64,000 bases of DNA, taken from the NCBI GenBank assembly GCA_963702005.1, contig OY969696.1, forward strand, positions 2,848,001 through 2,912,000, in the 5' to 3' direction. The notes under the pieces were generated by a model, which made no database searches, was not told where the DNA came from, and saw only the letters and a list, made by a program, of their open reading frames with translations. Below, one piece after another: positions 1-64,000 of the stretch. Numbering within the stretch: the first letter of the stretch is position 1; each line of letters starts with the position of its first letter. The DNA is from Candidatus Aminicenantes bacterium (GTDB taxonomy: Bacteria; Acidobacteriota; Aminicenantia; Aminicenantales; JAFGBC01). The translations under genes were made by a program, and so were the position numbers.

Positions 1-86
1 GAACGAGCATAATTTGACACTCGCTGTCTGGTCAAGTATCGGTCATACCATTTTAAAGGACTGCCGAAAAGGATTAGAATGGTCCT

Positions 87-1466
87 TTGGAATCCGTGGA
101 GGTCAAGGCCGTGAAAAAAATCGCCGCTTTCGTCGCCGCCCTCGTTTGTCTGGCCGCCTGGAGCCGTTCCGGCCAACAGCCGGCCGCCGAACAGGACGAA
201 CTCATCGTCAAGGCCCGGGCCATGGTCGCCGCCCTCGTCCGTGACGACTTCGCGGCGGCCGTCAAGGACTTCGACGAGACCATGCTGAAGCTCTCGGGAT
301 CCGACAAGCTCGCCGCGTTCTGGAAGGAAGTCCCGGTCCGGTTCGGCGAGTTCAAGCGGCAGACGGCGGCCCGGCGGGCCAAGGAAGAGCCTTACGACGT
401 CGTCCTGGTCACCTGCGAGTTCGCCAAGGTCACCCTTGACGCCAAGGTCGTCTTTGACAAGGATAAACGGATCGCCGGCTTTTTCTTCGTCCCATCGCTC
501 CCGCCGGCCGAATATAAGCCGCCCCTCTACGCCGACCCGAGCCTGTTCGAGGAGAAGGAGGCCACGGTGGGCGGGCCGGACTGGCCTTTGGCCGGCCTGC
601 TGACCCTCCCCAAGGGCGACGGCCCCTTCCCCGCCCTCGTCCTCGTCCACGGCTCCGGCCCCAACGACCGGGACGAGACGATCGGCCCCAACAAGCCTTT
701 TCGCGACTTGGCCTGGGGGTTGTCTTCGCGCGGGATCGCCGTTCTCCGCTTCGACAAGAGAACCAAGACCTATGGGGCCAAGCTCATCGCCGACCCCAAG
801 CTCCTGGCGTCGCTCACGGTCCGGGAGGAGACGATCGACGATAGCCTGGCCGCCCTCGCCCTGTTGAGAGCGACGCCCAAGATCGCCAAGGACAAGGTCT
901 TCATCCTCGGGCACAGCCTGGGCGGGATGCTCGTGCCGAGGATCGCGCTTTCGCCCGGAGCCGAGAGCGCCGCCGGGTTCATCATCATGGCCGGGCTGAC
1001 TCGCGCCCTCGAAGACACCTATGTCCAGCAGATGACCTATCTCTTCGGACTCGACGGCTCCCTCTCCGCCGACGACAAGACCAAGCTCGAGGACATCAAG
1101 CAGCAGGCGGCGCGGATCAAGGCCCTGACCGAAGCCGATGCCGGAAAAGACGAACGATTCCTTAACGCGGCACCCGCTTACTGGCTCGACCTGCGCGGCT
1201 ACATCCCGGCCGAAGTCGTCAAAAAGGTGTCAAAGCCCCTCCTCGTCCTCCAGGGAAGCCGCGATTATCAAGTGACGATTGAGGACTTCGAGAACTGGAA
1301 GAAGGCGCTGGCCGGGCGGAACGACGTCGAGTTCAAGCTCTACCCGAAGCTCAATCACCTTTTCATCGAGGGCAAGGGCATTCCGACCCCGGCCGAATAC
1401 ACCCAGCTGGCGGGGAGCATCGCCCTCTACGTCATCGAGGACATCGCCGCCTGGATCAAGCGCTGA
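87..1466 (+). CDS. Secreted alpha/beta-fold hydrolase with N-terminal DUF3887-like domain
   Basis: Signal-like N-terminus; VHGSGPxDRD, GHSLGG nucleophile elbow, QGSRDYQV and LNHLF (Ser-Asp-His triad). True start may be GTG near 111. Confidence 0.85.
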   Translation: MESVEVKAVKKIAAFVAALVCLAAWSRSGQQPAAEQDELIVKARAMVAALVRDDFAAAVKDFDETMLKLSGSDKLAAFWKEVPVRFGEFKRQTAARRAKEEPYDVVLVTCEFAKVTLDAKVVFDKDKRIAGFFFVPSLPPAEYKPPLYADPSLFEEKEATVGGPDWPLAGLLTLPKGDGPFPALVLVHGSGPNDRDETIGPNKPFRDLAWGLSSRGIAVLRFDKRTKTYGAKLIADPKLLASLTVREETIDDSLAALALLRATPKIAKDKVFILGHSLGGMLVPRIALSPGAESAAGFIIMAGLTRALEDTYVQQMTYLFGLDGSLSADDKTKLEDIKQQAARIKALTEADAGKDERFLNAAPAYWLDLRGYIPAEVVKKVSKPLLVLQGSRDYQVTIEDFENWKKALAGRNDVEFKLYPKLNHLFIEGKGIPTPAEYTQLAGSIALYVIEDIAAWIKR

Positions 1467-1487
1467 TCCGTTCTTCGATCCGGCCGC

Positions 1488-2708
1488 TCAGCCCTTTTTC
1501 CGCAGATAGACGTCTTTGGTCACGCGGCGGACGAGGAAGGGCTTCATCCGCTCGATGAACTCCTTGGGCCAGTCCCTCATCCGGCTCGTGAGCATCATGT
1601 TGTTCACGGTCGAGACATCGGAGAACTTCTTCTCGGCGATCAGGAAGTCCCGAAGCCCCCGCCAACGGGCCTCGTCCTCGTTTTTGAACGGAGCGGCCAG
1701 CTCATCCTTGACGGCGACTTGAAGACGGTGCCCGGGCCCGTCGAGGACATGGACTTTCTCCCGATCGGCGAAAGCTAGGACGGCCTCCTTGACCTTTCCC
1801 TGCTCGACCTCGACCGCGGCGATCTGGTCCTGGAGCTCCTTCTTCCGCGTCTCGAGCTCCACGTACTTGGCGACCAGGACGACGCCCGGGTCCTTGAGGT
1901 AGGCGTTGGGCTCGAGCGACTCGACGGCCTTGGGATGTTTCCACTCCGGGCAGATGACCTGGTATCCGCACCATTCGCAGAGGGCGCTCCGGTTGGACGG
2001 GAAGTCGGCGCTGGATTCGATCTCCCGGATTCTCCGGACGAGTTCCCGCTCGAGCGACTCAAGCTCCGCGGCCGTCCTCGACGACTCGACCTGCTTGTTG
2101 AACAGGAGATAATGCCAGACGAGCCTGGCCTTCTGCTTGGCTTCGGGCCAGCGGGTGGCGATGGCGATCTGGTAGACGGGGAGCTGGATGTCCGCGTCGG
2201 CCTCCTCCTGGGTCAGCAGGCTCCCCGAGGTCTTATAATCGTGGATCTCGAAGATCTTGTCCCGGTCGTTCCAGTCGAGCCGGTCCAGGACGCCGCCGAA
2301 CTGGAATTCCTCGTCCCCGTCCTTGAGGCTGAAGGCGATCATCTCCTCGGTGCTGACGACCTTGGCCCTGTCGAACGGGCGGTGCTCGTCATAGTAATCC
2401 GACAGGCAGGCCTTCCCTTTTTTCCGGTAATCCTCGGCGGCCAGGTCCTTCTTGACGACCTTGACCGCGCCGCTGAAGTTCTTCTCCCAGATCTCGTCGT
2501 AGAGGGACAGCAGCCAATCCTTGGATTCGACCCTGCGGTTCTTGACCCGATCGTAGAGTTCCTTGAGGGATTCATGAACGCGCGAACCCATGAAGGCCTC
2601 GATCGTCTCCATCTCCGAGGGGAGCCGGTCGATGTAGCGATACTTGTACTGGAGCCGGCATTGGCCGAAGGCACCGATGCGGCTCACCGAATATTTGGCC
2701 GCCATCAT
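1488..2708 (-). CDS. PD-(D/E)XK RecB/Cas4-like nuclease with probable Fe-S staple
   Basis: N-terminal SxSRI...QC, GxxVH, GVLDRLD...IHDYKT, QLPVY, C-terminal CEWCGYQVIC; coiled-coil extension. Confidence 0.85.
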   Translation of the reverse strand: MMAAKYSVSRIGAFGQCRLQYKYRYIDRLPSEMETIEAFMGSRVHESLKELYDRVKNRRVESKDWLLSLYDEIWEKNFSGAVKVVKKDLAAEDYRKKGKACLSDYYDEHRPFDRAKVVSTEEMIAFSLKDGDEEFQFGGVLDRLDWNDRDKIFEIHDYKTSGSLLTQEEADADIQLPVYQIAIATRWPEAKQKARLVWHYLLFNKQVESSRTAAELESLERELVRRIREIESSADFPSNRSALCEWCGYQVICPEWKHPKAVESLEPNAYLKDPGVVLVAKYVELETRKKELQDQIAAVEVEQGKVKEAVLAFADREKVHVLDGPGHRLQVAVKDELAAPFKNEDEARWRGLRDFLIAEKKFSDVSTVNNMMLTSRMRDWPKEFIERMKPFLVRRVTKDVYLRKKG

Positions 2709-2732
2709 CGTCTCCTTTCCGCTCCCATCGTT

Positions 2733-3905
2733 TCAGTCGACATGGAGCAGGAATCCTTTGAGATATTCGCTCTCCGGATGGTAAATGTTGACAGGATGGT
2801 CGGGGGCCATCCGATGCTTCTGGAGGATCTTGACCGTCCGGTCCGCCTCGCGCGCGGCCTGGAACAGGACCTGGCGGAAGAGCGCCTCATCCACGAAATG
2901 GGAGCAGGAAAAAGTCAGGAGGAGCCCACCGGGCGGGAGGGCGAGCATGGCCAGACGGTTGATATCCTTGTAGCCGCGGCAGGCCGGGATGACGTCGCTC
3001 TTCTTTTTGGCGAAGGCGGGCGGGTCGAGGATGATGAAATCGTAGTCCAGGTTCTTGCGCCTCAGGAAGGCAAAAACGTCGGCTGCCTCGAATCGGGCCC
3101 GGGACTCGTCCAGCCCGTTGAGGCGGAGGTTCCGCCGGCCGAGCCCGAGGGCCGGCTCCGAAGTATCGACGGCGTCGACCCGGAGAGCGCCCCCCTTGAG
3201 CGCGTAAACGGAAAAGGCGCCCGTGTAGGCGAACGCGTTCAGGACCCGGCGGCCCGGGCTGAACCGAGCGACCAGCCGACGCATCTCGCGCTGGTCGAGG
3301 AAAAAACCCGTTTTCTGGGATCCCTCGATCGCGACCAGGAAGCGGAGTCCGTTTTCGGCGACCTCGACCGGACCGTCCAGCTCGCCCTGAAGCGGCCCTT
3401 CGAAATCGTCGAGCCCCTCCTCGCGGCGCGAGGGCAGGCTCGATTTCTCATAGATGACGCGCGGCTTGAGAAGCCCCCTCAGGATTCCGAGAACGAGAGG
3501 CTTGAGTTTCTCCATGCCCAGGGTCGCGACTTGGAGGACGCAGACGTCGGCGTATTTGTCGACGACCAGCCCCGGCAGGCCGTCCCCTTCGCCGTGGACG
3601 ACGCGGAAAGCGTTCGTGTCCTCGCCGAAAAGCATCCCGCGCAGGGCCCAAGCCCGCTCGATCGTCCGACGGACGGCTTCGTGGGGCGGTTCGGCGCCGA
3701 AGCTGACCATCCGGGCCAGGATCGAGCACTTCGTGTTGATATAGGCGTGCCCCAGAAGCTCGCCTTCGGCGCTCCGCACGGCCAGCAAGCTTCCTTCTTC
3801 AATGCCCGATGGAAGGTGCTTGGCGGCGCCGGAAAAAATCCAATGATGCCGGTTCCGGACGGCTTTGTCTTTGCCTTTATGGAGGACGAGGGCCGATTCG
3901 GTCAT
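2733..3905 (-). CDS. rlmI: 23S rRNA m5C methyltransferase, RlmI/RlmK family
   Basis: HHWIFSG PUA region, GEGDGLPGLVVD, QKTGFFLDQR, ILDPPAF, TFSCS; ATG at 3905 overlaps upstream stop. Confidence 0.85.
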   Translation of the reverse strand: MTESALVLHKGKDKAVRNRHHWIFSGAAKHLPSGIEEGSLLAVRSAEGELLGHAYINTKCSILARMVSFGAEPPHEAVRRTIERAWALRGMLFGEDTNAFRVVHGEGDGLPGLVVDKYADVCVLQVATLGMEKLKPLVLGILRGLLKPRVIYEKSSLPSRREEGLDDFEGPLQGELDGPVEVAENGLRFLVAIEGSQKTGFFLDQREMRRLVARFSPGRRVLNAFAYTGAFSVYALKGGALRVDAVDTSEPALGLGRRNLRLNGLDESRARFEAADVFAFLRRKNLDYDFIILDPPAFAKKKSDVIPACRGYKDINRLAMLALPPGGLLLTFSCSHFVDEALFRQVLFQAAREADRTVKILQKHRMAPDHPVNIYHPESEYLKGFLLHVD

Positions 3906-4288
3906 GAGGACGGCCCCAGAAGCCGGGAGACGATTTCGCGATCGGCCTCCGCGAGGTCGAATCGCCACAGATCCCCGGGCCGGACCCAGCGGATCTCATC
4001 ATGGGAACGAAGCTTGAATTCGCCCGTCCGGTGCTCGACTTCGAAGGCGAGAAGTTCGAAGGGGCCCTCTCGAAAAACGCCCCGGCCGGTGGCGGCCAGC
4101 GGCCCCACCCGGACTTCGATATCGAACTCTTCTCTAAGCTCCCGCTCCAGGCATGTCTCCGGCGTTTCGCCCGGTTCGACCTTTCCCCCCGGGAATTCCC
4201 AGAGGCCCGCGCTCGAGATCCCGGCCTTCCGGCGAGCGATCAAGATCATCCCGTTTCTTCTGAAGAGGGCCGCCGTGACCTGCATCAT
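3902..4288 (-). CDS. NUDIX hydrolase, MutT/NudG-like
   Basis: Nudix box WEFPGGKVEPGETPETCLERELREE; real gene is only the C-terminal 128 aa of ORF 3902..6208. Confidence 0.9.
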   Translation of the reverse strand: MMQVTAALFRRNGMILIARRKAGISSAGLWEFPGGKVEPGETPETCLERELREEFDIEVRVGPLAATGRGVFREGPFELLAFEVEHRTGEFKLRSHDEIRWVRPGDLWRFDLAEADREIVSRLLGPSS

Positions 4289-4360
4289 AAGAGGCTCCCG
4301 GATCAGGATTATAAGACAAGGCCGTCTAAAAGGACACTTTTTTTCGCGGGCCGTCCGTCG

Positions 4361-4389
4361 TTGACTTCCCGACCGCATCACCCTATTAT
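4361..4389 (+). promoter_or_regulatory. Sigma70-like promoter of kinase gene
   Basis: TTGACT (4361-4366), 17 bp, TATTAT (4384-4389); ATG at 4397. Confidence 0.6.
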
Positions 4390-4396
4390 TATCGGC

Positions 4397-7300
4397 ATGG
4401 GGGACGGAGGACGGCTTCAGGTCTGCTCGAGCTGCCGGGCGGAGAATCCCGACGACAGCCGCTTCTGTCGCCAATGCGGCGCGCCGCTCCCCCACCCTCA
4501 TGAGACGCTCCCCTATCCCGTTTCCTCCGCTGAAGCGCACACGACGGCCGCCCCGGCCGCCGCGCCCCACTTCGCCCCCGGCGCCGCCTTCGGCAAGCGC
4601 TACCGGATTATCGAGGAGATTGGAAGCGGCGGCATGGGCCGCGTCTACAAGGCCGAGGACAAAGAGCTGGGGACGACGGTCGCCCTCAAGATGATCCGCC
4701 CCGAGCTCTCCGCCGACCGCGACGTCATCGACCTTTTCAAGAAAGAAATCATCCTGGCCCGCTCCATCTCGCACGAAAACGTCGTCCGCATCCACGACCT
4801 GGGCGAAATCGGCCGGGTCAAATACGTTTCGATGGACTTCATCAAAGGCGAAGACCTGAAGTCCCTGATCCGGCTCTCGGGGCCCCTCTCCGTGGACACG
4901 ACCCTCCAGATCGCGATCCAGGTCGGAGAAGCGCTCCGGGCCGCCCACCGCAAGAACATCGTCCACCAAGACCTCAAGCCCCAGAATATCATGATCGATC
5001 CGGGCGGCCGGGTGTTCGTCACGGATTTCGGGCTGGCGACGCTCAGGGCCGCCGACGGGGCCGCGGGACCGGCGGATGTGGTCGGAACGCCCTTCTACTT
5101 CTCGCCCGAACAGGCCCGGGGCGCGCCCGCCGATCCCCGGTCGGACATCTATTCGTTCGGCGTCGTCGTCTTCGAGATGCTGACCGGACGGGAGCCCTTC
5201 CGGGCCGCTACCGCCGCCGAACTCGCCCGCAAACACGTATCGGAGCCCCCGCCGCTTCCCTCCCGCTTCAATCCCGCCGTGCCGGCGGCCCTGGAGAAGA
5301 TCGTCCTCAAATGCCTGGCTAAAAAGCGGGAGGATCGCTATCAATCCTTCGACGAGATTCTGGCCGATCTTAAAAGGCTCGAGCCCGCCGGACGGGGCAG
5401 GGCGGCGCGGCGCTACGGCGGGAGACTCCTCTGGCTCCTGCCCTCGACTTTGGCGCTCCTGTTTCTGGCCGTCGTCGCCGTCAAGACTTTTCTCCCCAAA
5501 ACGGAGCGCCCCGCCGAGTCCGCTCTCCGCTCGCCCCTTAAGAGGATCTCGGTCGCCGTCCTCGACGCCGTCAACCACACCGGAGATCCTTCGCTGGACT
5601 ACTGGCGGGGGATGATCGAGGACCTGCTGTCCATCGACCTGGCCCAATCCCGCTACTTGGGCGTTCTGCCCGACGATCGGGTCAACCGGATCCTCAAGGA
5701 CATGGGCCGCCTCGACGCCAGCGAGCAAGCGACCGATGTCCTCGACCGGATCGCCGGGGAGGAAGGCGTCGAATATTTCATCCTGCCCAGTTTCGTACGG
5801 GTCGGCGACCGGTACCGGCTCAGCGTCAAAGTCCGCAAGGCAAAGGGGAGCGAGATCTTGGACACGGCTTGGGTCGACGGCCAGGACCTGCTCGTCATGG
5901 TCGACGACCTGACCCGAAAGCTCAAGACGGCCCTTCGGCTGTCCCAGTCCGAGATCGCCGCCGACTACGACCGGGAGCTGGCCCAGATCTCGACGACTTC
6001 GCTCGAAGCGCTCCGCTACTACATGGACGGCAAGCGCCTCTACCTCGACGAGAAATTCCAGGAGAGCAACGAAACCCTCGCCCGGGCGGTAGCCATCGAT
6101 CCGACCTTCGCCCTGGCCTATAAAAAAATGGCCGAGAACTACAACTACCTGGGCGACCTCAACCGAACCCGAGAGCGGATCGGCAAAGCGCTGGCGCTTC
6201 TCGATCACGTCTCGGAGCGGGAGCGCTACATGATTCAGGGATACGCCTCATATACCTTGGACGAGTCGCCGCAAAAAGCCGTCGAAAGCTATCGGCGGCT
6301 CCTCGAGTTTTATCCCAACGACGAGGAGGGGCACGTCCTGCTCGGCTCCATCTACAGGAATTCCGAACAGTGGGACGAGGCCGAACAGGAGTTCGAATAC
6401 GTGCTCGACCTTAACCCGCGGTCCGAATTGGCCATCGAGAACCTGGCCTACATCGACTCCGGGCTGGGACGATACGACAAGGCCATCGGCCTTATCCAGG
6501 CGCAACAGGCCCTCTTCCCCCGCTCCCTGCTGCTTTCCCGGCGCCTGGCTCAACTCGACACGATCACGGGTCGTCTCGATCAAGCGCGTCAAGAGATCGA
6601 TGACCTCCTCCGCACGAACCCCCAAGATTACAGTCATCTCGAACTCGAAGGGAATGTCCTTCAGCTCAAGGGCGATCTCCCGGCCGCCCGCTCCGTCTAT
6701 GAACGGCTCCGGAACGGCCGAAATCCCTCCGGCCGCTGCTTAGGACGGTTCTGGACGGCCCATCTTCTCCTCCTCCAGGGGCGTTTCCAGGAGGCCCGGA
6801 ACGAAGCCGCCTCGGGCCTGGAGGAATCGAAGAAAACCAACCAGATGCCCCAGACGATCAATTTCCGCCTTCTCCTTTCCCGTCTTGAGCTCGAGCAGAG
6901 CCATTGGGACGAGGCGGACGCCTCGGCCCGGACCGCTTATCAGACCGCCGACAAGATTCTCTACTCCCACGAAAAAAAGCAGGCCCTCCAGCTCGAGGGG
7001 CTTGCCCAGGCCGGCGCCGGCCGACTCGCTGAAGCGGAGCGGACCGCCGAGGAGCTCCGCGCCTTGCTCGACCGGACGGGCTGTCCCGCTCATTATAAAT
7101 ATTACGAGGCCCTCCGGGCCGCCATCGCGCTCAAGCGCGGCGCCGCGGCCGAAGCCGTCGGCTGGCAGGAAAAGGCGGTCGCCCGCTTATCCCAGCAGAT
7201 CGACAAATTCGATGATCAAGCTTTATTCTTCGACGGCCTGGGGCATGCCTACGAGGCGGCGGGATCGCCGGCTAAAGCCGTGGCCGTTTACGAAAAACTC

Positions 7301-7507
7301 ATCGCCCTGACGACCGGCCGACTCCGCTGGGGCGATTTATTCGCGCTGGCTTTTTATCGATCGGGCCGGCTCTACGAATCCGGGGGCGTCAAGGACAAGG
7401 CCGTCTCCGCCTATGAAAAGTTCCTGACTCTCTGGCGGCAAGCCAATGCCGGACGTCCCGAGCCCGCCGAGGCGCGGACCCGGCTCAACGCCTTGAGAGG
7501 GTCCTAG
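4397..7507 (+). CDS. Membrane-anchored Ser/Thr kinase: Zn ribbon, kinase, TM, TolB-like domain, TPR repeats
   Basis: CSSC...CRQC; GSGGMGRVY, VALK, HQDLKPQN, DFG, SPE, SDIYSFG; TM LLWLLPSTLALLFLAVVAV; many TPR-like helices. Confidence 0.92.
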   Translation: MGDGGRLQVCSSCRAENPDDSRFCRQCGAPLPHPHETLPYPVSSAEAHTTAAPAAAPHFAPGAAFGKRYRIIEEIGSGGMGRVYKAEDKELGTTVALKMIRPELSADRDVIDLFKKEIILARSISHENVVRIHDLGEIGRVKYVSMDFIKGEDLKSLIRLSGPLSVDTTLQIAIQVGEALRAAHRKNIVHQDLKPQNIMIDPGGRVFVTDFGLATLRAADGAAGPADVVGTPFYFSPEQARGAPADPRSDIYSFGVVVFEMLTGREPFRAATAAELARKHVSEPPPLPSRFNPAVPAALEKIVLKCLAKKREDRYQSFDEILADLKRLEPAGRGRAARRYGGRLLWLLPSTLALLFLAVVAVKTFLPKTERPAESALRSPLKRISVAVLDAVNHTGDPSLDYWRGMIEDLLSIDLAQSRYLGVLPDDRVNRILKDMGRLDASEQATDVLDRIAGEEGVEYFILPSFVRVGDRYRLSVKVRKAKGSEILDTAWVDGQDLLVMVDDLTRKLKTALRLSQSEIAADYDRELAQISTTSLEALRYYMDGKRLYLDEKFQESNETLARAVAIDPTFALAYKKMAENYNYLGDLNRTRERIGKALALLDHVSERERYMIQGYASYTLDESPQKAVESYRRLLEFYPNDEEGHVLLGSIYRNSEQWDEAEQEFEYVLDLNPRSELAIENLAYIDSGLGRYDKAIGLIQAQQALFPRSLLLSRRLAQLDTITGRLDQARQEIDDLLRTNPQDYSHLELEGNVLQLKGDLPAARSVYERLRNGRNPSGRCLGRFWTAHLLLLQGRFQEARNEAASGLEESKKTNQMPQTINFRLLLSRLELEQSHWDEADASARTAYQTADKILYSHEKKQALQLEGLAQAGAGRLAEAERTAEELRALLDRTGCPAHYKYYEALRAAIALKRGAAAEAVGWQEKAVARLSQQIDKFDDQALFFDGLGHAYEAAGSPAKAVAVYEKLIALTTGRLRWGDLFALAFYRSGRLYESGGVKDKAVSAYEKFLTLWRQANAGRPEPAEARTRLNALRGS

Positions 7508-8555
7508 ACGCCAAGAATTTCTCCCGCGCCGCCCTCAACGCTTTCGCGATCCGGCAAGTCCAGCGCGGGATCCGTCCGATCTCGCTCCCCGGCGCCGCCG
7601 CATCCAAGGGACAGATCGCGCAGTCCTCGACTTCGGGACAGGTCAGGCAGGGACCGTCCGGCGTCATGAACCGCGTCATGCGGAGCGAGGCATATCGGGC
7701 CGCGACCTCGGGATGGACTCTCTGCCCTGAACGGACGAACCGCTCGACTCGACCGAAAGAATAGGAACGGGCCTCCCGGGAGGTCGACCTCCCGGGGAAA
7801 TGGTCGATGAAGAGGTGACAGCCCCAAACCGTTCCGTCCGGAGCGACGGCGATCCTGTTCGCGCCGCCGCCGCAGGCGAAAATTCCCCTCCCCCGGACCG
7901 GCCGGAATTCGGCCAGCGGAACGTGTCCCGTCTTTTTTCTCCATGCGCCGGCGAAGCGCCGGACCGCCGCCAGCTCATCCCCCAGCGCCGTTAGGGCGGC
8001 CCCGGACCAGGGCTCCAGGTTCGAGAAAGCGAGATGGATGTCTCTGACGCCGAGCTCATGAATAAGCCGCACGGAGCCGGACAAATAGCGGACGGTTTTT
8101 GGAGTGAACACGGAGTTCGTCTCGACCCGAATCTCAGGGGCGTCGACCAAGCGCTCCAGCGCGGGCAGGACCGTTGCCGTGCTCTCCTGTTCGCGGCCGA
8201 CGTGCTGGGCAAGACCGTCGAAAGACACAAGCAAGCGAAATCGGTGATCGCGGAAAAACGCGAGAATGTCATCCGTGATCAGGCTGCCGTTTGTCGTCAG
8301 CCCGAACCGGATTCGGCGGCCTCCGTTCTTATTTTCCACGGCCGCGACCGCCCGGCGGATGAGGTCGAACGCGACGAGCGGCTCTCCTCCGTAGAAATGG
8401 ATTTCGCTTCGGACGGCCAGATGGGGAAGGAAGACATCCAAGGCCCGGTCCAAGACGGCGGGCGTCATCGTCTGCCGGCCCCGAAGCTGATAGCAATAGG
8501 AACAGCGGAAATTACACCGTTCGGTCAGATAGAGCAGAAGGGTTGAGAATTCCAT
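7485..8555 (-). CDS. Radical SAM/SPASM domain protein, probable peptide maturase
   Basis: CNFRCSYC, FYGGEPL, TTNG, VSFDG; SPASM cysteines CGGG...GTVWGCH...CLTCPEVEDCAIC...WTC. Confidence 0.9.
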   Translation of the reverse strand: MEFSTLLLYLTERCNFRCSYCYQLRGRQTMTPAVLDRALDVFLPHLAVRSEIHFYGGEPLVAFDLIRRAVAAVENKNGGRRIRFGLTTNGSLITDDILAFFRDHRFRLLVSFDGLAQHVGREQESTATVLPALERLVDAPEIRVETNSVFTPKTVRYLSGSVRLIHELGVRDIHLAFSNLEPWSGAALTALGDELAAVRRFAGAWRKKTGHVPLAEFRPVRGRGIFACGGGANRIAVAPDGTVWGCHLFIDHFPGRSTSREARSYSFGRVERFVRSGQRVHPEVAARYASLRMTRFMTPDGPCLTCPEVEDCAICPLDAAAPGSEIGRIPRWTCRIAKALRAAREKFLASRTLSRR

Positions 8556-8594
8556 TCGGTCGCGGGGCGGCCGCGGCGGCCCTTCCAACGGAAA

Positions 8595-8693
8595 TACTAA
8601 GCCGGGCGGAATATAGTTGACTCCATATTTCTTTATCGCCCGGCTAGTACTCGGGGAGCGGCAAGGATTATGCAAAATATATACTGCTCCCCG
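8595..8693. other. Two adjacent GC-stem hairpins between small ORFs and radical SAM gene
   Basis: AGCCGGGCG 8600-8608 / CGCCCGGCT 8637-8645; CGGGGAGC 8652-8659 / GCTCCCCG 8686-8693; AT-rich loops. Confidence 0.65.
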
Positions 8694-8711
8694 TAGTAAC
8701 TATGTTTCAGA

Positions 8712-8948
8712 TCAGCGCACGGTCCGGCGCGGCAAACTTCCCTGACACATGTCCCCGGCCTTCAGGTCGGCGAGATTGCCCACGGAATTGATAATTCCGC
8801 CGCAGGCTTTTCGCGCTTCCTTGTAAACCTTGAAGAGCGGATCGCCGGCGGGGGGCGCCTTGACTTTTTCCAGAAAAGTCGCGATGGCATCCAACCCCTT
8901 TACGAGCTCCGCCGGATAAGGATGTTCTGTGATCGGTCTTTTCGCCAT
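8712..8948 (-). CDS. 78-aa small protein, candidate RiPP precursor 2
   Basis: AAGGAGG RBS upstream of ATG; similar to 9007..9228; ends AGDMCQGSLPRRTVR. Confidence 0.75.
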   Translation of the reverse strand: MAKRPITEHPYPAELVKGLDAIATFLEKVKAPPAGDPLFKVYKEARKACGGIINSVGNLADLKAGDMCQGSLPRRTVR

Positions 8949-9006
8949 GGAAACCCTCCTTGTCTCCGATTCCTCTGGACAGGCCGCGATCAGCCCGCCT
9001 CGCCCC

Positions 9007-9228
9007 TCAGCGCCGCGGAAGTCCGGTCGGACAGGGACCGCCTTTGTCTTTACACAAGAGCTTGACGAGTACGGCGCAGGCGGCTTCCGCTTTCAATTGG
9101 AGACGGGCCAGCGCGGGCGGCAACTCGATGTGAGCGGCCTTTAGCTCGCGCAAGAACGCATCAATATCCCCTAGAAGCTGCGCGACGCTCACCCGGTCAC
9201 CCTTAGGATCGAATCTCTTGATAGGCAT
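9007..9228 (-). CDS. 73-aa small protein, candidate RiPP precursor 1
   Basis: AAGGAGG RBS (9234-9240) before ATG at 9228 (MPIKRF...); ends KGGPCPTGLPRR; paralog of 8712..8948. Confidence 0.75.
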   Translation of the reverse strand: MPIKRFDPKGDRVSVAQLLGDIDAFLRELKAAHIELPPALARLQLKAEAACAVLVKLLCKDKGGPCPTGLPRR

Positions 9229-9352
9229 GCTCCCCTCCTTACAAGGATATCGTAGCAAAGACGGTCCTGGGAAATAAAGCGGTATTTTTCGCGTCAATCC
9301 TAAACGTTCAACCGCCTTTTTCCGTATAGGATAAGTGGGGACAAGCACGAAC

Positions 9353-10279
9353 ATGGCCGGCAGCGAACAAAACGTCGTCGAGGTCGAAAGCCTCCGAAAA
9401 AGCTACGGAACGGTGACCGCCGTCGCCGGCATATCTTTCGCTGTCCGGCGGGGCGAAATCTTCGGGCTGGTCGGCCCCAACGGCGCCGGCAAGACGACGA
9501 CCGTCGAATGCCTGGAGGGACTCCGGCGTCCCGACGACGGCCGGGTCCGCCTTCTCGGCTGCGATCCTCAGCGCGAGGGCCGCAGCCTCAGGGAGCGGCT
9601 CGGCATCCAACTCCAGGAATCGGAACTCCAGGCCCGGATCAAGGTCTGGGAGGCTTTGGACCTCTACGCTTCTTTTTACAGCCGGTCCATCGACTGGCGA
9701 CCTCTCATCGCCCAACTCGGGCTCGGGGACAAGGCCGAAACGCCGTTCGCCAAATTATCGGGCGGGCAGAAGCAGAGGCTGTTCGTGGCCCTGGCCCTCG
9801 TCAACGACCCCGACCTCGTTTTCCTCGACGAGCTGACGACCGGGCTCGACCCCCAGGCCCGGCGCACGATCTGGGACCTCGTCCGTTCGGTCCGGGACAG
9901 GGGGAAAACGGTCGTCCTGACAACCCACTTCATGGAAGAAGCGGAACGGCTCTGCGACCGCGTCGCGATCATGGATCGAGGCGGCCTGGTCGCCCTGGAC
10001 ACACCGGAAAACCTCATCCGCGGCCTGAACGCCGAAAACAGGGTCGTGTTCGTCCCCGATCCGGGCTTCGAGGCGCGGCTCCTCGAGTCCTGCCCGGGCG
10101 TCACACGGATCGAGGCGTCGGCCGGACGGGTCATCGTCTACGGCCACGGCGAGCGGCTCGTCGCCGACGTCGTGGATTTCATCATCGCCAAGGGCTTCCG
10201 GTTCCGGGACTTAAGGACCGAGCAGGCTTCGCTCGAGGACGTCTTCCTGGCCCTGACCGGCCGCGAGATCAGGGAATGA
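9353..10279 (+). CDS. ABC-2 type exporter ATP-binding subunit
   Basis: GPNGAGKTT, LSGGQKQR, FLDE, TTH, C-terminal SLEDVFL. Confidence 0.95.
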   Translation: MAGSEQNVVEVESLRKSYGTVTAVAGISFAVRRGEIFGLVGPNGAGKTTTVECLEGLRRPDDGRVRLLGCDPQREGRSLRERLGIQLQESELQARIKVWEALDLYASFYSRSIDWRPLIAQLGLGDKAETPFAKLSGGQKQRLFVALALVNDPDLVFLDELTTGLDPQARRTIWDLVRSVRDRGKTVVLTTHFMEEAERLCDRVAIMDRGGLVALDTPENLIRGLNAENRVVFVPDPGFEARLLESCPGVTRIEASAGRVIVYGHGERLVADVVDFIIAKGFRFRDLRTEQASLEDVFLALTGREIRE

Positions 10280-10292
10280 GGAGAGCGCGGAT

Positions 10293-11036
10293 ATGCGCGG
10301 ACTCTGGAAGCTGACCTGGACCGAGATCAAGCTGTTCCTCCGCGAACCCTATTCGACCTTTTTCACCCTGGCTTTCCCGCTCATGCTCCTCTTCCTGTTC
10401 GGGTCCATCTACGGCAACAAACCGACGCCCTTCTTCAACGGACACGGCTCGGTGGACGTCCTCCTGCCCTGCTACGCCGCGCTCCTCATCGGGAACTCCG
10501 GGCTTCTCTCGATGACTATCTACATGGCCGTTTACCGGGAGAGGGGCGTCCTGCGCCGCCTCCACGCCACCCCCCTCAAGCCCCTGACCGTGCTGGGCGC
10601 CCAAGTCCTGGTCGTTTTTCTGATGTGCACGCTGGGCCTCGGCCTCCTCATCGCCGCCGCCAAGCTCGTCTACGGCTTGAAGTTCGCGGGCGACCCGCTT
10701 TCCGTCCTGGGCGCCTACATCTTGAGCTGCCTCGGTATTTTCGCGCTGGGGTTCGTCCTGGCCAGCGTCCTGCCCACGGCCCGGACCGCCCAGGCCGTCG
10801 CCATGGCCCTGTTCTATCCGATGATGTTCCTGTCCGGAGCGGCCATGCCCAAGGAAATCCTCCCGCTGACGATCCGGCGCGTCGCTCGCTTCCTTCCCCT
10901 GACCCACGTCGTCGATCTTCTGCGCGGATTGTGGCTGGGGGACGTGTGGAGCCGGCACCTGACCGAAGTCGCGGCCCTGGCCGGTTTGTTCGTCGTCTGC
11001 GTCGCCGTCTCCCTCAAGACTTTTCGCTGGGAATAG
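10293..11036 (+). CDS. ABC-2 type exporter permease
   Basis: About six TM segments, RERGVLRRL..TP, FLSG..MP, LPLTH, ends FRWE. Confidence 0.92.
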   Translation: MRGLWKLTWTEIKLFLREPYSTFFTLAFPLMLLFLFGSIYGNKPTPFFNGHGSVDVLLPCYAALLIGNSGLLSMTIYMAVYRERGVLRRLHATPLKPLTVLGAQVLVVFLMCTLGLGLLIAAAKLVYGLKFAGDPLSVLGAYILSCLGIFALGFVLASVLPTARTAQAVAMALFYPMMFLSGAAMPKEILPLTIRRVARFLPLTHVVDLLRGLWLGDVWSRHLTEVAALAGLFVVCVAVSLKTFRWE

Positions 11037-11089
11037 GCGGCCGCTGCCCTGTTCGGGTTTCGTCCCTCATGTGCTACAATAGCCGGACC

Positions 11090-12544
11090 ATGAATCTGTC
11101 CATCGCGTTCCTCGCCTCCGAAGTCGCCCCCTTCGCCAAGACCGGCGGCCTGGCCGATGTGGCCGGGGCTCTCCCCCGCGCCCTGGCCGGAGCCGGAACC
11201 TCCGTCCGCGTCCTGATGCCTTTCTACCGCGAGGTCAAGAAGAAGAATCTTCCCGTCCGGAAACTCTTCGAGGACTCGATCTCGGACGGCATGGGCCGTT
11301 CCCTTCCTTACGCCGTCCATGAGCTCGACGAGGCGGGCGTTTCAACCCTTTTCATCGAGCACGACGCCTTTTTCGACCGCGAATTCCTCTACGGAACTCC
11401 GGCCGGCGATTATCCCGACAACGGGGAAAGGTTCGCGTTCTTCGCGCGCGCCGCCCTCGAAACACTGGCTAAAACGGGCAAGGCCGTCGACATCGTCCAC
11501 GCCCACGACTGGCAGTCCGCCCCTGCCCTCGCCTATCTTAAATTCAGGTACGCCGAAGACTCGTTTTTCGACCGGACCCGGACCGTATTCACCATCCACA
11601 ACCTGGCTTATCAGGGCCGGTTCGAAAAAGATATTTTAGGCAGAATTGGGCTTCCCGACAGCCTGTTCAACATGAACGACCTCGAGTTCTACGGAAAGGT
11701 CAACTTCCTCAAGGCCGGGATCCTCTACGCGGACGCCGTGACCACGGTCAGCCCCCGCTACAGCCGGGAGATCCAAACGCCCGAGTTCGGCTGCGGCCTG
11801 GACGGGCTCCTCCGTCAGCGGAGCGGCGTCCTCCACGGCATCCTCAACGGCGTCGATTATGCCGCCTGGGACCCCGCCCGCGACGCCCTCATCCCGGCCC
11901 GCTATGGCCAGGCCGACCTAGCGGGAAAAGCCGTCTGCAAAAAGGAGCTCATCCGGATGTTCGGCCTTCCGACCGCCGCGGCCGGTCGTCCCGTCGTCGG
12001 CGTCGTCTCCCGGCTGGCCGGACAGAAGGGGTTCGACCTCGTCGCGGACGCCCTCGACGAAATGTTCAAGCGGGACTTCGTGCTGATCGTCCTGGGCACG
12101 GGCGAGGACAAGATCCAGGAAGCCCTGAAGGCCGCTCAAAAAGCCCATCCCGACCGGTTCGGGCTGAGGATCGCCTTCGACGAGAAGATCGCCCACACCA
12201 TCTACGCCGGGAGCGATATCTTCCTCATCCCATCCCGGTACGAGCCTTGCGGGCTGACCCAGATGTACAGCCTCAAGTACGGAACCATTCCCGTCGTCCG
12301 AGCCACCGGCGGCCTCGACGATACGATCCGGGAGTTTGACTCCGCGGCCCGGACCGGAAACGGGTTCAAGTTTGAAGCCTACGAGGAAGCGGCGCTGCTC
12401 GCTTGCCTGGACCGAGCCCTCGCTCAATGGAAAAATAAAAACGTCTGGAGCGTCCTGGTACGAAACGCGATGGCCGAGGATTTCTCCTGGGGGCGTTCCG
12501 CCCAGGCTTATCTCGACCTGTATCGGTCCGTAGCGAACGGTTGA
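11090..12544 (+). CDS. glgA: Glycogen synthase
   Basis: SEVAPFAKTGGLADV, HAHDWQ, FTIHNLAYQG, PSRYEPCGLTQM. Confidence 0.97.
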   Translation: MNLSIAFLASEVAPFAKTGGLADVAGALPRALAGAGTSVRVLMPFYREVKKKNLPVRKLFEDSISDGMGRSLPYAVHELDEAGVSTLFIEHDAFFDREFLYGTPAGDYPDNGERFAFFARAALETLAKTGKAVDIVHAHDWQSAPALAYLKFRYAEDSFFDRTRTVFTIHNLAYQGRFEKDILGRIGLPDSLFNMNDLEFYGKVNFLKAGILYADAVTTVSPRYSREIQTPEFGCGLDGLLRQRSGVLHGILNGVDYAAWDPARDALIPARYGQADLAGKAVCKKELIRMFGLPTAAAGRPVVGVVSRLAGQKGFDLVADALDEMFKRDFVLIVLGTGEDKIQEALKAAQKAHPDRFGLRIAFDEKIAHTIYAGSDIFLIPSRYEPCGLTQMYSLKYGTIPVVRATGGLDDTIREFDSAARTGNGFKFEAYEEAALLACLDRALAQWKNKNVWSVLVRNAMAEDFSWGRSAQAYLDLYRSVANG

Positions 12545-12600
12545 CAAACGATTTTCATCCGGTAGTTAATAGAGCCACATTCCGAGAAAGGAGGATCACC

Positions 12601-13326
12601 ATGAGGGAATCCGTCGTCGTCATCGGAGCGCTGCTGCTGGCGGTCGTCGTCGGGGCCGCGCCCGGCGCCCAGGCCGCCACGAAATGCACCTTCTACGTCG
12701 TCCATGGGATCCCGGGCCAGGACGTCGGCAAGGCCGCCGACCTGCCGGTCGACGTCTCCTTCAACGGGGTTTATGTCGTCAAGGCCCTGAAATTCGGGAA
12801 AGTCTCGGCCGCCCTCAAGCTCGATCCCGGAAGCTACGGAGTCAAGGTCTATGAAGCGGGGATGGGTCCGGCCGCGGCCGCGACGCCGCTCATCCAGGCG
12901 ACCGTCGCCCTGGCCGATAACGAGCAGGCCTCGATCGTCCTCCATCTGACGAGGACGGGTAAGGCGACTCTGACGAGATTCAGGGACGACCTGTCGAAGA
13001 TCCCCAACGCCAGCGGCCGGATTGTCGTCCACGCGCTGCTGGCCGGCGCGGATATGGGCTATAGGTTCACGGACAATCTGTACGAGCATGGCCACCCCAT
13101 GAATACGGTCGACTGGCTCCAGAACGGCAACAGAATCGCCATGGAAGTCGGCACGATGGCGGGATCCGCGTACACGCTTGAGATCATCGAAGCCAGTGAG
13201 AACGCGCCGACTTTCCTCAAGAAGGCTGTGACCGTCCTGCCCAATAAGGTCCAGCTGATCTACGTCGTCGGGACGGCAAGAACTTCGTCGATCGCCGCGC
13301 TCAACAGGGTTGCGGCCGTCAAATAG
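12601..13326 (+). CDS. Secreted DUF4397-like protein
   Basis: AGGAGG RBS, signal peptide, YVVHGIPG..LPVDV, second VVHA repeat. Confidence 0.7.
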   Translation: MRESVVVIGALLLAVVVGAAPGAQAATKCTFYVVHGIPGQDVGKAADLPVDVSFNGVYVVKALKFGKVSAALKLDPGSYGVKVYEAGMGPAAAATPLIQATVALADNEQASIVLHLTRTGKATLTRFRDDLSKIPNASGRIVVHALLAGADMGYRFTDNLYEHGHPMNTVDWLQNGNRIAMEVGTMAGSAYTLEIIEASENAPTFLKKAVTVLPNKVQLIYVVGTARTSSIAALNRVAAVK

Positions 13327-13333
13327 GCCGGGC

Positions 13334-14869
13334 CTATTGACCGGCCGGCCAAAGCCGGACCAGCACGACCCCGTGGCGCGAGACGACCGCTGAAAAGGTC
13401 TTTGTAAAAACGCCGACGTCGTTCTGCCGCCAGAGGTCGCGGACCTTCTGGGGATCCCGAACTCCAAGGTCCTCCCAGTTCGCGGCGATTTCGGCGGTCG
13501 ACTGGCCCCGGTTGAACAGGCCGACCGCCTTGGAGCCGTCCGCCAAGTCCCTCGCCCAGACCTCCAGGTCGCCCGTCTTCGTCACCAGCCGGCCCGGCTT
13601 TCCCAGGGGGTCCTGGTCGACGTCGATGACTTCATCGTTGGTCAGGAGGTTCAGCGTAAACTCGTCGAGCCGCGTGATATCCCCGCTGAAAATGAGCGGT
13701 GCCGCCAGCAGGCACCAGAGTGAGACGTGGGTATATTGCTCATTGGGAGTGAGAGGCGTCCGGGCGGTCCCTCCCTTCCAATCGCTCAGCCAGCCGAGGA
13801 GGAGATAGTCCGGGTCGTTCCAGGCGCCGGGTCCTCCGTAACGCTGTAGATCGTTGGCCGCGTAGACGTCAAACCCGTCGCGGAAGAGCGCGGTCGGGAT
13901 GCCCTCGAAGCTCCCGCCCAGGTCGTCGGCCGTCCGCCAGCTGTTCCCGCCGACCTCCCGCCCCCATTCCCAAACCTTGCCCATGCCGTACTGGCAGAGG
14001 TTGAGGACGATATCGCGACGCTGGCGGGCGAGGATGGGGCTGATGAGCCGGTAGGGTTTTTGGAGTTCGGCCGGGCTTTGATCGGTCGCGGCATCCCGGT
14101 AGGAGCACCAGTCGTACTTCAGGAAATCGAAGCCCCATTCGACGAAACGGGCCACGTCCAGATCCTCGTGCCCCCAGGCGCCGACATGGCCGGCGCAGGT
14201 CTTCGGTCCCGGGGAAGTGTAGATGCCGGCCTTGAGTCCCTTGGAATGGATATAATCGGTCAGGGCTTTCATATCGGGGAACCGCTTGTTGGCGTTAATC
14301 ATGCCCCGCCCGTCGCGCGGCTCGCCCCGGAGGGTCGGATCTTCCGAGCCCGGCTTGACAGCCCAGCAGTCGTCGATATTGACATACTGGTAGCCGTGGT
14401 CGATCAGGCCGGTCGCGACCATGGCGTCGGCCGCGTCCCGCATGATCTTATCGGTCACGTGGTTTTCCCAAACATACCAGCTGTTCCAGCCCATATAAGG
14501 GGTCAAGGCCAGAGTATCGCCGCAGACGATCTTGAACTTTCTCGAAGCCGTGCCCAGCCTGTTGCCGGCTTTCAAGGTCACGGAAAATTCTCCCCGGCGA
14601 TCGACGCGTCCCGAGATCCGGCCGGTCTTGGGATCAGCCCTGAGCCCTTCGGGCAGGCCCTCGGCCGCGAACGTCATGGGCCGCTCGCCCGTGGCCGGGA
14701 TGGTGAACAGGAACGGTGAACCCGGCCTGACGCCGAAGATCCTAGCTCCGTTGATGCGGGGCGCGGGACCGGGCTTGGGGGTGAGGATAACGGCATCTTC
14801 GGCGCAGATCCCGATAAAAGACCACGCCAGCACCGCGGCCAGACACAGGGGGAAGGGCTTGAGTTTCAT
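13334..14869 (-). CDS. GH27 alpha-galactosidase with N-terminal putative Ig domain
   Basis: TPYMGWNSW, NIDDCW, FDFLKYDWC, SWRT, WNDPD; GLPEGL..D..TGRISG Ig motif. Confidence 0.92.
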   Translation of the reverse strand: MKLKPFPLCLAAVLAWSFIGICAEDAVILTPKPGPAPRINGARIFGVRPGSPFLFTIPATGERPMTFAAEGLPEGLRADPKTGRISGRVDRRGEFSVTLKAGNRLGTASRKFKIVCGDTLALTPYMGWNSWYVWENHVTDKIMRDAADAMVATGLIDHGYQYVNIDDCWAVKPGSEDPTLRGEPRDGRGMINANKRFPDMKALTDYIHSKGLKAGIYTSPGPKTCAGHVGAWGHEDLDVARFVEWGFDFLKYDWCSYRDAATDQSPAELQKPYRLISPILARQRRDIVLNLCQYGMGKVWEWGREVGGNSWRTADDLGGSFEGIPTALFRDGFDVYAANDLQRYGGPGAWNDPDYLLLGWLSDWKGGTARTPLTPNEQYTHVSLWCLLAAPLIFSGDITRLDEFTLNLLTNDEVIDVDQDPLGKPGRLVTKTGDLEVWARDLADGSKAVGLFNRGQSTAEIAANWEDLGVRDPQKVRDLWRQNDVGVFTKTFSAVVSRHGVVLVRLWPAGQ

Positions 14870-14893
14870 CCGGACTTTCTCCTTTGCTAATTC

Positions 14894-15236
14894 TTAATAG
14901 ACAAAGCCTTGCTTCTGGTTTTTCAAGTAGACCGATACGATTCGTAAAATCGTGAAGAGGATGCCTCCGGACAAGGCAAGGGCGTAGAGCGCCAAGAGGA
15001 TTGTGTTCAGGAGCGGAAGCTTTTTCGACTGGACCCAGGGAAATATCAAGTCGAACATGGTTTTGCCGAAAAAGATGATCAGCAGGGTCAGTCCCAGCGC
15101 AGACCGATAGATGTACGACTTGACGTTCGACATGTCGACCCGGTCGAGATGGGCCAGCGGATAGAGAAGCCAGGCAGCCAGGATCCAAAGAAAGATGGTG
15201 ACGAGGACGGCGAAGCTTTTAATTGAAAGACTCCAT
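14894..15236 (-). CDS. Small membrane protein, apparent frameshift right after start codon
   Basis: ATG at 15236 overlaps the upstream TGA; removing one base joins it to the open frame SLSIKSFAVLVTIFLWIL... that continues into ORF 14894..15133. Confidence 0.5.
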
Positions 15237-16644
15237 CATCCCTTCGGGTTGTCGGCGAAGTGGGCGTGGGCGATTCGGAATCCATCCTCCGTTTTGATAA
15301 TGACGAAGGTAACCGGCCCACGCTGGGCCGTCTCGGGTCCTTGGTCCCGGTCGAATCCCCAGGTCGCCGTGACAAGGAACGCCTGGCCCCTCCCCAGGTC
15401 CACAATCCGCGTGTCCTCAAGCCAGAGCCTGCTCTCCTGGCTCTTTCCGCCAGGCACGAACCCGAATCCCTGGTGATGAGCCCGCAGCGCGTCCATCCCC
15501 TGAATCAGGCCCCTTTTTTCGGAGGAAAAGTAAGAAAGCTTCTCGTCGCTCCAGAACAGCCTGTCGACCGGGGAGAGATCATAGGCATTCCACATGATCG
15601 CCCAAGCCCGGAGAAACTCCCGACATCGGCGGTATCTGAGTCCGGAGCGCCGGCCGCTCCCGGGACGCGCGCCATCCTGGAAATCTCGGCTTCCGCGGCG
15701 ATCGTGCCGAAGGAGGCCCAGCCTCCTTCCTTGACGAGTTTCTCGAAGAGCTCGCGCGCCCGGCCGGCGTCTCCGCCGTAGAGGTACCAGTTTCCGAGCC
15801 CGTAGGCCTGGACCGAAAAATTCAGGCTCCGCTCCCTCTCGTTCAATCCGGGCGGCGTTTCCACAATAGACTCCGGCTTTTTCAGACCCATGTAAACGAG
15901 AAGCCTCTGGTGGTAGGCGCCGTTCTCGATAATGGCCATCTTCTTTCGGATGGGCTTGAGGCAGGCTCGGGCCTCATCTTCTTTTCCCATTCTCCGCAAC
16001 GCCATGTAGAGCCAGTCGGTCGCGGCCGTGAGCAGGTCGTCGTTCTTGCTCCATTTCAGGCATTCCCGGTAAGCGTCGGCCGCCGCGGCGAAATCGCCCT
16101 TGAGATAGAAAGCCAGGCCGAGGTGGTACCAGATGTTGAACTGGGTGTTGGAGAGCGGCCGGCCCGCCCGGTTGGGAATGCCGTCGGGCTCGGGATCGAG
16201 CGGAATGGAGGCGGAAAGCTCGGCCGCCTTTCTGAGGTCGGCGATGGCCCTGTCGAACAAGCGGAGCGTTATATAGCGATGTCCCCGATGACGCAAGAGT
16301 CTAGCCGATGACGGGAACCTCTCAAGACCGTTCGTATAGATTTGGATCGCCTCGCGATAATAGCCCAGATAGGCCGTCCGCCGTCCGAACCAGACGGTGT
16401 TGGCTTCATTGGGATTGCGCTCGAATTCCGCCTTGGCCTTCCGATAGAGCTCGACCGCAGTGCTGTCCGCGGCCGGCGCGGTCAGCTTCCCGCCGAGGAG
16501 CGAGATCGCTTCGTATTCCGGCGCCGTCGGAAGGTCCTGGCCGGACCAAACCTGGGATTCCGCAAGGACCATGGACAGACCAATCAGGACCGTTGATTTT
16601 ATAAGTCTAGGATACTTCAAGCCGCCCTCCTTCGTAGCGATCAT
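15236..16644 (-). CDS. Secreted TPR protein fused to NTF2/SnoaL-like domain (frameshift near 15620)
   Basis: TPR helices in ORF 15505..16644; one extra G gives DVGEFLRAWAIMWNAY and joins ORF 15236..15595 ending FRIAHAHF. Confidence 0.65.
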
Positions 16645-16673
16645 TGTATGCTCCTTTTGAGCCCGGCTTCAAG

Positions 16674-17909
16674 TTATCGAGTGCCGGCCTTTCCCGCCAA
16701 CAGGCCGGACGCCCAAGCCCAGGCCAGGTTGAAGCCTCCCCTCCTCCCCTGGACATCGAGGATCTCACCGGCCATAAATAATCCGGGACGGAGCTTGGAT
16801 TCGAGCGTCTCGGAATCGACCTCGTCCGCGGGGATGCCGCCGCTCGTGAACTCGGCCTCGTTCCAACCCCTCGTCCCGATGACTTTGAACCGCAGGTCCT
16901 TGAGCCGGCCGGCCAGGAACCGGGCGATCCCGCCGTGATCCCCAGGCCGGGTTTGGGACGACTTATCCCGGCGTTCCCGGATCCACGATACGATGACGGC
17001 GCCGAATTTTTCCGGGATAATTCCGGCGGCCAACTCCCGGTCCGGCCATCCTTCGGCCGCCCTCCTCTCGAAGCGGGCCGCCAGAACGTCCCCACCCAGA
17101 AACGGAACGAGGTCGATGGCGATCTCGACGTCTTTTCGCCCTTCCCTGTTAAGCGCCCGGGACAGGCTCTCGCTGACGTCCAGAACGGCCGTCCCCGACA
17201 ACCCGTAGGAAGCGAACAGAAGCTCTCCGTCCGACTCTTCGGCCCTCCGGCCGCCGATGAGGCTCGCCGCGCACACGCGAACCTTCTGCCCCTGGAGGAG
17301 ATGGCAGAGTTTGTCCTTGACCACGACCGGAACGGCGCTCGGGATCGGCTCGATCAGCCCGTGTCCGAACGCGCGGGCGAGGCCGTAGGCGTTTCCGTCC
17401 GCGCCCAAGGCCGGATAGGATTTCCCGCCCCCGGCCAAGATGACCCGTCCCGCCCTCAGGCTCGAACCGTCCCGCGCCTTGAGCAGGAAGGCGCCGTCCT
17501 TCCAGCCCATTTCCTTTACGTCCCAAGACAGCCGGACCTCGACGGGCAGGCGCCCGAGCTCGAGCTCGAAGACTTTGAGGACGGAGGCGGCCTGCTGGGT
17601 CGCCGGGAAGACGCGGTCCCCTTCCGATGTCAGGGCCAAACCCAAACCGCCGAAGAATTCCTTGATCTCCGGTTTCCCAAAGCGTCCGAACACCGAACGG
17701 GCGAGACCGCGGCTTTCGGCCGTGAAGGACGAGGCGTCGAGTTTCTCGTTGAGAAGGTTGGAGCGGCCGCCGCCCGTCGCCAGGAGCTTGCGTCCGAGCT
17801 TGGGCATCCTCTCGCAGAGGACGACGGAGCCGGGTGCGCGACCGGCGCTCACCGCCGCGGCGAGACCCGCCGCCCCCCCGCCGACGACGGCCACGGACCG
17901 GGTGTCCAT
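16674..17909 (-). CDS. HI0933/BaiN-like FAD-dependent oxidoreductase
   Basis: VGGGAAGLAAA, GRKLLATGGGR, GGKSYP..G, FTSGG, GEILDV.G..GGFNL..AW.SG. Confidence 0.9.
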   Translation of the reverse strand: MDTRSVAVVGGGAAGLAAAVSAGRAPGSVVLCERMPKLGRKLLATGGGRSNLLNEKLDASSFTAESRGLARSVFGRFGKPEIKEFFGGLGLALTSEGDRVFPATQQAASVLKVFELELGRLPVEVRLSWDVKEMGWKDGAFLLKARDGSSLRAGRVILAGGGKSYPALGADGNAYGLARAFGHGLIEPIPSAVPVVVKDKLCHLLQGQKVRVCAASLIGGRRAEESDGELLFASYGLSGTAVLDVSESLSRALNREGRKDVEIAIDLVPFLGGDVLAARFERRAAEGWPDRELAAGIIPEKFGAVIVSWIRERRDKSSQTRPGDHGGIARFLAGRLKDLRFKVIGTRGWNEAEFTSGGIPADEVDSETLESKLRPGLFMAGEILDVQGRRGGFNLAWAWASGLLAGKAGTR

Positions 17910-17917
17910 CGCGGAGT

Positions 17918-18976
17918 CTAAGCTCCGGCGCCGCCCCCCGCGGCCGCCGCCCCTTCCCTCAGGTAGAAAGCGGCCGTTTCGGGCGCGACCGGGTTGATGT
18001 AGAAGCCCGTCCCCCATTCGAAGCCCGCGACCCGGGTCAGGACGGGGATGATTTCCATGTGCCAGTGGAAGGTCCTCTCGATGTCGCTCTCACCATGGTT
18101 ATGGACGGCCGGGTTCGGGGCCTGATGGAGAAATAGATTATAGGGAGGATCGGCCAGGATGGCCTTAAACCGCCCCAGCACCGTCTTCAAGGCGTCGGCC
18201 AATCCCTCCAGCTCCTCGCCGCCAAACCGGCTGAAATAGGCATCATGACGGAGGGGAAGGACGCGCATCTCGAACGGGAAGCGGGCCGCGAACGGAACTT
18301 TAACGCAGACATGGTCGTTGCGGTAGACAAGCCGGTCCTTGGCCGCGGTTTCCTCGCGGATGATCCGGCAGAAGACGCATTCCTTGAAACGGCGGAAGAG
18401 CCGCCCCGCGCCGTAAATTTCCTCCTTGATCCGTTTGGGGACGATCGGCGTCGCCACGATCTGCGAGTGGGGATGGCTCAGCGAGGCTCCGGCCTCCTTC
18501 CCCTTGTTCTTGAAGACCTGGACGTACTTGTAGGGGAGATCTTCCTCGATGGACCGGATCCGGTCCTGGAATACCTTGAGGACGGCCCGGATATGGTCAT
18601 GGGGAAGGTCGGCCAGCTCCAGGTCGTGGTCGGGATTCTCGATGACGACCTCGTGGACACCGACGCCGTCCATCCAGGTGAAGAGGCCGTTATCCTGGCG
18701 GGCGGGCGCCGCTCCGCGAGTCAAGGCCGGAAACTTGTTGGGAACGACCCGGACGCTCCAGCCAGGCTCGTCCGGCCGCGTCCCGTCCGCCCGGAGGGCG
18801 AAGACCTCGGGCGGGGTCTTGGACTCGTTCCCGGCGCAGAAGGGGCAGAAGCCCCTGGCTTCGGCCGGCTTGGCCTCCGCCGCCTGGGCGGGCCGGAAAT
18901 CGTCGGGCCGTTTGCTTCGCTCGGCGGCGACGATGACCCAGCGGCCGCTGATGATGTCTTTCCGGAGCTGCGACAT
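17918..18976 (-). CDS. galT: GalT-family nucleotidyltransferase (HIT superfamily)
   Basis: CPFC.GNE, VPNKFPAL, G.HEVVIE, GASLSHPHSQ, GFEWGTG. Confidence 0.85.
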   Translation of the reverse strand: MSQLRKDIISGRWVIVAAERSKRPDDFRPAQAAEAKPAEARGFCPFCAGNESKTPPEVFALRADGTRPDEPGWSVRVVPNKFPALTRGAAPARQDNGLFTWMDGVGVHEVVIENPDHDLELADLPHDHIRAVLKVFQDRIRSIEEDLPYKYVQVFKNKGKEAGASLSHPHSQIVATPIVPKRIKEEIYGAGRLFRRFKECVFCRIIREETAAKDRLVYRNDHVCVKVPFAARFPFEMRVLPLRHDAYFSRFGGEELEGLADALKTVLGRFKAILADPPYNLFLHQAPNPAVHNHGESDIERTFHWHMEIIPVLTRVAGFEWGTGFYINPVAPETAAFYLREGAAAAGGGAGA

Positions 18977-18980
18977 GCCC

Positions 18981-19343
18981 TTAGGATCCGAGGAGCTCTT
19001 TGACCCTGAACTTGAGCTCGTCCAGGCTCGAGGACTTGACGACATAGGCGTCGGCGGCCCAGGTCATGAAATCGTCCTTGTAGCTTTGATAGGCGGAGTT
19101 GATGATGATCGGGATGTCCTTACGTTGCCCCATGACGTGGGTGATGAGCTCGATCCCGTCCTTGCCCGGCATCCGGATATCCGTGATGATAAGGTCGAAC
19201 TGAGCGTTGCGGAGGGCCTCGAGGGCGTCGTCGGCGTCGTCGGCGACGGTTACGTCGAAGCCCTCCTTGGCGAGCTCCTCTTTGTAGAGCAGGCAGAGGT
19301 GTTCTTCGTCCTCGACCAGCAGGATCCTCTTTTTGGTCTTCAT
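18981..19343 (-). CDS. Single-domain response regulator
   Basis: ILLVEDE, TDIRMP..DG, receiver domain only (120 aa). Confidence 0.92.
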   Translation of the reverse strand: MKTKKRILLVEDEEHLCLLYKEELAKEGFDVTVADDADDALEALRNAQFDLIITDIRMPGKDGIELITHVMGQRKDIPIIINSAYQSYKDDFMTWAADAYVVKSSSLDELKFRVKELLGS

Positions 19344-20689
19344 GAGTCCGCTCCCCTTTCCTCCTTCTTGAAACAGAGCCTGAATTCCGTCCCCTTTCCT
19401 TCCCGGCTGCGAACTTCGATCCCGCCGCCGCAGGATTCAACGACCCGCTTGACGAAGTGAAGGCCGAGCCCCATCCCCCGCTCCTTGGTCGTGAAGAAGG
19501 GCGTGAACAAGCGCTCCCGGTCCTTGGCGGAGATTCCCCGGCCGGTGTCCTTGACCTTGACCACGAACCAACGCGGGTCTGAAGCCATGGCCTGGAGATA
19601 GATCTTTCCTCCCTCGGGCGTCGCGTCCAGGGCGTTGTCGAGGAGGTTCCGGACCGCCTCTCCGACCTGAGTCGGATAGCCCATGATCCGGGGCATTGTC
19701 CGGGGAAGCCGGGCTCTGACGATGCGGCCCCGGCTCTTGGCCTGAAATCCCGGATCAGCGAAGGCGGACCTCAGGACCGGTTCCGGATCGAAGCCGGCCG
19801 CGGGCTTCTGCTCGAGCTTGAGGAGGTGGCCCAGCTTGTAGACGATGTCCTCGAGCCGCGTCGTTTCGGTCCGGATGATCTCCAGGTTGCGGCGCGACTT
19901 GCGCCGGTCGCCCTCGAAGCGGAGGAGCTGGTCCGTGAACCCGCCGATGGTCACCAGCGGGTTACGGAGCTGGTGGGTGACGTGCATGGCCATCTCGCCC
20001 ATGGCGGCGAACTTTTCCATCTCCAGCATCCGCTTGTGCAGGGTGGCCGTGTAGATGTAGTTCCCGGCGATCAGCCCGCAGATCGCGGCCAGCTTGACGT
20101 CCCGTTCCGCGATCGGACTCCGGGTGAAGGCGTTGTCGAGGATGATTTCGCCCAGGGGCTCGTCCGCGACGACGAGGGGAATGCAGACGAAATCCTCGAC
20201 GTCGATGACTTCGAGGAAACGCCGGTCCACCTCGGGTTCGCTCCGGGCGTCGCTGACCATGACGATCTCCCTGCGCTCAAGGGCGCGGGCCGGTATCCGG
20301 AGCCCGTTCTCGCCCAGCGGGAAGGACAGGCCCTTGATCCGGTCGCTCAGGGTCGCGCCCTCGCGGCTGAGAAGTGACCGGTTGTGCTCGACGATCTCGA
20401 TGTAGCCGATCCCCGGCGTCGACAGGATCTCCCAAATCGAGCGGGCTTCCTCGGACGTGGCCGGCCCGAGCCACATCTCGGCCTTGAGCCGGTCGCCTTC
20501 GGCCCGCAGGAGCATGGCCCGGTTGAACCCGACGCCCGAGCCCGAGGTCAAGGCCGTCAGGATGACGAGCAGGTTATCCTGGAGGGAGAAAGGCTGGAAA
20601 TAGCTCTGGGCGATGATCGAGAGGAGGACGAGTTCCTTGGGGGCGTCCCGTTCGATATCGCCCAGATAGAGCCCGCGGGTCTCGATCAT
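19340..20689 (-). CDS. GAF-domain sensor histidine kinase
   Basis: THQLRNPL H-box, NLLDNA, DTGRGI, PFFTTK, GMGLGL; cytoplasmic GAF-like N-terminus. Confidence 0.92.
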   Translation of the reverse strand: MIETRGLYLGDIERDAPKELVLLSIIAQSYFQPFSLQDNLLVILTALTSGSGVGFNRAMLLRAEGDRLKAEMWLGPATSEEARSIWEILSTPGIGYIEIVEHNRSLLSREGATLSDRIKGLSFPLGENGLRIPARALERREIVMVSDARSEPEVDRRFLEVIDVEDFVCIPLVVADEPLGEIILDNAFTRSPIAERDVKLAAICGLIAGNYIYTATLHKRMLEMEKFAAMGEMAMHVTHQLRNPLVTIGGFTDQLLRFEGDRRKSRRNLEIIRTETTRLEDIVYKLGHLLKLEQKPAAGFDPEPVLRSAFADPGFQAKSRGRIVRARLPRTMPRIMGYPTQVGEAVRNLLDNALDATPEGGKIYLQAMASDPRWFVVKVKDTGRGISAKDRERLFTPFFTTKERGMGLGLHFVKRVVESCGGGIEVRSREGKGTEFRLCFKKEERGADS

Positions 20690-21870
20690 TCAAGCTTCCA
20701 GCTCTTGGGGACGACCCGGATCTTCCCGGCGCTGAGCTTGAAATAGCGGGCGTCCTCCTTCTCATCGGCCCCGACGACGAATCCGTCCGGGATCCTGGCG
20801 AACTTATCGACGATGACGCCCTGGAGCCGGGCGTTGCGGCCGACCTCGGCGCCCTCGAACAGGATGGCCCCTTCGACCCGCGCCCCCTCGGCGACCTTGA
20901 CGCCGGGCGACAGGATGGCGTCCTGGAGGAGGCTGTCCTGGATAATGCAGCCCGAGGATACGATCGAGCTTCGGACGGCGCCCTTGCGGATGAAGCTCGC
21001 CGGATACTGGGGCTTGTAGGTCCGGATCGGCCAGGAAACGTCCTGGACGACCAGGGGCGGCGCCGGACTCAGGAAGAGCATGTTGGCCTTCCAGTAGGCG
21101 TCGATCGTCCCGATGTCTTCCCAGTAGCCCTCAAACGGGTAAGCGAACACGCGGCTCTCGTTGATGAGCCGGGGAAGGATGTCCTTGCCGAAATCATGGC
21201 TCGAGGCCGAGTCCTTGGCGTCCCGGAGGAGGGCCTTGATCAGGACGTGGGTCCGGAAGAGATACACGCCCATCGAGATCATGGTCGTTTCCGGATCCCA
21301 GGGCGTCCCGGGCGGATTCTTGGGCTTCTCGATGAAGCGGAGGATGCGATTCTGGGCATCGCCCTCGATGACCCCGAACCGGCCCGCTTCGGAGCGGGGC
21401 TTGAGCTTGGCCAGGACGACGGCGTCGGCCTTGTTTTCGTTATAGAACTCGATGATGGGCCGATAGTCCGACTTGTAGACATGATCGCCCGATAAGACCA
21501 GGACGGCCTCGGGATTCTCCTGCTGAATCGTATAGATGTTCTGGAACACGGCGTCGGCCGTCCCCTCGTACCAGTGGTCGGCGACCCGGCCCTGGGCCGG
21601 AAGCGAGATGATATAGCCCTTGCTCTCGGGATGGAAGATGTTCCAGCCGTTGAGGATATGCCGTTCCAGGGATAGAGATTTATACTGGGTCAGCAGGGCG
21701 ATCTTGCGCAGCTCGGAGTTGAGGCAGTTCGACAGGCTGAAATCGATGATCCGGTAGCTGCCCAGGAAGGGGACCGACGGCTTGGCTCGGTCCCGGGTCA
21801 GGGGATAGAGCCTCTCCCCTTTCCCGCCGCAGAGAATCATGACCAGGATCTTTTCAGACGATACGGCCAT
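20686..21870 (-). CDS. glgC: Glucose-1-phosphate adenylyltransferase
   Basis: GGKGERLYPLT..RAKP.VPF, GTADAV.QN, SGDHVY, FIEKP, DFGKD, YWEDIGT. Confidence 0.95.
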   Translation of the reverse strand: MAVSSEKILVMILCGGKGERLYPLTRDRAKPSVPFLGSYRIIDFSLSNCLNSELRKIALLTQYKSLSLERHILNGWNIFHPESKGYIISLPAQGRVADHWYEGTADAVFQNIYTIQQENPEAVLVLSGDHVYKSDYRPIIEFYNENKADAVVLAKLKPRSEAGRFGVIEGDAQNRILRFIEKPKNPPGTPWDPETTMISMGVYLFRTHVLIKALLRDAKDSASSHDFGKDILPRLINESRVFAYPFEGYWEDIGTIDAYWKANMLFLSPAPPLVVQDVSWPIRTYKPQYPASFIRKGAVRSSIVSSGCIIQDSLLQDAILSPGVKVAEGARVEGAILFEGAEVGRNARLQGVIVDKFARIPDGFVVGADEKEDARYFKLSAGKIRVVPKSWKLE

Positions 21871-23506
21871 CGGGCGTCACGACCTCCTCGAACAGCCGGT
21901 CTTCGTTCTCCCAAACCCCGAGCAGGGCTGACTCCTCTCCGCTGAGGACCGTCCCGCGCCGGATCCAGCCGGCCAGGGTCGATGCCCGCTCGAAATGTCC
22001 GGCGGCCCGGTTCTCGGCGTAGTCGCGGGCCGACCAAGTCGAGATGAGAAAAGGCCAGTCGGAGCTTTCGAGCAGGAATTTTTCGCGGATGAACTGCCGC
22101 CAGAGCCGAGCGTCGCGGGGAGCCGGACGTCGGCTCAGGTCTTCCCAGTCCGCCTCGATCGCGTAGATCTTTTCCCAGATCCAGGATGTGTCCTTGTTGA
22201 GCCAGATCCAGTGGAAACCGCCCTCGCCCCAGGATCCTTCGGGAAGGGCGACCACGGTCCGGGCCGGAATCCGCTCCAGGGCGCGGCTCCCGTTCAAGGG
22301 CTTGACTCCGCTCTCCTGGAGTTTTTTAAGGACGAGATAGATCCATTCAGGCCCTTCGAACCACCAATGGCCGAAGAGCTCCGTGTCGTACATGCCGGTT
22401 ATTATCCCGGACTCGCGTCCCTTGAGGGTTTCGTTGAGAAGTTGGACAAAATGGGAGGCATGGGCCTCAATCCGCTCCCGGGCCGAAGCCGGATCATAGA
22501 GGGCTTTATCGCCGAGGCCGGCCTCGCTCGAGGTGATCCGCCAGTACCTCATGCCGCCCGGAAAGTGCTTTTTATGGAACTCGAGGTACGCGCCGTCGCC
22601 CGGGTAGCCGAGGTTTCGGCTCCAGACCTGAGAGCCTGTGACCTCGTCCCGGACAAAGAAGGCTGTGTTCGAAGGGTGGGCTCGGTAAGGAAGATAGGGA
22701 TCCTTGCCCGACTCCTCGCCCGGCTTGTACTCCCCCTGGAACTTCTCCCAGAGCAGGCCGAGCGCCGGGAAGCGGTCCGCGTAGACGCCCTTGGCCTGGC
22801 CGCCCTTGAGAAGGTGGCCGTCCACGTAGAAAAATTCCAGCCCTTCGGCCCCAAGGATTTCATCGACGCCGCGGCGATCATAGGGACGGGCCTCGCCGAA
22901 GGGAGGCTTCCAGGCATAGCCGGGGCGGTAAGAGCATTCCGGGATCCAGAATCCCGAGGGATCGCGCCCGAAGAAACGGCGGTAGGTGTGGATTCCTTGC
23001 CGGACTTGATGCCGGATGCTCTCGTCCCGGGAAAGGAGGGCGAAATAACCGTGGGTCGCGGCCGAGGTCAGGATCTCGATCGAACCCGCGTCCTGGAGCC
23101 GGCCGAAAGCCTTGATGAGATCCCCGCCGTAGCGGCCCAGGAAGTCTTCCAGGACTTTTCCGTACCATTTCTCCCAGAACACGGTCAGCCGGACGAGGTC
23201 GGCCCGGCCCGTCCGCTCGAAATAGACCCGGTCCTCGGCCGTGATCTTGAGCTTCATCCGGAGATAATCCTCGAAGCCCGAACGGAAAGACTCGCTCTTC
23301 AGCTGGTCGGCCAGGACTGGGGTAAGCCCGAAATTGACGCTGGCCGGAACCCCCTCGTCGGCCAAACGGTTAAAGGCGCCGAGAAGGGGCAGGTAGCTCT
23401 CGGCCGCCGCCTCGAAGAGCCAGTCCATGCCGTGTGGCCAGGAGCCGTGGGCCAGGACATAAGGAATGTGGCTGTGAAGAACGAGTGAAAAATATTTATC
23501 GGCCAT
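21854..23506 (-). CDS. GH57 1,4-alpha-glucan branching enzyme
   Basis: LHSHIPYV, ATHGY, WIPECSY, YLEFHKK, DTELFGHWWFEG, SSDWPF. Confidence 0.9.
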   Translation of the reverse strand: MADKYFSLVLHSHIPYVLAHGSWPHGMDWLFEAAAESYLPLLGAFNRLADEGVPASVNFGLTPVLADQLKSESFRSGFEDYLRMKLKITAEDRVYFERTGRADLVRLTVFWEKWYGKVLEDFLGRYGGDLIKAFGRLQDAGSIEILTSAATHGYFALLSRDESIRHQVRQGIHTYRRFFGRDPSGFWIPECSYRPGYAWKPPFGEARPYDRRGVDEILGAEGLEFFYVDGHLLKGGQAKGVYADRFPALGLLWEKFQGEYKPGEESGKDPYLPYRAHPSNTAFFVRDEVTGSQVWSRNLGYPGDGAYLEFHKKHFPGGMRYWRITSSEAGLGDKALYDPASARERIEAHASHFVQLLNETLKGRESGIITGMYDTELFGHWWFEGPEWIYLVLKKLQESGVKPLNGSRALERIPARTVVALPEGSWGEGGFHWIWLNKDTSWIWEKIYAIEADWEDLSRRPAPRDARLWRQFIREKFLLESSDWPFLISTWSARDYAENRAAGHFERASTLAGWIRRGTVLSGEESALLGVWENEDRLFEEVVTPDGRIV

Positions 23507-25452
23507 GGCCGTCCTTAAGTATGATCTCCCTCGCGGCGCTGCCTCCCGCGCTCAGACTCAGCCGCCAGAGGGGAATGAGGCAGATGCCCTGATGGATTAT
23601 ATCATACCCGCTCTCGGACTGGGAAAGCGTCCTGAGGGGAAAATGCCAGAGGGCGTCCGGCGCCGAGGCTTCCCAGACAAGCCGGTTCATGAAGACGGCC
23701 CGGCCGCCCGCGGGCTCGAACTCGAACGGGAACAGCGAGACGTTCGATTCGGACGCGAACAGGACGGAAATGGCCCGGCCGGACAGGTTCTCGATCCGAT
23801 AGGCGATCCGGATGATTCGATCGCCCGGGGTGATAGTCTTCGTCAACAAGACGGGCAGCCTGTCCTCTTCAACCCAGACCGAACCGCGCCGCGACAGGAC
23901 GGCGGCCGCCCCAGCGAGGGTCCAATCATAGGGCTGGATGACGAAGTCGCCCTGCTCGCCGTAATCGACTCTCCGGAAGCTCTCCAGCGTCGTATCGGGA
24001 TGCAGGAAATGGTCGAGGAGCGACAAGCGGGAATACCAGTCGGGGCGGAGAAGGTCCTCGGCCTCGGGAGGAACCCTGCGGCTGAGCTCGTGTATGCTTC
24101 CGCCTTCTTCGGACGGCGCTTGCCCATCGAAAGCATGGTAGGATTCCTTCCGCCGGGCCAGGACATCCGAGATGTTGCGGCTCGCCGGCATGAAGTCGCA
24201 CTCGGCCAAGCTCCCGCCGTAAGCCGGCTTGAGGATGAGCTGGAAAGCCGGGCCGCGCCAGATGAGCTCGGGGCGTCCGTCGAGGTCGAAGTCGATCTCC
24301 TGCCAGCCCGGCGCCGGGGGAAGTTTTTTCTCGGCTTCGATCAGATGGCGGTAGGCGGCCTGGCGCAGGTGGGGCAGATAGAGACCGCCGAAAACGCCGT
24401 GCCAGTAGGGATCGTTGCATTGACCTTTATAGAGCTCCAGCTTCGCGCCGGCGGCCGCCGGATGCCGCTCGACCTCGGCCGAGACGAGGAGCATCCTCTT
24501 GTGGAGATGGTTCGCTTCGGGATACTTGAGGAAAAATTCGCGGAAGAATCCCCCACGCAGGAAGCGCCGGGCCTCGGCCGGCGCTTTGGCTTTAAGGTCC
24601 TTGAACGCCGCATAGTCCCGAGGCTCGAGGACCCACTCCATCATTTCCTCGTAGGACGCGGGCGGGAGATAGACCCTGCCGGCCGGAGCGGCCGCGTCCA
24701 GGTATTCGGAAAAGGTTCGGGTCCGGATCCCCTCGCGTTCGACGAATTCGAGGAACCGCCGTAGCCAGCCTTCCTCGTAAACCCATTTTTTCGTCCCGGG
24801 CCAGAGGCCGAACTTCTCGCCGTCGTCGCCCAGGATGGCCGCGCCCCCCCCGCCTCGATCTCTTCCAGGGCGGCTTTGACCTCTTCGAGGGGACGGAAGG
24901 GAATGAGATAGCGGAGCTTCTTGTCGATCGGGAAAAGATGGAGAGGGCGCCCCTCGTCCTCCGTGATGTAATGGGCGTGGATGTCGGTGACCCCCCCATC
25001 CGGAAATGCTCCTCGTCAAGAAGCGTGTAGGCGATTCCCCGCTCGGCCAGCGTCCGGGGCAGCTGGGGCTCCCAAACCCGCTCTGTCAGCCAGAGCCCGC
25101 GCGGCCGGCGCTTGAAGTTCCTCTCCAGGAAGTTGTTCATGAGCTCGATCTGGCCCGCCCTGTCCCGCTCGGGGATGACGGCCAGGATGGGTTCGTAGTA
25201 GCCGCCGCTCAAGAGCTCGACCTGGCCCCGTTCCGCCATGAGCTCGACCAAGGCCCAGCACTCCCTCTCCTTGTCTTTCATGCGATCCCAGAGGGGCCCG
25301 GAGAAATGGAGCGCGAACTTGAAAAAGGGATAATCGGCGACGGTCCGCAGGAAGGGAAGGTAGCAGTCCCGGAAGGCCATGTCAAAGACGTCGTCGAAAT
25401 TCCCGACCGGCTGGTGGTTGTGGACGGCGAAGAGAAAGCTTAGATTTTTCAT
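23496..25452 (-). CDS. GH57 alpha-amylase/4-alpha-glucanotransferase, two frameshifts in G tracts
   Basis: HNHQPVGN, GGYYEP, WLTERVW; middle frame FPIDKKLRYLIPF; DDGEKFG.WP, QCND.YWHGVFGGLY, SQSE.G; shifts at about 24994 and 24847. Confidence 0.85.
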
Positions 25453-26777
25453 CGCGACCCGCCTCCGAGGCCGGCGTCGCGCCGGGCCTTGTCGAGATAG
25501 GAATGAAACAGGATGTCGAAGTCCGGCTGCTCGGCCTCGCCCGCCCACCAGAACCAGTCCGAGCCTTCGGCGGCGTAGACGGCCTCGCTCGGCCCGCAGG
25601 CCTCGCGGACGCGCGCCAGGAGCTCCCAACTCGCGTTCTTGGCGGGGTGGCCGGCCCACTTGGCGAAGCCTCCCAGCCAGGTTCCGGGGACGAGGTCCAA
25701 CTCCCGGGCCGGCCAATGGCGGGCCAGGTATCGGCTGAACAGGATGGGTTCGATCCCCGGTGTCGTTAGAAGCCGCTCGTAAAGCCTTCGCAGGAAGGGA
25801 ACGCCGTTGTCCTTGTAGGACTCCCAGCAGTTCTCACCGTCGAGGGCGATGACGCACAGGGCGTCCTCGGGGAGACCGTTCGCCTTTTCCGAGAGCCTGC
25901 GGACAAGGTCCTCGACGGCCTCGCGATCGTCCCATTTCTGGTAGACGAACCCGATGAGGTCCGAGAGCTCCCGCTCCCGGAAGAAAACGGTCAGCCCTTC
26001 GCAGGTATAAGGCCGGAAAAGCTCCTCGGGACGGCGCGGCTCGGGAAGGCTTTCCCAGAGGATATTCTCGTCCGTGACGGTGAATTGGAAGCCGGTGCGG
26101 GCGGCCGCCCGGCAGACCTCCCGGCTCAAGCCGCCTTCGGAAGGCCAAAGCCCGGCCGGGGCCGCGCCCATCATGCTCTCGAAATAAGCCCGGCCGTTCC
26201 GGAGCTGCGCTTCGCCGTCCTCGGGATAGCGGAACGCGAATCCCGGGCCGGCCTCGACGCCGGCGACGCCCAGATCGAAGACGAGCGGCAGGAGAGGATG
26301 ATAATAAGGGGACGTCATGAGCTCGACCGTCCCCTTGCGTCCGAGGTCGCGGACGGTGGGGATGATTCCGCGCAGGATGGTCTCCTGGATGTCAAGGAGC
26401 TCATCTTTATCCCGGCCCGCGGCCGAGAGAGGATTGAAGCAGGAGCGCAGGGCCCTCATCTGGAGGAAGTCGGACCGCTTCTTGTCCGGCGCGAGCTTCC
26501 GAAGAATCTCGTTGTCTTCGGATGTTAAATCTTCGGGCTTCTTCCTGACGGCTTTGAGAAAGCGGTCGTCGGCGCGGCCTTCGGCGTAATCCTCGATCTG
26601 CTCCAGAAGGCAGGGCACGAAATTAAAGGCGCAGGGGAATTCGGCCTCCCCGACGATGAGGGCCATCTGATGATAATTCTTGGTTGCGTGGAAAAGAACC
26701 CAGGGCAGAAGGTATTCCCTCGTTTCGGCGTGACGGTAGATCGGCTGGTGGAAGTGCCAGAGCAGGGATAAATGCAC
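25449..26777 (-). CDS. GH57 glycoside hydrolase (amylopullulanase-like)
   Basis: WHFHQP, PYYHPLLPL, GLWPSEG, LDGENCW, EGSDWFWW. Confidence 0.88.
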   Translation of the reverse strand: MHLSLLWHFHQPIYRHAETREYLLPWVLFHATKNYHQMALIVGEAEFPCAFNFVPCLLEQIEDYAEGRADDRFLKAVRKKPEDLTSEDNEILRKLAPDKKRSDFLQMRALRSCFNPLSAAGRDKDELLDIQETILRGIIPTVRDLGRKGTVELMTSPYYHPLLPLVFDLGVAGVEAGPGFAFRYPEDGEAQLRNGRAYFESMMGAAPAGLWPSEGGLSREVCRAAARTGFQFTVTDENILWESLPEPRRPEELFRPYTCEGLTVFFRERELSDLIGFVYQKWDDREAVEDLVRRLSEKANGLPEDALCVIALDGENCWESYKDNGVPFLRRLYERLLTTPGIEPILFSRYLARHWPARELDLVPGTWLGGFAKWAGHPAKNASWELLARVREACGPSEAVYAAEGSDWFWWAGEAEQPDFDILFHSYLDKARRDAGLGGGSR

Positions 26778-26820
26778 GGCCCGATCGTCCTCGTTAAATT
26801 AAGATTTTTGAAGGAGATGC

Positions 26821-26850
26821 TTTATAGCACGGCGGCCCGCAGAATGTCAA
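26821..26850 (-). promoter_or_regulatory. Sigma70-like promoter of the GH57/glgC operon
   Basis: Minus strand TTGACA, 18 bp, TATAAA with extended TG. Confidence 0.55.
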
Positions 26851-26851
26851 A

Positions 26852-28276
26852 CTACAGGCCCTGCTGGGCGATGACGTAGGCCGTGACGGCGAGGGCGATC
26901 GCCCCCAGCTCGAGCTCCCGGGGATGGACGGCGGCCAGGACGTCGAGGGCCGAATGGTGGTAATCAAAATAGCGGTGGGCCGCCACCGAGAGGCCTCCCA
27001 TAATGGTCCCCCGCTCCGCCAGCGGCCCGACATCGACGCCTCCCCCGCCCGGGACGATGCCCGAAACCACCCCCAGGGACGCGATGAGAGGGCTCCATTT
27101 CTGGAACTTGCGGAAAAAGCCCGGGCTTCCGCCCAATCCGACGGCCATCGGCAGAAATCCGCCCTGGTCCGATTCGAAGGCGACAAGATGCTTCTCCCCT
27201 TTCCGTTCCGGAGCGTTCGCATAGAAGCGTCCTCCCGTCCCTCCGAATTCCTCGTCGATGAACAGGACGGCCCTGATGGTCCGCTTGGGGGCAAGCCCGA
27301 CGGCCTTGATGAGCCGGAGGGCTTCGACGGCGTGGGCGCAGCCCGCCCCATCGTCATGGGCGCCCTGCCCCAAGTCCCAGGCGTCGATGTGGCCGCCGAT
27401 CAGAATGATCTCCTCCGGCCGCTCCGAGCCGGGGATCTCCCCGACCAAGTTTGCGGACGGCACGGGACCGTCATCCCTGCAGTCGAGGAACAGCCGAACC
27501 GCGGCCTCGGGTTCCTCCCGCAGGATCCCGCTCAGGCGGTCCGCGTCCTCGGTAGCGACGGCCGCGGCCGGGATCCGTGGAACTCCGTCTTCGTATCGCA
27601 TGAGACCCGTGTGGGGGTATCGGTCGCGGCGGAACGTCAATGACCGGACGAGCACGGCGACGGCTCCGCGCTTGGCCGCTTCGGCCGCCCCGCGAACCCG
27701 CTGGTCCGCGTCCGCGCCGTAGGCCCGGAAGGGTTCGAGAATGGTCCTATCCATGGGCCTGTTGAAGAAAATGATTTTCCCCCGCGCCCGCTGTCCCAGG
27801 CCGGCAAGCTCCTCGAAGGATTTGACTTCGACGACCGGCGCTTCGATTCCGGCAACGGGCGTTCCGACACTCCCGCCCAGGGCGCAGACGGCCAGATCAC
27901 AGGCCGCCCGCTGCGGGGAAGCCACAAGGGAAGCGGTTTCGGCGCCGCGGACCCAGCGATTGACGGTCACGGGCTCGAGATGGACATTACTAAATCCGAG
28001 GTCGAGCATGACGCCGCGCATGTGCTCGAGGGCCGCTTCGGCTCCGGGGGAGCCGGTGAGCCTGGATCCGGCCGACTCGATCAGCCCTCTGAGCACGTCA
28101 TAGGCTTTCTCCTCGCTAAGGCCCATCGCGAGAATCCGCCGGGCCGCTTCTTGGGGTGAGATCGCTTTGGCTGGACGGCCAGATACAATTAAGTTATTGA
28201 TTATAATTAATATAAAAAGATAGGCGAGACTTCTCGAAATAACTCCGACCAGCGCTCCGGGACGACGGACGGCCAT
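26852..28276 (-). CDS. M28 family peptidase (carboxypeptidase Q-like, PA domain)
   Basis: GSRLTGS, GGHIDAWD, GAHDDGAG, DEE.G, ESD.G, YFDYHH. Confidence 0.9.
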   Translation of the reverse strand: MAVRRPGALVGVISRSLAYLFILIIINNLIVSGRPAKAISPQEAARRILAMGLSEEKAYDVLRGLIESAGSRLTGSPGAEAALEHMRGVMLDLGFSNVHLEPVTVNRWVRGAETASLVASPQRAACDLAVCALGGSVGTPVAGIEAPVVEVKSFEELAGLGQRARGKIIFFNRPMDRTILEPFRAYGADADQRVRGAAEAAKRGAVAVLVRSLTFRRDRYPHTGLMRYEDGVPRIPAAAVATEDADRLSGILREEPEAAVRLFLDCRDDGPVPSANLVGEIPGSERPEEIILIGGHIDAWDLGQGAHDDGAGCAHAVEALRLIKAVGLAPKRTIRAVLFIDEEFGGTGGRFYANAPERKGEKHLVAFESDQGGFLPMAVGLGGSPGFFRKFQKWSPLIASLGVVSGIVPGGGGVDVGPLAERGTIMGGLSVAAHRYFDYHHSALDVLAAVHPRELELGAIALAVTAYVIAQQGL

Positions 28277-29086
28277 TTATATCTTGACCACGAAAGAGCT
28301 GAGGAAGTAGATGTCGGTGGGCTTGTAGCCGACCACGGGCTGATTATCGTAGGTAACCTGAAGGCTTGTCTTCAGGGCCAGGGAGGGGCTTATAGCCGCG
28401 GACAGCGAGGAGTAGGAATTGACCCGGAATCCCCTGAGGTCTTTGAGGTTGCTGAACATCACGCCCTGGATGGTGATCTGGGCCGTCTCCGAAACATTAT
28501 AGATGAGCTTGTGGCTCATGATGGACGATAAAAAATTCGTCTTGCGCGTCGTCGCTTCCGAACCGGCTTGAGGGGACGGGACGACGTTATTTTCGCCGCC
28601 CCAGCCCAACGAGACCTCGGACGAGACATCGACCTTGTTGTCCTTCTTGATCCAGGTGTAGCCGCCGCCCGTCGTCACCGAGACGCGGGACATATAGCCT
28701 GCCGAGGTATTTCTCTCGACACGGGTCAGGCCGAGGAGGTAGGCCCGGGCGCTGAGCTGGCGATCGTACTTGACGTGGGCATAGTAAATGCCCGAGCGGG
28801 GTTGATGGTTGGAGCGGGAGTAAATGGCGCTGCCCTTGAAGTTCAAAGCGTTTTTTCCCAGGGCCAGGTTCTGGTCGGTGTCCACGCTGTAAGAAAGGTT
28901 CTGGTTGTTGCCTCTGGTGAAAAGCAGGGAAAAGCTCGTCGAGGAAAAATAGGGCTTGGCCTGCGCGGCCGGGGCCGTCGCTACCGCTTGCGCCGCATCC
29001 TGGGCGCGGAGACCGAGCCCGGCGACGACCAGGACGGCTGCCCCGAGCGCGATCCGCGCGCTAACCTTGGTCCTTTTTCGATTCAT
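28277..29086 (-). CDS. DUF481/YdiY-like outer membrane beta-barrel
   Basis: Signal peptide, TRGN motif, amphipathic strands, YDNQP near C-terminus. Confidence 0.75.
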   Translation of the reverse strand: MNRKRTKVSARIALGAAVLVVAGLGLRAQDAAQAVATAPAAQAKPYFSSTSFSLLFTRGNNQNLSYSVDTDQNLALGKNALNFKGSAIYSRSNHQPRSGIYYAHVKYDRQLSARAYLLGLTRVERNTSAGYMSRVSVTTGGGYTWIKKDNKVDVSSEVSLGWGGENNVVPSPQAGSEATTRKTNFLSSIMSHKLIYNVSETAQITIQGVMFSNLKDLRGFRVNSYSSLSAAISPSLALKTSLQVTYDNQPVVGYKPTDIYFLSSFVVKI

Positions 29087-29571
29087 GGTTGTCTCCCGAT
29101 CCTGAAAAAAAGCCAATTCCCGTGCTCGACTTTTTCGCCGGGCTTGGGCTTGAGTTTGATGAGGGCAAAGACGCCCTTGAGCTTTCGTCCCCGGAGCTCG
29201 ACGACCCGTTTTCCGGCCGTGGTTACGAGCGGAAGATAGGTCCCCTTATCCCAGATCCGGACGTTCCCGGCTCCATACTCCCCTTCCGGGATGACGCCCT
29301 CGAAGGCCTCGTAGCCCAACGGATGGTCTTCGGTCTCTATGGCCAGGCGCTTCTCGCCCTCGGCCAGCGTCGGGACTTTGGGGATGGCCCAGCTCTTGAG
29401 GACGCCGCCCTCTTCGAGACGCAGGTCGAAGTGAAGATGGGATGCGCTGTGCTTCTGAATGGCGTAGGCCAACGCTCGACGCGATTGGGCGGAAGCCGTT
29501 CGGGTTCGGGAAGACTTGGGCTCGGACGTTTTTTTGAAGTCTCTCTTGGACTTGTATTCCTTCAAGCTCAT
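29083..29571 (-). CDS. Stand-alone LigD-type DNA 3'-phosphoesterase
   Basis: YxxKRDF..T.EP, IQKH.A.HLHFDLRLE, LKSWAIPK, EDHP..Y..FEG.IP...YGAG. Confidence 0.9.
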   Translation of the reverse strand: MSLKEYKSKRDFKKTSEPKSSRTRTASAQSRRALAYAIQKHSASHLHFDLRLEEGGVLKSWAIPKVPTLAEGEKRLAIETEDHPLGYEAFEGVIPEGEYGAGNVRIWDKGTYLPLVTTAGKRVVELRGRKLKGVFALIKLKPKPGEKVEHGNWLFFRIGRQP

Positions 29572-29605
29572 GATCAGATCCTTGCCGAAGAACGCCGGCG
29601 CGGAA

Positions 29606-30685
29606 CTATCTGTGGAGAAAACAGCGTTCGCAGTCGACCTCGCCCGGCCTGCGGGTGACCATCATGGACAGGCCGAGCTGGTCGGCCCGGTCGATGACCT
29701 CCTGGTCCTTGATCGAACCCAGGGGGTAGATGATCCCCTTGATCCCCTGCCGGGCGGCGAGCTCGACGACGTCCGGGAAGGGCATGAAAGCGTCCGAGGC
29801 CATGACGGTTCCTTCCGATCCGTAGCCACGTCTCGAGAGCCGGACGGCGTCCTCGGCCGAGTCGATTCGGGAGCGCTGTCCGGACCCGATGCCGTGAATT
29901 TTATCGGCCGTCGCGAGGATGATCGCATTCGAGCGGGTGAAACAGGCGACCGTCCAAGCGAACAGGGCCGCCCGGACTTCTTCTAGGGACGGCTTCCGCT
30001 TGGAGACGACATCCACGAACTCGGGCGAGACGATCCGGGAATCGAACCTCTTCTGGACCAGGAGGCCGCCCACGACCCGCTTGAGCTCGAGGCCGCCGTC
30101 GACGACCGGCTGGGCCGGCGAGGCCGTCATCCGGACAACTCTCAGGACTTTGCGGGTAGCCAGGATGCCCAGGGCGTCCGGGTCGAACACCGGGGCGAAC
30201 ACGACCTCGACGTTCCGGACGCTCTCGACGAGAAGCTTAGCCAGTCCGGCATCGACGGCAAAATTGAAGACGTCGACGCTTCCGAAGTTCGAGAGCGGAT
30301 CGCACTTCCAGGCTTTTTCGAAAGTCTCCCCGGGAGCGTCGCCGGCCGCGACTCCCGACGGCATCTCGTGCTTGACCAGGACGCACAGCTTTCGGTTGCC
30401 GGTCACGACGCCGAGCTTGCGGATGATCCTGAGGCCGAGATCCATGTCGCCGACATTGATATAGCTGAGACCCTTGGTCCCTTCCTGAAGAACCTCGATC
30501 GCCGCCATGGTCGGACCCGAGGCGCCCTCTTCGAGGTAGAAAGCCGCCGGATAGCCGGGGTTTTCGCCGTAGCGCATCGAAATTTTCTTGACGAAGCGTC
30601 CGTCTCCGACGGCCAAGGTCTCCGGGAAGTCCTCCTTGACCTTGGTCGAGTACTGCTGGCGGGCGGTCTTCTCGGTCTTGTCCAT
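29606..30685 (-). CDS. AICAR transformylase (PurH C-terminal half only)
   Basis: RYGENP near N-terminus, VKH, SNAI, GQRSRID, ASDAF.PF.D, ends RCFLHR; no IMPCH/MGS domain. Confidence 0.85.
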   Translation of the reverse strand: MDKTEKTARQQYSTKVKEDFPETLAVGDGRFVKKISMRYGENPGYPAAFYLEEGASGPTMAAIEVLQEGTKGLSYINVGDMDLGLRIIRKLGVVTGNRKLCVLVKHEMPSGVAAGDAPGETFEKAWKCDPLSNFGSVDVFNFAVDAGLAKLLVESVRNVEVVFAPVFDPDALGILATRKVLRVVRMTASPAQPVVDGGLELKRVVGGLLVQKRFDSRIVSPEFVDVVSKRKPSLEEVRAALFAWTVACFTRSNAIILATADKIHGIGSGQRSRIDSAEDAVRLSRRGYGSEGTVMASDAFMPFPDVVELAARQGIKGIIYPLGSIKDQEVIDRADQLGLSMMVTRRPGEVDCERCFLHR

Positions 30686-30689
30686 GCTC

Positions 30690-31427
30690 TCAGTCCTTCC
30701 ACTCATGGCGGTTGATGATGGCGACATCGGTCGCGCCGAAGCGATCATCCTCTGCCACGACGCAGGCCGCGGCGACCCGGACATCGGCGAAGCCCTTGGC
30801 CGGGGCGAGGGCGGCATAGAGGGCTTCGGCGATGTCCGCAGCCGTATCCCCGCGCAGCCCGACCTCGGCCGGCGGCCCGTCCCATATCGGAAGCGGGTTC
30901 CGGTTCGGCCCGGCGTAGGTCGCGATCATCCGGCCCTTCCCCGGATCGAGGGGAAGCTCGAAAACGAGCCGCCGGGCCGCTCCGTCTTCCGCCCGCCGGA
31001 TGATATTGAGGGCGGCTCCGGCGCCGATATAATAGCAGCCGCTGATCCTGGGGGTGTAAATCGGCGCGTCGGGCTCGAACTCCCATCCGGCCAGAACGCG
31101 GGACAGAAACTCGCCGGCGCTCTCCCCTCCGGCCGCCGGCGCGCCGATCGTCTCGGTTTGGCGGCCGTTCGAGACCGCGAGTCCGCCCGGCCGGAACAGG
31201 ACGGCCGGATAGACCAGAAGCTCCGGGTTCCCCTTCTTGAGGACCTCCTCATCGGTGGGCTTCGTCCAGATTCCCCGTCCGTCGCGCTCGAGCCTCCGGG
31301 CCTGGCTCGAGGGAGACCGGCCCGTGACCGCGTAGAGGACGGCGGGCCGCCCCGACCGGGTCAGGCCCAGGATGATCAGCCGCCCGGGATACTCCATCAA
31401 ACTCAGATGCTCGAACCCTGCGCTCAT
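30690..31427 (-). CDS. PurO-like IMP cyclohydrolase
   Basis: YPGR.I..G, Y..TGRS.SS.AR, SNG.QT, FEPDAP.YTPRISG. Confidence 0.85.
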   Translation of the reverse strand: MSAGFEHLSLMEYPGRLIILGLTRSGRPAVLYAVTGRSPSSQARRLERDGRGIWTKPTDEEVLKKGNPELLVYPAVLFRPGGLAVSNGRQTETIGAPAAGGESAGEFLSRVLAGWEFEPDAPIYTPRISGCYYIGAGAALNIIRRAEDGAARRLVFELPLDPGKGRMIATYAGPNRNPLPIWDGPPAEVGLRGDTAADIAEALYAALAPAKGFADVRVAAACVVAEDDRFGATDVAIINRHEWKD

Positions 31428-31577
31428 GCACAACCTTCCGTCCGGAATTGGCCCTTCATTGATACCACAAGAAAAGGCGGGACTCAAGACCCGCCGGACG
31501 GTGATGAGGCGGTCCGGTCGTTGACTTTAGCCGAGATCGGAATGTATCATCCTGTTATCCGCAAACGTATTGGAATA

Positions 31578-32312
31578 ATGATGAATAAGATCAACGAATT
31601 TCCCGAGATCATGTACCGGGACCCCGAATTCCTGGACTCCCTTGAAGGTCGGACCCTGCGGATCCTGAGCGAGTATCTCGGCCCGATGTCGAAGCTCGAC
31701 CGGATGAAGATCAACAGCACGATCCTCTTCCTGGGGTCGGCCCAGGCCAATCCGGCCAACCGGGGATCGCTGTTGACCCGCTATTATTGGGAAGCCGAGG
31801 AGCTGGCCTATCGCCTCGCCAAGTGGGCTATCCCCCTCAAGCCGAAGGGGAAGAACTTCGTCATTTGTACGGGGGCCGGGCCGGGCATCATGGAGGCGGC
31901 TAACCGCGGCGCGGCCCGCGCCGGGGCCAAGACGATCGGGATGAACATCTCCCTCCCCCAGCCTCAGAATCCCAACCCCTACATCTCGCCCGAGCTGGCC
32001 TTCGCCTTCCACTATTTCTTCATGAGGAAGTTCTGGCTCGTCTACAAGGCCAAGGCCGTGCTCGCCTTCCCGGGAGGGTTCGGGACCCTCGACGAGTTCT
32101 TCGAGATTATGACCCTCCTCCAGACGAGCAAGATCTCCAAGAAGGAGCTTACCCTCATCCTCTACGGAGAGGATTATTGGCGCAAGGTCCTTCATCTCGA
32201 CGTCCTGGTCGAGAATGGGGCCATCTGCGCCGAGGACCTGAAGCTGTTCTCCTTTTGCAGCTCTCCCGACGAGGCGTTCGCCCTCTTGAAAAAAAAGCTC
32301 AAGGCCCCATGA
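31578..32312 (+). CDS. LOG family nucleotide phosphoribohydrolase
   Basis: TG.GPGIMEAANRGA, FHYFFMRK, PGGFGTLDE. Confidence 0.9.
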   Translation: MMNKINEFPEIMYRDPEFLDSLEGRTLRILSEYLGPMSKLDRMKINSTILFLGSAQANPANRGSLLTRYYWEAEELAYRLAKWAIPLKPKGKNFVICTGAGPGIMEAANRGAARAGAKTIGMNISLPQPQNPNPYISPELAFAFHYFFMRKFWLVYKAKAVLAFPGGFGTLDEFFEIMTLLQTSKISKKELTLILYGEDYWRKVLHLDVLVENGAICAEDLKLFSFCSSPDEAFALLKKKLKAP

Positions 32313-32413
32313 ACAAGCCGGCTCTCCGGACCGCCCGGATTATCTGTTGGACCTTGTCAACGGCCGTCATCACCGTCAAGTAGACGGCCGAGGCGGCAGC
32401 GTCCCGCTCGGCC

Positions 32414-33709
32414 TTAACGGGCCGGGGCGAGCGGTGACTGCGGGCCGCCCGTCAACCCCAAGGCGAACAGGGACCGCGTTCCCCCGCTCCCCGAGAAGTA
32501 AATCATCCCGTTGGCGACGGCGACTTGGGTCGTCGCGTCGGCCTCGTGGCCCAGCGCGTAGCGGAACAGCCGTTTCTTGTTCGTTTCGCTGATGGCGTAG
32601 AGATTTGTGTCGGACAGGAAATAAACGACCCCGTTGGCGACGGTCGGGCTGAGGATGGCGTCGTAGCCTTGATACCTCCAGACCTGGGCGCCGTTCTTGA
32701 CGTTGTAGGCGTACAGGTAAGGATCGGTCGGAACGTAGATGACGTTTTTGACCGGATTGCAGGCGACGGCCCCGGTGATGTTCGAGGTCGTAAAGACCTT
32801 CTGCCAGATGGCCTGGGGGGAGGTGATGTTATAGACGCAGAGAATGCACTTGATAGTCTCCGAATATCCGAACCCATTGACGTAAACGACAATGAGATTA
32901 TCGTTGCAGATCGCAAAGCTCTGAATGTCCCAGCCCATGTCCGTCGTCGGCCGGGTGTAGTACAGCTCGACCTTTTTGGAGGCGGAGTTTATCCGGGCGA
33001 GCTTATCCATATCCATGTGGTTGACTTCAACGACGCCCCTGGCAAAGATCCAAGCTCCCTTGAGGAGGACATAATCCCCAATGAAGGGGACGCCGCCCAT
33101 GGTTTTGCTTTTATACCAGAGGACCTTCCCCGACTTCCGATGCAGGGCGTAGAGCTTCCCCTCACTGCCGTAAGAGCCCTCGATGATGTAGACGATATTC
33201 CTCGTCTCGTCCACGGCCGGAATGACCTTGGACAGAGAGGAGATGTTAAAGCTGATCGGCGCCTGCCAGATTTTTTTCCCTGACGAAGCCTTGAGGCCGT
33301 AGAGGGAAGAGGGGTTGTTTCCGGCCAGATAGATCAAGGTTCCGTCGGTCGTGATCACGGGCTGGGAAGCCGAATAATTCTCGGAGATATCCGACTGCCA
33401 GACGAAGTCCCCCGTCTCCGCGTCATAAGCGGACAGATTCTGTCCCTGGGCCGTCGTGAAGAGCCTGTTGTTGTAGACGGCGGGCGATCCGTAGATGGAC
33501 CTGGACCAGCCTTCTTCTCCGATACTCCAAGCGAGTTTCAACTTCTTGACGTTCTGAGTCGTGATCGTCTTCTCGAGCGCGGCGTAGCTTGTCAGCTGAT
33601 CATCGTAGCCGAAATGCGGCCAGTTGAGGGCGGGAATCGCCGCCCGGCCGGCCAGGATCAGAATCAAACACAAACCGGCGGTGATGGAAAGGGATTTGAT
33701 AACCTTCAT
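32414..33709 (-). CDS. Secreted PQQ-binding-like beta-propeller protein
   Basis: AGGAG RBS, signal peptide, repeated LYA.....GK..W blades, SP.VANG.VY. Confidence 0.8.
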   Translation of the reverse strand: MKVIKSLSITAGLCLILILAGRAAIPALNWPHFGYDDQLTSYAALEKTITTQNVKKLKLAWSIGEEGWSRSIYGSPAVYNNRLFTTAQGQNLSAYDAETGDFVWQSDISENYSASQPVITTDGTLIYLAGNNPSSLYGLKASSGKKIWQAPISFNISSLSKVIPAVDETRNIVYIIEGSYGSEGKLYALHRKSGKVLWYKSKTMGGVPFIGDYVLLKGAWIFARGVVEVNHMDMDKLARINSASKKVELYYTRPTTDMGWDIQSFAICNDNLIVVYVNGFGYSETIKCILCVYNITSPQAIWQKVFTTSNITGAVACNPVKNVIYVPTDPYLYAYNVKNGAQVWRYQGYDAILSPTVANGVVYFLSDTNLYAISETNKKRLFRYALGHEADATTQVAVANGMIYFSGSGGTRSLFALGLTGGPQSPLAPAR

Positions 33710-33907
33710 TCTTCTCCTCCTTTAAAAGCCCGAACCGATTGCCGGGCCGGCGGACGACGCCACTCCCCAGGACGCAGCGCTACCCCCCGGACCTGCTAAA
33801 GCGTTTATATAATATATTGTCCGGACTTTCGTCAACCTTTTTTTAGGGAGGGGCGAAATCTTGTCGCGGGGCAAGAAAAGACATTATAATATCGCCAAGG
33901 TTTGCCC

Positions 33908-34582
33908 ATGAAATGGCCACCCCGGATCAGCGATCGCGGCCGCAGACCGGCCGCGCTCTGGCCGGCCGTTCTTCTCATCGTCAGCGCCTGCGCCTGCACC
34001 CGGATCCGGGCCGACCTGAGCGAACCGGCGTCCCGGGGCGGCCACGCCATGACCGGCCTGGCCTCCTGGTACGGGCCCGATTTTCACGGCCGACCGACCT
34101 CGAGCAAAGAGATCTTCGACATGAACGACATGACGGCGGCCCACCGGAGCCTCCCCTTCGGGACTTGGGTCCTGGTCACGAATCTCGACAACGGCCGGAG
34201 CGTCGCCGTCCGCATTAACGACCGCGGCCCGTTCGTGGCGGGCCGGATCATCGATCTCTCCTATGCGGCGGCCCGGATGCTGGGCGCCGTCGGCCCGGGC
34301 ACGGTTCCGGTCCGGCTCGAGCTCCTCGACCAGAGCGCCCCTCCCCCGCTCGCCGGACGCTTCGCCGTCCAGGTCGGGTCGTTCGCCGCCAAGGACAACG
34401 CGGAACGATTGAGGGAGAAATTGTCCGGACGGTTCGGCGAGGTCGACGTCTCGGCCTTCGCCGGCGCCGAACGGACCTACTACCGCGTCCGGATCGGAGC
34501 CCGGACCCGCGACGAGGCCGAGGCCCTCGCCCGCCGACTCTCCGACGCCGGCTACCCCGTTATGATCATTGAGGGAAATTGA
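33908..34582 (+). CDS. rlpA: Septal ring lytic transglycosylase RlpA with SPOR domain
   Basis: GLASWYG..FHG..T, TAAHRSLPFG, RINDRGPF, IIDLS, VQVGSF. Confidence 0.92.
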   Translation: MKWPPRISDRGRRPAALWPAVLLIVSACACTRIRADLSEPASRGGHAMTGLASWYGPDFHGRPTSSKEIFDMNDMTAAHRSLPFGTWVLVTNLDNGRSVAVRINDRGPFVAGRIIDLSYAAARMLGAVGPGTVPVRLELLDQSAPPPLAGRFAVQVGSFAAKDNAERLREKLSGRFGEVDVSAFAGAERTYYRVRIGARTRDEAEALARRLSDAGYPVMIIEGN

Positions 34583-34629
34583 CTCCGGAGGTCCAAGCTT
34601 CAACCGACACCGTTGTTAAGAGGAGACAA

Positions 34630-34922
34630 ATGAAAAAACTGATCGCCCTCGTCTTCCTGGGAATCCCCCTTGTCTTATCCCTGGCCTGCGTCGTCTCGGG
34701 GCCCCGCGTCGCTCCCCCCCGCCGCCCAATGAGATCGTCCCGGCTCGCCCCCACCCCGAATACGTCTGGACCTCAGGCTACTGGCGCTGGACGGGAGGAC
34801 GCTACGTATGGATCGCCGGCAGCTGGGTCAAACCGAGGCACGGCTACACGTGGGTTCCTGGCCACTGGGAGCCTCGGGGCCCGCGTTGGATCTGGAGGCC
34901 CGCTCACTGGCGGAGGTTCTGA
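34630..34922 (+). CDS. YXWGXW/WXXGXW-repeat lipoprotein, frameshift in C7 tract
   Basis: AGGAG RBS, lipobox LSLAC; after shift at 34714-34720 reads YVWTSGYWRW..RYVWIAGSW..GYTWVPGHW..WIWRPAHW stop. Confidence 0.8.
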
Positions 34923-35043
34923 GTCGAATCGGGGATCAATCCCCCGCGGGCCCGGCCTCATCCTGAAAACGACCGTGGCTTCGCCGTCCACGCTGGATTG
35001 GTCGGGATGATAGGTTAATTGCGCGGTTATACGGACCCCCATT

Positions 35044-36117
35044 CTATTCTTTCTGCTTGTAAAGATAGGCGCCCTCGACGAGCCTGTTCTTAGCGCCGTC
35101 GTTCACGGCGTACTTATGCCCGCTCCAGATCGAGGCCGAGCCGTACTCGCCGTTCTTGGCGAGGGCGTAAAAGCTGAGCCCGAAGTTGGGGAGGCCGTCG
35201 GCGTCGAGGAGGTGGGGCTGATAGCCCGTCGTCTTGACGATCCGCTTGAGGGCCTCGAAGCAGGCCTGTTCGGGCGTCAGGCCCTGGCGCATGAACTCGA
35301 CGACCGTGAAGCTCCCGCAGTTGAGGATGTTGGCTTCACCCCGCCCCGTCGAGCCGGCCGCGCCGACCTCGTTGTCGAGGTAGAGGCCGGCTCCGATGAT
35401 GGGCGAATCTCCGACCCGGCCCGGGAGCTTGAAGGCCAGCCCGCTCGTCGTCGTGACGCCGGCCAGATCGCCCTTGGCGTCGAGGGCGACGCAGTTGATG
35501 GTGCCGTAGGAGGCGACGTAGGGCTTGAGCTCGTCGGCGATTTTATCGGACTTGGGCGGGAACCAGTTGTCGCGGTCCGAGAGGGTCTCCTTCCATTTGA
35601 GCCAGATTTCGCGGGACTTGTCGGTCAGGAGGTTTTCCTCCGGAAAGCCGTGGGCCTTGGCGAAGCGCAGGGCCCCCTCGCCGACCAGGAGGGCGTGATC
35701 GGTCCGCTCCATGACGAGCCGGGCGACCTTGGACGGATTCTTGATGTTCCGGAGGGCCGCGACCGCGCCCGCCGTGTGGGTCGGCCCGTACATGACCGAG
35801 GCGTCGAGCTCGACGACGCCGTCCTCGTTGGGGAGGCCTCCGTAGCCGACCGAAGTGTCGTTGGGATCATCTTCGATGATAGCGACGCCGGCGATGACCG
35901 CGTCGAGCGGGTTCGCGCCCTGGCGGAGAAGATCCATGGCCTTGGCGGTGGCCGGAATCCCGTTTCCGCTCGCGACGACGATCAATTTCTTTCCGGCCGC
36001 CGCCGGCTCTGCCGCCTTTTTAATCTGCCCTCCCGACACAACGCCCGGAACGGCCAGCAGGGAGGCGGCGCCGACGCCCGCTTTCAGAAAATCCCGTCTC
36101 GAAACCGCTCGTTTCAT
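35044..36117 (-). CDS. Tat-exported glycosylasparaginase (Ntn hydrolase)
   Basis: SRRDFLK, SVGYGG.P, GTI nucleophile, TTTSG..FK.PGRVGDSPI.GAG. Confidence 0.9.
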   Translation of the reverse strand: MKRAVSRRDFLKAGVGAASLLAVPGVVSGGQIKKAAEPAAAGKKLIVVASGNGIPATAKAMDLLRQGANPLDAVIAGVAIIEDDPNDTSVGYGGLPNEDGVVELDASVMYGPTHTAGAVAALRNIKNPSKVARLVMERTDHALLVGEGALRFAKAHGFPEENLLTDKSREIWLKWKETLSDRDNWFPPKSDKIADELKPYVASYGTINCVALDAKGDLAGVTTTSGLAFKLPGRVGDSPIIGAGLYLDNEVGAAGSTGRGEANILNCGSFTVVEFMRQGLTPEQACFEALKRIVKTTGYQPHLLDADGLPNFGLSFYALAKNGEYGSASIWSGHKYAVNDGAKNRLVEGAYLYKQKE

Positions 36118-36171
36118 TCCGACCTCCTCAAGATTTGGTATGGACTAGGACTCTATTTTCAAGGCCGCCCG

Positions 36172-38538
36172 TCATTCCTCGGACTCGAGGAGGAGCAACA
36201 GGACGGCGTGATCCCCATCCGGGACCTCGAATTCGGCGGTCTTCCCCTCGAAGATTTCTTTCTCGCTGCCGTCGATCGAGAGCTGGTACTTGCCCTTTTT
36301 GAGGAGCTCGATCGTGACCTCGCGGGCTTCCAGGGATTTGATTTCGAAAGAGACCTCTCCTTCCGAGTACAGGAAATGGCGGAAGACGGCCCCGCCGTCC
36401 GCCTCGAGGATGTCCCGGCCTTCTTCCTGAAGCAGGGTCCCGGACTTGGAGACGGTGACGTCGTAGCGTCGGCCTTGGATTGAGACCCGGCTCAGGCGGC
36501 CCTTCCGGGCCGGGTCGAGGATGCCGAAGCGAAAACCGTCCCAGGGCGTGAAGTCCAGGTATTCCTCGAGGGCCGTCAGCGCGAAGAGCGGGCCCCGGAC
36601 GGCGAAGCGGTCCCCTCCGGCGTCGCCGCTCCGGGCGTCGAAGGACTCGGGGCTGAGCTGGAAGTTCTGCCAGTTCCTCAAGAAGAGGGTCGCGCTCTTG
36701 TCCGCGAAGTCGGAGGCGGCGGCGTCGAAGCCGTAGGCCTTGAGGCCCTGATAGACGAGATAGTTGGCGACGGGCTGGATCGTGCCGCGCCAAGCGCCTT
36801 GATCCTTGAAGGCGATGTCGTCGCGGGAGACGGTCGGGAGGACCGATTCCCCCCAAAATTCGCGGGGATTGAGAAGATGCTTGAGCATCCGCAGGGCCCG
36901 CTTCTGGTCGGGAATCTTGGCCAGGAGCGGCAAGAAGCTCGAAGCGGCCTTGCGCGTCGAGAAACGGCCGTCCCAATAGCGGTCGAAGTAGAGCCCGTCT
37001 CGTTCGTTCCAGAGCTGGCGGTCGACGAGCTCTTTGACCTTCTCGTACTCGGCGAGGTAATCCTCGTAGTCTTGCTTGATGTTGAGGACGTTCGCCATCT
37101 GGGACAGGCACCAGGCATCCAGGGCGTACAGACAGTTGAGGTCGAGGCAGTTCACGGTTAGTGTCCCGGCCTCCTCGCTGAACAGGGCGTTGTCCCAGAG
37201 GGGGGAATCGGGCTGGCCCGACTCGATGCCGGCCCTCGCCTTGGGGTCGATCGATTCCTCCCAAGGCGGCAGCTTTCGGGGCAGGAGCTCCAGATTGGCG
37301 CCCCACTCGAGAAGGCCGTCGTTGTTCCCGTCCCGGTTCAAGGAGCCGTTCGGCCTGCGCAGCCTCCAGAAGGCATGCCATTTCTGGAGGCTGGGATAGG
37401 CGGCGCGCAAGAAGTCCATGTCGCCGACCTTTTCGAAAAGTTTAAGGACGAGGTAGGAGCCGACCGGAGGCTGGGAACGGTCCGGCGTCCCCGCCCCAGA
37501 GGCGGCGCGCCAATGGGGAAGGCAGCCGTTCGGGTATTGAGTGCCCAGCGCGGCCAGGGCGATGTCCGTGGCCAGCCGCGAACTCTCGACCGAAGCCAGC
37601 AGGGCATGAAAGAGCGACTCGAGGGGAAACATCGTCCAGAATTCCGTCCCGCCATCGGAGCGGGGCGCTCTGCGCAGCCGGGTCGCCGGCGTAAAAAAGC
37701 GTCGGCTGCTCGGCTCGAAAAGGGTATTCCAGAAGACGGTGTTGACGACGGATTCGGGCACGCCCCGGTAAGGCCCTTCGAGTTGAGTCCGGTTCTGCGC
37801 GTAGCGGACCTCCTCCTCGCCGAGGATGGTCTCGATCGTTTTCGCGTTCCTGTAGCGGTAGAGATGATTCTTAAGAATGCGGGCGTCCTCGCCGATGCCT
37901 GCCGCGAAATAGAGGTCGCGGCCTCTTCCCATCGAGAAGGCGACGACCGCTTCGCCGGCCTCGCCGGACCCGAGCGACTCGCCCTTGCGGTCGGTCCACA
38001 GAAAATAGTACTGCCGTTTGGGGTCCGCTATCTGCCCCTGGACCTCGCCCTCCGGTCCGATCGCATAGCCGCCCTTGAGTCCCCAGGGGAAGTAATGGAC
38101 GAGATGGACCTCGACCTTCTTGGGACAGACGATCCGGCCGATGACGGTCCGTTCGTCCTGGCGCGACCATTCGAGGACGAGCGTCTCGGCGCGCGGCGAG
38201 GGCTTGATCAAGACGGGCGTCTCCCCCGTCTTGTGGTAGGGCAAGCCGAGGTCGACCCGGAGCCGGGCGTACTGTCCGTCCGGGGAATGAGGTCCGACCT
38301 CGGAGACCAGGTAATGGAAATCGGCTGCGTCGGCCTGGTCGTAATCGCGCTGGACGCGGATCCGGAAGGCGAAAGCCGCCTCCTTGGTGGGGGCGAAGAC
38401 GAGGCCGGTCCAGACGGGGGCGTCGAGGGCTCCGATGGCAACGTCCTTCCAGGGATAATAGACCTCGGCACGGAGGATGGACAGGCAGAGAACGGCGGCC
38501 GCGAGGAGGGCGAGCATCAAGCGCCGACGTCTCATCAT
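36172..38538 (-). CDS. Secreted GH63/MGH1-like (alpha/alpha)6 glycoside hydrolase
   Basis: RSQPP, D.N.DGL.EWG, ESG..DSP.W, DLN, LW....G.Y, WRG.I. Confidence 0.7.
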   Translation of the reverse strand: MMRRRRLMLALLAAAVLCLSILRAEVYYPWKDVAIGALDAPVWTGLVFAPTKEAAFAFRIRVQRDYDQADAADFHYLVSEVGPHSPDGQYARLRVDLGLPYHKTGETPVLIKPSPRAETLVLEWSRQDERTVIGRIVCPKKVEVHLVHYFPWGLKGGYAIGPEGEVQGQIADPKRQYYFLWTDRKGESLGSGEAGEAVVAFSMGRGRDLYFAAGIGEDARILKNHLYRYRNAKTIETILGEEEVRYAQNRTQLEGPYRGVPESVVNTVFWNTLFEPSSRRFFTPATRLRRAPRSDGGTEFWTMFPLESLFHALLASVESSRLATDIALAALGTQYPNGCLPHWRAASGAGTPDRSQPPVGSYLVLKLFEKVGDMDFLRAAYPSLQKWHAFWRLRRPNGSLNRDGNNDGLLEWGANLELLPRKLPPWEESIDPKARAGIESGQPDSPLWDNALFSEEAGTLTVNCLDLNCLYALDAWCLSQMANVLNIKQDYEDYLAEYEKVKELVDRQLWNERDGLYFDRYWDGRFSTRKAASSFLPLLAKIPDQKRALRMLKHLLNPREFWGESVLPTVSRDDIAFKDQGAWRGTIQPVANYLVYQGLKAYGFDAAASDFADKSATLFLRNWQNFQLSPESFDARSGDAGGDRFAVRGPLFALTALEEYLDFTPWDGFRFGILDPARKGRLSRVSIQGRRYDVTVSKSGTLLQEEGRDILEADGGAVFRHFLYSEGEVSFEIKSLEAREVTIELLKKGKYQLSIDGSEKEIFEGKTAEFEVPDGDHAVLLLLLESEE

Positions 38539-38707
38539 AAAGATAACCGCTTGCCAGGTTTGAACGATTCCTAATCTAAGACAAACGGCGGCTAAAATCA
38601 ACCGACCGGTCCCGGCACGGCATTATCCGAAGATTGAAGAGCAGCCGCCGCCGTGATATATTGCGGTCCATGACGTTCGGATCAAGCCGATCCGACAGGA
38701 GGCGTCC

Positions 38708-41152
38708 ATGAAATGGGTCCGGGCCGTCATGTCTCTCCTTATATCCGCGTTTATCTTCTGGGGGCTCAACCAGCGCCACGGGATGGTCCCGCCGGCCGGA
38801 AAGCTCCTCAACCCCTTCGCCGGATTCTGGCTCGCCAACGACCGCGTCGATCATCCGCCCGAGAAGCTCGCCCTGCCGGGGCTCGAGTCCGAGGTCCGGG
38901 TCGCCTGGGACGACCGCCTTGTCCCCCACATCTTCGCCTCCAATGACCACGACCTCTATTTCGCCCAAGGCTACATTACGGCCCGGGACAGGCTGTGGCA
39001 GATGGAGTTCCAATCCCTCTACGCGGCCGGACGACTCTCCGAAGTCATCGGCCCGCTCGGCCTGGAAGCAGACCGATTCAACCGCCGCTACGGCATGGTC
39101 TGGGCGGCCGAGAACACGGTCCGCGCCCTGGAGAGCGATCCGGCCGCGATGAGAATCATCGACGCTTATACGGCCGGCATCAACGCCTTCATCCGGACGC
39201 TCGGGCGCCGATCCTATCCGGTCGAATATAAAATTCTCGACTACCAACCCGAGGCCTGGACACCCCTCAAGTGCGCCCTGCTCCTCAAGTACATGGCCTT
39301 CGACCTTTGCGGCTACTATCTGGATCCCGGCCTGACCGAAATGAGGAAGGGCTTGGGCGAAGCCTACGTCGACCGGCTTTTCCCCTATGACGAGCCCCTC
39401 GTCGACCCCATCATCCCGCCCGGGACGAAGTGGGAGTTCACTCCTCTTCCCGCGCCGCCCCCGCCCCCGGAGACTTGGGCCGCCGCCCCGGGACAGGCCG
39501 CAGCCGTCCCGGCGCCCGAGGAGCCCAAATCCGACCAAGGAAGCAACAATTGGGCCGTAGCGGGGACGCGGACTCAGAGCGGCTTCCCCATCCTGTGCAA
39601 CGACCCTCATCTCCAGTTGACCCTGCCCTCGATCTGGTACGAGATCCAGCTCAACGCGCCGGGCGTCAACTGTGCGGGCGTGTCCCTTCCCGGCTCGCCC
39701 TTCGTCGTTATCGGCCACAACGAGCGGATCGCCTGGGGCTTTACCAACGCCGGCTCGGATGTCCTCGATTGGTACGCGATCCGCTTCAAGGACAAGACGC
39801 GCTCCGAATACTGGTACGACGGCGCTTGGCGCAAGACCTTGAAGCGGACCGAGACGATCAAGGTCCGGGGCGGACAGGATGTCGCCCTGACTCTGATCTT
39901 CACCCAGCACGGCCCCGTCGTGCGCCTCGAGGGGGAGCCGCCCTTCAGCCAAAGAGACGTTCCGGCCGAAGCCTCCCTCCGCTGGCTGGCCCACGATCCC
40001 TCCAACGAGATCGGGACTCTCTACGCCCTCAACCGGGCGGGCGGCTATGACGAGTGGCTCAAGGCTATCGCCGGCTGGGACTGTCCGGCCCAGAACTTCA
40101 TCTACGCCGACGCGGCGGGGACGATCGCCATCCGGCACAACGGAAAATACCCGCTCCGCTGGAAAGGCCAAGGCCGCTATATCCTCGACGGCTCGAATCC
40201 CGCCCATGTCTGGCAGGGATGGATTCCGCGTGACGACGTCCCGGCCGTCAAGAATCCCGAGCGGGGGTTCGTGAGCTCGGCCAACCAGAAACCCGCCGAC
40301 GCGAGCTATCCTTATTATATCGGGTCGGACTACGCGCCGTTCGAACGGGGCGCCCGCATCAACCGGCTCCTTTCGGGAATGACAAACGTCACTTCCCAGG
40401 ATATGATCCGAATGCAGAGCGACGCTTTCAACCTGCGGGCCCGGACGGTTCTGCCTGCGCTCCTTCCCCACCTCCGGAGAAGCGACCTCAGCCAGGCCGA
40501 ACGGAAATGCCTGGACGAGCTAGAATCCTGGAATGACGAGAACCTGGCCGGCCTGATCGCGCCGACCGTGTTCGCCCAATTTTGGTCCGAGTTCAACGCC
40601 AAAACTTGGAACGACGAAAAAAGGGAGCCGATGAGAACGATGACCTGGCCCAACAGCCACATCCTCATCGACCTCATCCTCAACCATCCCGACGACCCGG
40701 TCTTCGACGATCGAACGACACCGGGAAAGGAATCCCTGGCCGACATCGCCTTCCTGGCCTTCCGGTCCGCCGTCGAGGAGCTCGTGAAGACGCTCGGCCC
40801 GCCCGGCCCGGCCTGGACCTGGGGCCGCTGGAAGGGGACCGACATCGGCCACCTGGGGCGGATTCCCGGCTTCGGCCGGATGGGGCTCGAGACGAACGGC
40901 GGCAGCGCCATCATCAACGCCTCGGGAAGGACCAGCGGGCCTTCCTGGCGGATGGTCGTCGAGTTGGGCCGCGAGGTCAAGGCCTGGGGAATCATCCCGG
41001 GCGGCCAGTCCGGCCATCCGGGTTCCCGATTCTACGACAACGGAGTCGACGATTGGGTCGCCGGTAAAATCTACGAGCTCGTCTTTCTGAAATCTCCGGA
41101 TGAGCCCAACGACAGGATCGTCGCCCGGACGACGCTGGGAGGCCAGAAATGA
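38708..41152 (+). CDS. Penicillin acylase family protein (S45)
   Basis: VPHIFA, AQGY..A.DRL.QM, GSNNWAV, NDPHL, ANQ, PGGQSG. Confidence 0.93.
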   Translation: MKWVRAVMSLLISAFIFWGLNQRHGMVPPAGKLLNPFAGFWLANDRVDHPPEKLALPGLESEVRVAWDDRLVPHIFASNDHDLYFAQGYITARDRLWQMEFQSLYAAGRLSEVIGPLGLEADRFNRRYGMVWAAENTVRALESDPAAMRIIDAYTAGINAFIRTLGRRSYPVEYKILDYQPEAWTPLKCALLLKYMAFDLCGYYLDPGLTEMRKGLGEAYVDRLFPYDEPLVDPIIPPGTKWEFTPLPAPPPPPETWAAAPGQAAAVPAPEEPKSDQGSNNWAVAGTRTQSGFPILCNDPHLQLTLPSIWYEIQLNAPGVNCAGVSLPGSPFVVIGHNERIAWGFTNAGSDVLDWYAIRFKDKTRSEYWYDGAWRKTLKRTETIKVRGGQDVALTLIFTQHGPVVRLEGEPPFSQRDVPAEASLRWLAHDPSNEIGTLYALNRAGGYDEWLKAIAGWDCPAQNFIYADAAGTIAIRHNGKYPLRWKGQGRYILDGSNPAHVWQGWIPRDDVPAVKNPERGFVSSANQKPADASYPYYIGSDYAPFERGARINRLLSGMTNVTSQDMIRMQSDAFNLRARTVLPALLPHLRRSDLSQAERKCLDELESWNDENLAGLIAPTVFAQFWSEFNAKTWNDEKREPMRTMTWPNSHILIDLILNHPDDPVFDDRTTPGKESLADIAFLAFRSAVEELVKTLGPPGPAWTWGRWKGTDIGHLGRIPGFGRMGLETNGGSAIINASGRTSGPSWRMVVELGREVKAWGIIPGGQSGHPGSRFYDNGVDDWVAGKIYELVFLKSPDEPNDRIVARTTLGGQK

Positions 41153-41508
41153 TCGCCGTCGTCGTTTGTCTGATCGGCATGCTCGTTCTCCAAGTCGTCA
41201 CGCCTTACTGGTGGTGGGCCATGCTCGTCCCCTTCGCCTACGGCGTCGCGGGCGCCGGGCCGCCGAGAAAAGCGCTCGGCACGGGATTCGCCTCGGCAGG
41301 GCTCCTCTGGCTGGGGGGGAGCGTCTATTATTTTCTGACCGGAAGCCGGACGATCGCGCAGCGCACGGCGAATATGATCGGGCTCGGGAATCCTTGGCTT
41401 TTGATCCTGGCGACGGGCCTCATCGCGGCCGTGGCCGCCGCCGTCTCGGCCTACGCCGGCTACGCCGTCAAGACGCTCCTGAAGCGCCGTCCCGCCGGGA
41501 AGGAATAA
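41149..41508 (+). CDS. Small membrane protein
   Basis: Four hydrophobic segments; ATGA overlap with acylase stop. Confidence 0.7.
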   Translation: MIAVVVCLIGMLVLQVVTPYWWWAMLVPFAYGVAGAGPPRKALGTGFASAGLLWLGGSVYYFLTGSRTIAQRTANMIGLGNPWLLILATGLIAAVAAAVSAYAGYAVKTLLKRRPAGKE

Positions 41509-41515
41509 ACCGACC

Positions 41516-42370
41516 TCACTCTTCGGCGAAATGGGAGTACTTGACCTTGACGTCCCGGCCGTTCGTTTCCACCGTCACGTGGTAATGCTCGTCGGTCCGG
41601 AAGACGGTCCGGTCCAGCCTCTGAAAAAGGTCGACGACCTCTTTATGGGGATGGTGGAAGGGCCGGATATGGCTGCTGATTCCCAGGAGAGCCCCGCCGG
41701 GACAATTATCGACCCAGGGGGTCGTATGGGCCGGCTCCAGGAAAGTCCCGTTCACGGAGCCGTGGTGGGGGACCTTGAAAAACCGGGTGTCGGCGGGCAA
41801 CGCTCCGATTTTTTGCCAGACCTCCCCTTCGGCGTCCCCGGTCAGAAGGAACGTCACCTGGTCCAAGGTGAGGGCCAGGACGACCGAATTGTTGTTTTCG
41901 TTCACCGCGTCGATGTTCTCCTCGCCCTGGCTATAAGGCGGCCAGAGGAATCGTCCCGTCGCCGGCCCGAAGGCGGGAAAGTCCTTGTCCGAGTTCACGG
42001 CCTCGTGGAAGCCGACGTTGTCGGAACGGTTGGCGAAGCGGATGAGCTCGGACAGGCCGCCCGGGGCGATGGTCTTCGGATACCAAAACGCTTTCGTCCC
42101 GTACTCCCTCATGATCTTCTTCAGCCCGTCGCCGTGATCGGCGTGGAAGTGGGTCAGGATGACGAAATCGAAGACCGGCTTGTCCTCGGGCAGCTGGACC
42201 TGCGAGCGTTCGAAGTACCGCTTCAGAAAAATGAACGATGAGCAAATATTCTCCTGGTCGTTGGAGTCGATCAGCCCGTAGCGGGGCCGGGGGGCGCCCT
42301 CGGTTTCGGCCTCGATAAAGATCGAATCCCCCCAGCCGACGTCGATCAGGGTCACCTTGAGCGTATTCAT
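41516..42370 (-). CDS. ComEC/Rec2-type metallo-beta-lactamase-fold hydrolase, soluble
   Basis: DVGWGDS, LID, THFHADH, NNNSVV, LTGDAE, KVPHHGS, HP. Confidence 0.85.
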   Translation of the reverse strand: MNTLKVTLIDVGWGDSIFIEAETEGAPRPRYGLIDSNDQENICSSFIFLKRYFERSQVQLPEDKPVFDFVILTHFHADHGDGLKKIMREYGTKAFWYPKTIAPGGLSELIRFANRSDNVGFHEAVNSDKDFPAFGPATGRFLWPPYSQGEENIDAVNENNNSVVLALTLDQVTFLLTGDAEGEVWQKIGALPADTRFFKVPHHGSVNGTFLEPAHTTPWVDNCPGGALLGISSHIRPFHHPHKEVVDLFQRLDRTVFRTDEHYHVTVETNGRDVKVKYSHFAEE

Positions 42371-42381
42371 CGTCCCGCTCC

Positions 42382-42972
42382 TCAGACCGATTCCCGGTAA
42401 GTCAGGGCCCGGCTCTTGTCGGCACTATATTTGGCCCGGGCCGCCGCGATATGACTCAGGGACCAGTCGCGGAAAACCCGGGTCTCGATTTCCGAAAAAC
42501 GAAGCGACCCGCTCGGGCCCGCGTTGATCGCGTCGAACGACGCCGGCGTCAGCCGGCCGGCCCGGAAACCTTGGGCTTTCAGGAAGAGCGGCGCGTCGAT
42601 CCGGTAGACATCCCCCCGCGCGGCCGGCCTGTCTTCGAACAAGCCGGAGGGCAGCCAGACATCGTTGATATCGATGAAGAGGTCCGGGCTGGCTTCGATC
42701 GTCTCGAACAGGCCGTCGATCGAGGCCGGCGTGTCGAAGAAGGAGCGCCGCCGCGACGGCGCCGTAATGACGCCGGACAAGCCGAGAAGCAGGAACGGGA
42801 TCCGTCGTTGTTTCAGCTCCAGGCACCAGGCGTCGGAAGGTCCGTCGGACTCGATCGAGAAATAGGTGCAGCGGATCATGGTTAAAGCCGCCTCCGCCTT
42901 GCGGTCGTCAAAGAAGACGGGGATCGAGCCGCCCGACCTCGAACCGAAAATCCGGAAAAGCTTTCCCTTCAT
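42382..42972 (-). CDS. Hypothetical protein co-transcribed with MBL hydrolase
   Basis: GGAGGT RBS, 11 bp gap to MBL gene, no recognisable motif. Confidence 0.7.
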   Translation of the reverse strand: MKGKLFRIFGSRSGGSIPVFFDDRKAEAALTMIRCTYFSIESDGPSDAWCLELKQRRIPFLLLGLSGVITAPSRRRSFFDTPASIDGLFETIEASPDLFIDINDVWLPSGLFEDRPAARGDVYRIDAPLFLKAQGFRAGRLTPASFDAINAGPSGSLRFSEIETRVFRDWSLSHIAAARAKYSADKSRALTYRESV

Positions 42973-42998
42973 CGCCCACCTCCCCGATTATCGCTTAT

Positions 42999-43027
42999 AC
43001 GATAGGTCCGGACCGGGCCCTTGTCAA
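42999..43027 (-). promoter_or_regulatory. Sigma70-like promoter of hypothetical/MBL pair
   Basis: Minus strand TTGACA, 17 bp, TATCGT. Confidence 0.45.
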
Positions 43028-43029
43028 GC

Positions 43030-45174
43030 TTAACGCGAAACGGGCCGCTTGGCCTCTTCCGTCCAAATCAGGACATCGGCGGGGCGGAGCGGGCTCTCGC
43101 CGAAGATGATCCGGGCGCCCGCCGGGATGGGGACTGAAACGGACTCGGACGAGTAATTGACCGCGACGAAGAAGCCGTCGCGCCATTCGACATAGAGGCC
43201 GGGCGGATAATCCTCGACCGCGACCCCGGCCCGTTCGAAAACCGTCCTCAGCAGGCGCCTTTCGAGCGCCCCGTCTTTGCTGTCGACGCCGATATAAGTG
43301 ACGCTCCCCTTGCCCAGGCGCCGCCTGACCGCGGCCGCCTTCCCGGCATAGAATTGGTTCGCGTATTCGGCGAGGACCTCGGTCCCGGCGCCGGGGGCCG
43401 GCTTCAAGACGTCAGCCCAGGCGTTCCATTCGTACTCGGCGTCGCCCATTTTGACGAGTCCCCGGCCGTTCTCGAGGAGCAGATCGAAGAATTCGATGTC
43501 GGCGCCGATAAGAGGCAGGATCGGGCCCGCCCAAGGAGCTTCCCAAAGGTGACCGTTCCTGTCTTTTTGGCCGGTGCGGCAGGTTAAGACGAGATGACCG
43601 CCCTTTTCGACGTACGCTTGCCAGCGTTCGATAAGCCCCTTGTCGATGAGCTGGTAGGCTGGGGCGATCAGGAAGGGATAGCCCGCGAAATCGTCGCTTT
43701 CTCCGATCATGTCAACCGGCGCGCCCAAGGACTTCGCCGCGGACTGATATTTGAAGCGGTGGGCCCAGGTGTCCCAGAGGGCGGTCTCCTTGTGATTCTC
43801 GATGTCCCACAGGTTGTCGTGGCTCCAGAGGATGGCCGTCCTGCGCGCGGCCAAGCGGTCCGGCATCACGGCCCTGGGATCGTAGATCGACCTCAGCGTT
43901 TTCATCTCCTTGGCGACCCGGGCGTACTCGAGGCCGCCCCGGGACGGAGTGACCCCGTCCGGACCGACGATGCAGGTGTGATAGAGCTCGCTCCCGAAGA
44001 GCGGCTGGCGATATCGGTAGGTACAGGCGAATGAGCAGCCGCCCCCGAAGGCGTGCCAGAGCCACATCCTGACCGCGCCCGGCATCGGCTGGGGATTGAT
44101 GCGAGCCCAGTTGATCTGTCCGGGCTGGAGCTCCATGACGCCGGTGACGCCTTTGATCGGCCTAAAATAATCCAGGGCCGAGGCAAGCCGATAAGGAGAG
44201 CCCAGCCGGAACCCGTCCGGTCCCAGCCCGTCCTCGCCCCGGATCGGGTACATCGTGAAGGCGACGAAGTCGAGGCGGTCGGTCCGGCGCGGGTCGGCGG
44301 ATGAAGTCACGTTGATGTAGTTTGTCGTAACCCATTGCTCGGGCCGGATGTGTTTCTTGAGGATGTCATATTGAAGAAGCAGGAAGCCGGCCTGAAGGTC
44401 AGCCGTGAACCGCTTGAAATCGAGGACGGCATGGGGGCTCATCTCATCGCCGCCGAAGAGAGTCTCGTTGGGGATGAGGACCTGCTCGAACGAATCGTAT
44501 CGGGTGCTCCAGAAAGCGCCTCCCCAAGCTTGATTGAGCCCGGCGATGGTCCCATATTTGGCCCGGAGCCATTCCTGGAATTTCCGGCGCGCCGCCGGGC
44601 TGTAGTCGGCCGGTGCTTCGGGCTCGTTATCGATCTGCCAGCCCCAGACCCGAGGGTCCTGGCCGTAGCGCTCGGCCAAGGCGTTGACGATCTTCCGGGT
44701 GTAGGAGACGAAGACGTCATCGGCCAGAGAACCGTTCGCCCGCGTCCCGTGCTCCTTGCGCCGGCCGTCGGGCCCGACGAGATAGATCTCGGGGGTCTTC
44801 TCCCCCATCCAGCCGGGCGGACAGGGCGTCGGCGTGCAGAGGACGACCTTGAGCCCGTGTTTGGCGGCGAGGGCGATCGCTTCGTCGAGCCAGCCGAAAT
44901 CATAGCGGCCCGGCGCGGGCTCGAGGAAGGCCCAAGCGAACTCGGCGAAGTGCGTAAATTCGAAGCCCAGTCCGGCCATGTTCTTGAAGTCGCGCTCCCA
45001 CTGCTCGCGGGGCCAGTGCTCGGGGTAGTAGTAGACCCCGATGGTCATCAAATCCTGTTTCGGGAAGAAGCGCTGGGCATCCCGGGCTTGACCGCTGACG
45101 GGGTCGGCTCCGGAGGCGATGACGGCGGCGGCGAAGACCAGGATTGCGGCGAAAACGCTCAGGGTGCTCTTCAT
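43030..45174 (-). CDS. GH42 beta-galactosidase, secreted
   Basis: YYPEHW, EFAW..LEP, WQIDNE, WG..FWS, TTN, MELQPG..NW. Confidence 0.93.
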   Translation of the reverse strand: MKSTLSVFAAILVFAAAVIASGADPVSGQARDAQRFFPKQDLMTIGVYYYPEHWPREQWERDFKNMAGLGFEFTHFAEFAWAFLEPAPGRYDFGWLDEAIALAAKHGLKVVLCTPTPCPPGWMGEKTPEIYLVGPDGRRKEHGTRANGSLADDVFVSYTRKIVNALAERYGQDPRVWGWQIDNEPEAPADYSPAARRKFQEWLRAKYGTIAGLNQAWGGAFWSTRYDSFEQVLIPNETLFGGDEMSPHAVLDFKRFTADLQAGFLLLQYDILKKHIRPEQWVTTNYINVTSSADPRRTDRLDFVAFTMYPIRGEDGLGPDGFRLGSPYRLASALDYFRPIKGVTGVMELQPGQINWARINPQPMPGAVRMWLWHAFGGGCSFACTYRYRQPLFGSELYHTCIVGPDGVTPSRGGLEYARVAKEMKTLRSIYDPRAVMPDRLAARRTAILWSHDNLWDIENHKETALWDTWAHRFKYQSAAKSLGAPVDMIGESDDFAGYPFLIAPAYQLIDKGLIERWQAYVEKGGHLVLTCRTGQKDRNGHLWEAPWAGPILPLIGADIEFFDLLLENGRGLVKMGDAEYEWNAWADVLKPAPGAGTEVLAEYANQFYAGKAAAVRRRLGKGSVTYIGVDSKDGALERRLLRTVFERAGVAVEDYPPGLYVEWRDGFFVAVNYSSESVSVPIPAGARIIFGESPLRPADVLIWTEEAKRPVSR

Positions 45175-45274
45175 GAAGACCTCCCGATCGGGCTATTGTA
45201 TCCCGGACCGAAAATAACGGCTTTCTCTATTGAGATTCCGCCCCACGTTCATTATACTCGGCCGGGGCCTCCCG

Positions 45275-46453
45275 ATGAACAAGGCTTTCGTGATGGTCGA
45301 GCCGGCCAAGGATTACGGCTCGACTCGGATCGAAAGCGCGGTCCGGAGCTGTTTTGGGTCTCTGGGGCGCTGGGGACTGACGGTCCGCCCGAGGTCGCGG
45401 GTTTTCGTTAAGATCAACGCCCTCTCGTCCCGGCGGAACCCGGAGTCGGCCGTCAACACCCATCCGGCGGTTCTGCGCGAGGTCCTTCGTTGCCTCTTGG
45501 AGCTGGACGCAAATCCCCTGGTGGGTGACGACGTCAACGCCGGGCGCGAAGATCCGTTCCTAATCCCCGGGCAGCGCGCCGTCTGCCGGGAGCTAGGCGT
45601 CCGGCTCGTCAACCTGCGCGAGGCCGGCTTCCGGGAAATCAAGATCGAGGGACGCCGCCTCCAATCCGTCTTTGTTTCACGCCCGGTCCTCGAAGCGGAC
45701 TTTATCATCAACGTCCCCAAGCTTAAGACCCACTCTCTGACCGGGCTCACTTGCGCCGTCAAGAACATGTACGGCGTCCTCCCGGCCGGCGAACGCCTCC
45801 GCCTCCACCGGCTGTTCCCGATGAACGAGCCGTTTTGCGAGGTCCTCGTCGATATATTCGCGGCGGTCAAGCCTCACTTCCAGATCTGTGACGCGGTGAC
45901 GGCCATGGAGGGCGAAGGACCGTCCGGGGGGCATCCCCGGGCCGTCGGCTGCATCCTGGCCGGCCGGGACGCGTTCGCCCTCGACGCCGTCGCCTCCCAT
46001 CTCACCGGCATCCGTCCGCTTGACGTCGCCACAACCCGGATCGGGCACGAACGCGGGTTGGGACAGGGAGACCTCGACCGGATCGAAACGTCCGGCGTGT
46101 CGATTGAAGAGCTCCGCGTCCCGGATTTTAAACACTCCATCGTCGCTTTCTCGTTCTTGAGGAGACGGCTCCCCTCCTCCCTCTACGCCTGGGTTCAGGG
46201 CGAGCTGGTCATGACGCCCGAAGTCGATCCCTCCCTGTGCATCCTCTGCCGCGATTGCATGGCTATCTGTCCGCAGCGCACCATTCACGAGCGCGACGAG
46301 AAAGCCTGGGTGGACCCGAGCCGCTGCATCCATTGCCTCTGCTGCCACGAGGCCTGCCAGGCGCGGGCGATCCGGCTCAGGCGGACGCGATTCGGCGCTC
46401 TGATGGAGGGCGTCGCCTCGGCTTGGAGAATAGTCGCTCGGCTCCGCAGATAA
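45275..46453 (+). CDS. DUF362 protein with C-terminal 2x[4Fe-4S] domain
   Basis: VK.N, THP, INVPKLKTH, VKNMYG, MEGEGP; CILCRDC...CP, CIHCLCCHEAC. Confidence 0.88.
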   Translation: MNKAFVMVEPAKDYGSTRIESAVRSCFGSLGRWGLTVRPRSRVFVKINALSSRRNPESAVNTHPAVLREVLRCLLELDANPLVGDDVNAGREDPFLIPGQRAVCRELGVRLVNLREAGFREIKIEGRRLQSVFVSRPVLEADFIINVPKLKTHSLTGLTCAVKNMYGVLPAGERLRLHRLFPMNEPFCEVLVDIFAAVKPHFQICDAVTAMEGEGPSGGHPRAVGCILAGRDAFALDAVASHLTGIRPLDVATTRIGHERGLGQGDLDRIETSGVSIEELRVPDFKHSIVAFSFLRRRLPSSLYAWVQGELVMTPEVDPSLCILCRDCMAICPQRTIHERDEKAWVDPSRCIHCLCCHEACQARAIRLRRTRFGALMEGVASAWRIVARLRR

Positions 46454-46514
46454 GTGCCGAGGGACATTCCTTTTTTTTTGTGATAACATGAGGAAGGCCT
46501 TGTCAGGAGGAGAT

Positions 46515-47646
46515 ATGAACTTCGACCTATACTATAAGTCCCGCCAGGGCAAAATGGTCAACGTCCTCAAGGAGATCGTCCGCCTCGAATCGCCGACCGG
46601 AGACCGCAAAGCCGTCAACGCCGCTTCCGCTTATGTCGTGGACGAGCTTCGCAGGATCGGAGCCCGGCTCGTCCGCCTCCCCCAGAAGGAGATCGGCGAC
46701 CTTCACATCGTCGAATACCCGGGCAAGCGGAATCCCGACCTCCACGACCAAATCCTGGTCCTGACCCACGCCGACACCGTCTGGCCCGTGGGCCAGATCC
46801 AAACCATGCCCTTCTACCTGACCGGGAATACGATCTTCGGGCCGGGCGTGCTGGATATGAAGGCCGGCCTGGTCATGATCCTGTTCGCCCTCAAGACCAT
46901 ACACGAGCTCAACCTGACGCCCGCCAAAAAAATCGTCCTCTTCATCAACTCGGCCGAGGAAACCGGCCACAAAGCCAGCCACGACGAGATCGCCAAGCTC
47001 GCCAAACGCTCCGACCTCTGCCTCTGTCTCGAGCCGGCCCTCCCCGGCGGCGCCCTCAAGCTCGAGCGCAAGGGTCGGATGGTCATCCGCCTTGATGCCC
47101 GAGGCAAGGCCGCCCACGGCGGAACGCCCGAGAAAGGCGTCAACGCCATCGAAGAGCTCGTGCGCCAGATCCAGCGCCTGGACCGGCTCAAGAAAAACGA
47201 GACGACCGTCAACGTCGGGGTCATGGGCGGAGGCGCCAAAGCCAATATCGTCGCCGAACAGGCCTGGGTCATCCTCGACATCCGGTTCTGGACGAACGAC
47301 GACAAGGACCGGATCAAGGCTTATTTCCGGGAGCTCAAGCCGACCAAGTCCGGCGCCCACATCAGGCATACCATCGAAAGCCTGACCCCACCCATGGAAA
47401 AGACCAAAGCCTCGGAGGAGCTATTCCAGGAGGCGAGGCGGGTCGCCAAGACGCTCGGACAGCGGCTCAGGGGCGGCAAATCGGGCGGCGGTTCGGACGC
47501 CTCGATCGCCGCCAACCTCGGCGTCCCAACCCTGGACGGACTGGGCCCGGACGGCGACGGTATCCACGCCGGGGATGAGCATCTTCTTCCTGACATCGCT
47601 GGTGGATCGGACGGCCCTCCTGACCCGGCTCCTGCTGGAGTTGTGA
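46515..47646 (+). CDS. M20 peptidase (carboxypeptidase G2-like), frameshift near C-terminus
   Basis: HADTV, GPG..DMK.G, EE.G, GGSD, LG..G.G.H; removing one base at about 47588 gives HLLLTSLVDRTALLTRLLLEL stop. Confidence 0.85.
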
Positions 47647-47782
47647 GTTCCGCGCATCCATTCGGCTCCTTGTCGAGGCGCTCGGCCTCCTTCCGCAGCG
47701 GATTGACACCCGACTCGGTCCTTTGATAATGTGGACAAGGTGATGAGTTTTACACTTTTCATCATCTCCAAGGAGGAATTCT

Positions 47783-48928
47783 ATGATTAAAAAATATTAC
47801 CTGCTCTCGCCCGGGCCGACGCCCGTCCCGGACAACGTCCTGTCGATCGCGGCCGAGCCGATTATCCATCACAGGACGCCCGAATTTTCCAAGATTTTCA
47901 TGGAGGTCACGGAAGGCCTCAAGTCCGTCTTCGGGACCAAAGAGGACGTCTACATCCTGACCTCGTCGGGCACCGGCGCCATGGAAACGGCCGTCGCCAA
48001 CCTCCTCAGCCCCGGCGACAAGGTCCTGACGATCAACGGCGGCAAATTCGGCGAGCGCTGGGGGAATATCTGCAAGGCCTACGGCATCGCCCACAAGGAG
48101 ATCGTCCTCGAGTGGGGCAAGGACTACGGCAAGGACCAGCTCGCCGCCGAGCTCAAAGCCAACCCCGACGCTAAGGCCGTTTTCTGCCAGCACTCGGAAA
48201 CCTCGACCGGCGCCTACTTCGACATCCAGGGATTCGGCGAAGTCGTCGCCCAGACGAACGCCGTCCTGGTCGTCGACGGCATTTCGGGGACGGGGGCCAT
48301 GCCCTGCCCGATGGACGAGTGGAAGATCGACGTCCTCCTCTCGGGCTCCCAGAAGTCCTTCATGATCCCGCCCGGGCTGGCGTACATCGCCTTCGGCCCC
48401 AAGGCCTGGAAGCTGGTCGAAACCTCCAAGTGCCCCAAGTTCTACTTCGACATCAAGAAGGCCAAGAAAAACCTGGCCGATAAGACGACCCCCTGGACGC
48501 CGGGCATATCGCTCGTCATCCAGCAGAAGAAGGCTCTGGACATTATCACGGCCATGGGCCTGGACAAGCTCTACGCCCATCACCGCATCCTGGCCGACGC
48601 GACCCGGGCCGGGGTCAAGGCCATCGGGCTGACACTCCTGGCCGATAAGCCGGGCAACATCCTGACCGCGGTCAAGACGCCGGACGGGGTCGATGGCGGC
48701 AAGATCGTCAAGACGATGCAGGGCAAATACATGGCCTACATCGCCGGCGCCCAGGACCCGCACAAGGGCAAGTTCTTCCGGATCGCCCACTTGGGCTACA
48801 TGGGCGGGTTCGACGTCGTCACGGCCCTGACCGCCCTGGAGATGACGTTCAACGACCTCGGCTATAAATTCGAGACGGGCGCCGCGGTCAAGGCCGCCGA
48901 GCTCGTCCTCCGCGAGAACTGGGCTTGA
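47783..48928 (+). CDS. Class V PLP aminotransferase (AGT/serine-pyruvate type, likely SerC role)
   Basis: PGPTPV, SGTGAME, HSETSTG, VDGIS, SQKS...PPG, RIAHLG; adjacent to serA-like gene. Confidence 0.88.
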   Translation: MIKKYYLLSPGPTPVPDNVLSIAAEPIIHHRTPEFSKIFMEVTEGLKSVFGTKEDVYILTSSGTGAMETAVANLLSPGDKVLTINGGKFGERWGNICKAYGIAHKEIVLEWGKDYGKDQLAAELKANPDAKAVFCQHSETSTGAYFDIQGFGEVVAQTNAVLVVDGISGTGAMPCPMDEWKIDVLLSGSQKSFMIPPGLAYIAFGPKAWKLVETSKCPKFYFDIKKAKKNLADKTTPWTPGISLVIQQKKALDIITAMGLDKLYAHHRILADATRAGVKAIGLTLLADKPGNILTAVKTPDGVDGGKIVKTMQGKYMAYIAGAQDPHKGKFFRIAHLGYMGGFDVVTALTALEMTFNDLGYKFETGAAVKAAELVLRENWA

Positions 48929-48944
48929 GACATAGGGGGTTATC

Positions 48945-49841
48945 ATGAAAAAAATCCTCGTCGCCGATAAGCTCGATCAGGAATCCCTGGACCGGCTCAA
49001 GGCAATCCCGGGTTTCGAAGTCACCGTCAAGACGGGTCTGGACGAGGCCGCCCTCGTCCAGACCATTCCCGGCTTCAACGCGGTCGTCGTCCGAAGCGCG
49101 ACCAAGATCACGCGCCCGGTCATCGAGGCCGCCCAAGGCTTGGAGATGATCGTGAGGGCCGGTATCGGGCTCGACAACGTCGACGCGGCCGCGGCCAAGG
49201 AGAAAGGGATCAAGGTCGCCAACACGCCCGCCGCCACGACGATCACGGTCGCCGAGCACACCTTCGGGCTCATGCTGGGCGCCGTCCGCCAGCACGGCCA
49301 GGCCAACCTGACCATGAAGCAGCACAAGTGGGAGAAGAAGGCGTTCAGCGGGAGCGAGCTCTACGGGAAAACGCTGGGCGTCATCGGGATGGGCCGGATC
49401 GGACAGGCCGTCGCCGAACGGGCCGTCGCCTTCGGGATGAAGGCCGTCGGCTACGACATCATCCCCGTTCAGTCGAGCGTCATGAAGCAGGTCCCGCTCG
49501 ACGAGCTGGTGGCCCAGGCGGACGTTATCACGCTCCACATCCCCAAGACGCAGGGCCCGGTCCTCGGCCCGGCCGAGTTCGCCAAGATGAAGAAGGGCGT
49601 CATCATCGTCAACGTCGCCCGGGGAGGGACGGTCGACGAGAAGGCGCTCCTCGAGGGGCTCGTCAGCGGCCGGGTCAGGGCCGCCGCCCTCGACGTCTTC
49701 AGCAAGGAGCCGCCCGAGGATTGGACGCTGATCGATCATCCCAACGTGACCGCGGCGCCCCACATCGGGGCCGCCACCGAGGAAGGCCAGAAGCGGGCCG
49801 GCCTCGAGGTCGTCAAGATCCTCAAGGAGAAACTCGCCTAG
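48945..49841 (+). CDS. serA: D-3-phosphoglycerate dehydrogenase-like, no ACT domain
   Basis: VRSATK, RAG.G.DNVD, G.GRIG, N.ARGG, LDVF..EP, PHIGA.T.E. Confidence 0.75.
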   Translation: MKKILVADKLDQESLDRLKAIPGFEVTVKTGLDEAALVQTIPGFNAVVVRSATKITRPVIEAAQGLEMIVRAGIGLDNVDAAAAKEKGIKVANTPAATTITVAEHTFGLMLGAVRQHGQANLTMKQHKWEKKAFSGSELYGKTLGVIGMGRIGQAVAERAVAFGMKAVGYDIIPVQSSVMKQVPLDELVAQADVITLHIPKTQGPVLGPAEFAKMKKGVIIVNVARGGTVDEKALLEGLVSGRVRAAALDVFSKEPPEDWTLIDHPNVTAAPHIGAATEEGQKRAGLEVVKILKEKLA

Positions 49842-49859
49842 TAATAATTATCTTTGCCC

Positions 49860-50451
49860 GCTCCGGCTCTCAGACGGCGCAAGGCCTGTTTAAAACGGGA
49901 GCTGAAGCCTGCCCCGACTGAGAAGAACCAGTGCTGGAGCATGGATTTTATGTCGGACGAGCTTTTCGACGGCCGGCGGATCCGGATCTTAACGTTAATG
50001 GGAAGCCTCGAACGATCCAGGTCGACAACGGTCCCGAGTTCATCTCCAAGGATGTCGATCTGTGGGCTTACTGGAATCATGTGAAGCTTGACTTCAGCCG
50101 TCCCGGCAAGCCTACGGACAACGCTTATATCGAATCTTTCAATGCCAGGTTCCGGCTGGAGTGTTTGAATGAGCACTGGTTCATGAGTTTGGAGGACGCC
50201 CGGGAAAAAACGGAGGCATGGAGGCGGGACTACAGCCAGAACCGTCCGCACAGCTCACTAGGAAACGTGCCGCCGGAGGAATTTGCGACACGGAAAGGAG
50301 CCGCCGAAGCCGGAAAAATACGGCTCGAAGAGGCTAACAACGATGACTCACAAAATATTTTTCTAACCTAAAAAATGGACCAAACCAGGGGGCAAGTCCG
50401 AATGCTTGAAAACCTCACTACAGAGGTGGTACATTGAGCGGGGGTAGGTCA
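49860..50451 (+). mobile_element. IS3-family (IS407-like) remnant, internally deleted OrfB with right end
   Basis: WSMDFMSD, DNGPEF, PGKPTDNAYIESFN.R.R.E.LN, RPHSSL; ends GGGGGTAGGTCA at 50451. Confidence 0.88.
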
Positions 50452-50542
50452 GTCCGGCCGGCGATACTATTCCATCGTGATCGGGAGGGGAGATTCATCA
50501 CGCGGGGCGGCTTTTCACCACGTTATCTTAAGGAGGCGTGAG

Positions 50543-51892
50543 ATGAAAAAGAGGATTTGGATGGTAATCAGTTTAATCCTTGCGGTTGTTCCCCTGTTGC
50601 TTCCCCTGGAAGGGGGGGGCGTTCTTACACCACTGGAGAAGTGGGTGGCGAGGTACAACGGGCCAGCTAACGGAAGCGATTGTGCAGCGGCCATTGCCGT
50701 GGACAGCTCGGGCAATGTCTATGTCACCGGACAGAGTATGGGTTCAGTCGGCAATTACGACTACGCCACCATCAAGTACAACGCAAACGGCAAACCGCTC
50801 TGGGCAAGAAGGTCCAACGGGCCAGGTAACGGCTATAATAGCCCGGGGGCCATTGCCGTGGACGGCTCGGGCAATGTCTATGTCACCGGAAGGAGCTCGG
50901 GTTCAGGCACCAGGGACGACTATGCCACCATCAAGTACAACGCAAACGGCGAACAACTCTGGGTCAGAAGATACAACGGACCGGGTAACAGGAATGATGG
51001 CGCCAGGGCTATTGCGGTGGACGGCACGGGCAATGTTTATGTCACCGGATCCAGCTGGGGCTCAGCCACCGATTACGACTACGCCACTATCAAGTACAAC
51101 ACAAACGGCAAACAGCTCTGGGCAAGCAGGTACAATGGGCCAGGCAACGGCTATGATAGCCCCGAGGCCATTGCCGTGGACGGTTCGGGCAATGTCTATG
51201 TCACCGGATGGGGCCTAGGCTCAGATCACACTGACGACTACGCGACCGTCAAGTACGGCGTAAACGGAAAACAGCTCTGGGCTAAAAGTTACAACGGGCC
51301 AAGTCACATCAGGGATCGAGCGCGGGCTATTGCCGTGGACGGCTCGGGCAATGTCTATGTCACCGGAAGTGGATGCTCAGGCAACTTTTACGACTACGTC
51401 ACCATTAAGTACGGCACAAACGGCAACCAACTCTGGGTCAACGCATACAATGGGCCAGGCAACGGCAATGATGAGGCAACGGGCATTGCGGTGGACGGCT
51501 CGGGCAATGTCTATGTCACCGGAGCGAGCGCGGTCTCAGGCGTCATTTACGACTATGCCACCGTCAAGTACGGCGCTAACGGCAAACAGCTCTGGGTCAC
51601 AAGATACAATGGACCGGCTAACGACGATGATGAGGCAAAGGCCATTGCCGTGGACGGTTCGGGCAATGTCTATGTCACCGGATTGAGCTGGGGCTCTGGC
51701 ACCGGATACGACTATGCCACTCTCAAGTACGACACAAGCGGCAAACAGCTTTGGGTCAAAAGATATAGCGGGCCGGCTAAAGGCGAAGATTTTGCAGCGG
51801 CCATTGCCGTAGACGGCTCGGGTAATGTCTATGTCACCGGAGAGAGCGCGGGCTCGGGCGCCGGTTACGACTACGCCACTATCAAGTATTGA
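50543..51892 (+). CDS. Secreted SBBP-repeat beta-propeller, 8 repeats (copy 1)
   Basis: AGGAGG RBS, signal peptide, 8 x W..RYNGP.N..D...AIAVD.SGNVYVTG.....DYATIKY. Confidence 0.9.
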   Translation: MKKRIWMVISLILAVVPLLLPLEGGGVLTPLEKWVARYNGPANGSDCAAAIAVDSSGNVYVTGQSMGSVGNYDYATIKYNANGKPLWARRSNGPGNGYNSPGAIAVDGSGNVYVTGRSSGSGTRDDYATIKYNANGEQLWVRRYNGPGNRNDGARAIAVDGTGNVYVTGSSWGSATDYDYATIKYNTNGKQLWASRYNGPGNGYDSPEAIAVDGSGNVYVTGWGLGSDHTDDYATVKYGVNGKQLWAKSYNGPSHIRDRARAIAVDGSGNVYVTGSGCSGNFYDYVTIKYGTNGNQLWVNAYNGPGNGNDEATGIAVDGSGNVYVTGASAVSGVIYDYATVKYGANGKQLWVTRYNGPANDDDEAKAIAVDGSGNVYVTGLSWGSGTGYDYATLKYDTSGKQLWVKRYSGPAKGEDFAAAIAVDGSGNVYVTGESAGSGAGYDYATIKY

Positions 51893-51926
51893 TAATTGAA
51901 CCGGTTAGGCTTATTAGCGCATAGAA

Positions 51927-51956
51927 TTGACATCGCCGCCCGGCCGGCGATACTAT
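51927..51956 (+). promoter_or_regulatory. Sigma70-like promoter at the junction of the tandem units
   Basis: TTGACA (51927-51932), 18 bp, TACTAT (51951-51956). Confidence 0.65.
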
Positions 51957-52028
51957 TCCAGCGTGATCAGGAGGGGAGATCCACCACCCGGGACGGCTTT
52001 TCACCACGTTATTTTAAGGAGGCGTGAG

Positions 52029-53405
52029 ATGAAAAAGAGGGTTTGGATAGTAATCAGCTTAATCCTTGCGGTTGTTCCCCTGTTGATTCCCCTGGAAGGG
52101 GGGCACCGCCTTGCCCCACTGAGGAAGTGGGTGGCGAGATACAACGGGCCAGCCAACGGCGATGATGTAGTAAATGCCATTGCTGTAGACGGCTCGGGCA
52201 ATATCTATGTCACGGGGAGGAGCTGGGGCTCAGGCACCGATTACGACTACGCCACCATCAAGTACAACACAAGCGGCAAACAGCTCTGGGCAAAAAGGTA
52301 CAACGGGCCGGTTAACGACGAAGATTTTGCAGCGGCTATTACTGTAGACGGTTCGGGCAATGTCTATGTCACCGGACGCAGCTTAGTATCAGGCTCCGGA
52401 CCCGAAGACGTACCTATCTACGACTATGCGACCATCAAGTACAGCCCAAACGGCATACAACTCTGGGTCAACAGGTACGATGGGCCGGGTAACGGCGATG
52501 ATCAGGCAACGAGCGTTGCGGTGGACGGCACGGGCAATGTCTATATCACCGGATCGAGCGGCAGCGACTATGCGACCATTAAATATAATCCAAACGGCAA
52601 ACAGCTCTGGGTTAAAAGGTATAATGGGCCTGGTAATCAAGGGGATGGCGCAACGGCCATGGCCGTGGACCGCTCGGGCAATGTCTATGTCACCGGATCG
52701 AGCGCTGGTTTAGGCACCAGTTACGACTACGCCACTATCAAGTACGACACAAACGGCCAACAGCTCTGGGTCAGAAGGTATAACGGGCCTGATAACAACG
52801 GGGATGCCGCAAGTGCCATTGCTGTAGACGGCGCCGGCAATGCCTTTGTCACCGGACATAGTTTGGGTTTAGAGACCTATCAAGACTACGTCACCATCAA
52901 GTACAGCCCAAGCGGCAAACAGCTCTGGACTAGAAGATACAACGGCCCAGCGAACGGCAGTGATTATGCCAATGCCATTGCCGTGGACGGCTCGGGCAAT
53001 GTCTATGTCACCGGATCGAGCGGGGGCTCAGTTCCCCATAACTATTACGATTACGCCACTATCAAGTACAGCGCAAACGGCCAACAGCTCTGGGAAAACA
53101 GGTACAACGGACCAGCTAACAGCTGGGATGAAGCCAGGGCCATTGCCGTGGACCCTTCAGGCAATGTCTTTGTCACCGGAGGAAGCGCGGCCTTAGGCAC
53201 CTGGCACTGGGACGACTACACCACCATCAAGTACAACGCAAGCGGCCAACAGCTCTGGATAGACAGGTTCGATGGGCCAGGGAATGATGCTTATGACGAG
53301 GATACGGCAACGGCCATTGCGGTAGACCGTTCGGGCAATGTCTATGTCACCGGATGGAGCATGGGCTCAGGCACCGGTTTCGACTACGCCACCATTAAGT
53401 ATTAA
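52029..53405 (+). CDS. Secreted SBBP-repeat beta-propeller, 8 repeats (copy 2)
   Basis: Same architecture and signal peptide as copy 1. Confidence 0.9.
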   Translation: MKKRVWIVISLILAVVPLLIPLEGGHRLAPLRKWVARYNGPANGDDVVNAIAVDGSGNIYVTGRSWGSGTDYDYATIKYNTSGKQLWAKRYNGPVNDEDFAAAITVDGSGNVYVTGRSLVSGSGPEDVPIYDYATIKYSPNGIQLWVNRYDGPGNGDDQATSVAVDGTGNVYITGSSGSDYATIKYNPNGKQLWVKRYNGPGNQGDGATAMAVDRSGNVYVTGSSAGLGTSYDYATIKYDTNGQQLWVRRYNGPDNNGDAASAIAVDGAGNAFVTGHSLGLETYQDYVTIKYSPSGKQLWTRRYNGPANGSDYANAIAVDGSGNVYVTGSSGGSVPHNYYDYATIKYSANGQQLWENRYNGPANSWDEARAIAVDPSGNVFVTGGSAALGTWHWDDYTTIKYNASGQQLWIDRFDGPGNDAYDEDTATAIAVDRSGNVYVTGWSMGSGTGFDYATIKY

Positions 53406-53452
53406 CAATTGAACCGGATAGGCGGATTAGCGTAAAGAATTGACATCGTCGC

Positions 53453-53735
53453 CCGGCCGACGAGAAACGCCAGCACCTCCCGGGCGAAGATCTCCGCCAG
53501 CCGCGAGTCGTCCATTCGCGGGATCTCGTGGAAGACGCCCGCACTCATGAACCGTTTCCGGTTCATGAGTGCGGGCGAAGCGCCGCCTCGTTCAGGCCGC
53601 CCTCGGTCACCAGAAAATGGAGGTGGGGGTGTCAGGATGTGTTCCGTATGACAGTCCGGCAGCGGCGGATCCGGGCGAATCCGCACTTCGGATTGCCGCA
53701 GTCGAGATAGCGCTCGACGACCTCCTTGATGAGGG
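53453..53735 (-). pseudogene. IS91-family transposase fragments
   Basis: Minus strand IKEVVERYLDCGNPKCGFARIR.. then PDCH (Zn-binding domain) and GVFHEIP..DDSRLAEIFAREVLAFLVGR; frameshifted and deleted. Confidence 0.7.
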
Positions 53736-54019
53736 GAGGTCCGGGTGATTTCCGGCTCATCGGCCAGCGCTGACGGCTTCCAGATTGCCCGTCCGCGCTC
53801 TCCAGGTGTCCTTGATATGTTCCCAGCCCTGATTTATGCTTCCCAAAAGTGGCGAGATGGGATAATCGATGCGAAAACGCGTCTCCAACCGGCTCAACAG
53901 AAAACGAAATACCTTCTTTCTAGCCGCGCCGTCGCGGCAGCCGATATTGACCGCCCCAGCTAAAAGAATTAATATTTCAGCAAAGGGAACATCCGGGGTA
54001 TCGAGGAAGGAGGCGTTCC

Positions 54020-56071
54020 ATGAAAAGGGGATTTGTTTTTCTCGCCATCGCACTGGCTCTTGGGCTTTCCGCTCCGGCCGTGGGAGGATCCGGTTCCGGC
54101 TCCCTCATGCCGGTCCCATCCCCTTTCGGGCCGGCGCCGCTCTACTTTATCAGGAACCAAGGTCAGGCTGCGCCCGAGGCGCGTTTCTATGCGAAAACGA
54201 AGGATTATACGCTCTGGCTGACGAAGCAAGAGCTGGTTTTCGACCGGACGAACGGCGCGGCCTCCGGGCTTGTCTTTAAAAATATCAACTCGGATGTCGC
54301 GCTCTCAGCGGTCGACCCTTCGGACTACCGGATCAGTTATTTCTACGGCCGTGACGAGTCCGGCTGGATCACGGACGTTCCAACGTCGAGAGCCGTGCTT
54401 TATACCAATCTCTACGACGGCGTAGACCTCAAGGTCTACGGCACAGAAAAAGAAGTCGAATATGACTGGGTCGTCCGGCCCGGCGCGGACCCCAGCGACA
54501 TCCGGTTTGCCTACGACGGAGCGCCCGCAACGGGAATCAACATCGAGGGAGACCTCGTCGTAAAGACGTCCTCGGGCGAGATCCGGCACCGGAAGCCCGC
54601 GGCCTACCAGGTCATCGACGGCCGGCAGGTGGCCGTGAAGGCATCGTTTAGGAACATCGGCAGAGACGAATTCGCTTTTGCGATCGGCGCCCACGACCGG
54701 CGCTTCGCCCTCATCATCGACCCCGTCGTCCTCGTCTCTTCGACTTACCTGGGAGGTTATTCAGACGATCTCCCTTTCTTTATCAAGCAGGACAATACGG
54801 GCGCGGTCTATATCTCCGGTTTCACCGCGAGCAAGGACTTCCCTCCCTACCATGTCAGCCAACCTCGGGCCGACGGGTTCGTAACCAAGCTTTCGCCCGA
54901 CGGACAAAGCTTGATCTACTCGGACTTCTTTCCGGTTGGAACCGCCATGTCTCCCGTCCCGGCTCTCGCGGTGGACAAAAAAGGATCCGTTTATCTGGCC
55001 GGGACGACCACCAGCCGCAGTTTCCCGCTCAAGAATGCGTTCCAGACGACAAACAGCGGACGTGATGAAGCGTTTTTCCTGAAATTGACGCCGGACGGCA
55101 AGGGCTTGGTCTTCTCTTCTTATCTGGGCGGTTCTGGTTATGACGAAGGCAAGCGCATAGCTCTGGACGCCTCGGGCTCTGTCTATGTGGCAGGCGAAAC
55201 AAACAGCATGGATTTTCCGACCCTAAAAGCCTATAAAAAAATCTCGAGGGGTAACTGGAACGCTTTCGTCTCCAAGTTCGCCTCCGACGGGAAGACCATG
55301 ATCTATTCCACTTATCTGGGAGGCTCTAGCCAGGGGGAGTTAGAACTCCGAGGGCTGACCGTCGACAGCACGGGAGCCGCTTATTTATCAGGTGAGACAG
55401 AAGATAGGGACTTCCCCGTCCAGAATGCGTTCCAACCCAAATATGGAGGGGGCGGGGCAGATTGTTTCATCACGAAGCTTTCCCCAAACGGCGACCGGCT
55501 CGACTATTCCAGCTACCTAGGTGGGTCCAGCGCGGATGAGTCTAATGGGGTGGCTGTCGACAGCGCCGGCGCCGCCTATCTCACGGGGGCTGCGGAGGGC
55601 CCATTCCCCGTCAAAAATGCCTTCCAAAAAAGCCGGAAAGGCAACGCCGACGCTTTCGTCACCAAGTTCGCGCCGGACGGCAAAACCCTGATCTATTCAA
55701 CCTACCTGGGTGGATTTGGCAAGGACTATGGCTTAGGGATCGCCGTCGATGAGAACGGAAACGCCTATATTACAGGATATACAACCAGCCCGAATTTTCC
55801 GATTAAAGATGGTTATCAAACAGTCCACAAAGGCCCAGTGGACGCCTTTTTAACCATCCTGGCGCCGGACGGGAAAAGTCTCATCGCTTCGACCTACTTT
55901 GGGGGCTCTTACCAGGATTACGGCTATAACCCAACGGTCGGTGCCGACGGGACGATCCTGATGGTCGGAGCGACGAACAGCCTCGACTTGCCGACCCTCA
56001 AGCCCTACCAGAAGTCGCTCAAAAACGGCTATGACGGTTTTGTCGCCAAGTTCAAGCTGAAGTCCGATTGA
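54020..56071 (+). CDS. Secreted SBBP-repeat protein with N-terminal DUF7948-like domain
   Basis: FIRNQGQ, LYDGVDL, EYD.VV.PGADP..I, P.AYQ, IDP, repeated YSTYLGG / D..G..Y..G.T.S.DFP. Confidence 0.88.
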   Translation: MKRGFVFLAIALALGLSAPAVGGSGSGSLMPVPSPFGPAPLYFIRNQGQAAPEARFYAKTKDYTLWLTKQELVFDRTNGAASGLVFKNINSDVALSAVDPSDYRISYFYGRDESGWITDVPTSRAVLYTNLYDGVDLKVYGTEKEVEYDWVVRPGADPSDIRFAYDGAPATGINIEGDLVVKTSSGEIRHRKPAAYQVIDGRQVAVKASFRNIGRDEFAFAIGAHDRRFALIIDPVVLVSSTYLGGYSDDLPFFIKQDNTGAVYISGFTASKDFPPYHVSQPRADGFVTKLSPDGQSLIYSDFFPVGTAMSPVPALAVDKKGSVYLAGTTTSRSFPLKNAFQTTNSGRDEAFFLKLTPDGKGLVFSSYLGGSGYDEGKRIALDASGSVYVAGETNSMDFPTLKAYKKISRGNWNAFVSKFASDGKTMIYSTYLGGSSQGELELRGLTVDSTGAAYLSGETEDRDFPVQNAFQPKYGGGGADCFITKLSPNGDRLDYSSYLGGSSADESNGVAVDSAGAAYLTGAAEGPFPVKNAFQKSRKGNADAFVTKFAPDGKTLIYSTYLGGFGKDYGLGIAVDENGNAYITGYTTSPNFPIKDGYQTVHKGPVDAFLTILAPDGKSLIASTYFGGSYQDYGYNPTVGADGTILMVGATNSLDLPTLKPYQKSLKNGYDGFVAKFKLKSD

Positions 56072-56238
56072 CACATCAAGGAGAATCTTGCCTAATCAAC
56101 TTCGCCCGTCCCCGTATTAATTATCATCGACTTTCTTTTGCTGAAGCGCGAGATAAGGCAGCCGGCTAGCTCGACCCCTCGAAGGCCTTATGGCGGGATT
56201 CGTCCGGTTAGAGTAAAATAGCTCGAAGGATTCGAACG

Positions 56239-57393
56239 ATGGTTTATCTCGACAACAACGCCACGACGCCCCTGGACCCGGCCGTCGCCGACAAGATGTG
56301 CTGGTTCCTGCGGGAGCACTTCGGAAACCCCTCCTCCCTCTATCCGATCGGACGAGCCGTCCGGGACCTCCTCCAGGAAGCGCGGGAGAATATCGCCGGG
56401 CAACTCGGCTGCCGGCGAAGCGAGATCGTCTTCACCGGGTCGGGCACCGAGGCCGACAATTTTGCCATCTTCGGAATTCTCGATGCCCACCCCGACAAGA
56501 AAGAAATCGTCGTCTCGGCCATCGAGCATCCGGCCGTGTTGCGGACGGGAAATTATCTCGAGAAGAAAGGCTACCGGGTCGTCTATCTTCCCGTCGATCA
56601 CTACGGGATCGTGGACCTCGACGCCCTCCGGGACGCCCTGACTCCCAACACGGCGCTGGTTTCCATCATGTACGCCAACAACGAGATCGGAACCATCCAG
56701 CCCATTAAGGATATCGTCAAGATCGCGCGGGATAAGGAAGTCCTCGTCCACACCGACGCCGTCCAAGCCTTCGGAAAGATCGAGGTCAAGGTCGGCGACT
56801 TGGGCGTCGACCTGCTGACCGTCGCCTCCCACAAGATCTACGGCCCCAAGGGCGTGGGCGCGCTCTACATCCGAAAAGGAACGGCCATAGGCCCCTATAT
56901 CCATGGCGGTCACCAGGAAAAGGAGCTGAGGGCCGGAACCGAGAATACGATCGGGATCGTCGGGTTCGGCGAGGCGGCTCGGGTCCTGGGCGAGCGCTGG
57001 AAAAAAGACCGCGAGCGGATCGAGAAGCTGGCCGGCCGGCTCAAGGACGGTATCGAAAAAACCGTGCCCAAGGTTCATTTCAACGGCCACCCCGAGCGCC
57101 GGATCAAGAGCACGCTCAACTTCTCGTTCCCGGGCCTGGAGGGCGAGGCGATCCTGCTTTCGCTCGCGACCAAGGAAATCTATGTCTCGACCGGCTCTGC
57201 CTGCAGCGAGGGCTCGGAGGAAGTCTCCCCCGTTCTGGCCGCGATCGGGCTGCGTCCCGAGATCGCCCGGAGCTCGATCCGGATGTCGCTGGGCCGCTTC
57301 AACACGGACGAGGACGTCGCTATCGTGCTCCGGGAACTTCCCGAGATCGTCGACAGGCTCCGTAAAATCTCGTCCTTCGACCCCGAAATTTAG
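56239..57393 (+). CDS. nifS: Cysteine desulfurase, NifS/IscS group I
   Basis: YLDNNATT, GNPSS, HTDAVQ, HKIYGPKG, RAGTEN, STGSAC. Confidence 0.9.
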   Translation: MVYLDNNATTPLDPAVADKMCWFLREHFGNPSSLYPIGRAVRDLLQEARENIAGQLGCRRSEIVFTGSGTEADNFAIFGILDAHPDKKEIVVSAIEHPAVLRTGNYLEKKGYRVVYLPVDHYGIVDLDALRDALTPNTALVSIMYANNEIGTIQPIKDIVKIARDKEVLVHTDAVQAFGKIEVKVGDLGVDLLTVASHKIYGPKGVGALYIRKGTAIGPYIHGGHQEKELRAGTENTIGIVGFGEAARVLGERWKKDRERIEKLAGRLKDGIEKTVPKVHFNGHPERRIKSTLNFSFPGLEGEAILLSLATKEIYVSTGSACSEGSEEVSPVLAAIGLRPEIARSSIRMSLGRFNTDEDVAIVLRELPEIVDRLRKISSFDPEI

Positions 57394-57923
57394 TATCTGA
57401 TTCGCGAGAGGAATATCCTCCGGATCCCCATGAAAAAGGCCGCGTACTCCTCCTGCCGGAAATCGGGATAGGTCCAGTCGAGATATTTGATGCCCGACTT
57501 TGTGAACAGGAGCTCGAGATGGGCGTAGATCCCGTCCCGGAGCGGGACGCGGTGGGCAAAGTCCTTGGTCGTGGCCATGAACAGCGCCGAGGCCGTGATG
57601 AAGCCGGGATCGATGTTGACGACACGGCGCGATTCCCCCGCGGCGGCCCGGATCTCATCCTCCCAGGAGTTGGTCAGAAGCTTGATGTCGCTTAGGCGCT
57701 CCGGCTCCCCGGGCTCCTCGAAACTCAGAAAGATCCGTTTCAGCCCCTCCCCCATCTCCTTTTCGTAATAATCCGTCAGGCGGAAATCGAAGGCGGGGCT
57801 CCGAAGGTCGACCGCCCCGAGCCGGCCGACGAGCCTCTCCTCGGCCTTGGCTAAGATCTCGGGACGCGCAAAGATAATCCCGCAAATATATTTGACGGGA
57901 GAAAACGCCTTGGCTTCGGCCAT
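57390..57923 (-). CDS. DUF4416 family protein
   Basis: TDYY.KEMG..L, R.VNIDPG, ATTK..HR, WTYPD. Confidence 0.85.
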   Translation of the reverse strand: MAEAKAFSPVKYICGIIFARPEILAKAEERLVGRLGAVDLRSPAFDFRLTDYYEKEMGEGLKRIFLSFEEPGEPERLSDIKLLTNSWEDEIRAAAGESRRVVNIDPGFITASALFMATTKDFAHRVPLRDGIYAHLELLFTKSGIKYLDWTYPDFRQEEYAAFFMGIRRIFLSRIRY

Positions 57924-58043
57924 CGGAGTCTTCATGTTAGGGTCAGCGCAAGGACAAGTCAATATTCGACTTGAAACAGTTCCGGCCCGGTTGCCGGCGG
58001 CGGCCGGCCTGGGCTACAATCCGATCAAAGGAGGCTCGGAGCT

Positions 58044-59129
58044 TTGATAAAAACAAGCATCGCCTGCAGTTTATGCGCGACAGGGCTCCTCATCATCAGC
58101 GGAGCGTCTTCACCCCTCTCGCGCGCTCTCCGTCCCCAAGCGGACGGCGTTTCCTGGCAGGTTCAGATCAGCGGGACGACGGCCGGCCTTCGCGGGGTCG
58201 CGGCCGTCAATGACAATGTGGCTTGGGCGAGCGGCACGGACGGAACCTTTCTAAAGACCGTGGACGGAGGCAAAACCTGGACGGCCGGAAGAGTCCCCGG
58301 CGCCGAATCCATGGATTTCCGCGATGTCGAGGCTTGGGACGCCGACACCGCCTGCCTCATGGGAATCGCCCGGCCCGCCCGCATCTTCAGGACCTCCGAC
58401 GGCGGAAAGACCTGGACGGAGCGCTTCCACAACGACGCCGAAGGCATCTTCCTCGACGCGTTCGCCTTCTTCGACGCGACGAGCGGAATCGCCGTCGGCG
58501 ACCCGATGGACGGCCGCTTCATGATCCTGATCACGGATGACGCCGGACTCACCTGGGAGCCCCTGCCCTTTCAGCACAGGCCCGAGGCCTTGGCCGGGGA
58601 AGGCGCCTTCGCCGCCAGCGGCACGTGTCTGACCGTCCTGGGACCGTCCACAGCGTGGTTCTGCACGGGCGGCTCCGCCGCCCGGGTCTTCCGATCCGGG
58701 AGCCGGGGAAGGTCTTGGTCATCGGCCGACTCGCCGCTCGGCGCCGGCACGGCCTCGTCCGGAGGATTCTCGCTCCTGTTCTGGAATGCCGAGGATGGAG
58801 CTATGGTCGGCGGCGATTATAAAAATGAACCCTCTGCGCTCAAGAACGCGGCCGTCAGCCGGGACGGCGGCCGGACCTGGAAGCTCATCGAAGCCGCCGC
58901 CCCGTCCGGTTTCAGGGAATGCGCGGCGATCGTGCCGGGCACCTCGCCGCCGCTCCTCATCGCCGTCGGACCGTCGGGGTCCGACCTCTCGCTCGACGGC
59001 GGCAGGACTTGGACGTCCATCCCCGCACCCTCCGGATTCCACGGCGTCAGCTTCTCAAAAAAAGACAGATCCGGCTGGGCCGTCGGCCGCAACGGTCTGG
59101 TCGCCAAGTGCGTCTTCCGGACCGATTGA
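58044..59129 (+). CDS. BNR/YCF48-like repeat beta-propeller, secreted
   Basis: Repeated T.DGG.TW Asp-boxes, [13 protein letters not shown]. Confidence 0.85.
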
Positions 59130-59163
59130 TTTCGAGTTCCCGTTTCCTTATAATGAGCCAATC

Positions 59164-60456
59164 ATGGAGTGGGTTTATATCGAGGACATCGCCGGCCGCT
59201 ACGGCCAGGACGTCGAGGTCCGCGGCTGGGTTTACCACAAACGATCGAGCGGCAAAGTCCGCTTCCTCCTCGTTCGCGACGGGACGGGCCTCATCCAGGG
59301 GACGATGGTCGGCGCCGACAAAGACGCCCCCCTCTTCAAGACCTTCGACGAGCTGACCCAGGAATCCTCGATCATCGTCCGGGGCAAGGTCCGCGAAGAG
59401 AAGCGGGCGGCCGGAGGGTACGAGCTCGAGATCCAGGATATCGAGGTCGTCCAGATCGCCCGGGATTACCCGATCACGCCCAAGGAACACAGCACGCCCT
59501 TCCTGATGGAACACCGCCATCTCTGGCTCCGCTCCCAGAAGCAGCACGCCGTCCTTCGGGTTCGGGCCGAGGTCGTCAAAGCCATCCGCGATTTCTTCGA
59601 CGGCCGCGGGTTCCGGCTCATGGATACGCCCATCCTGACCCCGAGCGCCTGCGAGGGCACGACGACCCTGTTCGAAACCGAGTACTTCGACCAAAAGGCC
59701 TACCTCAGTCAGAGCGGCCAGCTCTACAACGAAGCGACCGCGATGGCCTTCGGCAAGGTCTACTGCTTCGGCCCGACCTTCCGGGCCGAGCGCTCTAAGA
59801 CGCGCAAGCATCTCATCGAATTCTGGATGGTCGAACCCGAGGTCGCCTTCGCCTCCCTCGAGGATATTACCGAGCTGGGCGAGGACCTCGTCCTGTTCAT
59901 CATCGAACGGGTCCTGGCCGAGCGGCGCGCGGAGCTTGAGACGCTCGAGCGCGATCCGAAACCGCTGGAAAGAGTCCGAAAGCCCTTCCCCCGCCTCAAG
60001 TACGAAGAGATCCTGCCCCGGCTCCAGGAGAAAGGCTCGACCATCAAGTCGGGCGACGATTTGGGCGCGCCCGAAGAAGCCATCCTTTCCGAGCTCTACG
60101 ATGTCCCGGTCTGCATCAGCCATTTCCCGGCGGCGGTCAAGGCGTTTTACATGCAGCCGGCGCCTGACCGGCCCGACCTGGCCTTGGGCGTCGACTTCAT
60201 CGCCTCCGAGGGATACGGCGAGATCATCGGGGGGGGCCAGCGCATCCACGACTTGGCCCTCCTCGAGCAGCGGATCCAAGAGTACAAGCTTCCGCGCGAG
60301 GCTTACGAGTGGTACCTGGACCTCCGCAAATACGGCTCGGTCCCCCACTCCGGGTTCGGGTTGGGCGTCGAACGGACCGTGTCCTGGATGTGCGGGATCA
60401 AGCACATCCGGGAGACGATCCCCTTCCCCCGCCTCCTCTACCGCATTTATCCGTAG
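59164..60456 (+). CDS. asnS: Asparagine-tRNA ligase
   Basis: [45 protein letters not shown]. Confidence 0.95.
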
Positions 60457-60515
60457 AGGGTCATGCCCGGCTTTTTAACTTTTTGACAAAGTGTAGGTTT
60501 GACCCCGTGAAGAAA

Positions 60516-61844
60516 ATGGAACGGACGATCGCGCTGGTCAGCTACGGCTGCGCCAAGAACCTCGTCGACAGCGAGGTCATGCTGGGGATCCTGTCCGGCG
60601 CCGGCTACGCATTCAGGGAGGACGCGGCCGACGCCGATATCATCATCCTCAACACCTGCGGCTTCATCCAACCGGCCCGGGACGAAGCCTCGGCGGCCAT
60701 CCGCGATGCGCTCCGCCTCAAGAAAACCCGCGGCCCCAAGACGATCGTCGTCGCCGGCTGTTACGTGGAGAAAGACAGGCAGGCGCTCGCCGCCCTCTTT
60801 CCCGAGGTCGACGCCTGGCTGGGCGTCAAGGACTTCGACAGGATCGAGTCCATCCTTCGCGCCGAGCCCTACACGCCTTCGAACGCGACCTTCCTCTACT
60901 CCCACGACACGCCCCGCGTCCTCTCGACACCGCTCGGCTGGGCTTACCTTAAAATCTCGGAAGGCTGCTCCCACGCCTGCTCGTTCTGCACCATCCCCGC
61001 CATCAAAGGCCCTTACCGGTCGCGGCCGATCGCGTCGATCGTCGAGGAGGCCCGGGCCCTGGCCGCGCGCGGAGTCCGGGAGATTGATATCGTCTCCCAG
61101 GACACGACCTCCTATGGACGCGACCTCGGGCTCAAGGACGGTCTCGTCCGGCTCCTGGCCGCGCTCCTCGAGGTCCGGGAGGTCGACTGGATCCGCCTTC
61201 TCTACGGTTATCCGAACGAGGTCTCCGACGCGCTCGTCGAGATCATGGCCGAGCCTAAAATCTGCCGCTACCTCGACATCCCCTTCCAGCACGCCCATCC
61301 CGCGATCATACGCGGCATGAAGCGCGGCCTCCACGGCGACCGCGCCCTCCGTCTCATCGCCAAGATCCGCGCCAGGCTCCCCGGCGTCGCGATTCGGACC
61401 TCGCTCATCGTCGGCTTTCCGGGCGAAGGCCGCGCCGAATTCGAGGCCCTGCTTCGTTTCGTCGAGGAGGCCCGCTTCGATCACCTCGGCGTGTTCAGTT
61501 ATTCCCTCGAGACGGGAAGCTCGGCCGCCCCGCTCGGCGATCCGGTCAAGAACGGAATCAAGCAAAGACGCAAGGACATCCTCATGGCGCGCCAAGCCGA
61601 TATCTCTCTCGAGATAAACAGGGGGCGTCTGGGCGCCCGCCTCCCCGTCCTGTTCGAAGGGGTCCGGTCCGACGCCCCCCGCGTCCTGGTCGGCCGCGGG
61701 CCGTTTCAAGCGCCCGAGGTCGACGGCATCGTCGAGGTCGACGCCCGGCGGGTCGGCGATCCGGCCGCGCTCACAGGAACGATTCAGCCGGTTGAAATCG
61801 CGGCCGCAGATGTATATGATTTAAGGGGAAAGCTTATCGGATGA
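60516..61844 (+). CDS. rimO: Ribosomal protein S12 methylthiotransferase
   Basis: GCAKNLVDSE, NTCGFI, EGC...CSFC.IP, APEVDG. Confidence 0.95.
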   Translation: MERTIALVSYGCAKNLVDSEVMLGILSGAGYAFREDAADADIIILNTCGFIQPARDEASAAIRDALRLKKTRGPKTIVVAGCYVEKDRQALAALFPEVDAWLGVKDFDRIESILRAEPYTPSNATFLYSHDTPRVLSTPLGWAYLKISEGCSHACSFCTIPAIKGPYRSRPIASIVEEARALAARGVREIDIVSQDTTSYGRDLGLKDGLVRLLAALLEVREVDWIRLLYGYPNEVSDALVEIMAEPKICRYLDIPFQHAHPAIIRGMKRGLHGDRALRLIAKIRARLPGVAIRTSLIVGFPGEGRAEFEALLRFVEEARFDHLGVFSYSLETGSSAAPLGDPVKNGIKQRRKDILMARQADISLEINRGRLGARLPVLFEGVRSDAPRVLVGRGPFQAPEVDGIVEVDARRVGDPAALTGTIQPVEIAAADVYDLRGKLIG

Positions 61845-62290
61845 AGTTCGCCGCCAAGACGATCGCCACCTTCTTCGGCGTCGGTTTCATCCCTCTTGCT
61901 CCCGGTACGGTCGCCAGCGCGGCGGCCGTTTGTCTGTACAAATGGAGCTTACACCGCTTCGCCCTCCCCGTCTTTCTCGCCCTGATCGCCGCCGTCCTCA
62001 TGGTCGGGATTTGGGCTTCCGGCCGGGCCGCCGCCGCTTTCGGACGGAAAGACCCCCGGACCATCGTCATCGACGAGGTCGCCGGACAGATGACGGCCCT
62101 CGTCCTTTGCCCGGCCGACTGGGTTCCGCTCCTCATCGGATTCGGCTTGTTTCGCGTCTTCGACATCTTCAAGCCCTTCCCCATCCGCCGTTTCGAGCGT
62201 CTGCCGGGCGGCTGGGGGATCATGGCCGACGACCTGGCCGCGGGCATCCTGAGCTTCCTTCTCCTCCGCCTTTATCTCATCCTGAAATAG
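61841..62290 (+). CDS. pgpA: Phosphatidylglycerophosphatase A
   Basis: APGT, DP..IVIDE..G, FR.FDI.KP, GIM.DD. Confidence 0.93.
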   Translation: MKFAAKTIATFFGVGFIPLAPGTVASAAAVCLYKWSLHRFALPVFLALIAAVLMVGIWASGRAAAAFGRKDPRTIVIDEVAGQMTALVLCPADWVPLLIGFGLFRVFDIFKPFPIRRFERLPGGWGIMADDLAAGILSFLLLRLYLILK

Positions 62291-62306
62291 GATTTTAGGA
62301 GTCGTC

Positions 62307-63620
62307 ATGACTAAGACGATCCGGATTGAAATGATCGCCGTCGGCAGCGAACTCCTCTCTCCCTACTACCAGGACACGAACTCCCTCCATCTGACCCAGC
62401 GCCTGAACGAGCTCGGCCTCGATGTCGTCCGCAAGACGATCGTCGGAGACGAAGAAGCGTCCCTCGTCCGCTGCTTCCGGGAGGCGCTCAAGCGGGCCGA
62501 CTTTATCTTCGCCATGGGCGGCTTGGGGCCGACCGAAGACGATCGGACGCGGGAAGCCTGGGCCCGGGTCCTGGGCCGGACGCTCGTCTTCCAGCCTAAG
62601 ATCTTCGATCAGATCCGAAGGCGCTTCAGGCGGCGCGGGTTGACCCCGCCCGCCTCGAACCGCAAGCAGGCCTTCATCCCCAAAGGCGCCCGGATTCTGC
62701 CCAACAAAAACGGGACGGCGCCCGGCCTCTGGATCGAGGAAGCCGGACGGAAGATCGTCCTCCTCCCCGGCCCGCCCGCCGAGCTGAAGCCCATGTTCCA
62801 GGACTTTGTCTGGCCCCGTCTCCAGAGACTCCGCCGGGGTCATTACGTCCGCCGCGTCCTCAAGCTGACCGGCCTGGGCGAGTCCGTCCTCGAATCCGAG
62901 ATCGCCGACCTCTATCCTAAGGACGACACTCTCTCGGTCACGACCCTGGCCATCCCGGGCCAGCTCGAGATCCATATCTACGGCCTGACGACCCGGAGCC
63001 GGCCCGCCCTCCTCCGCAAGGCGCGCCGGCTCGAGAAAGCGATCGCGGACAGGCTGGGCGACTTCGTCTTCTCGTCGAACGGCGAGAACCTCGAAGAGGT
63101 CGTGGCCGGACTGCTCAAGGGGAGGCGCAAAACGCTGGCCGCCGCCGAATCCTGCACGGGCGGTCTCCTCTCCCACCGACTGACCAACGTCCCGGGGAGC
63201 TCCGAGTATTTCCTGGAGGGCGTCATCGCCTACAGCAACGACGCCAAGACGGCCCGGCTCGGGGTTCCGCCCGCCCTTATCCAGCAGTACGGCGCGGTCA
63301 GCGCCCACGTCGCCAGGGCGATGGCCGAGGGCATCCGGCACCGCTCCCGATCTCACTTTGGACTCGCCGTCACCGGGATCGCCGGACCGGCCGGCGGAAC
63401 CCCTCCCAAGCCGGTCGGCCTCGTCTACACGGCCCTGGCCTGGGATAACGGGACCCAAATCGAGAAGAACCTCTTTTGGGGCCCGCGTGAATCCATCAAG
63501 TTCCAATCGACCCAGAAAGCCCTCGACATGCTGCGGCGGCATCTCCTCCTGGCCGGAAAGAAGCCGGCCGTCCGCGCCCGCCGCCCCAAGGGAAGAAGGC
63601 TAAAAGGACAAAAGATATGA
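62307..63620 (+). CDS. cinA: CinA (MocF domain plus NMN deamidase)
   Basis: GSELL, GGLGPT.DD.T, GTAPG, AESCTGG, TGIAGP. Confidence 0.93.
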   Translation: MTKTIRIEMIAVGSELLSPYYQDTNSLHLTQRLNELGLDVVRKTIVGDEEASLVRCFREALKRADFIFAMGGLGPTEDDRTREAWARVLGRTLVFQPKIFDQIRRRFRRRGLTPPASNRKQAFIPKGARILPNKNGTAPGLWIEEAGRKIVLLPGPPAELKPMFQDFVWPRLQRLRRGHYVRRVLKLTGLGESVLESEIADLYPKDDTLSVTTLAIPGQLEIHIYGLTTRSRPALLRKARRLEKAIADRLGDFVFSSNGENLEEVVAGLLKGRRKTLAAAESCTGGLLSHRLTNVPGSSEYFLEGVIAYSNDAKTARLGVPPALIQQYGAVSAHVARAMAEGIRHRSRSHFGLAVTGIAGPAGGTPPKPVGLVYTALAWDNGTQIEKNLFWGPRESIKFQSTQKALDMLRRHLLLAGKKPAVRARRPKGRRLKGQKI

Positions 63621-64000
63621 GGACATTCATCGCCATCGACCTCGATCCCGCCCTTAAGGAAAGGGTCGCCCTTCTCGTCCAAAAATTAAGCCGCGCCAAT
63701 CCCAACGTCAAGTGGATCGGCTCCGACTCGATGCATTTGACCCTCAAGTTTCTGGGCGAAACGAGCGATGCCCAGGTCGAAGACGTCAAAACGACGCTCC
63801 AAGCCGTCGTCGGCCGGTATCATCCCTTCGAGCTGGGGCTCAAGGGCACCGGAAGCTTCCCGCCCGGAAGCCGTAACCCCCGCGTCCTGTGGGCGGGCTT
63901 CGAGCCCCGCGAGGAGCTCAACGCCCTCCAGGCCGACATCGAGGAGGAGCTGGCCCGGAAGGGCTTCCCCAAGGAGGACCGGCCCTTCCATCCCCATCTG
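63617..64000 (+). CDS. thpR: RNA 2',3'-cyclic phosphodiesterase (partial, runs off window)
   Basis: MRTFIAI, HLTLKFLG, PRVLW.G, FHPHL; ATGA overlap with cinA stop. Confidence 0.9.
   Translation, partial: MRTFIAIDLDPALKERVALLVQKLSRANPNVKWIGSDSMHLTLKFLGETSDAQVEDVKTTLQAVVGRYHPFELGLKGTGSFPPGSRNPRVLWAGFEPREELNALQADIEEELARKGFPKEDRPFHPHL

Follow-up and report, generated by a model that had tools for sequence, protein, structure and literature searches.

The window analysed here is a stretch of 64,000 nucleotides from a Candidatus Aminicenantes genome (contig OY969696.1, positions 2,848,001 to 2,912,000), in which two small open reading frames, ORF A and ORF B, lie ahead of a gene for a radical SAM (rSAM)/SPASM enzyme (Table 1). 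An earlier note on this DNA had described two co-oriented small ORFs with ribosome-binding sites upstream of such a gene; every element of that arrangement is present on the minus strand, and the three motifs quoted as common to both peptides are found in their translations. The AAGGAGGG site lies 3-6 nt 5' of the ATG in both ORF A and ORF B. In its longest form the rSAM/SPASM ORF spans 7485-8675; the start conserved among relatives is the ATG at 8555, and the 16 aligned homologues all begin at about this codon, at most 21 residues further upstream.

Table 1. Features of the peptide/rSAM locus and its flanks, in window coordinates
Feature	Position or sequence	Strand	Description
Membrane sensor gene	4001..7507	+	Convergent with the peptide/rSAM pair; Zn-ribbon, Ser/Thr kinase, TM, TPR
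rSAM/SPASM gene	7488..8555, stop 7485-7487	-	356 aa; candidate maturase without RRE
ORF B stop-to-rSAM start stretch	8556..8714	-	159 nt: ORF B stop codon plus 156-nt spacer
ORF B	8715..8948, stop 8712-8714	-	78 aa candidate precursor; ends ..CQGSLPRRTVR
ORF B core	G-D-M-C-Q-G-S-L-P-R-R-T-V-R	-	ORF B is a paralogue of ORF A
ORF B SD AAGGAGGG	8954-8961	-	Ribosome site ahead of the ORF B ATG
ORF A	9010..9228, stop 9007-9009	-	73 aa candidate precursor; translation ends ..CPTGLPRR
ORF A core	C-terminal G-P-C-P-T-G-L-P-R-R	-	Follows the helical-hairpin leader
ORF A SD AAGGAGGGG	9232-9240	-	Ribosome site ahead of the ORF A ATG
ABC ATPase	9335-10279	+	Divergent from ORF A; PF00005 match
ABC-2 permease	10293-11036	+	Divergent from ORF A; PF01061 match

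The stretch that separates ORF B from the enzyme gene is predicted to fold into two strong RNA hairpins (MFE -59.6 kcal/mol, z -3.4), with none of 200 shuffles as stable, and these hairpins may allow processing or attenuation between the precursor and maturase genes. The corresponding spacer of G001 is only 55 nt long and the hairpin element is not conserved there. Rfam gave no match at E ≤ 1 across 7300-9500, a scan for sigma-70 promoters found none, and the minus strand contains no U-tract terminator; four terminator-like sites, all on the plus strand, are within shuffle expectation. Among 11 sequencing runs of 5 studies listed for this locus, none was of RNA; all were DNA contigs, and each contained less than half of the words sampled.

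Small ORFs of this kind could be chance open frames in GC-rich DNA, where spurious ORFs abound, and their likeness in motifs a coincidence. Pairwise BLASTP of ORF A against ORF B indeed gave no alignment at E ≤ 100, and a word-based homologue search with ORF A as the query matched ORF A alone. Comparison of profiles, however, connected the two: hhalign aligned a profile of three A-type sequences to a profile of seven B-type sequences over 69 columns with a probability of 97.6% (E 3e-12), and an HMM from which all A- and B-type rows had been left out scored ORF A at 17.7 bits and ORF B at 18.7 bits, against maxima of 9.0 and 5.6 bits, respectively, among 500 shuffles of each. The A-type relatives of ORF A are L007:368-598 and P0037, 45-47% identical in the alignment, and ORF B has four homologues with 71-85% identity; an ESM Atlas look-up with ORF B gave no usable match.

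The wider distribution of the peptides speaks to the same question. A similar ORF occurs upstream of the rSAM gene in 24 of the 24 homologous loci having upstream sequence, all drawn from related genomes, so that these samples are not independent; in every one the family ORF is SD-preceded and encodes 53-114 aa, with two predicted helices ahead of a disordered tail that carries the cysteine. Searching the organism's own 4.3-Mb genome with the peptide model yielded three matches at E ≤ 1, and all three lie directly upstream of one of the two rSAM genes of the family. Across GTDB, peptide-HMM matches were found at 20 of 41 close-clade rSAM loci but at 0 of 39 loci whose rSAM is more distant, in agreement with the expectation, set down beforehand, that homologues of the enzyme would carry such neighbours. 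When 1.84 billion representatives were searched with a profile, 67 proteins were retrieved at E ≤ 1e-3, nearly all of 42-110 aa, and the family has so far been observed mainly in Candidatus Aminicenantes / Acidobacteriota MAGs. Frames kept with strong SD sites across many genomes, a family of 67 representatives database-wide, the profile-profile match and the three own-genome matches, each beside a family rSAM gene, thus refute the idea of chance frames, to which we give next to no credence.

To place the peptides among curated families, 27 of them were scanned against Pfam (a copy with newest models of 2025) and NCBIfam 20.0. No credible family match emerged at E ≤ 1, only scattered single matches to unrelated models with a best E of 0.01, and neither ORF A nor ORF B matched any Pfam or NCBIfam family at this threshold. 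The peptides had been put forward as an undescribed family, distinct from SCIFF, mycofactocin, PqqA, Nif11 and NHLP precursors; no model of these precursors, insofar as the libraries include them, was matched, and no curated family accounts for any of the 27 peptides. All of the refuting conditions in the earlier note that lend themselves to computation turned out in favour of its proposal.

Aligning the family revealed that its one common feature is a single cysteine about 9 residues from the C-terminus, Cys66 in ORF A and Cys68 in ORF B. In 96 of 99 unique sequences this cysteine falls in one aligned column, and the median number of residues following it is 9, a constancy that is partly by construction in the first peptide set, which was chosen for a cysteine in the last 22 residues; the independent HMM searches lessen this selection concern without removing it. 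The family consensus around the cysteine is G-x-x-C-P-G-G-x-P-[I/R]-[I/R], of which ORF A and ORF B have the version C-x-x-G/S-L-P-R-R. The LPRR tail, singled out in the earlier note, is indeed present in both peptides, but it is the motif of a subclade and not of the family. The central A-x-x-A-C cysteine fared similarly, being invariant within the A and B groups, whereas the wider family mostly has Ala or Leu in this column, which sits inside helix 2. Residue +4 after the tail cysteine varies (L, T, R, S, I, K or V), leaving no conserved acceptor; Pro sits at +1 and +5, and the cores have no conserved aromatic residue. No acidic acceptor is conserved after the cysteine, against the Cys-Xn-Asp/Glu rule of PapB (PMC12715619, in part). 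Several family members carry tandem Cys cores after one leader, a typical RiPP feature: six in L057, two in L064, three in P0065, and two or three in P0044, P0050, P0053 and P0072. For ORF B, AlphaFold2 predicts helices at 13-28 and 37-56, then a disordered tail at 57-78, and this predicted two-helix hairpin with its disordered Cys tail agrees with the earlier proposal of a helical-hairpin leader presenting a Cys core.

The candidate maturase is a clear member of the rSAM superfamily, matching PF04055 with 58.6 bits (cutoff 29.5, E 1e-15) and carrying a CX3CX2C motif, C14-x3-C18-x2-C21, that is invariant in 16 of 16 homologues. Only 13 residues precede this motif, leaving the enzyme without an N-terminal RRE. 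Seven further cysteines are invariant (C228, C246, C303, C306, C312, C315 and C334). The SPASM domain is defined by the seven-cysteine motif CX9-15GX4C-gap-CX2CX5CX3C-gap-C (PMC6231123, in part), which is present here as C228, G241-x4-C246, C303-x2-C306-x5-C312-x2-C315 and C334, with spacings slightly off the motif (x17 before the second cysteine and x2 before the last of the four); the Pfam SPASM model PF13186 remains below threshold (12.9 bits against 21.5, E 0.14). According to the same partial source, seven cysteines fit the open Aux I site of CteB and AlbA and not the fully ligated site of anSME, whose Aux I is held by four cysteines, Cys255/261/276/330.

The enzyme scores far below every curated NCBIfam cutoff. 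Its best match there is the PapB-family model NF047865 (124.2 bits against a cutoff of 340, E 6e-36, residues 3-272), and it scores lower with the models of QhpD (81 bits), the SCIFF maturase CteB (TIGR03974, 79 bits against 425) and anSME (TIGR03942, 52.8 bits against 349.45). Foldseek, queried with an AF2 model of pLDDT 89.5, placed CteB on top (5why/5wgg; E 9e-19, TMq 0.76-0.77) and anSME nearly as well (E 3e-16, TMq 0.75-0.76, TMt 0.74). By sequence, too, CteB is the best match in the PDB (5wgg, E 2e-17), in an alignment that begins at CteB residue 98, past its RRE. The enzyme is closest to PapB by HMM, below cutoff, and to CteB by fold, and then to anSME. Cyclophane chemistry, as catalysed by the synthase ChlB (PMC12912966, in part), was rejected for cores that have no conserved aromatic residue, though ChlB is a fold neighbour.

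The defining arrangement of a RiPP, a precursor of leader and core beside a modifying enzyme, is found here in the gene order, the hairpin with its disordered core and the multi-core variants. ORF A and ORF B appear to be paralogues that encode precursor peptides of a RiPP-like family not described before, and these peptides would be substrates of the neighbouring enzyme, which probably cross-links the invariant cysteine. The leader, about 55 residues long, would form a two-helix hairpin, and after it would come a disordered core of 10-20 residues containing the one invariant cysteine; the rSAM enzyme, having no RRE, would presumably recognise the hairpin directly and act on the Cys core. As has been proposed for CteB and AlbA, the substrate cysteine would occupy the open site of auxiliary cluster I, and the likeliest product would be one small intramolecular thioether ring, joining the cysteine sulfur to a carbon 3-7 residues downstream. 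On balance, we consider it reasonably likely that these loci represent a RiPP-like family that is new and independent of an RRE, with a thioether as the probable modification of the cysteine.

We also modelled the enzyme together with ORF B, SAM and three 4Fe-4S clusters. The predicted complex had a median score of 0.52 (runs of 0.68, 0.02 and 0.52), as compared to 0.01 for the best of three controls; at least 3% of contacts agree between runs, and the partner has a pLDDT of at least 55. Among reference pairs, 58 of 80 solved complexes and 2 of 110 mismatched pairs reach the mark for this score, and 7 of the 80 solved complexes and both mismatched pairs lie at the mark but at no more than 0.60. 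The prediction weakly favours a pairing of the enzyme with ORF B.

The gene converging on the rSAM gene encodes a membrane sensor, a partner absent from the earlier note, with Pfam domains Zn_Ribbon (142-163), Pkinase (201-454) and TPRs (754-1143); a TM helix lies at 476-494, and the C-terminal TPR domain is predicted to be extracytoplasmic. Paralogues align with it only from residue ~132-140 onwards, which places its true start probably near codon 133. A conserved sensor of this protein cluster adjoins the rSAM gene in 20 of the 21 loci examined in detail; it is predicted to cross the membrane once and combines a TPR part at its C-terminus with a cytoplasmic Ser/Thr-kinase or HTH-like output domain. 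The type of sensor goes with the type of peptide: all 10 loci with a ~600-aa HTH-like sensor have one peptide subfamily, and 10 kinase-sensor loci have others. A TPR protein standing in for the RRE in the cytoplasm is disfavoured, since in 18 of the 19 proteins examined a single TM helix is predicted between the TPR part and the kinase or HTH-like domain, which would lie in the cytoplasm. As to other neighbours, the ABC-2 transporter is not conserved in the other 20 loci and was set aside as a dedicated exporter, being a weak possibility only.

These neighbours raise the question of what becomes of the product. No protease or exporter is conserved within ~6 kb in the 21 loci, so that neither cleavage of the leader nor secretion has support here; the product may remain in the cytoplasm at full length, export and signalling being presumptive. 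The neighbouring membrane sensors may nevertheless read the peptide as a signal, and a sensor of this kind would either sense the matured peptide or control the operon. In a fuller version of this idea, the loci would form a new kind of peptide-signalling module in uncultured Aminicenantes: a C-terminal peptide, cyclised by the rSAM enzyme, would be cut from the helical-hairpin precursor and released, the extracytoplasmic TPR domain would read it, and the Ser/Thr kinase or membrane-tethered HTH domain would relay the signal; in the peptide subfamily that accompanies the HTH-like sensor, slippage at a conserved run of nine T (T9) would additionally control expression of the maturase. Taken as a whole, we hold this module to be unlikely.

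Two other readings accept the small proteins as genuine and differ over the chemistry or over the role of the peptides. The peptides could be substrates whose cysteine the enzyme alters without a cross-link, by converting it to formylglycine as anSME does, or by epimerisation or dehydrogenation. The second-best fold match of the enzyme is anSME, a protein of ~370 aa that has no RRE either; only the cysteine is invariant in the cores, without a conserved acceptor; and Pro and Arg are enriched downstream of it, loosely recalling the sulfatase motif C-x-P-x-R. The prolines, however, sit at +1 and +5 and not at +2, the anSME HMM score of 52.8 bits is far weaker than the 124.2 bits of PapB, and this clade conserves seven SPASM cysteines whereas anSME uses a four-Cys Aux I (PMC6231123, in part). 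We regard a change confined to the cysteine as quite unlikely.

The small proteins could instead be accessory or regulatory partners, either stand-ins for an RRE or modulators of the sensor, with the rSAM enzyme acting elsewhere, for example on the sensor itself. Such a role would suit an enzyme without an RRE in loci where no separate RRE gene is conserved nearby, and it would suit a sensor that is the most conserved neighbour, the want of a conserved protease or exporter, and a helical part more conserved than is usual for a leader. Yet the sole invariant residue lies in the disordered tail and not in the helices, tandem Cys cores after a single leader are hard to explain for an adaptor, and some close-clade loci have the peptide without the sensor (L064, L067, L072, L073 and L075-L078). 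An accessory role is, in our judgement, very unlikely, and precursors with a cross-linked cysteine remain the reading we prefer.

A literature search for radical SAM RiPPs in Aminicenantes found no paper, and among the matches listed for ranthipeptide, sactipeptide and SPASM terms none contained 'Aminicenantes'. The main text of an rSAM compendium (PMC10288494) contains no word beginning with Acidobacteri, nor tetratricopeptide, helical or kinase; its supplements may list the clade. An rSAM/SPASM enzyme beside Cys-bearing peptides is an already known kind of system, and the family itself is new to Pfam and NCBIfam 20.0. A maturase without an RRE, paired with a long hairpin leader, may show a new way of substrate recognition in RiPPs, and genome mining that relies on the RRE would probably miss the family; the minimal core with its one invariant cysteine could give a compact tag for enzymatic peptide cyclisation. 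The family also shows tight linkage to TPR-bearing sensor kinases or HTH-like proteins of the membrane, in a phylum that to our knowledge has no cultured representatives and whose signalling biology is almost wholly undescribed.

Among known systems, the RRNPP circuits (Rgg/SHP, streptide) resemble these loci by analogy, in that a peptide gene, an rSAM maturase and a TPR regulator occur together. RRNPP receptors are cytoplasmic HTH-TPR proteins of ~300 aa, whereas the TPR domain here is predicted to lie outside the cytoplasm, on a Ser/Thr kinase or HTH-like protein that spans the membrane once; the two are likened by how they might work only. anSME is of the same size class as our enzyme, also lacks an RRE and acts on a cysteine in an unfolded segment; its substrates, however, are sulfatases and not dedicated 70-aa peptides encoded alongside, and it has eight cluster-ligating SPASM cysteines as compared to seven here (PMC6231123, in part). 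QhpD/QhpC and CrpC/CrpA install Cys thioethers on small proteins, and not on short secreted peptides, by means of an rSAM/SPASM enzyme, ranthionine cross-links on a protein substrate in the case of CrpC, but QhpC and CrpA are Cys-rich and receive multiple links, CrpC has a predicted RRE (PMC13692751, in part), and there is no match at the level of the family.

The SCIFF (thermocellin) pair CteB/CteA and the freyrasin pair PapB/PapA, a ranthipeptide system, come closest. CteB is the top PDB match by both sequence and fold; our enzyme aligns only after its RRE and falls well below the SCIFF maturase cutoff. SCIFF precursors have six cysteines in ~45 aa, in contrast to the one invariant cysteine of the peptides described here, which match no SCIFF model. 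The seven-Cys SPASM pattern of our enzyme is compatible with the open Aux I of CteB (PMC6231123, in part). PapB carries an RRE at its N-terminus (residues 1-86) and depends on a Cys-Xn-Asp/Glu motif in its substrate (PMC12715619, in part), its HMM cutoff is far from reached, and the short linear leader of PapA differs from the 55-aa helical hairpin. PapB is nonetheless the best curated HMM for this enzyme, an rSAM/SPASM maturase serves both systems, and in both a short Cys-centred motif may be repeated in tandem and a ring of ~4 residues is plausible.

Two small candidate precursor genes, ORF A and ORF B, lie upstream of a radical SAM/SPASM (rSAM) gene, all three sharing one orientation on the minus strand. 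The same ribosome site, AAGGAGGG, precedes both A and B, and the spacers measure 58 nt (A-B) and 156 nt (B-rSAM). A longer rSAM frame, starting at a TTG and reaching to 8675, is not supported by 16 homologues, all of which begin at the methionine of ATG-8555. Folding of the stretch between B and the rSAM gene (-59.6 kcal/mol, z -3.4) was equalled in stability by 0 of 200 shuffles; its hairpins carry no U-tract, an Rfam search over the region found no match, and the stretch is not conserved in a same-genus relative, where the spacer is 55 nt.

Features of the locus and of related loci (window coordinates unless a homologous locus, L, or the own genome, G000, is named; P, database protein)
Feature	Position	Strand	Description
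ORF A	9010-9228	minus	73 aa
ORF B	8715-8948	minus	78 aa
rSAM gene	7488-8555	minus	conserved start ATG at 8555; 356 aa
B stop codon and B-rSAM spacer	8556-8714 (159 nt)	minus	two very stable predicted hairpins
Sensor ORF	4001-7507	plus	1168 codons; convergent with rSAM gene, 3' ends overlapping
ABC ATPase and ABC-2 permease	9335-11036	plus	divergent from ORF A, 106-nt gap
Multi-core precursor, L057	235-705	plus	six copies of the ten-residue unit G-C-E-G-G-K-P-V-I-K, 8-residue spacers
Multi-core precursor, L064	3621-3887		two Cys-core copies
Multi-core precursor, P0065			three Cys-core copies
Multi-core precursors, P0044, P0050, P0053, P0072			two or three Cys-core copies
T run, own-genome paralogous rSAM gene	L002:2400-2415 (G000:C1 about 3624330)		outside window
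T run, L016, L018, L021, L025, L028, L029, L074			paralogous rSAM genes

BLASTP aligned nothing between A and B, and a word-indexed search with A returned only A itself; B has four homologues of 71-85% identity, one of them in a record named Candidatus Aminicenantes. Profile comparison of three A-type with seven B-type sequences by hhalign gave a probability of 97.6% (E 3e-12, 69 columns), and a family HMM built without A- and B-type rows gave A 17.7 bits and B 18.7 bits, above the best of 500 shuffles of each (9.0 and 5.6 bits, respectively). The profile-profile match and the leave-out scores bear out the earlier note's claim of paralogy: judged from their sequences, A and B are diverged paralogues.

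Searching 61 genomes of the same order, own genome counted, for rSAM homologues (E<=1e-20) identified 26 distinct loci in 19 genomes. All 24 loci with upstream sequence have a 53-114-aa ORF on the same strand within 560 nt upstream, and three have two, so that conserved small ORFs do stand beside the enzyme as the earlier note had expected. These ORFs were selected for a Shine-Dalgarno site and a Cys among the last 22 residues, and the invariance of Cys in A1, our alignment and model of 27 family peptides, is thus in part a product of that choice. Three checks do not depend on this selection: firstly, in the 4.3-Mb own genome A1 had three matches and no more at E<=1, namely A, B and an ORF that immediately precedes the genome's sole other family rSAM gene; secondly, among 80 GTDB loci (one genome per GTDB species), it matched 20 of the 41 with the closest rSAMs (L052-L092) as compared to 0 of the 39 with distant rSAMs (L093-L131); thirdly, scanning 1.84 billion representative proteins with a profile returned 67 at E<=1e-3, some of them A1's own members, and 12 at E<=1e-10. 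A rule-based scan of 19 unmatched L052-L092 loci (without L086 and L089) revealed a family-like ORF by eye in 10 and no convincing ORF in 7, the other 2 having almost no upstream sequence.

With two exceptions, the 67 proteins are 42-110 aa long, and the cluster members looked up are unnamed or called 'hypothetical protein'. The 27 peptides gave no credible Pfam/NCBIfam match at E<=1, consistent with the earlier view that they fall outside known families. In one GTDB subclade (L073, L075-L078), the peptide gene and the rSAM gene point away from each other instead of sharing one orientation. In one database protein, P0023 (345 aa), an unrelated N-terminal region precedes a family peptide (residues 272-342); a gene call that reads through is more probable here than a genuine fusion.

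The Cys falls in one model column in 96 of 99 unique sequences, the other three having aberrant C-termini, and is followed by a median of 9 residues (range 6-50). Enriched around it (n=96) are Gly at -3 (42), Pro at +1 (50), Gly at +2 (26) and +3 (31), Pro at +5 (37), and Ile or Arg at +6 and +7; no invariant acceptor-like residue was found around the Cys in the aligned family sequences. Of the motifs first seen in A and B, the LPRR tail is confined to the A group, the B group and a few relatives, and the central Cys is invariant only inside the A and B groups; both hold there and fail as family-wide features. The helical-hairpin leader proposed at the outset agrees with the AlphaFold2 model of B with 30 aligned relatives (mean pLDDT for B 68.5), which predicts helices at 13-28 and 37-56 (pLDDT about 85) and a disordered tail, 57-78, that includes the Cys. 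Multi-core precursors have one helical leader followed by 2-6 tandem Cys-core copies; since the Cys unit alone is repeated, the repetition points to that unit as the part acted upon.

The enzyme matches Pfam Radical_SAM at 58.6 bits and SPASM below threshold. Among NCBIfam models, that of the PapB-family ranthipeptide maturase scores best (124 bits, E 6e-36, residues 3-272), followed by other peptide maturases, all of them, PapB included, scoring far below cutoffs; the enzyme's best PDB sequence match, CteB, aligns only from CteB residue 98 on. Invariant in 16 homologues are C14/C18/C21 and C228, C246, C303, C306, C312, C315 and C334, and the N-termini of these homologues reach at most 21 residues further upstream than that of the window enzyme; the clade therefore has a full SPASM motif and no RRE. 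Nor is a separate RRE-like gene conserved near the rSAM gene in the 21 loci clustered. An AlphaFold2 model of the enzyme (pLDDT 89.5) is closest in fold to CteB (E 9e-19, TMq 0.76-0.77), then to anSME (E 3e-16, TMq 0.75), and then to the cyclophane synthase ChlB, TigE and SuiB. The predicted complex of rSAM and B with SAM and three clusters scored a median of 0.52 (runs 0.68, 0.02, 0.52; shared contacts at least 3%, partner pLDDT at least 55), with 0.01 as the best of 3 controls. Of 80 solved complexes, 58 reach the mark for such scores, as do 2 of 110 mismatches; no more than 7 of those 80 reach it with 0.60 or less, but both mismatches do. The prediction weakly supports an rSAM-B interaction.

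We propose that A and B would be translated from strong ribosome sites, that the hairpin leader would dock on the RRE-less enzyme, that the core Cys would near or ligate Aux I, and that a 5'-deoxyadenosyl radical would take an H atom from a residue lying a few positions after the Cys, whereupon a thioether ring would close. That the peptides are substrates modified at or around the Cys we consider likely; that the modification is specifically a thioether has an even chance. Without a conserved acceptor side chain, attack could fall on a backbone alpha-carbon, as in a sactionine, or on a side chain whose identity is tolerated loosely; the same lack is equally the main argument for a different reading, in which the enzyme modifies the Cys alone and forms no cross-link. 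Against one such outcome, formylglycine formation, stands the pattern of SPASM cysteines: according to PMC6231123, four cysteines ligate Aux I in anSME, the Aux I site of CteB is open and binds a substrate Cys, and an open site is proposed for the seven-Cys AlbA. By analogy, the seven invariant SPASM cysteines here fit the CteB/AlbA pattern, with a non-Cys Aux I ligand possible, which would favour a thioether. If the small proteins were instead an adaptor or regulator, the repetition of the Cys unit only would be hard to explain.

When ORFs from 20 homologous loci (L032-L051), each with up to ~17 kb of surrounding sequence, and from the window were clustered together, one cluster apart from rSAM was common to the loci (20/21, the exception being a 4.7-kb contig): a membrane TPR protein adjoining rSAM, here called the sensor. 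No protease or exporter is conserved near rSAM in these 21 loci, and the ABC-2 pair occurs at the window locus only. The long sensor (1026-1168 aa; Zn-ribbon, Ser/Thr kinase, one TM helix, TPR repeats) lies convergently just downstream of rSAM in 9 loci, the window included, and upstream on the same strand in 1; the short sensor (~600 aa; short N-terminal domain, one TM helix, TPR repeats) lies upstream on the same strand in 10, and in 2 of the 4 proteins tested its N-terminal domain matches HTH_17 below threshold. One peptide subfamily occurs in all 10 short-sensor loci and other subfamilies in the 10 kinase loci, a pairing that is only suggestive because related genomes are non-independent samples.

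GTDB-wide, a sensor homologue is present in 22 of 41 close-clade loci as compared to 1 of 39 distant ones, and some close subclades have the peptide without a sensor within the locus (L064, L067, L072, L073, L075-L078). In the own genome there are 29 kinase matches, of which 8 (7 besides the window gene) have alignments extending to near the query C-terminus, but family rSAM genes number only two; rSAM genes therefore come with a sensor, whereas sensors need not come with an rSAM gene. Tandem, full-length sensor paralogues form arrays of three (G000:C1:3861760-3871138) and two (1068784-1076021), and one paralogue in the own-genome Zn-ribbon/kinase/TPR arrays contains in-frame stops. Taking the kinase or HTH-like domain as cytoplasmic places the TPR part, by prediction, outside the cytoplasm, which argues against the TPR protein as an RRE surrogate and would fit exported-peptide sensing or operon control.

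In the short-sensor subfamily, the rSAM gene is split at one codon (~residue 41/42) by a T9 run (T8 in L028) in 8 loci from 8 genomes. Slipping by -1, or adding a single U to the transcript, brings back the conserved V-F-F-L-P-x-L of intact homologues, which lack such a run or have T8 in frame. Logan contigs that cover the own-genome T run come from four sequencing runs (at most four samples, two studies) and contain no indel there; the T run is therefore no assembly artefact of that genome. It makes these maturase genes candidates for programmed frameshifting or for slippage during transcription. A related-strain contig (run X2) has a 1-nt deletion at L002:1605, in the downstream part of the paralogous rSAM gene, which might reflect decay of that copy in that strain.

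Among the matches listed, a literature search found no published account of an Aminicenantes radical SAM RiPP, ranthipeptide or sactipeptide, and the relevant terms are absent from the main text of an rSAM compendium (PMC10288494). In its way of working, the window system resembles the ranthipeptide and sactipeptide systems of PapB and CteB; unlike them, it fails on curated cutoffs, RRE, substrate motif or precursor family, and it is best filed among rSAM/SPASM-modified Cys peptides.
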